64,000 nucleotides of DNA from Phaeosaccion multiseriatum (Eukaryota > Protista > Ochrophyta, other classes): the NCBI GenBank assembly GCA_965112735.1, contig OZ218960.1:2976001-3040000 (forward strand), in the 5' to 3' direction. How positions within the stretch are numbered: position 1 is the first letter of the stretch; each line of letters opens with the position of its first letter. Positions 1-64,000 of this stretch are shown in pieces. The notes under the pieces were generated by a model that had not been told where the DNA came from, did no database searches, and worked only from the letters and a program-made list of their open reading frames with translations. Both the position numbers and the translations under genes were made by a program.

Positions 1-775
1 AGCACATAGCTGTCGTCGCTGCAGGCGTATGGGCAGACGGGTAGGAGGTTGAGAGGCAGGACGGACGGACGGACGGACGGAGGGAGGAAGATAAGAGGCA
101 TGTTGGTGCGCAGGTAGGCAGGGAAGGATGAGGATGGGACGGGAGGGTGTGTGAATGTGTGTACTTGTGCTCCCCCGCCCCCTTCCTTCCTTCCCTCCCC
201 CACAGTAGATCGAAGGCCCTATATGGCACTCACGTGCTGCCACTGCCCCTGGTCCGAGCCAGGTGCTGCACGTCGAGGAGAGCGACGGTGCAGCTGTCGT
301 TGGGCCGCGCCCCTGCCAGCACCACCGCCAGCACCCGCTGGGCTGGGTGCCACGACATCAGGGCGGAGGAGGAGCCAGTTGCAGCAGGGGTGGGAGAAGG
401 GTTCGGGGGTGGCCTGGGGGGAGAGGGGGGGTGTGGGTGGGGGGAGGGAGGGGAAGAGAAGGGGGGTGAGAGGCAAGCTTGCGCTGGGGAAAGGCGACTT
501 GTCTGTTCGCCCCCTTTTGTTGTTGCATACCCTCCGCTTAGAAGACTCCAGCCCTTGCGAAGGGCGGTGGACACCCAACCCCCTCCACCTCCTCGTCCAG
601 GGCCCTCCTCAGGGAGATTCTCCAGCTCCTCGTCCTCCTGCTGCAGCGAGAGGTCGCCTCCATCGTCCTCCTCGCAGACCTGCGCCAAGATCTGGCGCCA
701 AGGGATGGCAAAACTTGTCAACACTTGGCCTCGCCCGCTCCCCTCGCTACGCGTTCGGTTGCCGTACGGAGCCAT
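1..775 (-). CDS. 5' part of a WD40-repeat protein, possibly aladin (AAAS)-like; continues off the window edge
   Basis: ATG at 775; exons 775-531, 413-234, 18-<1 join in frame through phase-2 GT-AG introns. The peptide SWHPAQRVLAVVLAG...TVALLDV resembles the first aladin blade (AWHPH..KFAVAL); this is recalled similarity only. Confidence 0.5.
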
Positions 776-1074
776 GGTTGCTGTCACCTACACCAGACGC
801 CAACTGGCATGGCTTCACCGTACAGATAGGAGCTGTGACACTAGAGAGAGAGAGAGAGAGAGAGAATCGAGAAAGAGGGGAGAGAAATGGGAAAGAGGGA
901 AATTTTAAGTATGCGACCATCCCAGCCGTGGAAACCACTTTCCCGCGTATCAACGATTGATGCGACGCGCCATTACCCCTGAGTGGACGTCCAAGCTCTA
1001 AGCAATCGAGTGGCCCACCACACAACAACACAACCACAGCCTCTCGTTTATTTATCAACACTACGGCAGTAAGG

Positions 1075-1962
1075 ATGGGAAGGACAAAGAAGGCCGGGAA
1101 GGCTGGGGCAAAGGGGAAGAAGGGAGAGGAGGAGGAGACAGTGGAAGAGACAATGGTAGAGGAGGTGGTGGTGGAGGAGGAGAAGACGGAGAAGAAGAAG
1201 AAGAAGACCAAGAAGGACAAGAAATCCAAGAAGAAGGAGGAGTCTGAGGAGGAGGAGGAGGAGAAGGAGAAGGAGGAGGAGGAAGAGGCCGACGAGGAGG
1301 AGGCGGACGCGGACGAGGAGGAGAAGGGTAGCGACAAGGAGGGCGAGGACGACGAGGAGGAGGAGGAGGAAGAGGAGGAGGACAAGGAAAAGGAGGACGA
1401 CAGCAAGAAGCGCAAGCACGACGAGGTGGAGGAGGAAGGCGACGCCGCCGAGGAGGGCGGAGAGGCCGGGGACATCAACCTGACCTGCATGGAGTGCAAC
1501 GGAGGCTTTGTATTTTCCAAGCTGGAACAGGACTTCTACGAGGAGAAGGGATTCGAGGGACAGCCTAAGCGATGCAAGGAGTGCCGCGCCGCCAAGAAGG
1601 CCCGCTTCAACGAGCAGGGGGGAAGGGGAGGGGGGAACCCATGCTACGCCTTCCAGAAGGGAGAGTGCAACAGGGGCGACAGCTGCAGATTCTCGCACGG
1701 CGGAGGAGGAGGCGGGGGAGGAGGATACGGAGGAGGAGGATATGGTGGGGGGGGGGGGCGAGGCGGAGGAGGGGTGTGCTTCGCCTTCCAGAAGGGGGAG
1801 TGCAACAGGGGTGACAGCTGCAGGTTCTCGCACAGCGGAGGAGGAGGCGGCGGGGGAGGAGGATACGACGGGGGAGGAGGGGGAGGAGGGGGCCGAGGAG
1901 CGTGCTTCGCCTTCCAGAAGGGAGAGTGCAACAGAGGCGACAGCTGCAGATTCTCGCACTAG
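1075..1962 (+). CDS. Intronless protein: K/E-rich N-terminus, zf-trcl-like zinc ribbon, three CCCH zinc fingers separated by RGG/GGY linkers
   Basis: 295-aa ORF from ATG to TAG. Zinc ribbon: LTCMECNGGFVFSKLEQDFYEEKGFEGQPKRCKECR. Three near-identical C-x7-C-x5-C-x3-H fingers, C(Y/F)AFQKGECNRGDSCRFSH. Confidence 0.88.
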   Translation: MGRTKKAGKAGAKGKKGEEEETVEETMVEEVVVEEEKTEKKKKKTKKDKKSKKKEESEEEEEEKEKEEEEEADEEEADADEEEKGSDKEGEDDEEEEEEEEEDKEKEDDSKKRKHDEVEEEGDAAEEGGEAGDINLTCMECNGGFVFSKLEQDFYEEKGFEGQPKRCKECRAAKKARFNEQGGRGGGNPCYAFQKGECNRGDSCRFSHGGGGGGGGGYGGGGYGGGGGRGGGGVCFAFQKGECNRGDSCRFSHSGGGGGGGGGYDGGGGGGGGRGACFAFQKGECNRGDSCRFSH

Positions 1963-2667
1963 AGACGACCCGGAGCGAAGGAGCAAGGGCCGCAAGAACG
2001 ACAACGACACTGCTGCTGTTGTTGGAGGAACAGCACCGGCGGGGGCGGCGGCGGGGGAGAGACAGGACACGGTCAGACGGGCATCCACCTACCACACCTT
2101 CCTACCACCTGCTGGAGCCGACAGATGGACGGACGGAGGGATGGACCATTGGACATACGGAGGCGACGCGGCATGGTGAAATACATCCAGCGGCTGAGAG
2201 CGTCCGGTGCGCGGCAGCGGGAGGGTGTGGGTATGGTGTGGTGTCAGGGTTAGCTTGGGTCGGCAAGGGTTGGGTTGTCTTGCAATGACTTCGCGCAGTG
2301 CCAGGCCAGTGAAGTGAGGGAGGTGGTGCCAGTCGTTGTGGTAAGAAGAAGTAGCAATAGTATTAGTCGTAGTAGAAGGGGGGGGGGGCATTGCTGGGGT
2401 GTCGACACTCTCTGTTAGTGTCGAGTGGTGTTGGTTCGAAAGAGAAAGAGTTCCAAAGGAGGGTACGGTACACACACACACACATAAGGTAAGCCCGTAG
2501 GAGACAAGAGGAGACGTAGGGGCAAGGGAGGGAAGGCAGGCAGGCAGGTAGGTGCGTAGAGTGAGGGTTTGGGGAGAGAGGGCCTGCATCGTGACTTGAC
2601 TGGGGTGCCATGGATAGGCAAGGACAACGTGAATGGATTTTTGGTTATTCTGTCCTAACTGCCCACT

Positions 2668-2699
<32 letters not shown>

Positions 2700-3625
2700 G
2701 ACTGCCTTGCCTGAAAACCGACCGAGGGGGTTGAAAAGGAAAGAAAGGGAAAAGGCAAGGAGAAGGGGTCTGAAATGAAATGAAAGTGAACAAAGTGATG
2801 GAGGTGAAGAGTCCGGTCCCACCTCACAGTGGTGTTGTGGTGTGGGTTGGCGAAGAGTGGCGATTGTAGTCATGAATGACCAACTGACCAACAACACCAC
2901 AAGGCAAAGGAAAGAAGCAAGGCAGTCAACAACGATATCGAGTTGTTTTCTGTCTTTTGCTCACTAAAGGAATAACAGCACACAAATGAAACTGAAACTG
3001 AAACTGCACGCATGGGATGGTGGCACATGTACGAAGTGGGACAGGGCGGCAGGAAGGGGAAGGGGGACTCGTGCTTGCATCTTTATCAGTCGTAAAGTGT
3101 ATTTTCCGTTAGTCACTCGTTGAGATACACATACATGTAAGGCCACCACTCTAACTTCTCTATATCATCTCGTTTCGAATTGGAGCAGCAAGCAAAGCGC
3201 CCAACTGTACGTGTTCCTTCTTCTGGACATGACCGCCAGTTGTGAGTGGACGCTGCTCCGCCCTCTCTTTTTGGTGCAGTCTCCAAGTGCTCCATCCATT
3301 GCCATCCATTGTCATCTATTGCCATCCATTGCCATCCACTACCATCTATAGTCCTCCTCCTCTGCTGCTGCCCAAGATCTGTGAGTCAAGTGCTCCACTC
3401 CCGTCGCCCCCCCCGGGGAGACAGAGGGCAAGGGAAGGGGGGGGGGCTGGCTAAGGGCGGAAGGAAGGACAACCCCCTTGACAGTTACACTTTTACAGTT
3501 ATACGATGGCCCCTCCCCTCTTCCCGACAAAAGAAGGTCCAAGCATGCCTCCTCCCCCTTCCCCCGTCTCCTCCTCCTCCTCCTCCTCCTCCTCCTCCTC
3601 CTCCTCCTCCTCCTCCTCCTCCTCC

Positions 3626-3660
<35 letters not shown>

Positions 3661-3764
3661 CTCAGCCTCCTTGGACCCTCCCACTCGCCACGAACGAGCG
3701 GAGAGGACACCCTCTTTGGTCACCATCACTCATCACTCATCACTCATCACTCATCACTCATCAC

Positions 3765-3865
3765 TCACTGCCGTGACGACCCATTGTAGTAGGGCTGTTG
3801 GGGTTGCCCCGGGGCCGTCGGAGGGAGAGGCGGATACTGCTGCTGCTGCTGCTGCTGCCCATATG

Positions 3866-3900
<35 letters not shown>

Positions 3901-4083
3901 GCCTGCCCTGGGTACCCACCGGGGGCGCCGTAGCCCGGCCCCGAGGGGGGGAGCGGGGGCTGGAACCCGGGGGGCAGCGGTGGAGCCATTCGACCGCGCG
4001 TATTGTCCGAAGGCGGCAGAGGGGGCTGCTGCTGCTGCTGCTGCTGCTGCTGCGGGTAGGCGCCGTAGTAACCCTGCTGCTGC

Positions 4084-4116
<33 letters not shown>

Positions 4117-7100
4117 GGCTGGTGGTGAGGCGGTAGGCCGGGGGGCAGCGGGGCTTGGTACTGTTGTTGCTGGTAGAGCTGCTGCTGCTGCGGTGGCGGT
4201 GGCGGCTGGCGGGACTGGAGGTGACGAGAGCCCTGCTTGCCCTGACGGGAGCTGCTGCTGCGGCTGTGGGCTCGGCTGCTGGTGGACCCCGCGTGGCTAC
4301 TGTGACTGCGTTGGCTGCAAGTCTTCTTGAAGTCCGCAAGGAGCAGGCGGAGGCTGAGCAGTTGGTTGTTCAGGTGGAGCAGTTGGTTGTTCAGGTGGAG
4401 ATGGGAGGCGGATGGGGAGGGCAGGACAGAGGAAATTTAGACTAGAGGTGTTGGGGAGGGGTGGCAGTACATAGCAGTGGATGGCAGTGGATGGCTGAGC
4501 CGTCAGGTGGCGGCGGGGTAGGGGGGACGGTAGTGCATGGCGGTGAAAGCATGTGAAAGGAGGCGCCCTTCCCCCTCCTCCTCCCTCACCTTGGCAGGAC
4601 TTTGTCTCTGTATAAAAAGCCGTCCCCTGTGAGCTGCACCGTCTCTCTTTTAACAGTCTGACTGCCCGGCACATAGCTGATGAACAAGCAGCCGCTCCGC
4701 TTGGAGGCGTGTATGTAGTAGGGGATCGCTTGGGGGCTCTTGGCCTTGTCGGCAAGGAGCTGCTTGTGAACACCCTCCTGCACAACTCAAAGGAGGGAGG
4801 GAGGGAGTGAATGAGCCAGTGAGTCAAAAAAGTGATGAGTGAGTGAGTGAGTGAGTGAGTGAGTGAGTGAGTGAGTGAGTGAGTGAAGTGAGTTGAGTGG
4901 GTGGGTGGGTGGGTGGGTGGGTGACTGAGTGAGGGGAAGTGAGTGAGTCCACCATAAAGACTTAACTTCGTCCTTCACTCGCCAGCATGCATATAGACCA
5001 ACCCGGACAAGAAAATTTCAATGATGATATGATGATCTACTACTAAACAAAAACGCAACCCGAAACTGTCAACTGAAACTCAACCTGAAACCGTCAACTC
5101 ACCTGAGCGGCGCTGTGATACTTGGGCGATGCGAGCACCTCCTTGACAAGGTCGTTACACGGCGACACGAAGCGCGACAAAAGCTCATCAAGGTCCTCGT
5201 ACTCCTCACCCTTCATCTGCAGACGACCGCCCTGTTCGTTGGAGGGATGGCAGTGGATGGAGAGAGGAGAGGGAGGAGGGGTGGATGGGGGGAGGGACGG
5301 GGGGCACGGGGACGGGGTGGCGTCAAGGAGGAGGGAGAGGGAAACATGTGGCAGCGGGTGGAGACAGAGGGGAAAAGGTTCCGCGCTGTTGTTGTTGTTA
5401 TGTGCGTGTGGGTGTGTGGGTGTGTCTGTGACACCCGAAAAGGTTTCAAAAGTCTGCACAAGTGCAGTACGAGGTACGTCAACACAAACCGAAACTCTAC
5501 ACCCCCATACCCCAAGCTCCAAACGCACGCACGCGCTCACGCACCCACGCATTCACTCACTCACACACTCACTCACTCACTTGCTCACTCACTCACTCAC
5601 TCACTCCCTCCCTCACTCACTCCCTCACTCACTCACTCGTTCACTCACTCACTTACTCACTCACTCCCTCACTCACTCACGCACTCGCTCACTCACTCAC
5701 TCACTCACTCCCTCCCTCACACACTCACTCACTTGCTCACTCACTCACCCACTCACTCACTCACTCACTCACTCACTCACCCACCAACTCACTCACTCAC
5801 TCACTCCCTCACTCACTCCCTCCCTCACACACTCACTCACTCACTCACCCACTCACTCACTCACTCACTCACTCTCACACTCACTCACTCACTCCCTCAC
5901 TCACTCACTCAATCCCTCACTCACTCACTCACTCACTCCCTCACTCACTCACTCACTCACTCCCTCACTCACTCACTTACTCCCTCACTCACTCACTTAC
6001 TCACTCACTCACTCACTCTCTTACTCACTCACTCACTCTCTTACTTACTCACTCCCTACTCCCTCCCTCCCTCCCTCCCTCCCTCCCTCCCTCCCTTACC
6101 AGCAGATGTGGGTTGGACGGCTTGTCGAGCTCTTGAATGTCAATGTGCACAAAGCTGTCCTTCATCCACAGCCAAGTCAGACTCAGCCTGTCCGCCCCCT
6201 TGGACGAGGGCCTCACTAACGCCGCTCCAAAGGCATCGGGGTCCACGCGTTGCTTCAAGAGCAGCGCCTCCGCATCGCTGTACTGCAGATTCTGTAGGAG
6301 AGCAGTTTCAGGGGGTTGTAAGGAGTTTCGGGAGGAGGGGGGGGGTGTAGGGGGTTTCGGGGGGGGGGGGGGGGGGGTACAAGTTTGAGCACGCACATCC
6401 ACTTACACACACGGCTCTCTCTCTGTCTCTCTCTGTCTCCCTCTCCCTCCCTCTCCATATCCCTTTCTCTCTCTCTCCTCTCCCTCCCTCCTCCTCCCCC
6501 CCCCCTCTCTCTCTTCCCCTCCTCACCTCGAAGTTGGGATGCTTGACGTTCCTGGGCACCAAGCCCTTCGTGCTTCTCACTCCCGTGCCGTCCGCCATCC
6601 GTGCCTCCGCCGTGGCCTTCTCCATGTCTGCCATCCTCTTGGTCAGCGCCTGTCGTGTCATGTCAGGGTGTGCGGTGAGGGAAGGGGGGAAGGCAGCAGA
6701 AGGCCACAGGAAGACAAGCCAAAAGCAACGGGGGACTCCGGGTCAGTCTCTCTTCTACCATACCTCTCGGTCTCGGTCCCCCCCTCCCTCCCTTCCTCCC
6801 TCCCTCCCTCCCCCCCTCCCTCCCCCCCTCACCACCTCCCTTCGCTCTCTCCCTCCCTCCCTCTCTCCCCCCCTCCCTCCCTCCCTCCCTCTCTCCCCCC
6901 CTCCCTCCCTTCCTCCCTCCCTTTCTCGCTCCCCCCCTCCCCCCCTCCCTCCCTCCCTTCCCTCCCTCCCTCCCTCCCTCCCTCCCACTGACCTCTCTGT
7001 ACATTTGCCTGGCCGATTGATCGTCAAAGCAGTGGTCCAGGGGAGGCATCCCTGCCGGCCGCTGCCATCTCTCTCCCCACCTCTGCGGCTCAGGCACGAG

Positions 7101-8410
7101 GTCGCTTTGCTTCAATGATACGAGCGTTTCGAAGCGTGCCTCTCGCACCTCGAGTATCACACCCTCCACCACCTGCATGCATGGATGGGGGCAGACAGAC
7201 AGGCAGACAGGCAGGTGTACGGGCATGCAGGCAGGCAGGCATTGGTTGATACGGCCAGGGTGGGGGGGGGGGGGGAGAGACAGTGTGTAGTGTGTGTGTG
7301 TTGTGTGTGTCAGTAAGGATTTTCCTTGGAAACAACATGAGGAAGGTGAGGAAATGCACCCCTTCTCTCCTTCCCCTGTCTTCCTCCCTACCCCTTCCTC
7401 CCCCTCTCACCTTGCCCCTGGGAAAGAGCACTTTGAGCTCCTCGGGATCCACTCTCTCCTGGTAATGTTGGTGCTCCTGCTGGTTGACGTCCAGCGCATC
7501 CTCCGCCTTGACAAAGGCCCATATGCCTCCACATCCCTCCAGCACCCCCTTCACCCCTCCCCGATTCACTTCATTCACGCGCACCGTCACCTGATAGGGA
7601 GGGGGGTGCAACGAAGCAATGCTTAAGCCTCCTTTAAGGCATTCCTACCCGTCCTGACACCCCCTACCCGTCCTGACACCCCCTACCCGTCCTGACACCC
7701 CCTACCCGTCCTGACACCCCCTTCCCGTCCTGACACCCCCTACCCGTCCTGACACCCCCTACCCGTCCTGACACCCCCTACCCGTCCTGACACCCCCTAC
7801 CCGTCCTGACACCCCCTTCCCGTCCTGACACCCCCTACCCGTCCTGACACCCCCTACCCGTCCTGACACCCCCTACCCGTCCTGACACCCCCTACCCGTC
7901 CTGACACCCCCTACCCGTCCTGACACCCCCTACCCGTCCTGACACCCCCTACCCGTCCTGACACCCCCTTCCCGTCCTGACACCCCCTACCCGTCCTGAC
8001 ACCCCCTACCCGTCCTGACACCCCCTACCCGTCCTGACACCCCCTACCCGTCCTGACACCCCCCTCACGGCTCTGACCTTCATTCCGCTGCGCAGTGTGT
8101 TCCGCGATTCTCCCGTGATCCATTCAAACAGCTCCACCTGTAGAGACAGCAAGGGTGAGGGAAGGGGGGTGTCAATTTGAAACTCACGCTGCCACTGCCA
8201 CTGCCTTCCATTTTCTCTCAATTTCTCTTCGCTCTGTCTGCCCTTGTCCTCTTCTCCTGTCGCACTCACTCACTCACCTCCGATGGCCCTGAGTAAGGCC
8301 TTCTCCTGTCCAGAAAGGGGAAGCGAATCTCTTGCTTGATGGTCTCGAGCTGCAGCTGTCTCTTGCCCTGCCCCTGCCGCTCGAGCTCCTGTCATAACAG
8401 AGAGCAGCGT

Positions 8411-8453
<43 letters not shown>

Positions 8454-9035
8454 GGGAGCGTGGGTGAGTGAGTGACGGTGCGTGGGTGGGTGAGGGTGGG
8501 GTGAGTGTGGGCGTGTGTGTGAGTGTGCGTGTGGGTGAGTGGGTGTGTGGGCGAATGAGTGAGTGAGTAAGTAGTGCGTGAGTGAGTGAGTGAGTGTGTG
8601 TGTGGGTGAGTGAGGGAGTGCGGGAGGGAGGGAGTGAGTGAGCGAGTGGGGAAGTGAGGTAAGTGAGTGAGGGAGTGAGTGAGTGACTGTGGGTGAGTGA
8701 GGTAAGTGAGGTAGTGAGTGAGGTAGTGAGTGAGGGAGTGGGTGAGAGAGTGGGTGAGGGTGGGTGAGTGAGGCAGTGAGCGAGGTAGTGAGTAAGTAAG
8801 AGAGTGATTGAGTCATGAAGTGGGCGAGTGGTGGAGTGTGTGGGGAACGGCGAAACGGCGGCGACGGCGTAACAGCCTACACTGTACCTGCGCGTAGAGC
8901 GAGAGGTCGAGGTCGTAGAGCTTGTCCTCGAGCTCGGGGCCCGAGTCGGGGTGCCAATCGATGGCAGCAGCACCTGGGGGGGGGGGGAGTACGAGGAGTG
9001 GATCAGAGGCAGAGGGACACAGAAAGCAAGAGGTG

Positions 9036-9088
<53 letters not shown>

Positions 9089-9879
9089 GGAGTCACTCTT
9101 TCCTGCGGTACATGTGCTCTACCCACTCTCACGTAAGGTAGGAACTCTTACGAAAGGTATGAGCAGATATCATCGACACTCTACATCTCTACCCCCTGCC
9201 ATCTGTGACTCAATGCACGAACTGCCGAACTGCTGCCGTTACCTGTGGCCTTGAGCATAACCTTGAGAGCACTCTCCGCCTCGTCCATGATGCTCTTCAC
9301 CACGCCTACATACTCATCAAGGTCGTTCTCCACCTCCAGGGCATTGGCACACATCTTGGGGGCCCACTCGTGCTTCACGTAGCACTCCGGGTGGATGCGC
9401 ATGGAGTCGAAGGGGTTGAGGGACTGGAGGGAGGAGAGGAGGGGGGGAGGGGAGGGAAGGGAGGGGTAGGGAGAGAGTGGGAGTGGGAGACAGAGTGCGA
9501 GGGAGAGAGAGAGAGAGAGAGAGTGAGAGAGAGGGAGGGATAACATATACCATCAGTTTCTAACCTGGCTCCAGCATCAAGCATCTCCACCCCACCCACC
9601 CAACTCACTCACCAGGTCCCTGTCCTCCAAGCGGCTGCCCCTCCCCCCAATCCTAAGGAAGGACGCGGCGTTGTCGAACACCGAAGTGCCGAGCAGCTTG
9701 TGCGTGAGGAGCTGCTGCCGCTCGGTGATGCCCCCGGCCACCTGCTGCACGCCGTGACGGAGGGCGGCGGCCTTCTTGGGCCCCAGACCCCCAACAAACT
9801 GCAGCAAGCCTGCAGGGGTGGGGGTGGGAGGGCAGTGGGTGTCAAGCGTATGTGAGTATGTGTGCGCGTGTGTGTGTGC

Positions 9880-9916
<37 letters not shown>

Positions 9917-11155
9917 TGTCCATCTGTGGTGCTCCCTCTGTTGCCCTTCCTCTCCCCCCTCCTGCTTACCCTTGAGGTGTGTAAACTCCACGGCGCTGGC
10001 CAGATCAACCCCCCTGTCATTCACCGCGTCCACAAGGCGTTGCTCATACACACGCAGCAAGGAAGACTTTGACACCTCGGCCTGAGGGATGGCAGCGGAG
10101 AGGAGGGGAGAGGAACCGAGTGAGTGAGTGATTGAGCGAGTGAGTGAGTGAGTGAGTGAGTGAGTGAGTGAGTGAGTCGGGTGACCGCAAATGCCCCCGC
10201 CTACCTGCGACACTGACTGTGACCGCTGACTGCCTCACTTGACTTCCTTCCTTCCTTCCTGACTAACTTAACTCCCTGACTGACTTATTGACTTATTGAC
10301 TTCCTGGACACAGTGACTTGTGACTGACGGACCGGACCGGACCCATTGACTTACTGGCCCCCCACTGCCTGCCTGCCTGCCTGCCTGTCTGCCTGACCGC
10401 CTGACCAACGTACCTGCAATTCATGCAGGCTGAGGTAGAGCATCTCCCCCCCGAAGGTGTTGGTGCTGTCCATATGCGTCCACAACCCGCAGTACTCCGC
10501 CAGGGGCTCCTGCGCCATGCGGCCCAGGCTGATGGCCTGAGGAGCATCCCGGATGGCAGCGGATGGATGGTAGAGGATGGTAGAGGATGGCAGTTTCAGC
10601 TCAGTTCCTTGACATGGGGGCAAATGTATGTACCTACTACGAATCTCGACATCGACACTACCCACCCAATCTCGATGACGACACACATTCTCTCCCTCCC
10701 CCCCCTTCACTCACCAGACGCAAGTTGACGTGATAGTCGGGCAGCTCCTGCTCCGCCCTCTTGCTGTGCGCAAACACCATGGACACGTCGTCCCGCATAA
10801 ACAACGAGCGGCATACCCACTCCTCCTCCTCCTCCTCCTCCTCGTTGAAGCCCAAGGAGTCGTTCTCATCTTCATCGGAGTCGTCGCTGTTGTAACCGCC
10901 GCCCCCCTTCCCGCCCCTCCGCCCCCCCCCGCCGCTGCGTTTGGTCTCTCGCCGCGAACGTCGCTCCTCGTATTCGCCTGGGTGGGCAGGTAATGGTGAG
11001 GAGGGAAGGAGATGCATAGGGAGGAAGAGAGGGAGAGGGAGGGGGAGGGAAGGAGGGAGGGAGGCCGGGACGAAGCGACGGAGGGGAATAAGGGGGGGGA
11101 GAGAGGGATGTAATAGCACGAGTCAGAGCGACGCGGACACGGACACGCACACGCG

Positions 11156-11191
<36 letters not shown>

Positions 11192-14100
11192 GTGCTAAGG
11201 CCGCCCTTCTCCTCTTTCTCTCCCTCCCACCCTCCCTCCCACCCTCCCTCCCCTCCCTTCCTTCACCCATTCTCCCCCCCCCCACCCCCACCCCCCGCTA
11301 CTCACGCAGGGCGTCAATGAGCAGGCCTGACTCGATGGGCGGTCCCGGCTGCCCTCCGTACTCGTCTGGAGGGGCCCTCCTGGTCTGGTGCAGGAGACGC
11401 CCCATGCTGCGAGAGTGTTGTCCTGCAGAGGTGTTGATCAGCACCACCAGGGGCTTGGCCTTATGGCAGTGGAGGGATGCATGCATGGCAGTGGATGGAT
11501 GGATGGCAGTGGATGGACGGGATGAGAGTGGGATGGATGGATGGCAGTGGATGGACGGGATGAGAGTGGGATGGATGGATGGCAGTGGATGGACGGGATG
11601 TAGAGTGGGATGGATGGATGGCAGTGGATGGCATGGCAGTGGATGGATGGATGGCAGTGGATGGATGGATGGATGACAAAGGGTGGGTAAGATGGCAGCA
11701 GAAGGATAAGAGGGGGCAAGGTGAGGGAGCTTGCTGTCGTAACATGGCAGCAGGACAGGTACAACCCCTTGAACATGACCAACAGACTGCTGCTGTAGCA
11801 CCAACCCCTGTACATTGCATGCCCCCCCCATGCATCACCCACCTGTATGAGGAAGTCCTTGAGTTTCCTCCGTAGCTGGTCCCTGTTGCCGGGCAGTGCC
11901 ATGTGGTCCTTCACCATCCCGTCAGGGTCCAAAGCCACACAGTAGGACGTGTCACGCGGCCCCTGATAAAGAGAGAGAGAGGGGGGGAGGGGGAAAGAGT
12001 GAGTGAATAATGACCTCTCACTCACTCCCTCCCTCCCTCAGGCACTCTCCTTCAAAAGCAAAGCTCCAAAAAAACATCACGCCGTTCGCTCAATCACTAC
12101 CACACTCACTCCCGCACCCCCTCACCCGCCCGCCCTCCCTCCCTCCTCCCTCAGTATCACCAACACACCCACCTGTGCCACCGCAATCGCCACCACCGGG
12201 AACTCTCCGTTGGTGGGATGCGTGAGCTGCAGGAAGCGCGACATGTGGAGGTCCGCGTAAGGGCCTACTTCGAGTCTACGCTGAAGGGCTGCGGAGGCCT
12301 GGGACACCACTTCCTCTCGCGCCTTCAGCCGCATCTGAGGAGGAGGAGGAGGAGGAGGAGGAGGAGGAGGAGGGGGAGGAGGAGGAGGGGGAGGATAAGG
12401 AGGGGGAGGATAAGGAGGGGGAGGATGAGGATGAGGAGGAGGAGGAGGAGGAGGACGAGGATGAGTAGGACGAGCATGAGGAGGACGAGGAAGTCGAGGA
12501 GGAGCAGGAGGAGGAGGAGCAGCAGCAGGAGGGGGGATGATGATGATGATGATGATGAAGATGATGATGAGGAGGAGGAGGAGGAGGAGGAGGAGGAGGA
12601 GGAGGAGGAGGAGGAGGAGGAGGAGGGACGAGGAAGAGGGAGCCGGGGAGGAGGACGATTGCCATCCATTGCCATCACCCCCCTCTCTCCACCATCCATT
12701 GCCATCCTCCTCCCACAGCTACGCTCCCAATCCACTGCCATCCCCTCTCGTCCACTGCCATCCATCCACTGCCATCCACTGCTCTCCATCCCCTCCCATC
12801 CTACCACTGCTCTCCATCCCCTCACCTCCTCCAGAAGCTCAGCCTGCAGGGAGGGCAGAAGCATATCCTCAAGGGCCTCATGCAAGATTTTGTCTCTCTG
12901 AAGGTCCCACGCCGCCTTGACATGAGGGGACACACCCTCACAGGATACGCCCTGTGTGTGTTGGTGATACACAGGGATGGACGCGAGGGAGGGAGGGAGG
13001 TGGGAGGGAGGGAGGGAGGGATGGATGGAGGGAGAGAGGGAGGAAGGAAAGGACGGAGGGAGAGAGGGAGGGAGGGAGGGAGGGATGGATGGAGGGAGAG
13101 AGGGAGGGAGGAAAGGATGGACGGAGGGAGAGAGGGAGGGAGGGAGGGAGGGAGGGAGGGAGGGGGGGAGGGAGGGAAGGAGGGAGGGAGGGAGGGAGGG
13201 GGGGAGGGAGGGAAAGAAGGAAGGAAGGAAGGAAGGAGGGAGGGAGAGAGGGAGGGAGGGAGGGAAGGAAGGAGGGAGGGAGGGAGGGAGGGAGGGAGGG
13301 AGGAGGGAGGGAGGGAGGGAGGAGAGAGGGAGGGTAGGGGGTAGGGAGGGAGGAAAGGGAGGAAGAGAGGGAGTAGGAGGTGGGATGGAAGGACGGGGGG
13401 AGGGAGGAGAGGGAGTAAGAGGAATGGAGGGAGCGAAGGGGGTAGGGGTGGACGCAATGGAGGGGAGGGGGGTGAAGGGAAGGGGGAGAGGGGGAGAGGG
13501 GGACAAGTCAAGATCAGCCGCGAGCCGCCAACACGTCCTCGGATTTCGATGCTACTCGATGTCAAGGTCCTCGATATAAAATATCGATGCGTCGTCGTAC
13601 CTGAGGGTTGAAAGTGGGCTCTAGCTCTCTCATAAACACACCAATGTCCAACTCGTACTGCTCTTCCTGCCCCCCCTCCTGACCGCCATAACCCCCGCCC
13701 GCCCCATCCACGCCGTCCACCCCTCCTCCCAGTCCCATGGCCAGGCCCAGGGCGGTGTGTGGGGAGGGCACGAGCCTCATTGGAGGGTGGAGAGTGTACG
13801 TCAGGAGGTCCTCTCGTTGCGCCTTGTCCAGCTTAAGCAGCATGGTGCCGTCGGACAGATCGGCCCTGTTGGGGGGTGAGGGGATGTGGTGAGGGGATGT
13901 GGGGAGGGAGGGAGGGAGGGAGGGAGGGAGGGTAGGGAGGCAACGGAAGACACACAGAGAGAGAGAGAGAGTAAGGACAACCCCACCTCAACCAACCCAA
14001 CCCCTACAGCATCCACTGCCATCCATCCACTGCGGTCATCCAATGCCATCCCCCCCCCCCCACCCCACCCCACCCCATCCACCTTCCCATCCACTGCCAT

Positions 14101-15379
14101 CCCACCCCCCACCTGAGCAGAAAGTCCAGCACGGGCTTCCCCCGCAGGTACTGCAACCCATACAGAGGATGGAAGTAGTCAATCTCCCTCAGGCCCTTGT
14201 CCGTGGGCATGGAGCTCACAGTAGCATAGCGGCGGAACAGGGCCCGACACCTCCGACGGACAGTGGGCTCTGCGGCCACCTCACACGCCACCATGTGCCT
14301 CACCGCAGACAGCATGGCCTCTTCCCTGGCTAGGGACGGGGGCGTGTTGGTTGTGTCGTCGTCGCCATCTATTTGCATGGGGTCTGCCCCCTTGGGGTCC
14401 TTGGGCAGTGTGACGTGCCCTGAGTGGAGGGGGTGGAGGAGGGGGGGGGGGGGTCCAAGGGTCACTCAACTGAAACTGAAACTGAAAACACCAACTACTA
14501 ATACTACCACCACCAATTCTCCTCCTCCTCCTCCTCCTCCTCCTCCTTCTTCTTCTTCTTCTCCTACCACTACCTCCTCCACTCACCCGGTGACTGCGCC
14601 ACGTACTCCGCCGCCACAGCCAGGGGGTCCTCCCCAGGTGTGGGTATCCGCTCGCCCCCCTCCTCCACCGCCGACTGCAGCGAGGCCCCAAAGGCAGCAG
14701 GGCCGATGGTGAAGCGTTTGGCCAGGCTCCTCAAGCCCTCCCTTCGGCAGGCTCGGTACCGCTCATTGCGAGCGCGGGACGGCCTCTTCCTCCTCGACCG
14801 TCTCGCTCTCGCCCTCTGCCCCGAAGCAGAACCGGTTCCGTTGGCCGCTCCTCCTCTTCGACCAGTGCCGTTGCCGTTGCCGTTGCTGCTGCCGCCGCCG
14901 CCGCCGCCGCCTTCCTGGCCTCCGTCTCCTCCGTCTTCTATCGCTAACAGTGCATCCCCCACACCACCCGCACCTCCTCCTCCCTCCCTCCTCGCCCTCT
15001 CCTCCTTGTCCTTCTCCTCCTCCTGTCGCACCATGACCAAATTCAGATAGCCTTGAAGGTCCTTCAGCGCGTCCTCGCTGTGCTCCATCAACAAATGCCC
15101 ATAGTGACTCTCAGGCAACAGCTCGGCCTCGTCCGTCAGCGTCTCCCTCTTGCGCTGCAGGGCCGCTTCCCTCTCCTCCCTCCTTGCCTGCTTCCTCTCT
15201 CTCCGACGGCGGAGACGGTTTCGTCTGACAGTTTCAAGTTCCTCCACCTCCATCTCTACCTCCGTGGTGACTCCGTTGAGGTACACCTCGCCTTGACGCA
15301 CCTACTCGAGGAGCGAGGGAGGGGAGGGGAGGGGGAAAAGGGGAAAAGCAGGAGGTGAGTGACGTGGTGCACACACACG

Positions 15380-15422
<43 letters not shown>

Positions 15423-17022
15423 CCCCAGAGGCTGAGCAGAGCCCATACGCCCGTCCCACGCCCAACCACCCACCCACCCCCCATCCCCCCCCCCACCCGT
15501 GTGACCCCCACCTCACCTTGTCCTCCCCGGCTCTGACTGCCTCCTGCAGTGCTTCATCGGTGAGTTCCTCAGGCCTCTGTGGCTCGACAGGAGCCTCTCC
15601 TCCGAGGGCGTTCCTCTCCTTCTCAATCTCCTTCTCGTCCTCCTCATCGTCGCTCTCCTGTGAAAGCATAGTGTTAGCAAAGCAGGGTAGAGGGTGGAGG
15701 ATAAGATGAGGCAACACAGCACAGCTCCGAACTCGTTTCAGTTTCACGCTGCGATACACTCTTTTTTTCACAGTTTCAACTGCAAGAATCATCCTCCATC
15801 AGTCGAAACAACATAGAACACATCCCTACGCTCTACCCAGAGATATCCAGAGAGAGAAAAAAGAGAAGCCAAACAGAGAGAGGGACAGAAGAGAGAGAGA
15901 ACAAAGAACAACCAAAAGAGAGCCACATGGTCCTTGGTCCTTGATTGCTGTAAGGCACCAAGTACCCTACTTCATCCCACATACCAATACATCGCCGTCC
16001 CCTATGCGTGCCCTGATGGCCGCCAACTGTGACTCCAGCGAAGCCTTCTTGTCCTCGTATGCCTCCAACTGGGGAGGGGGGGGGGGGGGGCGTGCAGTTT
16101 GCAGTTGATACTTTGCAGGCTCACTTCGTCAGAGTTCAGTTCACTTACTCCCCTTCCCTCCCTCCCTCCCTCCCTCCCTCCCTCCCTCCCCCACTCCCTC
16201 ACCTTGGTGGCGTACGCCGCACTCTCCCGCTCGTACGCCGCCATGGCCTCTGCATTGGCCGCCGCCGCCCCCCTCTCTAACAACCCCCGAGCCTCCTCCA
16301 AACCTGTCTGCGCCCGTTCCAGCGCCGTCTCTGCCCGTCTCAGTCGCTCGTTCCTCTTCCCTGCATCATGCAGCTCGAGTCTCCTGCGCTCCTTCCTCTC
16401 CTCCTCCCCCTCCGACGAGTAGCGAGGGTCGCCCGCCCCTTCCTCGTCATCACCGTCGAGCTCCTCTTCTTGTTGCCCTCCTTCTCCTTCTCCTCCTTCT
16501 CCTTCTCCTTCCCCATCCTCCCCTCTGAGCATACTCCAGAGCTCCTTGCAGCCGGCCTCCAGCATCAGCCTCCTGATGAGGGGATGGAAGGGTGGGGGGA
16601 TGGGGTAAGGCACACATGGTTAGACGTTAGACATACGTATCTACTCACTAACAGCTGGCACTGCACTCTGGCAAGGCAGTCCCACTCTCCCCCTTCCTCC
16701 CGCCCCGTTGGTTGGTTGGTTGGTTGGTTGGTTGGTTGGTTGGTTGGCTGTCTCCCCCTCCTCCTCCTCCTCCTCCTCCTCCTCCTCCTATCGCTACTCT
16801 ACTTGCCTGCCCTCCACCTTCTCCCACTTCTCGTCGAGATCGAATATCCTCCAGAGATGGCCCCTGTCGAGGCCCGCCTCTTGGAAGTAGTCCTTCCTGT
16901 GCTGCCACACAAACGGCACCTCATACTCTTCCTCCGTGAAGTATGAGAGGACCCTCTCGATCGCAGCCTTGACCTGTAACAGGGCAGGGGAAGGGGGGGT
17001 GGAGGGGGGATCTGGGTCTCTC

Positions 17023-17057
<35 letters not shown>

Positions 17058-17443
17058 CCACTGCCATCCCACCCAACCACTCCCCCACCCACTCACTGCC
17101 ATCCACTGCCATCCCACCCCCCACACACGTACCTGACTGGGCCTCTCCACCTCCCTGTCGAAGGTAAGCTGCTGGAAGATCCAATCCGCCTCATCGCGCC
17201 TCTCCGTGTCCGTTACGCCCGACGAGTGCCTTCCCCTCCCAATGTTTCGCGTCTGCAGCCTGTAGGTGTATCACCAACGTGTATGCATGTATGGTGTGTG
17301 TGTTTGAAAGAGAGAGGGGAGTGTGTGTGAGTGTATGCATGTATGGTGTGTGTGTGTTTGAAAGAGAGAGGGGAGTGTGTGTGAGTGTATGCATGTATGG
17401 TGTGTGTGTGTTTGAAAGAGAGAGGGGAGTGTGTGTGAGTGTA

Positions 17444-17489
<46 letters not shown>

Positions 17490-20400
17490 CATGCGTGTGT
17501 GTGCATGCGTGTGTCTGTGTGTGAGTGTGCGGGTGTGCCTGTGTGCATGTGTGTGTGTATGTGTGTTTGTCTGTGTGTGAGTGTGTGGGTGTGCATGTGT
17601 GCGTGTGTGTGTGCGTGAACGTTACTAACCTCTCGGGGCGATCTGTGGCCTTTATGACTCCATCGTGCTCCGTGATAAAGTACTCACTGCGATTGATTAC
17701 AGGCATATGGACAAGAGAGAGGGAGGAGACGAGGAGGGGGGGGAGAAGGATAAAACAGTGCGTCAGCGCAAAGAGAACGGATGGTCCTCACCGCCTCTGC
17801 ACTGCGATACAAACCATTCACTGACATGACCGTTACATGAGTAGCAACACCAGCAAACAGAACAGACATGTAACCGATATGGAACAGCACATGTGTACTC
17901 ACCGCAGCAAGGCCGGCTCGAGCTTGCTCATGGCGATGCGCCGCCGCTCCTCCATCTCCTTACTACTGGCCTTCTTGAGTCGCACCCCGGCCTCATCCAC
18001 CCCTGCCCCCCACCCCGACCCTGCTCCTCCCCCTCCGCCTCCCTCCCCATCCTCTCCATCCAGACCAAGTCCGGGCCCCCCGTCCTCCCCTCCTTCCCCT
18101 CCTCCTCCTCCAATGACCTCCATGATGCCGTCGCCAAAGATGTCGTGCATCTCATCCCATTGGGCTTGTGAAGGGCCCTCCTCCCCTTGGAGGTAGTCCC
18201 CCTCCCCTCCCATCCCTCCCTGCCCCCCTCGCCCCCTTCCCCCTCCCGGTCCCCCTATTCCTAGGGGGCCCCTCCTCCTCCCGCCCCCCCTCCCCCCTGC
18301 CCCCCTGCTCCCACCGACACGCTCTCTTGTCGGTGCAGTGTCGTCCAAGTACCCGATATCATCATCAATAAAGTCACTCTCTTCACTTCGATATCCCCCG
18401 TCGATGTCGATATCCTGGCCCCTCCTCTGCTGGCGCCCCTCGTCCTCCCTGCCCCCTCGCCCCCTCGCCCCATCACCGTCTCCCTCCTCGCCCGCCTCCT
18501 CATCAAACAAACCCTTGCGCAGCTCCTCCTGGTTCCTCGCCGACACCCCCCTCCCCCTCCCCTCCCCCTCCTCTCCCGTCCCCCTCCCCCTGTCCTCCCC
18601 CAGATGCACCCCCGTGGACTCCCTAATGAGATCCAAGTCTTCCTCATCAAGCTCCCTGGGCATTTTTGCCTTCTTGAGGCGTGTGAGTTTCTTCTTCTTC
18701 TTGCCCCTCCTCCCCCCTGCCCCTCCCTCATCGCTGTCTCCCAGCCCCTCGTCATCGCTCACCACGAAACCGTCTTTCTCGTAGTTGCCATCGTTGTCTC
18801 CCTCCTGTGGTATGGCAGATGGGAGGCAAGGCCCAGAGGGGGTGTTGGGGGAGAGAAGGAGGGAGAGAGGGGAGGACGAGAGAGGGAGAAAGGGAGCAAG
18901 TAGGAGACAATGAGGTGTGGGGGGAGGGAGGCACGGGAGAGCACATGAGGTGCCATCCGATCCGGCGGCAAAAATCATCTCCTTCTCAAAACACTCAAAA
19001 CCAGTACACACAAACCAGTATGGCGGGGACAATTCTCCTCGCCGCATACCCCATACCCCACCCATGCATACATATATACACACATCCCTCCTCCTCCTCT
19101 CTCCCTCTCTCACACTCCATACATACATACATACATGCACACATAATATATACATATATACATACATACAACCATACATACATGCATACATACATGCATG
19201 CATACATACAACCATACATACATGCATACATACACACATACACACATACATACATACATAAAGGCATACGCACATACACATATATATACATACGTACACC
19301 ATACACACACGTACATAAACATACATACCTCCTCCTCCTCGTCCTCCTCCCCATCGTCATCATCATCCTCTGCCATGTCATCAAAGTACTTGCGAGCGCG
19401 TTTGTCACCCTTGTCATTCTTCCCCTCTCCTCCTCCTCCATCCGAGGATGAAGACTTCTTGCGCTTCTTGGGCTTGCGAAGGGGGGCAGCAGCTGCGGCA
19501 GTTGGTGATTCAGACCCACTGCTGGCGCCTCCTCCTCCCTCTCTTTCACTGTTATCGCCGCTATCGTCGCTGCCGTCGGAATCATCATCATCCGACGCCG
19601 GGCCTTTGTGGGGTGAGGTGGATTGGAGGGGGGAGGGCAGGCAGAATCAATGATGCATGAGCGTGGAGGGAGGAGTCAGTCGTGGCCCTACTTCTGTAAC
19701 GCTTCCTACGTAACGCTTAGCATAGGACAGGGGCTGAGGAAGGGGCTCGGGCTCCGTCGACAAAGAGACACACACACACCCCTCACCCGCCTCCCTGCCT
19801 CCCCCCGGGCATCCCTCACTCACTCATTTTCCCCGTCCCTCTCACTATCTCTCTCTCTCTCTCACGCTCACCCTTCGTCGCGGCGGTGGCAGTTCCTCCC
19901 TCTCCCTTGCCCTTCCCTTTGCCCTTCCCCTTGCCCCCCCCCTGCCCCCCCCCGGCCCTCATGGGCTTTGCAGCTCCTCCTCCATCGTCAGATTCGTCGC
20001 TGCTTTCTGAGGAGTCTGAATCGCTCTGTCCTCACCAGTGACGTAGAAAGGCAGGTTGGAAGACAGACAGGCGTGTGGGCACACCGGTAGGCAGGTAGGC
20101 AACCGGCGAGCGATTGAGAGAGGGCGAGAAGAGAGCATGTGTAGCAGCAGAGGTAGCAGCAGCTGTACGTAAGTCACTCGCTCTGGCGAGTGCTAGGACA
20201 TGATTGGAACTAGGCATGAAAGGTTGGTACTGGGGTAGACATACCCCACCCAACCCCGCTTACAAGAAAAGAGACTGACTCCGCGCTGGGGAATGAATGG
20301 GGCAACGATAAAACTCTTTTGGGGATCCTTACCGGCGCCGCGTTGCTAGCCACAGGTGTGGCCACAGGTGTGGGAGTCTCTGCCTCGCCTCCTGCCTCGT

Positions 20401-20903
20401 CACCGCTGCTGTCATCCTCATCGCTGCTACCAAGGGCGGCAGAATCCTTCGTAGGGGGTGCCGCTGCGGTTGCCGCTGCTGGTGCTGCTGCTAGAGGAGC
20501 TGTGCCGCCTGAAGAGGAGTCTACGATTGAGGAAGAGACGTGGATGCAAGAAGAAGACAGAGGGGGGGTAGCGGAGTAACGGATGAGAGGGGGGGCGGGC
20601 AGAGACGAGGACGAGAGGACGAGAGGGATGAGTGTCTACAGCGCCTGACCGCACGCATCATAGCGTGGATATCTTTCTGTTTGCATGGAGTGAAGGGCAG
20701 GTATTGGAACGAGCGAGTCGACTGACTGCCACAGCCCCGCTCGGCAGGTAGTCAAGCTGCTATGCATATCCCTTCTCCTTCAGAAGAGACCTTGCATCCG
20801 ACCATTCAGTTGAAGGGGATGCCCTGTCATCCCCTCTCCCTCCTCCTCCGCCCGCCGTCACCCCTCTCCACGCACCAGAAGAGCTGCTGTCAGAGTCGGA
20901 CAT
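3765..20903 (-). CDS. SPT6: Transcription elongation factor / histone chaperone SPT6, ~30 exons
   Basis: ATG 20903 (MSDSDSSSS), acidic N-terminus, then Spt6 motifs in order: IKATDRPERL, EADWIFQQL, YEVPFVWQHRKDY, LWRIFDLDEKW, EVAAEPTVRRR..PTDKGLREID, LAISLGRMAQEPL, LQFVGGLGPKKA (HhH), FDSMRIHPECY, LFEWITGES + S1 domain, tandem SH2 (VRPSSKGADRLSLTW; EEYEDLDELL). Last exon 4353-3765 ends in a Q/P-rich tail. Other exons include 20903-20876, 20520-20333, 20025-19872, 19603-19329, 17259-17133, 16572-16204, 15301-14587, 9809-9613, 6291-6100, 4777-4590 (some +/- a few nt). Confidence 0.95.
5553..6097. repeat. (CACT)n/(CCCT)n compound microsatellite in a SPT6 intron
   Basis: Direct reading; sense strand reads (GGGA)n then (GTGA)n after the donor at 6099. 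Confidence 0.9.
7644..8065. repeat. 19-bp minisatellite CCCGTCCTGACACCCCCTA, ~22 copies, in a SPT6 intron
   Basis: Near-perfect tandem array with no spacers. Confidence 0.95.
12985..13400. repeat. (GGGA)n tract; sense (CCCT)n upstream of a SPT6 acceptor
   Basis: Direct reading. Confidence 0.9.
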
Positions 20904-21245
20904 CTTCCCCTCCCCGCTGTTGAAGACCTCAGCGCCCGCTGTGCTTCTTCCTCGCCTCCTCCTCCGCTCCTCGTCCCTGCCTTCCTCGAGCCTGTTCTCT
21001 ATCTCGGAGGATCCAAGTCCTTCCTAATGACGACCACGCCTCAACCTAGGGTATCCCACCGATTCCCACCTCCCGCTCCTTTCCAAAGGCCACAAGTGCT
21101 TGCAGTACAACACGCTGCATTCCCTCTCTTGCTGTCCCCCCTCGCAGCCAGCCTCGCCCCCGGTGGGAGATGCAGGACCATCCAGTGCCATCCTCCTGGT
21201 TTTTAAATTTCTCGACGATTGTCGTCACATCACATCCTCGCAAGA

Positions 21246-24200
21246 ATGAAGCCGAAGAAGCTGTCGCAGCAGGAGGGAAAAGAGAATATGGACAAGGGCA
21301 AGAAGCAGAGGAAGCGGCAGGGGGAGGGGGGGCGGCCGGGGCTGAAGAAGGCAGAGGTGACGGAGGGAAACGCCAGCGCCAAACCCAAAGGACAGAGCTC
21401 GATTCTGTCGTTCTTCAGCAAACCCAAGGGAAGCAGCAGTGCTGCCAAACCGGCGAGTCTTCCAAGCAGCGGTGGTAGCACTGACGCACCTGCTGCTGCG
21501 AAAGCCCTCAAGAGAGGCCCGGCCGTCGAGGAGGGACAAGGGGAAAACAAAGACAAAGCCGGCAAGGTTTTGGACAGAGGCAGTGCTCGCGGGGCTCCTC
21601 GGCAGAAGAGGTCGAGGAAAGAGCTTCGCGAAGGCACCTCCGCTGCTATTGCTGCTGCTTCTTCCGCTTCTGTTGTTTGTATTGATGATGAGTCGCCTTC
21701 CTGTGAGAGCGGGAGCGGGCCACTGGTTGGGGAAGAAGCAGCAGAAGGAGCCGCAGCAGGAGGACAAGGAGGAGGGGGTGCGGGAGAAGATGAAGGAGCA
21801 GGAGGAGGACAATGTAGAAGGCGACGAAGAGGGAGAGGGGGTAAGGAGCCGACATCACCACTCAAAACAACAGGAGGGGAAGAGTCTTCTCCGACAGACG
21901 ATGGCTCCAAGGCGACATCCGAGAGAGGTGCATCGGGGGGGGGGAAGGGCGGGCTGGGGAAGAAGAGGAGGCTGGAAGAGTTGCCGCTGGCGGGCGGCCA
22001 GACCGGAAGGAGTAAGCCGCCGCGATGCCTGCCCGCCCGCAGAACAAGGGGGGCGGGGAGAGAGCAGGAGGACAAGGAGGAGGAGGAGGAGGAGGAGGAG
22101 GAGGAGGAGGAGGAGGAGGAGGAGAAAGAGGAGGGGGAAGAAGACGAGGAGGAAGACGAGGAGGAAGACGAGGAGGAAGACGAGGAGGAAAGCGAGGAAG
22201 AGGACGAAGAGTACACACAGAAGCGGGTTGGCTCGCGTTCCGGAGGAACAACGGCTCGCACCCGCGGGCACACTGGCACTCTTCCTGGCGGCGGGGCGGT
22301 GGAGCTGACTGCCGCAGCGAAGGATGTTGCGCGCTTCCTCGAGACTGCGCATCTCCAGTCCTCGAAGCACAGTAGCAGCCGCAGCGGCGCGGGGAGAGCC
22401 CATACCGCCACGGGGGAGGGCGGCTACGAACCTGTAGCAGTTGGAGATACAGCAGCTACGGGAGAGTCAAGGCCGGGGGCAGAGGCAGGGGTGAGAAGAG
22501 GAGGAGAAGCATTTGGTGATACGGCAGCTGCAGATGGCTCAAAAGGTGCCGGCGCTGCTGGGGGAGGGCAAGGAGAAGTCGAGAAAGCGTCCGCACATCC
22601 TCAAGAAGCACTAGTACCAGCACCAGCACCAGCAGTTGGTGATACAGCACCAGTACCAGCACCAGCACCAGGAGGAGGGGGAGGAGGAGGGGGAGGAGTG
22701 GGGAGGAGTGGGCAGGTGAGGGGCGAGACGACAGTGTCGGACTACGAACAAGCTCGACAAGACAAAATCAACGCCAACATGCAGAAGATGCTCGAGCTCG
22801 GTCTCATGACACACATTATCACAGATGGCAGCAATCAGTCCTCCAGCAGGGGTGGGGGCAAGACCAAGGGTAAGGGCAAGGCCAAGGGGAGGAGGGAGGT
22901 GGCGGGAGGCTCTGTGGGTGGTGCACCATCTGGGTCTTCGGCTTCTTCTCTGCCGTCCAGGAGGTCGCACAGGTGAGGAAGGAGGAGCAGGAGGAGGAGG
23001 AGGAGGAGCAGCAGGAGGAGGAGATCCGTTGCCAAGCACTCTCTCTCATCCATTGCCATCCCCCCTCTCTCACTAATTGCCATCCATTGCCATCCAGGCT
23101 GGTGGGGAAAGACCTCAATCTCAGTGAGGAGGCGCTGGAGGCTCTGGCTTCCTCCACAGCCACAGCCTCAGGCTCGGCAGTTGGTGGTACGGCATGGACT
23201 CGACCACCTGCCCCTGTGGAGCCCGAGCTGCAAGAGATCGATTTCGATGACTCCTCGGTGGTGCGTGCGTGCGTGCGCGAGTGTTGTGTGCGCCCTTGTC
23301 AGTTTCAGATTCGATTTGAGTTTGAGTCTGAGTTTCGAGTTTCCTCCCGCTCCTCCTGAGCGTGTCGATTTGTCAATACTCTCTGAAACTTGCATCTGCT
23401 ACGCATCTATCTGTACACAGCACTAACTTCTGAAACTGCCATGTCGCATGGTATCTGTACACAGCACTAACTTCTGAAACTGCCATGTCGCATGGTATCT
23501 GTACACAGCTCTACCTTCTGAAACTGCCGTGTCGCACGGTGTCCCCTCCCCACCCCAACCCTCTTCCTCTCATGTCTCCCCCACCACACACAGCTCAAGT
23601 ACTTGTGCTATAGCGACGACCACGCCAGCCAAGGTGGGGCAGTTGGTGATACAACCGAAGCAGGAACAGGAGAGGAGGAGGCATCCGGAGGCCTCCAAAG
23701 AGTCAAAGGCCTCCGCCAGGCGTATCCCGGGGGGGCGGCCACCTTGTGCGCTGCAGGGCTCTCTGCAGTATACTCCCTAGACTTTAGCACCACTCGACCG
23801 CTACTCGCTTCGGGTGGTAAGGGAGGCATCGTCGCGCTCTTCTCAACACGGCCCCCTCCTGCGAGGGGCGGCTCAAGAGGGGAGAACAAGGAGGAGGGGG
23901 GAGAGGGGGAGGAGGGAGAGGAGGAGGGAGAGGAGGAGGAAGATGATCCCTGCTTGATGGACTTTCGCGCCCACAGCGGGTGGGTTGCTTCTGTGCAATT
24001 CATGGACCACCTCCACGGCAACAGCAGTGAAGACGCCAGTCACTCAGTCAGTCAGTCAGTCAGTCACAAGGCCAGTCATATGGGCAGCACGGATTCTTCG
24101 CAGGGGTGTCACCTCGTCACTGCGGCCAATGATGGTGTTGTGAAGGTGTGTTGCTTCTGCGCGCAACTATACTGCCTCACTCCATTATTTAGGAGGGAGG

Positions 24201-27141
24201 GAGGGAGGGAGGGAGGAAGGAAGGAACGAAGGAACGAAGGAACGAAGGAGCGAAGGAGCGAAGGAAGGGAAGGAAGGCAGGAAGAAAGGCTCACTCACTC
24301 TCTCTCACTCACTCCCTCCCTCACTCCATCCATCCCATCCCTCCCTCCCTCCCTCCCTCCCTCCCTCCCTCCCTCCCTCCCTCCCTCCCTCCCTCCCTCC
24401 CTCCCTCCCTCCCTCCGTCCCTCCCGCCCTCCCGCCCGCCCTCCCTCCCTCCCTCCCTCCCTCCCTCCCTCCCTCCCTCCCTCCCTCCCTCCCTCCCTCC
24501 CTCCCTCCCTCCCTCCCTCCCTCCCTCCCTCCCTCCCTCCCTCCCTCCCTCCCTCCCTCCCTCCCTCCCTCCCTCCCTCCCTCCCTCCCTCCCTCCCTCC
24601 CTCCCTCCGTCCCTCCCTCCCTCCCTCCCTCCCTCCCTCCCTCCCTCCGTCCGTCCGTTGGTGCCTCTCTAGGTGTGGGACGTGTCTCGCCAACACAAGG
24701 GTATGCCCAGGCTACTCGCACAGGAGGCGGGGCTGCACAGCAAGGGCATCTTCTCTATGCATGTGATGGGGCGCGCACTGGCCACGGGCAGCAAGGACCG
24801 AAGCGTCGGGGTGGGACGAGTGGGGCAGTCGGGGCGGGTGGAGGTGTTACAGAGGGTCGAACAGCGAGGGGGGAGGCCGTTGCACACCGGAGTTGTCAAG
24901 GTGGGTGGGTGGGTGGGGATGGCAGTGGATGGGAGGTGGGGATGGCAGTGGACGAGGGTGGGTGGGGCTGGCATGAGGATGGATGGGTGGGGTGGGTAGG
25001 GTAGGTTAGGTGGATGTACTCCCTCACACGTAGCAACCGCTTGTGTCAGTCGCACGCACGCACGCACACACTAACGCACTCTACTCAACACTCAACTCAA
25101 CTCACTCACTCACTCCCTCCCTCCCTCACTCACTCACTCACTCGTCCACTCACTCATTCACTCGCTTCCCCACTCACTCACTCACTCACTCACTCACTCA
25201 CTCACTCACTCACTCACTCACTCACTCACTAACCCACTCACTCACTCACTCACTCACTCACTCGTCCACTCACTCACTCACTCACTCACTCACTCACTCA
25301 CTCACTCACACACTCACTCACTCACTCACTCACTCACTCGTCCACTCACTTACTCACTCACTCACTCACTCCCCCACTCACTCACCCACTCACCCACTCG
25401 CTCACTCACTCACTCACTCACCCACTCACTCACTCACTCACTCACCCACTCACTCACTCACTCACTCACTCACCCACTCACTCACTCACTCACTCACTCA
25501 CTCACTCACTCACTCACTCACTCACTCACTCTCTTACTCACTCACTCACTCACTCACTCACTCACTCACTCACTCACTCACTCACTCACTCACTCACTCA
25601 CTCACTCACTCACTCACTCACTCACTCACCCACTCACCCACTCACTCACTCACTCACTCACTCACTCACTCACTCACTCACTCACTCACTCACTCACCCA
25701 CTCACTCACTCACTCACTCACTCACTCACTCACTCACTCACTCACTCACTCACTCACTCACTCACTCACTCACTCACTCACTCACTCACTCACTCATTGG
25801 GTCACTCATTGGGTCACTCTCTCCCTCCCTCACTCGCGCACGCACACATGCACACACGCACACACGCACACACGCACACACGCACACACGCACACTCAGG
25901 ACGTGCGCCTGAGGGACTGCAACATGTTCGCTTCTTGCGGGGACGATCGCTCCATACAGGTAAGTCGATGAATGGGTCGGTGAGTGGGTACCCAAATCGA
26001 TCCATCGATATCGCGGTACTGCCTCCCCCCCATCCCCTGCCATCAACTGCCATCTCATAATCCAAGGCATCCCATCCCCTCCTCTCCTCTCCCCCCCCCC
26101 CATCCACTGCCATCCACTGCCACCCCCTCCTCTCCTCCTCCCATCCGCTGCCATCCATCCGCAGGTGGTAGATCTCCGCTGCCCCCCCTCCGCTCTGCCC
26201 GCCTTCACTGTCCCAGGAGCCCACTTGGCCTGCACACACACAGTCCGATGGCTCCCTGCAGGTGCAGGGGCGGGCGGGGGGCGGGACTACACGCTGCTGT
26301 CTGCGGGCCTCGATCCGGTCAGTAGGAAGGATGGATGGCAGTGGATGTACTTGTCAGTCGATCTCGCTGCCTTGTCTTGCTTCCTGTCTGTCTATCGTTC
26401 TCTGTTCCCTCTCCATGTCCCTTTCGCGGACTCACTCTTTTCATGTACCCCTCTTCCTCTTCCCTTCTCTCTCTATCTCTCAATCCCTCCCTCCCTCCCT
26501 CCCTCCCTCAGGTGGTTCGTCTGTGGGACTTGCGCAAGCTCTCCCCTGTCTCCTCCTCCTCCTCCTCCTCCTCCTCCTCGGGCCCGCCCCCCACCCCAGT
26601 GCACTCCTTCGAAGGACATGTGCCCTTCGTTCTCCCCAAGTATAAGGCCATCAACAGGTACGTACAACTCACTCCCTCACTCACTCACTCATTAACTCAC
26701 CCACTCACTCACTCACTCACTCAACTCACTCACTCACTCAACTCACTCACTCACTCACTCACTCACTCACTCACTCACTCACTCACTCGTTGACAACTGA
26801 CTGACTGCCTTCCATCCCTCCCTCCCTCCCTCCCTCCCTCCCTCCCTCCCCCCTCTCCCTCCCTCCCCCACCACCCACCCCCCAGACCTGAGTTCCTGCA
26901 TGACGGATCTTGCATCATCACTGCAGGAGAGCGCTCCTCACAGCTAAGCCTCTATGCCACTGACTCCGGCGCCACCATCTCGAGAGGCACATTGGCCGAG
27001 TCCGCCTTAGCCGTCACCACTCTCGCAGTCCAGTCAGGGCAGGCAGTAGGGGGGGCAGTAGGGGGGGCAGGAGGGAGAGGGGGACTCATCGCGGCGGCAG
27101 AGCGGGGGGGACACGTGCGCTTACTCGCTCTGAGGTATTGA
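21246..27141 (+). CDS. WD40-repeat protein, WDR76/CMR1-like, with a long disordered N-terminus; 8 exons
   Basis: Exons 21246-22972, 23098-23260, 23594-24145, 24673-24900, 25900-25959, 26165-26317, 26512-26657, 26886-27141. WD motifs: LASGGKGG, AHSGWVASVQF, LVTAANDGVVKVWDV, LATGSKDRSV, FASCGDDRSI, LLSAGLDPVVRLWDLRK. SDYEQARQDKINANMQKMLELGL matches the helix typical of WDR76/Cmr1 N-termini. Confidence 0.8.
23408..23540. repeat. ~44-bp tandem repeat x3 (TATCTGTACACAGCACTAACTTCTGAAACTGCCATGTCGCATGG)
   Basis: Three adjacent copies, the third diverged, in intron 2 of the WD40 gene. Confidence 0.85.
25080..25795. repeat. ~700-bp (CACT)n microsatellite, intronic
   Basis: Direct reading. Confidence 0.92.
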
Positions 27142-27142
27142 G

Positions 27143-27480
27143 GTGACACCGGGTACTGACTGGCTGACTGACTGGCTGAATGAATGAATGGATGACACCA
27201 GGTACTGACTGACTGACTGGCTGAATGAATGAATGGATGACACCGGGTACTGACTGACTGACTGACTGGCTGAATGAATGAATGAATGACACCGGGTACT
27301 GACTGACTGACTGACTGGCTGAATGAATGAATGAATGAATGGATGACACCAGGTACTGAGGCCGACTGAGTTTGAGTTTTCCGTTTAAAGTATCGAACAC
27401 CATAAATAGAGTCGACATCGTGAAGCTTCTGCACGGGGTGGATGTGAATGACACCACGTACTGACCGACTGAGTCACTGA
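27143..27480. repeat. Compound minisatellite GACACC(G/A)GGTAC-(TGAC)n-TGGC-(TGAA)n, ~5-6 units, just after the WD40 stop codon
   Basis: Repeating anchor GACACCRGGTACTGA with variable microsatellite spacers. Confidence 0.85.
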
Positions 27481-28182
27481 TTCCAAGAACTATGTTATGT
27501 CTGCCGAGACGGAGCGACCGTGAGAATCATTCTGCTTCTTCTCGTTTCTTAATCAATTTTCATATTTAATTTGATTTATCCCTCGATTTGCGTAAGAATC
27601 GCCCAAATCAACCGTGTTTTTAGAGACCGGGCGGCAAGGGGGATTGCTCGTGGTGCTCTTGCAGAAATGCTGACGAGTAGGGAAGGGCAAAAGCGATGAA
27701 AGCCGAAAGACCATGGATCGATAGGCATCTCAAAGAGCTACTGTACACGAAGAGCTATAGCGCTTCTCCCAGCGTCATTTTGCTGCGTGCGTGCGTGCGT
27801 GCGTCCAAAAACTTTCTGCCAGGCGATTTAGGCGATGCTTACGCAAATTGAGTTTTTTTCTTTTAATTTACTAATTAAAATTACGTTAAATAAAGCACCA
27901 GTAAACATAGGAGAGCGAAAGGAGGGTTGGCCTTCCCTTCTCCAAGCCAGGGGGACTTTAGTCATCATTGTTTTCCCTCCTTCTCCCTTTTCGGTTCTGA
28001 TATATACTTACGTACTAGTAGCTGGTTGGGGAGAGCTTTCTGTTGCTTTCCTCGTCGCTTTCTCCTCCCCTCTCGCCCCCCCCCCCCCTCCCTTGAACCG
28101 TTCTTCAAGAACGCTCCAAAGTCCATCAAAGAACGTTCTTCAAGAAAGCTCCTAAGTCAGTTAAAGAACGCTCCTAAGTCAG

Positions 28183-33530
<5,348 letters not shown>

Positions 33531-33972
33531 GATGTAGTGCGGACGCGAAGATTGAAGCGCAAGCGAGCGAAGACGATGAAGATGCGATAGACGGTCGTCT
33601 TCAGAATCCTTATCCTTCCCCACCTTTCCACAGTGTTCGACCCCAGAGTCTGCCAGCCCCTCCTAAGTCAGCTCCACGACCAGCCTCTTCTTCACGGCCC
33701 CAGAAGGCGCTCGCCAACGTGGTACCGCTCTAGCCCGAGAATGTGATCGTTCGACACACTTTTCCACGTGCAGCGCAAAGCCGACCCAGGTAGATGACCA
33801 ACACGCGAACAAGTGAACAGTTGATATGAGGACTGGACTCGCAGGAAAAAGGGCTTGAGATGACACCCAAGGATAGCGCATTGGGATAAATATCCCAAGC
33901 GTAGAGCCCGACCTGCCAGACCCGTCCAAATGCCTTTTCTTTTCCGGAGGGGTACTCGCCACTTGGATCTTG

Positions 33973-35075
33973 ATGTACCGTCTCTGGGTCTGTGCAATAG
34001 CATCAGTGGCTGCAGTGGCGGCTGCTGCAGTAGGAGAACGAGGAGAAGGAGGCCCTGGTGTCAGTCTTAGTAGAGTGAGAGTCGATATAGAGCTTCTCCC
34101 CCCAGATGGCACCGTGATCGTTGGGCCATCTTTTGTGCTGGGTATCGCACTCCAGATTGTGCAGGAGGCGCTGCAACAGCAAGAACAAGAGCAGTGCGCG
34201 GGGGAGAATGATGAAAGCGTTGATAAACATGTCTGCCGTCCGCTTGGAGGAGAAGAAGGGGGACAGCAGCAGCACGAAGCTGTCTCGCTCGTCGTGTGCG
34301 TTAGCGTGGACGACCAGGAGTCCTGCTTCGACGCCACCGTCCCGAGGGAAGGCGCTACGGCGAGGGCCGACATTGACGTGACCGTGGAGGAGCAGGGCTG
34401 GCACGATGTCATGGTCCGTCTCCGACAAGCGGGGCAGTCAGGCCAGCAGCAGCAGGGGATGGACGAGGAGGAGAACGAGGATCAGAAGCAGACACTCGTG
34501 CTGATCCCTAGCCAGGCCCGCGTCTCCATCTTCACTGCCGACAGAAGCTCTGTGGGTCGCATTCCCCTGTCGCTACTCTATGATGGTAGGGAGGAAGCAG
34601 CAGCAGAAGCAGTTGGCGCCAAAGACGAGGAATCCACATTGCGTTCCTCGGACCCGACCATCATCACGCCCTTCGCCTTTGTGGAGAAGAGCATGGCCGA
34701 GGTGGTGGTGCACGCCTCTCGGCAGCCCCAGTCCCAGCCCCGGCCCCGGCCTCAGCCGCAGCCCCAGCAGTTGGTCATACAGCAGCCACACCCAGAACCC
34801 CCCCCGCCCCCACACGAGCACGAAGACGTACACGAACACGAGCACCAAGATGATGCCTTGTTCTTTGGTCTCGCGTGGGACGTCGGCGGCGGTTACGGCT
34901 GGGGCACTGCGGGCATGAATGTGCTCTTGCAGGAGCCGCTGAGGGCCGTGCCGCTGGGGAGGGTGCACGTGGAGGGCCTGAGGGAGGAGCAGCGGAGCAC
35001 GCTGGAGTCGGCACTGGTGCGAGCCGCGGTTCTGACTGAGAACTTTCAGTTTCTCTCTACTGCTGAACCTGCTTC

Positions 35076-35109
<34 letters not shown>

Positions 35110-36109
35110 ACAGCTGCTGCTGCGGGGGAGGAGGATGAGAGCGAGGATGAGAGCGAGGGTGGGGGGATGGGTGGCGGTGGCGGTGGTGATACACAGGCTG
35201 CCACTGCCGATACCAGCAGCAGTAGTCACGCAGCCCCTGTGGTAGCAGCAGCAGCAGCAACAGCAGGAGGAGGAGGTGGAGGAGGAGGAGGAGGAGGAGG
35301 AGGAGGAGGAGGAGGAGGAGGAGGAGGAGGAGGAGGAGGAGGAGGAGGAGGAGGAGGATTGCATGGGCCAAGGGCAATGCCGGGGAGCATCCTGCTACTG
35401 AATGAAGCCCTGGGCCGGCATGTGATGCAAGTGCCCTTTGGGGTCGTGCACGCACTCGGAAAGTGGGGCGAGGGAGGAGCTGTGGACACCCAACTACGGC
35501 TGTTCGAAGGAGGGTTGAGCTACTGGGGTAGAGACGTCAACGTTGCCATCATCTTCTTTGAAGCAGCGGAATGGACTGAAGAGGATCTGAGGCGACTTGG
35601 TTTCTTTGACGCGGTGTTGGCGGGAAGTCAGTGGAACAGAGACCTTCTCGTGGCTGCAGGGGTGCCGGAGGGGAGGGCAGGGCTGTTTCTGCAGGGGGTA
35701 GATGCCTCTGTCTTCTTCTTTCAAAGGCGGGAGGAGGAGGAGGAGGAGGAGGGGGGGGGGGGAGGAGGAGCAGCAGCAGCAGCAGGAGGACGAGGTCCAG
35801 GATTCCTCTTCGTCTTTTCCTCCTGCTACTGCAGCCGAAGGCGTGTTTCGCGTATTCTCTGGAGGCAAGCTCGAGTACCGGAAGGGACAAGACATCGTGG
35901 TTGCTGCCTTTCGTCTCTTCTCTGCCAAGCACCCTGAGGCCCGAGCAAGGCTCGTGGTGGCGTGGCAGAACGATTGGCAGCACTCCCTGGACACCATCGC
36001 CAAGGCGAGACACACGAGCGGTGTTCCATACACCTCCACATCCACCACCGCTTCTGCCTCTTCTTCTACCTCTTCCTCTGCCTTAGGAACTGGTCCGGAG
36101 CAGGCAGGC

Positions 36110-36162
<53 letters not shown>

Positions 36163-38277
36163 CGTCAGCAGCGAGGTAGGGAAGCTCCAACTGAACATCG
36201 TAGAGTGGCTTGGGAGGAACGGCATACCGCCAGAGGCAGTGGAGGACTTGGGCCGAGTGACCCACTCTGCCATGGCCGCCGTGCTCCGAGGAGTTGACGT
36301 GGCGGTGTTCCCTAACCGCTGCGAGGGAGGGACCAATCTCGTTGCGATGGAGGCGTTGGCGGTGGGGGTGCCGACGCTGTTGTCCAACAACACGGGGCAT
36401 GTGGATGTTGTGAAGCATGTGGGTGGGGAAAGGGGGTGCTTCCCTCTCCTTCGGTGAGTTGAGTGAGGACTGGGTGTAGTGGGCTAGCGGTGGTGCAGTG
36501 GGTATAGTGGTGTAGTGGTGTAGTGCTGTAGTGGTGCAGTGTCGTAGTTGGGTAGTGGGGTAGTGGGGTAGGACTACTGGAAGGGAGTGGCAGGCAACGA
36601 AGAGATTGTGGGGAAGGAGAAGGGGGTTGGGGGGTGTAGTGTGGGGTAGTGAGGCAGTGAGGCAGTGAATAGTGGGGCAGTGCATGTAGTGAGTAGTGGG
36701 GCATTTGAGGGTGGGTGGGTGTAGTGAGTAGTGGGGTGGTAGTGGGGAAGGACAAGTGGGATAGGGGGTGTAGGGTGGGGTAGTGTGGGGTAGTGAGGCA
36801 GTGAATAGTGGGGCAGTGGATGTAGTGAGTAGTGGGGCATTTGAGAGTGGGTGGGTGTAGTGAGTGGTGGGGTGGTAGTGGGGAAGGACAAGTGGGATAG
36901 GGGGTGTAGTGTGGGGTAGTGTGGGGTAGTGAGGCAGTGAGTAGTGGGGCAGTGGATGTAGTGAGTAGTGGGGCATTTGAGAGTGGGTGGGTGTAGTGAG
37001 TGGTGGGGTGGTAGTGGGGAAGGACAAGTGGGATAGGGGGTGTAGTGTGGGGTAGTGTGGGGTAGTGTGGGGTAGTGAGGCAGTGAGGCAGTGAATAGTG
37101 GGGCAGTGGATGTAGTGAGTAGTGGGGCATTTGAGAGTGGGTGGGTGTAGTGAGTTGTGGGGTGGTAGTGGGGAAGGACAAGTGGGATAGGGGGTGTAGT
37201 GTGGGGTAGTGTGGGGTAGTGAGGCAGTGAGGAATAGTGGGGCAGTGCATGTAGTGAGTAGTGGGGCATTTGAGAGTGGGTGGGTGTAGTGAGTGGTGGG
37301 GTGGTAGTGGGGAAGGACAAGTGGGATAGGGGGTGTAGTGTGGGGTAGTGTGGGGTAGTGAGGCAGTGAGGCAGTGAATAGTGGGGCAGTGGATGTAGTG
37401 AGTAGTGGGGCATTTGAGAGTGGGTGGGTGTAGTGAGTGGTGGGGTGGTAGTGGGGAAGGATAAGTGGGATAGGGGGTGTAGGGTGGGGTAGTGTGGGGT
37501 AGTGAGGTAGTGAGAAGCGGGGAGGGAGTTTGAGCAGTAGCAGAGTACCACACGCAAGGCACAGCAGCACTGTTGTGTGTGTATGTGTATGTTTGTATGT
37601 GTGTATATGTGTGTATGTTTGTGTCCGTGTTTGTGTCAATGTCTGTATATATATGTGTGTGTGCGTGTGTGTGCGTGTTGCGCAGATTCTCGGCATTAAC
37701 GGTTTCCATGACGGCAAAGCGCTTTCTCCACGCACGCATCTACCCACCCAACCCCCCTCTCTCCCTCCCTCCGTCCGGCCGTCCGTCCCTCCCTCCCTCC
37801 CTCCCTCCCTCCCTCCCTCCCTCCCTCCCTCCCTCCCTTCAACCCACCCCTCCCTCCCTTCCACCCACCCCTCCCTCCCTCCCTCCCTCCCTCCCTCCCT
37901 CCCTCCATTCCTCCCTCCCTCCCTCCCTCCCTCCCTCCCTCCCTCCCTCCCTCCCTCCCTCCCTCCCTCCCTCCCTCCCTCCCTCCCTCCCTCCCTCCCT
38001 CCCTCCCTCCCTCCCTCCCTCCCTCCCTCCCTCCCTCCCTCCCTCCCTCCATCCCTCCCTCCCTCCCTCCCTTCCGAGCAGGCAGAGCCCCCTACCCAGC
38101 GATTCCTCCTCCTTCGAGAGCGATGTGGATGAGGTGGTGTCTTTGCTGGAGGAGGTGTGGATGGCACCCGACGAGGCTCGGAAGAGGGCGGCGGAGGGGG
38201 CGATGGATATGCAGCGGTGGACTTGGGACAGGAGCGTGAGGGGTCTGAGGCAGGCACTAGCGAGAGGGGCGAATTAA
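33973..38277 (+). CDS. Signal-peptide-bearing GT4-family (GT-B fold) glycosyltransferase; apparent frameshift in a poly-G run near 35751
   Basis: [19 protein letters not shown] signal peptide; DAVLAGSQWN, FSGGKLEYRKGQDIV, DVAVFPNRCEGGTNLVAMEALAVGVP (E-x7-E motif). Exon 1 is 33973-36453 (two overlapping ORFs); last exon 38082-38277 (ESDVDEVV...WTWDRSV). Confidence 0.82.
36640..37510. repeat. G-rich complex minisatellite, six units of ~136-154 bp, in the GT4 intron
   Basis: Anchor GCATTTGAG at ~36701, 36837, 36973, 37127, 37266, 37410. Confidence 0.88.
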
Positions 38278-38610
38278 GGGAGGGAGGGAGGGAGGGAGGG
38301 GCCTGAGGCAGGCTCTGCGGCTGAAGGCATCGACATCGGCAGCAGTTGGTGATACATCAGCTGAAGGGGGTTATGATTAGGGGGCGCTACCTGCCTGCCC
38401 ATATGCCTACTTACACACCACTGAATGGTACAACGTGGAAATCAATTCAATTGCGATCCACTCTCCTGGTCTCCTGGTCCTCGTCTACTTCCTTCCTTCC
38501 TTCCCTTCCTTGCTTCCATCCTTCCTTCCCTTCCTTGCCTACTTCCTTGCTGGCTTCCATACTGTAGCATACTGGGTAGTAAACCGCAGTAAATCGCAAG
38601 CGTGCTCTCC

Positions 38611-40227
38611 TCAGGCAGTCAACGATGAGTGTGACGACGAGTGAGAAAGCGTTGTCGTGGTCCCGCAGACCCCATATATCATCTCGTGGGAGCCCCGCAC
38701 CAGCGGGCAAGGACGTGGCGTCTGTGACCGTGATTGCCGGCGACGGCTTCGGTCCCCCGATCCGCTGCCGCTACCACCACCACCAATGTCCTCTCCTTCT
38801 CCGCCACCACTGCCTCCTCCTCCTCCTCTTCCTCCTCCTACTACTACTACTCCTCCTACTCCTTCTCCCTTCTCCTTCTCCTGCTCTCCTTCGACGCCCT
38901 CTGTGGATGCGACAGGCTTAACTGCCACAACCTCAGGTCTGGAGCGGTCGGCCTCCTCTGCAGTCGTCGCCCCGTGTTCCGCGCTATCTGCTGTTGTATC
39001 ACCAACTGCTGGTGCTGCTACTGATGCCGATGCTGCCGCCGCTGCCAAGCCAGGGTCGTCGACGGCTCCACGCTGTGATGAACCCCTTCTCCACCCGCCT
39101 CGAAACATCGGTAGTGATCTGCGCAGTCGTGCGGCTGCTGCCTCGCCCGGCGAGACAGATGCGGTCATCGGCAGCGACTTGCTTCGATTCAGCTGCCTCC
39201 AACGAGTCGCCTGCTTGAGAGAAGCAATGAAAGAGCGGCCGATACTCTTGCCACTTCTGCTCGTTTCTGCTCGTGGAGGGGGTTGTGACAGCTCGGGACA
39301 GGCAAGCAAAGTCTCTGCATCATGTTGATTGAGGTCAATGAAGCTGGAGGTGGTGGAGGGTCGCTGGTTGTGTGTGCGGGCGTGTGCATCTTCCTCCAGG
39401 GCCCGGAAAAGCGGGGAAGCTTGACCGGCTCCGGCAGGGAAGAGTCTTCGCCCTCTTGAGGCCTCGATGCCCTCCCCTCCTGCTCTTGCTCTTTCACCTC
39501 CTCCTCCTCCTCCTCCTCCTCCTCCTCCTCCTCCTCCTCGTTGCTGGTGCCGTATCACAAGCTGCTGCTCCGTGTCATCTGAGGAGGCACCCGTGGAGAT
39601 CCGCCGTGATGGTCTGATCAGAGCCTGCGCATCGTCGCCGCTTGGGAGGGTGTCAAATAGCACTATGGTCCCGCCACGATTCCTCTGCTTCAGTGATGGG
39701 GTGCGTAACACCGGTTCTGAAGCCTCCGGCGGCGGAGTGCTGTGACAGCCCTCTTTCAGCTCCCCCCCTTGTCCCTCCTCTTGCTCTTCTTCCTGCTCCT
39801 GCTCCTCCTCGTCGCCACCATCATCATCATGTCCAAACAGAACAATTGTGCCTCCGGGCAAGTTGCCCTCCCTGGCCCAAGCCCCCCCCCCAATCAACAG
39901 GCTCCACTCCGTAATGCGGGGAGGGCCGCTACGATTCTGCACCCGGTCGTCTTGGCACCAGGCCTCGTTTTCCTCTGGCGCTTGGTCTTTCAGCCCCTGC
40001 CCACCTTCCTCCGGTCTCTCCGGTCTTAGTGGTGAGGACGGCAGTGGCAGTGCGGGGGCGACATTCTGGCTACTATGGTCATCAGCAGCAGGGACTCTCC
40101 TCGTGCTGGTACATTCGTTGCCAAGTTCCGTCTCCTCCTGTCTCTCCTGGCTCCTCCCGCTTGAAGACGCGGCTTCTTGAATTTGCACGGTGTCCGTGAA
40201 GAACGCGCCGCCGTCGTCCGCCGTCAT
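38611..40227 (-). CDS. Hypothetical 538-aa low-complexity protein with no recognisable domain
   Basis: 1.6-kb uninterrupted ORF from ATG, composition like neighbouring exons; internal repeat GGTIVLF x2. An upstream exon cannot be excluded. Confidence 0.5.
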   Translation of the reverse strand: MTADDGGAFFTDTVQIQEAASSSGRSQERQEETELGNECTSTRRVPAADDHSSQNVAPALPLPSSPLRPERPEEGGQGLKDQAPEENEAWCQDDRVQNRSGPPRITEWSLLIGGGAWAREGNLPGGTIVLFGHDDDGGDEEEQEQEEEQEEGQGGELKEGCHSTPPPEASEPVLRTPSLKQRNRGGTIVLFDTLPSGDDAQALIRPSRRISTGASSDDTEQQLVIRHQQRGGGGGGGGGGGGGGERARAGGEGIEASRGRRLFPAGAGQASPLFRALEEDAHARTHNQRPSTTSSFIDLNQHDAETLLACPELSQPPPRAETSRSGKSIGRSFIASLKQATRWRQLNRSKSLPMTASVSPGEAAAARLRRSLPMFRGGWRRGSSQRGAVDDPGLAAAAASASVAAPAVGDTTADSAEHGATTAEEADRSRPEVVAVKPVASTEGVEGEQEKEKGEGVGGVVVVGGGRGGGGGSGGGEGEDIGGGGSGSGSGDRSRRRQSRSQTPRPCPLVRGSHEMIYGVCGTTTTLSHSSSHSSLTA

Positions 40228-41130
40228 CGCTCACGCTTCCTTTCATAATAGAGTTGTTGGAGGCACCTGATACAGCACCATCCTTGCTGGCCTTGGTCAA
40301 GTAGCAGCTTCCCTTTCTATGCTCTCCCCCAGCTCAGCACGCCGGCGTATATTCTCCACATGTCTGGGCCTTATATTCTCCTCCACATCGTATTTTCAGC
40401 TGCTGCTAATTTCCCCGCCGTTCAACCCCCCCAACAGTTACAGGAGGGCACGGAGGGTGCTTTATTTTTTATTTTTCCCTTTTGACGAGCTTCTCCTTTT
40501 CCTTTCCTCTCGAGTAAGATCTTATTAGGAAAGTCGACCCCTGACGCGATTCTTGATAGAGAGGGCGCCGAGAAGCACGAATCATGCCTGTAGCGGTGCA
40601 CAGAATCAGAATTCTGGCGGCCGCCAAAACTCCCCGATATCATTTCCCTCACTTCTTCTCATTCATTGCCTTATTTCGAAGGCACGCACCCCCCCCCCGC
40701 CGCCCCCCGCCCTCAAACTACTGTGTTAGCGAGTTTGAACATGCGCATCGTGTTGCCCTCGTCGAGACAAGTCGAATGCCGGCATCGTTGCCTCTCCCCC
40801 TCTCTCTCTCGTTCTTTACAAACTGAAACTCCTGTTCCTTACGTAAGGGCCATGCGGGTCTTACATAAGAGTGTCTTGCAGCTCAGAGGGGGCCATCCCT
40901 CCCCTCCCCCCCCCCCAAAGTGCCTGCCTGTATCGCCGAGTTGAGCAGCTTTGGTTACGCGTCCCCATGTTATTTATAGTGTCCTCTCTAATGGGGCCTG
41001 CCCCATTCTATTCTTTTTTATTTCTTTCTTCGTTTCTTCGAGATAGGGCAGGCCCCATTCTATTTTTTTTATTTCTTTCTTACATTTCTTCGAAGTACTT
41101 GGTATATAATAGGGCAGGCCCCATTCCCGG

Positions 41131-41257
41131 GGACGCCGCAGTGCGAGGGAATACCTACTGCCGGGATAATGAGCAGCTAAAGTGACTTTGACTTTGACTC
41201 ATCACTTTCAGCTGCTCATTACCCCGGCAGTAGGAGTTCCCTAGCAGTGCGGCCTCC
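41131..41257. other. Imperfect inverted repeat (~55-bp stem, 16-nt loop); pre-miRNA-like or MITE-like hairpin
   Basis: Left arm GCCGCAGTGCGAGGGAATACCTACTGCCGGGATAATGAGCAGCTAAAGTGA pairs with right arm TCACTTTCAGCTGCTCATTACCCCGGCAGTAGGAGTTCCCTAGCAGTGCGGC. Confidence 0.8.
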
Positions 41258-41415
41258 TAAGGAATGTTGTGGGTTACTCTTCACTCCATTCCATTTTCTC
41301 TTTTCTTACTCTCTTCTTATCTATTTACATTGTATATCGATCGTAATACATTTGTAAACACATATAATCCACTACACAAGTCCCCAAACCCCCTCTCCCC
41401 CGCCACCCTCACGGC

Positions 41416-42935
41416 CTACTGCTCCTCCTCCTCTTCCGGCTGCTGCTGCTCCTCCTCCTCCTCCTCCTCCTCCTCCTCCTCCTCCTCCTCCTCCTGCTGC
41501 TGCTGCTGCTGCTCCTCCTCATGCTGCTCCTGCTGCCCAGCGATCTTAGTTTCCGTTTCAGCGTCAGTGCCCTGCATCATATCGGGACAGTTACACAAGC
41601 TCCGATCGTACGAGGTGACATCCGACAGGCTAATATAGTAGTTGCTGAGGCTGTACGAGAAGGGGTACGTCTGATGGCAGGAGATGGCAGGAGATGGCAG
41701 CAGCAGGGGCACCAACCATTGAGCAGAGAGGAGACTTGGGTCAGGAAATGGGGAGCCGCATCATGACGACGATAGCGTAGGCCGGCGGGCAATGGGACTT
41801 CAAGCTTCCATTCGCTGAGGACGGCCGTACAGTACAGTAGAAATAAACGCTCGCCCTTCCTCCACAACCAACAAGCCACAAGCCAAAACTAAAGGGAGCA
41901 CAGGCACGAAAGATCAAACTCCACCCCTGTTGCGGTCGGTACACAAGGCCGATGTGTGTGTGTGTGTGTGTGGGTGTGTGTGTGTGCGTGTTTGTGTGTG
42001 TGTGTGCGTGCGTGTTTGAGTGTGTTTGTGTGTTTGTGTGTGTATGTGTATGCATGTGTGTTTGTGTATGTGTGTGTCTGTGCGTGTATGTGTGTGCGTA
42101 TAAACTATCAAGATACACCGAACACGAAACACACTCCATCCCCATCGATTTGTGGCGAGTTCAAGCAAGCCCAAACACACAGACACACACACACACTCTC
42201 ATCTCCACGCACGCACGCACGCACACACACACTCACACACACGCACGCACCCACCTCGTGTCCGTGCCACAGCAGAGAAGCCGAGAAGAGCCCGTCCATC
42301 ATGAATGAGAGAGTGCCCGCCTCGTACTCCACACCCAGCTTCAAGCTCTCCCACGTCTGAGGGGGGTGGGAGGGGAGACGAGAGATGCAGGGAAGAGTGG
42401 GGATGGCAGTGGATGAGGGGAGAGGAGGAGAGAGGGGGTGGGATGTGAGATACGGACGGGACGCGTTTGTACACTTGAGGAGCAACATGTGGGAGGGTGG
42501 CGAAGGTAATATCATTGGGGCAAGCAGCAGCGACTCAAGGAAGTGATTGGAAGCGCCAAGCGGTGGTGGTTGACGGGTTGATCGATCAGTTCATTGACTG
42601 ACGGACTAATCCATCACAGAACCATCACAGAAAATGGCCTGACTCAACATCTCTTTCTCTCCCTCTCTGTGTGCCCGTTTTTTTACCCCTCCCCCCCCCC
42701 CCCTCTTTTCTCTATAGTCTTCTCTCTTTTCTTCTCCCTCCCTCCCTCACTCATTCCCTCCCTCCCTCCCTCCCTCCTTTCTCTCGACTCACCTCGGCAT
42801 TGATGGCAACCCCAACGAGGGTATCCGTTATGGACCCGCTCTCGGCCACAAAGGGTGGGAAGACGATCTGCCCCACCTGAAACCATGCGCAAGTGACGAT
42901 AAACGACGGGGTAGAAGAGGGTACGGGAGAGAGAT

Positions 42936-42972
<37 letters not shown>

Positions 42973-44795
42973 AGAGAGAGAGAAGAGAGAGAGGTAGGGA
43001 GAGAGAGAGACACACACATACACACACATACATATACACACACACACAAACACAAAGAGAGTGTCGTTACAGAGCCCCGTCCATCCATCCCGTGTAACGC
43101 CATGTACGTACCTCCGTGTGCTTGTGTTTCAGCACTGCGCTCCCCGAGAGGATGCGGATATCCAAGGCGTTTGGGTTGTAGAGGGAGGCGAGCATTTGGT
43201 AGTCCACCTCCAGCCCCGTGATGCTGTCATTTGTGAGCCATTCGTAGGTGACAGGGAAGTGGGATTTGTGGGAAAGGAAAAGGAAATACACGCGCGAGTG
43301 AGTGAGTGAGTGAGTGAGTGGCTCAGTAGTGAAGGGTGAGGGATGTAAACTGAACAGAAACACCTCCTGCCCTCACCTGTGGACGATGGATTTCCAGTCG
43401 AATTGGGTGTTGCACACGTTGAGCTGTGTACATGGAGAGACCGAGAGGGGGAGGGAAGTTGAGTTTCAGTTGAGAGTGACTCAGGAGAGGACTTTGAATT
43501 TGAGTTTGCATGGAAAGCGACAGCGAAAGCAGCTCATCGCCTTGGAGGAAAACAAAAGCTTTGCGCACATCACCGCATGGGGCGTCTGCTTCCCTCCTCC
43601 CACCCTTCTTCTCTCACCCACCAACCTAACCGCACCCACCTAGCTACCTACCGACCTACCGACATAACCTCCTATTACCTACTACACACCTACGTACGTA
43701 CGTACGCACGTACCTACATACCTGCCCACCTTCCTACCTACCTACCCCCCTACGTACCTGTGGGGTGTGGGGCGAGTAGAGAAGGATGATGGCACACATA
43801 ATCAGAACCACCACCATAAGGCTGCCGCAGCTCCACACAGTGAATCTGTGGAGCTGTAAGGCCACCCTCCCCAAGGCTGTCCCACCGCCACCACCACCAT
43901 TGGCTGCGATCCCACCACAACCCCCACCGCCGTTACTGCTGTTGTTAGGCACCAGCGTGGCTGCCGCCAGCAGTCGCTGCTCCTCCGCGCCCTCGTCTCC
44001 ACCACCACCCAGTACCCGATACTCATACGCCTCCCCAGCCTCCGTCACCGCTTTTCCCGCTCGCCCGACCTCCTCCTCCTCCTCCTCCTGCTGCTGCTGC
44101 TGCTGTCTTCCTACTGTATCACCAACTGCTACGGTTGCAACAGGGTGCACAGGGTGCGCTCTGCTGAACTCCTTCGTCACGCGAATGGCAGACACTCCGA
44201 GCAGGATGGCCAAACCCCCGAAGAGGAAGGCGCCGAGTACGATGAAGAGGGGCGGTGTGGCGATGCCTCGGAACTCCGGCTCCTGTCGCTCACACTGATC
44301 GTTGTCGTAGCAGTAGGAGCCGTACAGGCAGCCGTGCGGGCTGCATCGAGGTTGTACATGCAGGCGGACACACGCGGACAGGACAGGGGTGAAGGCTCTG
44401 AAATTTCGATGTAAGTACTCAGTCTGCGTCTCGTATCACTCACCTTCCGACCGTGTGGCACTTTGCGTCGGCGCTACAGAAATGGCAGCCCCACGTCGAG
44501 CTCCGGCATTCGGCGCATCTGAAGCAAGCAAGTAGTGATAGGGAGAAGTGAGCAGGAGACAGCAAGCCGGGAGAGGCACAGAGATCCCCATTTACACGCC
44601 CATTTCTTCTCCACGGCCATCGTCACCGGGCGTCGCGTGCGGTATACATGCTTACGTGGAGAGGTCGGAGCAGCTCAGTGCCTCGACAAGGGGAAGCACC
44701 ATCCCGAGTAGCAGCACCAGTGAATGCTTCTGCAGCGGCGACAGGAGGAAGGCAGACTTCGCCGGACGTCTTCGATGTTTCCCTCCTCCCGTCAT
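41416..44795 (-). CDS. Membrane protein: signal peptide, Cys-rich PSI-like domain, 2 TM helices, LEA_2/NDR1-HIN1-like domain; 8 exons
   Basis: Exons 44795-44656, 44518-44444, 44340-43758, 43423-43377, 43223-43112, 42876-42793, 42356-42255, 41670-41416 are all phase-compatible. CSDLSTCAECRSSTWGCHFCSADAKC (PSI-like); LYNPNALDIRILSG..H...VGQ (LEA_2 NPN motif). Confidence 0.75.
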
Positions 44796-45058
44796 TTCCC
44801 TCCTTCTCCTCCGTCGACTTCTCCTCTTCTCCCTTCTCTCTCCTTTCCTCAACTCCTCTCCTCTCTCCCCCGGCCCCCCTTTTCTCTCTTTAACGACTTT
44901 GATGATGCCCCGGTGTTCCACCCTCCTTCCCCTTGTCGCTTTGCTCTACATCCAAGCAAGCGAAGAAGGCGTCCCTTCCACTCGCTAAAGCGCACCACTA
45001 TTGCCAAAAAAAGGTGACAGCAAGGTGACAGGGGGCGAGTAAGGATGGCACCGGACGG

Positions 45059-45083
45059 CCAATTGGTCTATGGTCCAATTGGT
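45059..45083. promoter_or_regulatory. Two palindromic CCAATTGG (CCAAT-box-like) sites in a divergent intergenic region
   Basis: GGCCAATTGGTCTATGGTCCAATTGG lies between the head-to-head LEA_2 and mTERF genes; function unverified. Confidence 0.3.
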
Positions 45084-45857
45084 GCCCCTCGGGAATGAAT
45101 CTCTGTTGTCCCTCTTCGAGCTCGTGAGTCTCCTTTCCCTCTCCTTTTTTCTCCCTTATCCCGCCTCTGTCTTTTGTGGGGGCTTCGGTGAGGGTCTAGC
45201 ACCTGGGGAGGCGCTGATGTGGTGCTGATCTGATGTTGTGGGTGGGCCAGGGCTGTCGTATGTGGGCCTTTACGCCGCTTTAGGAGGAGCGGTGGCTGCA
45301 GGGAGGAGCGGCAGAGGGGAGGAAAGAGGGGCCACAGGTGAGTGAGGGTGAGGTTGGGATGGAAGAGATGAGAGGCAGGTCTTGAAGGGAGGACGAATAG
45401 AGGTGGCTCGTCTGAGGAAAGGCTGATTACGCACTTTGTCATGTTTGACCACTCCACAATCCCTCTCCATGCTATATAACCGCTTGGGCAAGCGCAGTCT
45501 GCTCTGCCTACTCCACAGTCTCTCGCCCCAACTGCTCTCTGTACGGAGCTGTTGAGCCCCCCATTCCATTTCTGTATTTTGTTTTTCTCATTGCCTGACT
45601 TGCGCACGCACCTCCCCTCCTCGGCCCCGTTCTTTTCTTTATCATCGCTCCAATAGGTGGTGCGCGCGTTGCGTGCCCTGGTTGGGGCCTGGATGTCACC
45701 GACCGCAGGTCGTGTGGGGAGGAAGGGCAGGAGGGAGGGTAGCATTTCTGCTCAGCAACAGAGAAGGCAACAAGAAGAAGAGGAGGAGGAGAAGAGGCAG
45801 CAATGCCAGGAGCACCAAGAGTCAGTTGGCGTAGCGGAGCCTCGGGGGAGGATCGGT

Positions 45858-46354
45858 ATGAAGAGGCGTAGAAGTGCGCGGCATAGCCGGAGCCGGCATG
45901 CCACCATGCTTCGAGTGGTCAGCGTCGTTGGTATGGTCGGTCTTGGGGAGCCTGTTCATGCTCTGACGACTCCTGCTGCCTCTGCGAACGCTGCTACTCT
46001 AGGCGGTAGTAGCACAGGTAGCGCCAGTGGCAGTGGCAGTGGTGTGGTAGGTCTCTGTGACCAAAGTGAAAGAAGCAGGCGTGGTGGTGGTGGTGGCGGT
46101 GGTGTTGGAAATAGTAGCGGGAGTAGTAGAAGCAGAGTCCGGCGTCTCGGCTCAGGGGCGTCTCCGTGTGCCTGCTTGGCCTTCACCCGCGGTCTCGCCC
46201 TGAGCGGCAAGGCAGCACCACCAAGCGCAGCAGCAATAGTAGGAGGATCAACAGCAGGAGAAGCGTCAGGAGCAGCCCCAGCAGCAGGAGATGCGAGTAG
46301 AACGAGGAGACCCACGGGCCGGTTTTGCGTCGCTAGGGACGCCGGAGCATCTTT

Positions 46355-46391
<37 letters not shown>

Positions 46392-48890
46392 CCATCATCA
46401 GGTGGTGGCGCGGGCTTTGGCTTTGGTGCTGGTGGGATTGGGACGGCTTCGGCGGGGACGGGCGTTGGCCGGGGGCGGGTCCGGCAGAGAACAGGGGCTG
46501 CTGGCCTCTCGAGACTGGTGCGTGGCTGGCTGGAAGAGGGAGGGAGGGAGGGAGGGAGGGAGAGCTAGAGCATGAAGTAGTCAGTCAGTCAGTCAAGCAG
46601 GCAGGCAGGTAGTCATTCAGGCATGCGGGAGGGAGGGAGGGACGAAGGCTGGAAAGGTGGAAGGCGCACATGCTTCGCATTTTCCTTTTGTGGGCGCCAT
46701 GGGGAGAGGGGCGTGTTTGTGTGCGCGAATGTGCGAATGTTTTATTCCCTTCTCGAAAGGGGTCAGGTGGAGGAGATCGGTGCACAGAGCCCTGCCTCAT
46801 GTCCCCTCCCCCTCTCTCTCTCCTTCCCTTGTTACTTTTTTTTGTCCTCTCTCCCATGTGTGTCTGTCTGTGCGTGTGTATGCATCTCTCTCTCTCTCGT
46901 GTCCTCCTCTTGCTTCTCTCTTCAGTTCACAACGGTAAGCGCCCCCTGGGACCATCCCCCAGCAGAGAATAGCGGCGGCAGCAGCGGCAGCGGCAGCGGC
47001 AGCAGCAGCAGCAGCAGTATCGGGGGCGACAATAGTAGCAGTAGGAGGGACAATAGTAACAGTAGGAGGGAAGGAGGCAGGGGGGCCGGTACGCCTCACT
47101 TCGCCACTACCGCGATAGGAGCAGGAGGTGGTGGTGGTGGAGGTGGAGGAGGAGGAGGTAAGCAGTACGAGCAGGATAATGCTGCTTCTCTCGCAGCCGT
47201 AGCGGCCAAGACAGGAGGAGCAGGAGGAGCAGTCGGGCCCAGTGTGAGCCGGCAGGGACAGGTGGAAATCATTCGATACGCAGCCGAACCTCCGTCATCC
47301 TCCTCCTCTTCTTCTAGTCGACCCCGAGTGGACTTTGCGCGGCCGCCGCCGGATATCAAGGCTCAAACGGCATCTTCAGTGGCAGCGGCCAATGCCCTGG
47401 CCGTGGAGGCTGAGGCTGCCCTAAGAGCGGAGCGGGTGCGTATATTGGCGGAGGTCGCCTCGGCTGGCTCCACTGTGCCAGCGGCTGGGTCAGGGCCAGG
47501 GTCAGGGCGAGAGTCAGGGTCAGGGGCGGGGTCAGGGTCAGGGTCAGGGTCAGGCTCAGGCTCAGGCTCAGAGTTTCTCCCACAGAGGATGGCACCAGAC
47601 GCAGTGAGAATGCAGCAGCAGCAGCAGCAGCAGCAACGAAGGCAGCGGAGACAGAAGGAACAACAACGACCAGAACAGGGTGTAAATAGCAACGGAAGCG
47701 GATGGAGGCGGCAAGGGGTAGGGATGGTCCCAGGGGTGGAGTATGCTGCAGCAGGGGCAATGCCAGGGACAGACTCCGCCCCCCGGCCGCAGGTCAAGGC
47801 TGCAAGGCCGGTGGCAGCGAAGCCTGTGGCTGCAGCCCAGGCGATGCAGGAGCAGGAAGAAGAACGGCAACAAGCCGGCGTCGGGGCTGCCAAGGCGGAC
47901 AGTAGAGGAAGGGCAGGGCAGGAGCTGCGACAGGAGCAGGTGGAGGTGCAGCGGGTAGAAACCGGTGCTGCTGCTACTGCTGATGCCGGGCTAGGTACAA
48001 CACCAGCTGACACCGCCGGAGCTGGCTTACCAACTGCTACCGCTGGCTCAGCGGCAACACCCCTTGTAGCGGGGGCCGCAGGGCCATCATTGACTGCCGA
48101 GGGGGTGCCAGTGGAAGAGACGCTGGGGCTGCTGAGGGGCAAGCTGGCGCTGTACCTCTTGGAGCACGGGGCAGAGGACACGCAGGTGCGTGTGTGTGGG
48201 GGTGTGTGTGTGTGTGCGTGTGTGTGTGCGTGTGTGTGTGTGTGTGTGCGCGTGTGTGCGCGTGTGCGTGTGTGTGTGTGAGCAGTGTGTGGATGTGTAC
48301 GCGTGTGAGTGGTTGTGTGTGTATGTGTGTGTGTGGATGTGTACGCGTGTGAGTGGTTGTGTGTGTGTGTGTGGATGTGTGGTTGTGTGTGTGGATGTGT
48401 GGATGTGTGGGCGTGTGAGTGGTTGTGTGTGTGTGTGGATGTGTGGTTGTGTGTGTGGATGTGTGGATGTGTGGGCGTGTGAGTGGTTGTGTGTGTGTGT
48501 GGATGTGTGGGCGTGTGGGTGAGCAGTGTGCTGTGTGTGTGGATGTGTGTTGTGTGTGTGGGTGAGTGGGCCAGCGAACGGGAGACGGGGAACGGGTGCG
48601 GCCGTAGGTCTTAAGGTATAGCATATACAAAGAGATAACTCTCTTTTTCTTTCTTTCTGCCATCTTTTTCTAGTGAGTACTGTTCTTTGCCAAAACCAAG
48701 CCCCCCCCATGCCCGTGGATCACAGGTTTCCGACCTGTCGCAGGTGCTTGAGTCGATCGCTCTGTACCACCAGCAGGAGCGCCTAGCAGGGCTGCAGCCC
48801 CCCCGCCTTATGTCCGTGCAGGAGCAGGAGCGGGGGGGCAGTGGTAGCGGCAGCGGTAGTATTGATAATATTAGTGGTAGTGGGGAGATC

Positions 48891-48923
<33 letters not shown>

Positions 48924-49515
48924 CTGAAGGATGGGGTAGAGGAGGAGGAAGGGGCAGGGGCGGTCGCCGAATTGGGCACCTCAATGGGTATATCAATGGG
49001 TAAGTCAATGGGTGCCGACATGGAGTCCCTTCCGGAGGGACTCCTGGACGATCTCGCGCAACGCCCTGCGCGTATCATGGAGCGGCGGTTACGACAGTTA
49101 CAGAACAGTACGGGTAGCAGCACCAGTAGTAGCACATGTTGGGAGTATTGCATCAAGTGGTTGGACGACGGCTCTCTGTGCGACACGTGGCTGTCCGAGG
49201 CAGCTCTGGCCTCTGTGGACGGGGGACGCGAGGCCATCGCTCAGGTGAGTTGAGTGAGTGAGAGAGTACGTGAGTGAGTGAGTGAGTGGGTGAGTGAGTG
49301 AGTGAGTGAGTGAGGAAGGGAGTGAGTGAGTGAGTTGAGTGAGTGAGTGAGTGAGTGTGGCAGGCAACACAGCAGCAGCAGAAGGAGCAGCAGAATGAGC
49401 GGATTGGTTGATGATAAAGGCCAGACGCCCACCCTTCCTTTCCTTTGCTTTGCCCGACCCCACACAACCCACAACCTTCGACCAGCATTTCTCTCTCTCT
49501 CTCTCTCTCTTTCTT

Positions 49516-49580
<65 letters not shown>

Positions 49581-52500
49581 TTTTTCTCTCCTCGCTCTCT
49601 GTCGTCCCCTCTCTCTTTGTCTCGTTGTCTCTCTCTCTTCTCTCTCTCGTTGTCTCTCTCTCCTCTCTCTGTATGTATGTATCGCTCCTTCACTTCACTG
49701 ACTTCCCTCCCCCCCTTCTTTTTTATTACCTCTTGCTGCTCACCTACTACTCCTGACACCCCTTGCTGACTTACTCACCCCCCCCCCCCCCCATTAACTT
49801 ACTCACACCCCTTGTTGACTTACCCCCCCCCCCCCCCCCACAGGCGGCCGCTCGGGCCACAGCCTCGGAGCTCGCTCTGGCCGAGGAAGCCGCAGCCACA
49901 AGTGCAGCGGCCGCAGCGATGGCAACCAATGACCTGGCCTGTCCGCCCGCCCTCATGGGGTCTTGGGAGGACTGGTTGGGTACCTTGGAGGCCCTCAGAG
50001 GGGCTGGCTTCACGGGACAGGATATGGCCGCCATCTGTGAGAAATGTCCGTCTACGCTGTGGAGACCGAGGGACACGCACGTGGTGGGCACGCTCAAGTT
50101 GTTAAAAGACGGCCTGCAGTTCAGGTAAGGGAGGGAGGGAGGGAGGGAGAGGGAAGAAGGGAGGAAGTATGTGTTGATGTCTCTATTTGAAGGTTTTCTC
50201 TTTGCCCTACCTCCACTTGCCTTCTTGGTACCTTCTTTGGACATTCTCCTATTTTTCATCTTTGTTTGTTCTTTGGTTCGTTTTTTCTTTCTCTGGTAGG
50301 CCCACGGACGTTCGGCGTGTGCTGCGCAAGGCCCCAGAGATCTTGGGCCAACGCGCGGACGGAAGCAAGCTTGACGACACCGTCAAGGTAAGAAGGGTTG
50401 TGAAGGGAGGGAGGGAGGGAGGGAGGGAGGGAGGCAGAAGGGCAAGGAAGGGAGAGGCAAGGAGGGGAGAGGGTTCGAGAGAGCCCCCCCATCACCCCAC
50501 CCACACCCCCTAACACACACACTCTCTCTCTCTCTCTCTCCCCCAGATGTTGGGCATCCTCGGTACCCGAGACCGCTCCCTCCGCCACTGCATCCAGCGC
50601 TGGCCCCGCCTCCTCGCCGTACCCCCCTCGGATCTGTTCCAATTGGCAGCGTGGCTGTCTTCGGCCGATGTTGGGCTGAGGGCCGGAGAGATTGGGTCGC
50701 TGCTCGGTTCCGCTCCCAACCTTGTCGAAGCGAGGTGTGTGTGTGTGTGTTGTGTGGGTGGGTGGGTGGGTGTTGTGTGTGTGTGTGTGTTGTGTGTGTG
50801 GGTGTGTGTGTGTGTGTGTGTTGTGTGTTGTGTGTGTGTTGTGTGTGTGTGTGTGTGGGTGGGTGTGTGTGTGTGGGTGTGTGTGTGTGGGTGTGTGTGT
50901 GGGTGTGTGTGTGTTGTGTGTGTTGTGTGTGTGTGTTGGTGTGTGTGTGTGTGTGCGTGTGTGTGTCATGGGGCTGCTGCTGTGCACTCTTAGGAGAGCA
51001 AAAAAAACGTGCTTGGAGAAAGCCCCAGGTCACTCCCTCCCTCCCTCCCTCCCTCCCTCCCTCCCTCTCCTCCCTCAACAGCATCGACGAGCAGCTCCAG
51101 CCCGTCGCCCGCTACCTCCTTGACGTGGTGGCTGTGGAGGACATGGCGCGGCTGCTCAGGGCCTACCCGCAGCTCCTGCTGTGCGATGTGGACACTGAGA
51201 TTGTGCCTTGGGTAGAGTTCCTGAGAGACGAGGTGAGGGAGTGAGTAGTAAGTGTAGTAAGTCACTGGGTGGGTGAAAGAAATAGAGTGTGCCCTGGCGT
51301 GATTTCCTGAGAGCCGAGGTGAGGAGTACGTCAGTGTGTGTGTCTGTGTGGGGGGGGGAAACAGTGGGTCTACGACACACGTAACTGAATGTCTCTGTTC
51401 AACCACCTGTCCGCCCTCCCTCCCCTCCCTTCCCTTCCCCTCCCTCACCATCCACGTCTCCCTCCTGTATCACCAACAGGTCTACATCGACGAACACGAC
51501 ATACCCCGTGTGCTTCAGTCCTTCCCCATCATCTTCGCCGTGCCCATGGCAAGAATGCGTGCCGTGCACCGATACATGTGCCTGGACTTGGGTCTGGACC
51601 CCACTTACACACCCCTCATGGAGGATGGCACCCTAAGCCTCACCAAGGACAGTACGGGGATGGGCGGACAGGTGAGAGGAGGGGTATTCAAAATTATGGG
51701 GAGGGGATGGCAGTGGATGGAAGGGCAGTTTTATTCTCGGTGTAGGGTTTCTGGCAAGGCATGTGGGCAAGTCGATGTCGATGTCAATATCAATGTCTAT
51801 ACATTAGTTGGTGTTGGAATTAAGAGGACGAGATGACACTGAAACTGTTTGGAACCACATCAACTGAAGCTGGCTGGCACCCATCCACTCCCTCGTCTCC
51901 CTTCCCTTCTGTAACTGTCAGGTGGCGTATCAGGGGTCGAAAGTGGCGAAGATCTTGCGAGCATTTCCCTCTCTGCTGGGCCTAGAAGTGGACAGGCATA
52001 TGCAGGCCGTCGTGGACTATCTGCAGGTATATGGGGGGGGGGGGGCGTGTGCATAGCAAGAGCGAGAGCGAGTGGCGCTTATCGCTGACAAGGCACCTGT
52101 TGACAAGGCAGTGATGACTACACCTTACAAGTGGGAATCTCAGCGAGCGGGTCTGTAGTGGGCTCCGCTTTGAACTCAAATTCAGGTCCAAGTCCCTCTC
52201 ACGAAGGAGGGAACAGACTGAGTCTTGTTTCCCTTGGAGTGCTTCTCTACATTTTCTTCGAGCAATCAGAAAACCGCCTGGCAATCTATATACATGAAAA
52301 CCGCAACAACACTGACCGACAAAAAAATCTCTTCCTCCCTCCCTCCCTCCCTCCCTCCCTCCCTCCCTCCCTCCCTCCCTCCCTCCCTCCCTCCCTCCCT
52401 CCATCCCTCCCTCACAGAGCATCGGCGTCAGTGACGTGGGTCGGTTCGTGGCGCGCCTACCCCCTGTGTTGGGCTACGAGGTTGAAGCCAACTTGCAACC

Positions 52501-52795
52501 CAAGTTTGAGTGGCTGGTCAAGGACATGGGCCTTGCCGTGTATGATGTGCTGTCCTTCCCTGCCTACTTCTCCTACCCGCTGCAGTCCGTCATTGAGCCT
52601 AGGACGCTCTTCTTGCAGGTAAGGGGTGTCAGGACAGGGGTGTCAGGACAGGGGTGTCAGGACAGGGATAGTTCAAGGCCTCAAGGGGTTGGGCTTTCCT
52701 CGCCCCCCTCCCCCTCCCGCTTTCCTCTCATCTCTCCCTCTCTCTCCGTCTGTCTCTCTTCCTTCTCTCTTCTCTTTGTATCTCTCTCTCTCTCG

Positions 52796-52829
<34 letters not shown>

Positions 52830-53586
52830 GTGGTGTGTGTATGGGTGTCACCACAGCTGCGGCGCCGGCCAGTGGCGGTGGTGGGTCTAACTGCAGCCCT
52901 GACTATGGGGGACTCAGACTTTGCGAGGAAGGTTGGTAAGGTTCGGCCGCAGGTCTATCTAGACTTCAAAAAGAGCTACCTACAGGTCAGTGCGAGTTTC
53001 AGTTGCTTAGGGCAGGCCTTCTTATCTTTGTACGTGCTCACACGCCTTGGCACTGAGTGTGAGTGTGAGTGTGAGTGTGAGTGTGAGTGTGAGTGTGAGT
53101 GTGAGTGCTCTGAGTCAATCAGAGTGTGAGCAGCAGAGCAGGGGGGGGGGGTGGGGGGGGGCGTGCGTCCCTCTCTTGAGGAATGCTCCCTTCTCATCCT
53201 CTCTGGGTTTTGTTCTCACCCCTTTTCTCTTCGTGTCTTTTTCTTTTGTGAATCACCAAACCGCCAAGCAGAGCCGCGCGGCCGTCGCCAAGGGTGAAAT
53301 TCAGCCCCAAGAGCTCCTGGGCGAGCTTGTTGACTCCATCGCACAAGGGGCTAGCGCGGGGGAGTGGGTCGGGCCTCGAGGGAGAGGGGGGGGGGGAGGG
53401 GGCGGTGAGGGGCCACGGGGAGGAGGGGAAGGAGGAGGCAGGTGGCAGCAAGGGCCCAGGGGGGGAGGGGGAGGAAGGGGAGGAAGAGGGGGAAGAGGGG
53501 GAGGAGGGGGAGGAGGGGAGGCGGGGAATCGAGGACGGAGGGGAGGGGGTGATGAGAGGAGCGACAAGAGAAGAACGACCCGCTAA
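45858..53586 (+). CDS. mTERF-family organellar transcription/RNA-processing factor with a long N-terminal extension; ~12 exons
   Basis: Approximate exons 45858-46517, 46925-48185, 48726-49244, 49844-50124, 50300-50387, 50547-50734, 51082-51232, 51480-51671, 51922-52026, 52418-52618, 52857-52986, 53272-53586. mTERF repeats: LLRAYPQLLLCDVDTEIVPWVEFL, ILRAFPSLLGLEVDRHMQAVVDYL, FVARLPPVLGYEVEANLQPKFEWL, FPAYFSYPLQSVIEPRTLFL, GDSDFA. Hydrophobic leader followed by S/R-rich stretch. Confidence 0.85.
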
Positions 53587-54387
53587 CGTTATTGTACTAG
53601 CGGAGGAAAACCCAGGGGGTGTGGGTGCATGGACTAGGCTCCGTGCGAGTGTGAGAGAGAAGGAGAGGGACGGAGGAGCGGAAATAGGGAGGGATGGAGG
53701 GAGGGTGGGTGGGTGGGAGGGAGGGAGGGAGGGAGGGAGGGAGGTGTTTCGCGGGCGGGAGGGAGGCCCCAGCGCGGACGCGTGGTTTTGTTTTACGCTC
53801 GGGGGCCCTGGGGAGTGAGGGTGTCCGAGAGGAGAGATTTTAGCACGCCAAGACAGAGACATCACAGTGTGGAAAGAAAGGGGGGGGAAAGGGCTTTTAA
53901 TTACTGTATTTACCCCAATGGTGAGAGGAGTGAGAGGGGTGGGATTGTGGATGGGAGGGGATGGATGGATGAGGTGGGATGGGAAGAAATGGGAGTCCTG
54001 ATGAATGGTTTATATTATTTAGTTTTATTTATTTATTTGAATTAAAATCAAGTCGGAATTGGGACGGAGTTTAGGAGGTGGCGAGGTGAGGTGTGGGTAG
54101 GGCATCGTCATTCACCATTCATTCACCAGGAATCACAGAAATCACAATCACTTCGTGAGCAAGGGGAGTACATTACGTTTGGGCCCTGTAAGCCCGTAAG
54201 GGGCCTGGCCTTCATAGGGTCTGCCATAGGGTCCTGCTAGGATGTCAAGCAGATGTCAAGCTTATTTTATTATATATTCACAATCGCGTAACGTAACGAT
54301 CGATAGTTACCAAACCCGCTCCATGCCCACGCCATGCCCACTATACTTACAGCGAAAGGGACAGCCCTTCTCTCTCCCTCTCTCTCC

Positions 54388-54419
<32 letters not shown>

Positions 54420-54730
54420 CTGTCTGTCTCCCTCTCCTTCTCTCTATCTCTTCTTCTCCTTCTCTCTCGTTCACTCTTTTCTCTGGATTGATGGATGGAT
54501 AGTGTAATTGACAGATAGTTCGTCTACCGAAAGTGCCTACACCCAACCCGAATCCCAATCCCAATCCGGCCGCGCACTCACTCACTCACTCACTCACTCA
54601 CTCACTCACTCACTCACTCACTCACTCACTCACTCACCCCCAAACCCTTCCCACTCGTTCCTCCTCGTCCGTCTGTCCGTGTCAAGAACGCTCCCGACTT
54701 GTGTCATTCCATCCCCGTTCTCCACTCCCT

Positions 54731-56513
54731 TCACTGCCCCCCCTTACGCCTCGTTCCCCTAGCCCCTTGGCCGGCCTTCGGTGCTACGACTCTCCTCGCC
54801 GCTGTACGTGCTGCTGCTCCCGATTGCTTCCTCTGCCCGGCTGCTCGCCCCACCACTACCACACCCCGCTTCACCGCAACTGCTCCCTTCGCCTTTCCTC
54901 CTCCCTGTGCCCTCCCTCCTGCTCCTCCCCCTCCCCCACCTTTAGCCCCTCCTCCACCAGCCTTTCTGACAGTCCGTTGGCTGCTCGCCTTGATCGCCTT
55001 GACCGCCTTGGCCTTGCCCTTCTTCACGGCATCCGCCGCAACCTGTGTGAAGGCCGTGGCCCCCTTGATCTTGCTCGCCGCCTGCTGCTGCTTTGCCTGC
55101 GCTGGCTTACCATTGCCACCACCGTTGGCACTGCCCTGCCCCTGCCCCTGCCCCTGTCCCTGGCCCTGTTTTGCCTTGCCTGCCCTGCCGCCCAAGGACA
55201 CGGAGAACGTCGGGGGCTTCTTGTCGCCCCCCTTATTGTTATTGTTGTTGTTACTTTTGTTTGTGGCCTGGGCTGAGCCTCCCCCCATGGAGGCAGTGCT
55301 GAAGGTGACTCGCATCTTACGCTTCATAGCGAGGCTGGGGGCGGTTTCCGTTGCCGGGGCGCGGGCGGGCAGGGGCTTACCACCCTGCTGCTTAGCCTTG
55401 CCTTTACCTTTCGGCGGCTGAGCTCTAGGCTTGGGAGGTGCCTAAAGCGCGGCAGGGGGGAGGGGAGAGGGAGAGAGAGAGGGAGGGAGGGAGAGAGGAG
55501 CAGAGGAATAGGTCAGCCAAGGTAGGGAGAGCTCCGCATCCCTCGTGTGTCATTGGCTGCCATCTTGCCCTCTTCCCTTCCGCCCCTTTGCCCGTTGTCT
55601 TGGCTCCCCACCTTCTTGTTCTGCGTAGCTGCCTTTGCCTTCCCTTGTGATTGTTGTTGCGGCTGCTTCGCCTTGGCCCTGCCTCTGCTCGACTTGGGAG
55701 AAGCAGCGGCAGGTGTCACTTTGGGACTAGCTCTTACCCTCTGTAGCTTCTCCCTCTTCGTCAGTGGCGCTGCCCCACCCCCCTTCCCCTTGTTTGCTAC
55801 CAACTTGGCTGCAGCAGCACCCTTAGCCCGTCCTCCTCTTGCTGTTGCTGCTGGTGGTGGTGGTGTTGCCGCTGGAGCCTTGAGACCACGCTTCTTGGCG
55901 ACGGCAGCTGCCCTTCCTGCTTTGGTCTTGTTGGCTGCCGCTATCTTTGTTGAGGAATTGGGCTGTGCGTATGAAGGAGAGACGAGAGAGGGAGGGGAAA
56001 GGGAAGAGGAAGTGGGACGGTGAAGGTCAGCAAAATGATTCTGTCAACTAAACTGGTGAGGGTTAGTGAACAACTTGAAAGACAGCGGACAGACAAATAA
56101 AACGGGACCCGCCCCCTCATTAATAGAGCAAAAGAGCAAGAAATGCTACTGTCATACTGACCAAAGACGAAAGCCTCAGCCCCTACTGCATGCCGTCCCG
56201 CGGAACTTGCAAGAAAATTCTACCGCCGACCTGCCGACCTGCCTCGCCCCGACAAACGAATTTGACTCTTGCCGCGGAGCTTAGATGATACCGCCTGCTT
56301 CACCCTACCTTCCCTCCCTATCGCACTGGTCTACTCCTTCGCTTCCCTCGTGCAGCGCCACCCGGACGGGCGCTCGCAACTGCTCCCCGGACTCACCCGT
56401 GGGCTCACCGCCTTGTTCTCTTTCCCCTCCGCTGTCTTCTTCTCGGTCTTTCGCGCCTTGATGATGTCGTCCAGGGGCTGATCAAGGATCATGTCCACCG
56501 CCGCTGAGCTCAT
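54731..56513 (-). CDS. Basic K/A/G-rich disordered protein with an N-terminal UAP56-binding-like motif (ALY/UIF/CHTOP-type); 3 exons
   Basis: Exons 56513-56397, 55962-55612, 55441-54731 join in phase 0. ILDQPLDDIIK resembles the LDMSLDDII UBM. No RRM visible. Confidence 0.65.
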
Positions 56514-56663
56514 TGTATCTTGTTACAGCCTCGGATATCGGGTTTCTTTTGTTTTTGGCGATAATCCTTCGGTCAAGGAGTTTGAAGATGGCATTGACTG
56601 CCATCTCGACTCTCCACTCTCCCGCCTTCATTTCCCGTAGCTCAAAGGAGAAGGGACAGGAGA

Positions 56664-59600
56664 ATGAGACGAGAACATGCTGCCAGAGCAACAAACGTAG
56701 AAGATGTAGACCAGAGAGGAGAAGAAGGGGTAGCGCATCGATGGGGTGGACGAAGGCGCCGGAGAGTGCTGTGTCGGGAGGAGAGGAGGAGGTCCACAGC
56801 CTCCCTGGCCTCCCTTGCCTCCGCGTCGCTCTCCTGCTTGCTTCTCGCCCCCGTGTCGCAGGTTCATGGGTTCGCTCCGTGCCCTGCAACGAGCTACGCG
56901 TCCCTTTCCCCTTCTTCCCGACCGTCTGCAATTGGCCCACTGCTTCGACCACAGAGCGACTCCACTCGGCCGCGAGTCGCCTCTACGTGGGCCTGCGGCG
57001 GCTCTCCACGCCTTAAGGCGACGTGGGCTCGCGAAAATTTCGGTATCAGTAGCAGTAGCAGCAACATCAGCGGCGGCAGCAGCAGCAGCAGCAACAGCAG
57101 CAGAAGGAGGGGGGCCAGCTGGAGGACGGGCAGCAGAAGAGCCTGCAGTGAGGAAAGCTCCAGCGAAAGAGACCAAGAAGAGGTCAGCAGCAGCAGTGGT
57201 AGTGGTGCGAAGAGTAATAGTAGCAGCAGTAGCAGCGGCAGTAGTAGTAGTCTACCCCGTCGCATGGAGACGCTCCTCTCCCTGCTGGAGGCCGAGCCGG
57301 ACGCGAGGGCAAAGAGCGAGCTGCTGGTGCGAATGGGAGACGCTTTCTACAACCATTGCAAGGACCAGGGCCAGGGTCAGGGCCATGGTCCCGGTCAGGG
57401 TCAAGGTCAGGACCGCTCCTCTGCGCCCTCCCCTCCACCCCTGCTCTTCTCCTCGCCCTCCATGGCCGCCTCAGCTCAACGTGTGCCCGGCTGCGTGTCA
57501 GCGGTGAGCATCGCAGTCTCGGTGACTTATCCCATCGCCAACAGCGAACCCGAACCCGAAGCAGCGCCGCAGACCGCTCCGGCCCACCTCCCGAGTGCGA
57601 CTGTGACTGTGGAGGGCACAGCCGATGCCCGAGTGACGCGGGGGGTGGTAGCCCTCGTGTGCACAGGGCTTACAGGAGAGGACCCAGAGAGCGTCTTGGC
57701 GCTGGACAAGCAACAGGTAAGATGGCAGCGAACGTCGAGGTGCATCTCACCTCTCACACCTCACTCCTCCCCCCTCACCCCTCACTCCTCACACCTCACA
57801 CCTCACCCCTCACACCTCACACCTCACACCTCACACCTCACACCTCACCCCTCACACCTCACACCTCACACCTCACACCTCACCCCTCACACCTCACACC
57901 TCACACCTCACACCTCACACCTCACACCTCACCCCTCACACCTCACACCTCACACCTCACACCTCATACGTCCAACTCACACCTCACACCTGAATCCTCA
58001 CACTTCACACCTGAATCCTCACACCTTATACACATGTCTCCTCCTCCTCCTCCTCCTCCTCCTCCTCCTCCTCCTCCTCCTCCTCCTCCTCCTCCTCCTC
58101 CTCCTCCTCCTCCTCCTCCTCCTCCTCCTCCTCCTCCTCCTCCTCCTCCTCCTCCTCCTCCTCCTCCTCCTCCTCCTCCTCCTCCTCCTCCTCCTCCTCC
58201 TCCTCCTCCTCCTCCTCCTCCTCCTCCTCCTCCTCCTCCTCCTCCTCCTCCTCCTCCTCCTCCTCCTCCTCCTCCTCCTCCTCCTCCGCCACCTCCTCCT
58301 CCTCCTCCGCCTCCTCCTCCTCCTCCTCCTTTAGGTGGCCGAGCGGCTGGGGCTGCGGGCCATGTTGACGGAGGGACGCATCAACGGGCTGCGCAACATC
58401 ATCGACAGCGTGCAGAAGCAGGTCAAACAGCAGTATGGCAAGCAGCAACAGGTCAGTGTCAAGCAGCAACAGGTCAGTGTCAAGCAGCCCCCTCCTCCCC
58501 CAAGCATGACGTCAATACCATCAAGCAGGTCAACCAGACTCACTCACTCACTCTGTCCCTCCCTCCCTCCCTCCCTCACTCACTCCCTCACTCAGTCCCT
58601 CACTCACTCACTCACCTACTCCCTCCCTCCCTCACTCACTCACTCACTCACTCACTCACTCACTCACTCACTCAACTCACTCACTCACTCCCTCCCTCCC
58701 TCCCTCCCTCGCTCACTCACTCACTCACTCAGTCACTCACTCCCTCACTCACTGACTGACTGACTCACTCACTCACTCACTCACTTACTTACTCACTGAC
58801 ACACTCACCCCCCTTCCACCCACCCACTCCCTCCCTCCCTCCCTCCCTCCCTCCCTCCCTCCCTCCCTCCCTCCCTCCCTCCCTCCCTCCCTCCCTCACC
58901 CTCCACAACACCATGCAGGTTAAACAGGTGGCGGTTTCACAAGCCCTCTCTCTACAGGAGCAGGTGAAGCGAGCACTCTCCTCTTCCTCCCCAAGCGGCA
59001 CTGACGGTTCCTCCGTTGCAGGGGGGGGGGATGCGATGGCCCCAGTGCTGAGCATTCGGCCGCCAGAAGAAGGTGGAGAGGGAGAGGCAAGGGCTGTCTT
59101 AGAGGCCGCTACTCGGCCTAGGGACGAGGGGGAGCGCAGCAGCTTGACTACCAACAGTAGCAGCAGTGGCAGCAGCAGCAGTGGCAGCAGCAGCAGTAGT
59201 CGTAGTACCGCCAGCAGCAGTAGGAGTGGGGAGATTCGGGGCAGCGAAGAGGTGGCGGTGCTGCTCAGCGGAGGCGTGGACTCCTCCGTCGCCCTCCACC
59301 TCCTCCTCCAACAAGGTCTCAAACCACGCGCCTTCTACCTCAAGATCTGGCTCGAGGATGAGCTGTCGTACCTGGGCACATGCCCCTGGGAGGAGGACTT
59401 ACGTTACGCGGAGGCGGTGTGTGCACAGGCAGGTGTACCGCTCGAGGTCTTGTCGATGCAGAGGGAGTACTGGGATCAAGTGGTGAGCTACACGATTGCC
59501 GAGGCCAGGGCGGGGAGGACGCCCAACCCGGATATTATGTGCAACAGTCGCATCAAGTTTGGCATGTTCTACGAGCTTGTGGGAAGATACTATGAGAAAG

Positions 59601-62600
59601 TGGCCACGGGACATTACGCGCAGGTGAGGGAGGGAGGGAGGGAGAGGGAGGGAGGGGGAGGGAGAGGTTCAGGGAGAGGGACATAAAGAACGAAGGAAGG
59701 AAGGAAGGAAGGAAGGAAAGGCGAAAAGCAAGCAAGCAAGGAAGGAGAACACTATCTGACACACCCCCCATACCCCTCCCCTCCCCTCCCCTCCCCTCCA
59801 CTCTCTTCGTGGCCAAGGAAGGTGGTGCACCGCGAAGGCCAACCGTCGCACCTCCTTCGCAGCCCTGACCTCATCAAGGATCAGTCATACTTTCTCTGTG
59901 CCCTCTCCCAGGTGGGTTGAGTCGAGTTGAGTTTCAGTTTAGTAGACCTCACTGACTGTACTCCACTACTTTTGAGTTTCAGCCTTTTGGACCTTTTCCA
60001 ATTCCCAGCACCGAGAAGTTGCTTGGTTAGGAAGCGAGTTTGTCCATGGGGTGTACTGGACTGATGAGAAGTGATGAGCTGAATTCCTCAATTCCTGGAC
60101 TGATGAGAAGTGATGAGCTGAATTCCTCAATTCCTCAATTCATCGCCACATTGAGTTCTGACTTGCTTAGCTATACTCTATACCCTATACCCTATACCCA
60201 TACCCCATCATTTTCCTCAATTCCTCAATTCATCGCCACATTGAGTTCTGACTTGCTTAGCTATACTCTATACCCTATACCCTATACCCTATACCCATAC
60301 CCCATCATATTCCTCAATTCCTCAATTCATCGCCACATTGAGTTCTGACTCGCTCCTCCTCTCCTCCTCGTCCTTCCCTTCCTTCCTGTGTCCTTTGCCG
60401 TCGTGTACCCTATACTCTATACCCTATATCCTATACCCTATACCCATACCCCATCATACCTTACACCCTCTACACCCTACCCTACACCCTATACCCTATA
60501 CCCCATACCGTACACCCTTTACCCTATACCCCATATCCTACACCATATACCCTGTACCCTATGCCCCATACCCAATACCCGATACCATATATACTATACC
60601 CCATACACTACACGCTATACCCTATACCCCATACCCGATATACTCCGTACCCCATACCCCGTATACTACACCCTATACCCTATACCCTATACCCCACACA
60701 CTACACCCTATGCCCTATACCCTGCATCCTGTGCCCTGTGGCCTATGACCCTTTGTAGGAGCAACTCGGCAAGGCTCTGTTCCCGGTGGGCGGCTACACA
60801 AAGGATGAAATCAGACAACTGGCCAGGGATTTCGATCTGCCCACACAGGTCCGTCAGTCAGTCAGTCAGTCAGGCAGTCAGTCAGTCAATCAGGCAGGCA
60901 GTCAGTCAGCCAGTGAGTCAGTGAGGAGCGGGGCAGAGGCGGGAAGAGACCGGCTGTTTAGGCTGGCTGGCTGACGGGTTGGCTGACTGACCTTGACCTT
61001 GACCGGACACCCCTGACCCGTCGCTAACTGACCCCTGAGACACCACCGCCTGTGCGTGCTGCTTTCTCGTTCGTGCGCTGCTGCACCCATACTCTTTTTT
61101 CTCGGCACTCACACACACACACACACACACACGCGCGCGCGCACTCACACACACACACGCATGCACACACGAATACACGCATACACACACGTATACACAC
61201 ACAAACACACACGCATACACACACGAATACACGCATACACACACGTATACACACACAAACACATACATACACACACGCACGCACACACGCATCTAGAGCC
61301 GCAAGGACTCGCAAGGTATCTGCTTCCTTGGCAAGCTCAAGGTACGTTACGTAAGCCTTACGCAATGCTTTGTATCGTTATCCTCGTGTTGGATTCTTAC
61401 GTGATCCTCCCCATGCCTTGCGTAATCTTTTCTATTCTTCATGTTCGTTCTCCCTCCGTCCATCCAGTTCGATGACTTCCTGCGTCACTACTTGGGCGAG
61501 ACGCCCGGCCCCTGTGTGGAGTACGGCACTGGGGAGGTCATCGGGACGCACCGGGGGCTGTGGTTCCACACCGTGGGGCAAAGGAAGGTGGGAGTGGTCT
61601 GTTTGAATTTCAGTGTCTTTGTGTAACACAATCCTATACACGGTTTGTACACGGTTTTCTGTGTCTCTCCCCCCCCCCTCTCTCTCCCTCCGTCTGTCTC
61701 TGTCTTTCATGCCTTTTGTCCGACACAGGTTGTTGCACATCACTCACTCTCCTCTTCCCCGTTCCCTCCACCCCCCTCCCTCCCTCCCTCCCTCCCTCCC
61801 TCCTCCCTCTCTCCCTCCTTCCCTCCCTCCCCCCTCCCTCCCCCCTCCCTCCCTCCCTCCCTCCCTCCCTCCCTCCCTCCCTCCCTCCCTCCCTCCCTCC
61901 CTCCCTCCTTCCCTCCGTCCCTCCCTCCCTCCCTCCCTCCCTCCCTCCCTCCCTCCCTCCCTCCCTCCCATCAACTGCCATCCCTCCCTCCCTCCTTCCA
62001 CAGGGCATCGGCCCTGTCCTCGAGCCCCGCGTGATTCACAGAGGGCCCTGGTACGTCGCCGCCAAGGATCAGAGCACCAACACGCTTGTTGTGACCAATG
62101 ACTACGCTGCTGTGGACGCTCCCCGAGAGGCCTTCTTCCTGCAGGGCGTGAGGTGGATCGGTGAGCACGGCCTTAAGCAGCAGCAGGAGGAGGAGGGGCA
62201 ACAGTTGGTAGTACAGCAGGAGGGGGAGAGTGGTAGCAGCAGCAGCAGCAGTAGCAGCGCATTGGCTATGATCGGCGATGGGGGGGATGGCAGTGGATGG
62301 AACGGTATGATCTTCGACGTCAAAACCCGCCACGGCCCCTCTATCCAGCGTTGCTCCTTGCTTATGACAGGGCCGGCCCGGGGCCTGGTGCGCCTTCTCG
62401 AGCGGAAAGACTCAGGTCTGGCAGCCGGGCAGTACGCAGCGCTGTACGAGGTGTCGGGACAAGGTGAGAAGTCAATGAAGTCCATGAAGTCAACGATGCG
62501 TTGCGTGGGCAGCGGGGTGATTGAGGTGCTTCCGCTGGGGCTGAGCGTTGAGGAGGCGCTAAGGGAGGCCAAGACACAGGCTCAGCAGGCACAGCAGTTG

Positions 62601-62717
62601 GTGATACAGCCACAGGAGGAAGCACAGGTTCCGGAGGCACAGCAGTTGGTCATACAGCAGGAGGAACCACATGTTCAGGGGCAAGCAGAGCTCTCGTCAG
62701 TCGATGGCAGCCGATGA
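56664..62717 (+). CDS. mnmA: Predicted plastid-targeted fusion of a SufE domain and tRNA-specific 2-thiouridylase MnmA; 8 exons
   Basis: Exons 56664-57716, 58335-58451, 58919-59623, 59822-59911, 60759-60848, 61297-61341, 61468-61587, 62004-62717; every length is a multiple of 3. Leader [17 protein letters not shown]. SufE: [36 protein letters not shown]. MnmA: [66 protein letters not shown]. Confidence 0.9.
57750..58330. repeat. (CCTCACA)n 7-mer array followed by a ~290-bp (CCT)n tract, intron 1 of SufE-MnmA
   Basis: Direct reading. Confidence 0.92.
60056..60750. repeat. Local duplications plus degenerate (TATACCC)n array, intron 4 of SufE-MnmA
   Basis: CTGGACTGATGAGAAGTGATGAGCTGAATTCCTCAATTC x2; TCCTCAATTCATCGCCACATTGAGTTCTGAC x3; TACCC-rich tract. 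Confidence 0.8.
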
Positions 62718-62790
62718 TACTTTCCGCTTCATCACATGGAGCAGCGCGGGAGAGTCCCCAGCAGTTGGTGCTGCAACAGTACAACAACAA

Positions 62791-62826
<36 letters not shown>

Positions 62827-64000
62827 GAGGAGGAGGAAGACTGTAGCCTCTCTCAGTGTCTCTCTCTCGGAGTTTTGCCGTGTGCAGTTACACACTTCTA
62901 TTTCTTGTGCGCCTCTACAAGTAGTCTCTCCGAGTCGAACGTTAACGTCCATCGACAGAAGCGGCCAGGAGCGGCCAGTTTGAGTGTCAGTGTCAATTTC
63001 GGTGGAAATGATGCACTGATGGAATGTGTCGTATCAATATGATAAATATGTGTGGGTGCGTGCGATACGTTACGCACGTGCACGTCCGACGCGTCACGAT
63101 GCGATGCCCACGTCCACCATGAGCGCAAACTGTCAGCAAGTTTCAGTTTCAGCTCATCCAACCCCTCGCCCCTGCCGCTGCCGCTACCGCTGCCGCTGCT
63201 GGGCTGCCGCTGCCGCTATCGCTGCCGCTGCTGGGCTGCCGCATTGCTTGGGTGTGGGGAGGGCTTGATACTGACCAAATGCTCCTACTACTAGCCTACT
63301 AGCTAAGGTATTGCGACCTTGATGACTAAATGGTCCAACTAGTAAGGTAGTAAGCTAAGGCTTCTAGTCTGCTAGGACCGGCCATTCCTCAGCCCCATCC
63401 AAGTTCTGTCGGGCGCATTCTCCGGTCTTCCACATCGTTCGAGTATCGTGTTCCTTTTTGTTCTGCGAACGGAAAACGAAAGTACACGCTCAACGCCCAA
63501 TACCCAGTGCTGCTGTTGGTAGTAGGGTGGTGTCGAGCTGTCGCCAATTGGGACAAGCCATGCCCTCTCCTCTTAATGTCTTCTCTTCTCGAGCTGTGTG
63601 GTGTGGCAGTAGAGACGGGAGCAAGCTTCAACAGCGCTGTTGAGGCGATAATATAGAGGCATCTCTCTCTCTCTCTCTCTCTCTCACTTTCTCTCGTACA
63701 GTACATACATCGCATGGCAGTGTGCGTGTGATGGACTGCCATCGACTGCCATCGACACATGTGCATCGGCAGGCATCGGCACCGGCACTGGCATTGCACT
63801 CACGATAAACCGTGATGCACGATAAAATCGTGATACATGGTACCACCCCATGCAGCCACGAAACGGCATGCCGCCAAGCTGCATGATCGTATGAGGGCTG
63901 ACAATGGAGTTGACAGTGGATGGAAGGATGAAGGGATCACTCAGTCATCATCGTCGTCCTCCCCATTGGCGAGGTTGGCTTGCAGCTCAAGCGTTTCAAT

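Follow-up and report, generated by a model that had tools for sequence, protein, structure and literature searches.

The locus described here raises the question of whether the sulfur carrier SufE and the tRNA 2-thiouridine-34 synthase MnmA are made as one polypeptide in Phaeosaccion multiseriatum and, if they are, what the attached SufE domain does for MnmA. The window (the whole stretch of DNA that was analysed, 64,000 nucleotides) very probably carries a nuclear gene for one 977-amino acid SufE-MnmA protein of a red-lineage fusion family, which would relay sulfur from SufS through its own SufE domain to MnmA in the plastid.

Gene structure and domain content

An eight-exon gene lies on the + strand of the window at 56664-62717 (Table 1). 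When its exons were re-derived from the sequence, all seven introns were found to be of the GT..AG type, and as the lengths of all exons are multiples of 3, all seven are in phase 0. The spliced product of 977 amino acids contains no internal stop; it starts with a leader, continues with a complete SufE domain and a Q/S-rich linker, and ends in a full D-type MnmA. An in-frame stop codon is present upstream of the start codon (56595-56597), and the only in-frame ATG to follow it is in exon 1. An alternative donor for exon 2, at 58472, would give a product longer by 7 amino acids. The last exon completes the PRC barrel and then encodes a Q/E/S insertion, followed by the C-terminal beta-barrel and a Q-rich tail. 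A neighbouring open reading frame on the minus strand starts only about 150 bp upstream of the gene, and a Pfam search with the start of this frame gave no match.

Table 1. Features of the SufE-MnmA gene, with positions in the window (X6, RNA-derived contigs; A2, alignment of fused SufE domains)
Feature	Position	Strand	Content	Basis
Exon 1	56664..57716	+	351 codons: start codon, leader, S-rich low-complexity stretch, first part of SufE	
Signal-like hydrophobic core and VHG|FAP (residues 46-72)	56799..56879	+	S/R/P-rich transit-like stretch next	
SufE, N-terminal two thirds	57276..57716	+		Pfam and alignment A2
Codon of SufE Cys277 (RVPGC)	57492..57494	+	predicted persulfide carrier	
Intron 1	57717..58334	+	phase 0; 7-mer repeat and ~290 bp of (CCT)n	
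Exon 2	58335..58451	+	39 codons: SufE C-terminal helix region (LGL..RINGL..), start of Q-rich linker	
Intron 2 (SufE/MnmA boundary)	58452..58918	+	phase 0; 21-bp duplicated donor, (CACT)n/(CCCT)n repeats	
Exon 3	58919..59623	+	235 codons: ~110-residue Q/S/G-rich linker, then MnmA PP-loop domain	
Exon 4	59822..59911	+	30 codons: MnmA HUP domain (KDQSYF)	Pfam and X6 RNA
Exon 5	60759..60848	+	30 codons: MnmA HUP domain	Pfam and X6 RNA joint
Exon 6	61297..61341	+	15 codons: DSQGIC with the second catalytic Cys694	X6 RNA joint
Exon 7	61468..61587	+	40 codons: MnmA PRC-barrel domain	PF20259 (E 5.7e-13); X6 record 27
Exon 8	62004..62717, stop included	+	237 codons and stop	PF20258 and PF20259; X6 record 27

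Pfam family PF02657 (SufE) was matched in exon 1 (profile positions 33-91, residues 269-349) at 28.5 bits, a narrow pass of the cutoff of 27, and in exon 2 (profile positions 94-121) at 17.5 bits, the profile continuing across intron 1 from position 91 to position 94. The motif residues are Cys277 in RVPGC, GTADA at 318-322 and RING at 366-369. Two alignments were used, one of 53 fused homologues (A1) and the other of 18 fused SufE domains with that of the window as the first (A2), and the G-C pair containing the persulfide cysteine is invariant in both. From A2, the window SufE domain was seen to contain a GQ repeat and a PE/A-rich loop as two lineage-specific insertions. The persulfide-accepting cysteine of E. 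coli SufE is Cys51, located in the loop after the first helices. The family profile made from A2 matches the SufE proteins of E. coli and Salmonella over the full length, with the column of Cys277 falling on the GC of E. coli SufE; against the PDB, its matches were SufE structures 3G0M (E 8e-24) and 1MZG (E 1e-22), spanning residues 9-137, as well as CsdE (E about 1e-16). A phmmer search of the PDB with the window SufE piece alone returned only low-complexity noise, and the PDB match required the family profile. In a word-index protein search, the window SufE region had no match and the SufE region of P0002, the closest full-length homologue, matched only P0002 itself. This result is uninformative because the index is too coarse for a divergent SufE domain. 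Taken alone, the window SufE domain is divergent, as shown by the phmmer result and by the narrow Pfam pass of exon 1.

The MnmA part has the complete three-domain architecture, consisting of the PP-loop HUP domain (PF03054 in exons 3, 4 and 5, with an E value of 3.8e-41 for exon 3), the PRC barrel (PF20259 in exons 7 and 8) and the C-terminal beta-barrel (PF20258 in exon 8). It matched PDB entries 2HMA, 9HLV and 2DER with E values of about 1e-26. The catalytic or cluster-binding residues of the D-type MnmA of E. coli are D99, C102 and C199. In the window protein, D595 and C598 are found in NPDIMC (59531-59542), the counterpart of NPDVMC in 2HMA, and C694 is found in DSQGIC (codon 61321-61323), matching the near-invariant SQ..CF columns of A1. 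The PP-loop motif SGGVDS occupies residues 507-512 (59267-59284) and is invariant in A1. The preliminary description of this locus, namely one spliced reading frame with seven phase-0 introns and no stop between a complete SufE domain (with its persulfide cysteine, ADA and R.NG motifs), a Q/S linker and a full MnmA, was borne out in each of these parts.

Distribution of the fusion and the predicted sulfur relay

In a search among 1.84 billion representatives, SufE was found upstream of MnmA in 61 of the 150 best MnmA relatives. PF02657 and PF03054 do occur together in one protein elsewhere, as both were present in all of the best 120 family-profile matches, with red algae, diatoms and Chromera represented, and Pfam found SufE as well as MnmA in every one of the 53 fused homologues. 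More than 170 homologous clusters carry both domains in one open reading frame, including intron-free frames and complete MMETSP transcripts. P0002 is itself a single intron-free frame of 617 amino acids, and an apicomplexan cluster of the ESM Atlas is its top feature neighbour. In the MnmA tree, the SufE-bearing sequences form one clade (support 98), which comprises red algae (Porphyridium, Agarophyton and Cyanidiococcus), many diatoms, Chromera and P. multiseriatum; the window protein lies inside it, adjoining diatom and red-algal members. A separate green-lineage MnmA clade has no SufE. Across red algae, diatoms, Chromera and P. multiseriatum, GxAD and RxNG show little or no variation. With the apicomplexans added, the fusion family extends over red algae and those eukaryotes whose plastids are of red origin (diatoms, Chromera, apicomplexans and P. 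multiseriatum).

The SufE-MnmA architecture is already present in public databases. The MnmA entries of Seminavis robusta, Nitzschia inconspicua and Cyclotella cryptica combine SufE with PF03054, PF20259 and PF20258, as do those of Porphyridium purpureum (KAA8497046.1), Agarophyton chilense and Cyanidiococcus; all are in the same clade as the window protein, and the N-domains of these diatom and red-algal MnmAs are 55-68% identical to that of the window. Unlike them, the window copy is split by seven introns, its leader and low-complexity region are longer, its SufE contains the two insertions, and it measures 977 amino acids as compared to the typical 600-850. The window protein also resembles TgMnmA (TGGT1_309110) and PfMnmA (PF3D7_1019800), which are both nuclear-encoded and carry SufE or a SufE-like domain on the N-terminal side of a full MnmA. 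However, these two are plastid-targeted (to the apicoplast) by experiment whereas the leader of the window protein is a putative one, and the apicomplexan MnmAs are much more divergent, carry longer, insertion-rich extensions and fall outside the best 150 relatives of the window MnmA.

Arabidopsis SUFE1 (SufE-BolA) and SUFE3 (SufE-NadA) are examples of SufE fused to its own client in a SUF-dependent plastid, although their partner domains are other than MnmA and the green-lineage MnmA clade lacks SufE. Bacillus subtilis (YrvO-MnmA), E. coli (IscS-TusABCDE-MnmA) and the window have in common a D-type MnmA (PP-loop, DxxC and second Cys) and a dedicated route, predicted in the case of the window, that brings cysteine-derived sulfur to it. 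The donors in the two bacteria are separate polypeptides (an IscS/NifS-type desulfurase, Tus) while the relay in the window protein would be a covalently attached SufE, presumably served by plastid SufS.

A SufE domain was reported in the apicoplast-localised TgMnmA by Yang et al. in 2022 (PMC9420914), and in 2023 Swift et al. described the N-terminal extensions of PfMnmA and of four other apicomplexan MnmAs as containing a SufE-like domain (PMC10219651). The latter authors proposed a sulfur route from SufS through the SufE-like domain to MnmA, and likewise considered direct transfer from SufS to MnmA (PMC10219651). Genetic experiments in P. falciparum showed that apicoplast SufS is required for MnmA function and for maintenance of the apicoplast, whereas the free-standing SufE is dispensable for this maintenance (PMC10219651). 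Two other papers (PMC6558291, PMC8639094) mention SufE and tRNA enzymes but not a SufE-MnmA fusion. Of what had been claimed for this locus, the fusion is real and a dedicated relay is supported, but neither is new, the fusion having been described (PMC9420914, PMC10219651) and the relay proposed (PMC10219651) already.

As the fusion is real and conserved, and as no variation was seen at the SufE persulfide cysteine among 53 fused homologues, a tethered relay from SufS through the SufE domain to MnmA is the best reading, which we, like the authors of the published papers, infer. SufS, the cysteine desulfurase of the SUF system, would put a persulfide on Cys277 of the tethered SufE in the plastid stroma, and the flexible linker would allow the Cys277 loop to reach the MnmA active site. 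The sulfur would then pass to Cys694, or to a labile [4Fe-4S] cluster held by D595, C598 and C694. Following adenylation of C2 by the PP-loop domain, the sulfur would take the place of the U34 oxygen in plastid tRNA-Lys, -Glu and -Gln. In this way, tRNA thiolation may have its own SufE, apart from the free SufE that feeds SufBCD.

It is also conceivable, but unlikely, that within a real fusion the SufE domain has no part in a sulfur relay in cis, serving instead in SufS docking or activation, in handover or protection of a [4Fe-4S] cluster or in trans, or being a structural remnant. The fusion of plant SufE domains to other partners is in keeping with such roles. So is the finding that D-type MnmA of the E. 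coli type can hold a labile [4Fe-4S] cluster, the chemistry being debated (PMC13066941). However, the complete or nearly complete conservation of the persulfide cysteine, GxAD and RxNG across lineages argues for a working sulfur acceptor, and the tether to MnmA has been kept across red algae and several red-plastid lineages, for which transfer to MnmA is the simplest explanation.

Putative leader and transcript evidence

The VHG-FAP cleavage motif noted in the preliminary description was located at residues 67-72. It stands behind a hydrophobic core (residues 46-66), which is itself preceded by an unusually long, highly charged N-terminal segment of 45 residues, and is followed by an S/R/P-rich stretch. 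The bipartite leaders of complex red plastids consist of a signal peptide, with cleavage in front of a Phe, and a transit region of hydroxylated or basic residues. P0002 begins directly with a classic signal peptide. Other close homologues also have clear signal peptides at their starts, and the red-algal homologues have transit-like leaders. A plastid leader on the window protein is plausible.

A mitochondrial or cytosolic location, or a start at Met209 that would yield a leaderless SufE-MnmA, appears quite improbable. With a charged stretch before it, the core begins 45 residues after Met1, which is unusual for a signal peptide, and the closeness of the minus-strand neighbour could also point in that direction. 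However, the reading frame is open for 208 codons before Met209, and an RNA-derived contig (X6 record 25, see below) extends about 210 nt upstream of Met209, as inferred from its length. The G|FAP and S/R/P-rich stretch after the core and the leaders of the homologues likewise favor the plastid, and apicomplexan orthologues reside in the apicoplast by experiment (PMC9420914).

The gene model was compared with the RNA-derived contigs over a stretch that left out exon 1 and the (CCT)n-containing intron 1, with simple repeats masked (58290-58338, 58529-58907, 59153-59212 and others). Three DNA runs served as controls (X1, X4 and X5); they contained 0.85-0.89 of the exon-plus-intron words and no intron joints. 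Record 27 of X6 (1515 nt) joins exons 3-8 directly through GT..AG joints that are missing from the DNA runs, and spans 62004-62740 at exon 8. Its joints include 59909->60757 (cut +2, exons 4/5) and 61339->61466 (cut +2, exons 6/7). In record 25, exon 2 is preceded by 644 nt that are incompatible with the intron 1 microsatellite, and the record ends at 58453. The start of record 26 lies 13 nt upstream of exon 3, and this record diverges from the genome upstream of 58916. Within intron 2, X6 depth is zero at 58454-58528, a stretch covered by DNA runs X1 and X4. A simulation at k=31, in which donors 58451 and 58472 were both spliced to 58919, reproduced the break points of records 25 and 26 exactly, and the depths of the X6 records on either side of the SufE/MnmA junction are equal (34.2 and 33). 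Among the contigs listed, no single one bridges 58451/58919. The link between exons 2 and 3 is therefore supported indirectly but specifically, by contig end points, equal depths and homology.

That SufE and MnmA are two adjacent genes, the first ending in intron 2 and the second starting independently from the ATG at 58913-58915 just before exon 3, with the in-frame phase-0 fit a coincidence, is hardly credible: an unspliced intron 2 would keep the SufE frame open to a stop at 58763, and the lack of a bridging contig would be expected, but record 26 leaves the genome upstream of 58916, so that the ATG is not in that RNA, the contig ends and the gap in X6 coverage match splicing of exon 2 to exon 3, and both domains share one frame in the many homologous clusters.

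Origin and significance of the fusion

These results suggest that a single SufE-MnmA protein is encoded by this gene. Probably, SufE and MnmA were fused a single time, in the red-algal lineage after the green split, and the fusion was then passed on by endosymbiotic gene transfer to lineages with red-derived plastids. The recipients named in this single-origin reading are ochrophytes, P. multiseriatum among them, chromerids and apicomplexans. The SufE-MnmA gene of P. multiseriatum opens no new question, and it extends to a free-living photosynthetic alga a fusion that has been discussed until now for apicomplexan parasites alone; a spread throughout the red lineage was not found stated in the literature searched. 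Taken with the homologues detected, the gene indicates an early origin and a wide distribution of the tethered SufE within the red plastid lineage. This breadth strengthens the published hypothesis that the sulfur for 2-thiolation of plastid tRNAs comes from SufS via a built-in SufE. As they are shorter and less insertion-rich than PfMnmA and TgMnmA, the algal and red-algal fusions are tractable candidates for a biochemical test. If the single red-algal origin is true, a private SufE for plastid tRNA thiolation would characterize red plastids in general instead of being peculiar to apicomplexans, and would account for the dispensability of free SufE in apicoplast maintenance.

Gene structure and domain content

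We rebuilt the gene from the re-read sequence of window 56400-63000, yielding eight exons. All eight exon lengths are divisible by three, all introns are GT..AG and in phase 0, and the encoded protein of 977 aa has no internal stop, bearing out the phase-0 introns and uninterrupted SufE-MnmA frame of the preliminary description.

Exons of the fusion gene (window positions) and key residues of its protein (residue numbers)
Feature	Position	Strand	Basis or motif
Exon 1	56664-57716	+	rebuilt gene model
Exon 2	58335-58451	+	rebuilt gene model
Exon 3	58919-59623	+	rebuilt gene model, end set from sequence
Exon 4	59822-59911	+	rebuilt gene model
Exon 5	60759-60848	+	rebuilt gene model
Exon 6	61297-61341	+	rebuilt gene model
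Exon 7	61468-61587	+	rebuilt gene model
Exon 8	62004-62717	+	rebuilt gene model
SufE Cys	277		in RVPGC
SufE motif	318-322		GTADA
SufE motif	366-369		RING
MnmA PP-loop	507-512		SGGVDS
MnmA D and C	595, 598		in NPDIMC
MnmA C	694		in DSQGIC

The Pfam SufE match (PF02657) lies in exon 1 over profile 33-91 (28.5 bits against a cutoff of 27) and is taken up in exon 2 at profile 94-121 without loss. As the profile continues from one exon to the other, intron 1 cuts through the SufE domain, and this continuity supports the exon 1/exon 2 link. Exons 3-5 encode the MnmA HUP domain PF03054 (exon 3, E 3.8e-41), the PRC barrel PF20259 lies in exons 7 and 8, and the C-terminal barrel PF20258 in exon 8. The aspartate and cysteine of NPDIMC make this MnmA D-type. 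In PDB comparisons, the solved MnmA structures 2HMA, 9HLV and 2DER matched exon 3 (E about 1e-26). The window's SufE piece on its own gave no PDB match; a profile of 18 aligned fused SufE domains, the window's first, matched SufE 3G0M (E 8e-24) and 1MZG (E 1e-22) over the full length, with the GC loop aligned. Both domains are intact, with every catalytic residue present, and are joined by a low-complexity linker of about 110 aa that differs between species; the earlier account of a complete SufE, a linker and a full MnmA was right in every part.

The leader, with a hydrophobic core (aa 46-66), VHG|FAP (67-72) and then an S/R/P-rich stretch, looks from its sequence like a bipartite plastid leader. 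The homologues P0002 (the closest full-length one) and P0001 have clear signal peptides at their start, and the Porphyridium homologue a transit-like leader; in the window protein, however, 45 charged residues stand ahead of the core. Met1 is the sole in-frame ATG downstream of a stop at 56595. A minus-strand ORF (56331-56513, starting MSSAAVDMILDQPLDDIIKARK) begins only about 150 bp upstream of this ATG, and the gap may serve as a very compact bidirectional promoter. This ORF has no Pfam match; its LDDIIK motif is reminiscent of Aly/REF-type export adaptors.

The introns are made up almost wholly of microsatellites (57717-58334, 58452-58918, 61100-61290 and 61740-62000): (CACCTCA)n, (CCT)n over some 290 bp, (CACT)n/(CCCT)n and (CA)n. 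Intron 1 is open in the exon frame nearly to its end, so that a naive ORF caller would run through it (556 aa). Intron 4 carries an element (60227-60524) of three direct copies of a ~110-bp unit and, after them, a long (CCCTATA)-like array. Its DNA word depth in run X4 is about 35,000 versus about 450 in the flanks, roughly 75-fold, which points to a high-copy dispersed repeat inside the intron.

Transcript evidence across the SufE-MnmA junction

Among public sequencing runs, X1, X4 and X5 contain 0.85-0.89 of the words from an exon-plus-intron stretch and are therefore DNA; the X6 share of 0.39 matches the exonic share of about 0.40. Compared along 58290-62740 with simple repeats masked, X6 behaves as RNA. 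An X6 contig of 1515 nt (record 27) spans 59213-59616, 59820-59909, 61466-61587 and 62004-62740. Together with two GT..AG joints, 59909->60757 and 61339->61466 (both 'cut +2'), which the DNA runs lack, this confirms introns 3 to 7. An X6 contig lying in intron 5 (60927-61099) has a depth of 6.8, versus 51.6 for the spliced one, suggesting that a small fraction of the RNA is pre-mRNA or retains the intron.

The proposed RNA check of 58451/58919 was answered in part: no X6 contig listed bridges this exon 2/exon 3 boundary, but the contig ends match simulated splicing. Record 25 (759 nt, depth 34.2) stops at 58453, two letters ('GT') beyond exon 2. Record 26 (depth 33) begins at 58916 with 10 further letters off the genome, and thus starts 13 nt before exon 3. 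At the exon 2 end, a 21-bp perfect tandem duplication (CAAGCAGCAACAGGTCAGTGT twice, 58439-58480) yields a pair of in-frame splice donors, 58451 and 58472. When both spliced isoforms were simulated as a de Bruijn graph (k=31), the out-branch fell exactly 2 nt past exon 2 and the in-branch exactly 13 nt ahead of exon 3, both as seen in X6. A mixture of spliced and unspliced RNA, worked out by hand, would instead put the in-branch 3 nt ahead of that exon. X6 depth is zero at 58454-58528, an interval covered by the DNA runs, and the ATG at 58913 lies outside record 26. Of record 25, 644 nt lie upstream of 58339; we infer that they are not the (CCT)n microsatellite and fit exon 1 back to the (CAG)n run near 57077. 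The case for exon 2-exon 3 splicing, with two in-frame isoforms whose linkers differ in length by 7 aa (VSVKQQQ), is strong, though indirect.

At 59133, X6 has G (33 of 33 in depth), while the window and X1, X4 and X5 have A, which changes a linker codon from GAG to GGG (E462G). X6 comes from another sample, so either a strain difference or editing may lie behind this.

Distribution of the fusion

A phmmer search of 1.84 billion representatives with exon 3 as query was used to take the best 150 matches, in many of which the MnmA domain begins 200-750 residues in. With the window's SufE as query, SufE was found upstream of MnmA in 53 of these 150 by phmmer and in 61 by jackhmmer. Pfam found SufE plus PF03054 in 53/53, and in their alignment the SufE cysteine, the PP-loop and other MnmA motifs are invariant. 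A search with this alignment's profile bore on the suggested test for both domains in one protein: all of the best 120 clusters carry PF02657 plus PF03054, including the diatoms Seminavis, Cyclotella, Thalassiosira, Nitzschia, Cylindrotheca and Discostella. Cluster look-ups added fused members from the diatoms Attheya and Epithemia, Chromera velia, and the red algae Porphyridium purpureum, Agarophyton chilense and Cyanidiococcus yangmingshanensis. P0002 (617 aa) is encoded by a single ORF lacking introns, on a metagenome contig of 9.96 kb. A subset of family members of 1142-1186 aa, from metagenome and Logan contigs (P0041, P0211, P0213, P0216, P0220 and P0223), are triple fusions in which a SET domain (PF00856) lies N-terminal to SufE-MnmA in a single ORF; in P0041 it was confirmed at residues 46-256.

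On a maximum-likelihood tree from a quick search, built on 78 rows of the MnmA part alone and rooted at the midpoint, all 44 SufE-bearing rows form one clade (SH-aLRT 98), in which the red algae are on early branches and the window adjoins P0002. Five N-terminally short rows without SufE also fall inside it and are most likely truncated fragments. A second clade (15 rows, support 99) has N-extensions of about 16-170 aa without SufE and includes the green-lineage Mesostigma and Vaccinium/Rhododendron; short bacterial-type MnmAs lie outside. Parsimony reads the direction of change as a gain of SufE in the red lineage, though with a quick search and a midpoint root this is not proven.

A proposed tethered sulfur relay

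By analogy with the E. coli structures of SufS-SufE and MnmA and with apicomplexan genetics, SufS would persulfurate Cys277, and the tether would carry the sulfur to the MnmA site. The recipient there may be Cys694 or a labile [4Fe-4S] cluster on D595/C598/C694 (a debate summarised in PMC13066941), and adenylated U34 would then be thiolated.

This interpretation is supported as a proposal, but is not new. A SufE domain has been described in apicoplast TgMnmA (Yang et al. 2022, PMC9420914). Bioinformatics indicated a SufE-like structural domain in the 421-aa N-terminal extension of PfMnmA, and the same analysis was extended to MnmA of B. microti, T. annulata, T. gondii and E. tenella; apicoplast maintenance needs SufS and MnmA, not free-standing SufE (Swift et al. 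2023, PMC10219651). For Apicomplexa, then, the Rosetta-stone inference from SufE to MnmA has been published before, with a proposed relay from SufS through the SufE-like domain to MnmA. Full-text literature searches found no paper that takes up the fusion for haptophytes, diatoms or red algae, although database entries exist. The observation is confirmed, and the window gene is an ordinary instance of a known architecture, to which the spread of the fusion over the red plastid lineage adds a modest extra point.
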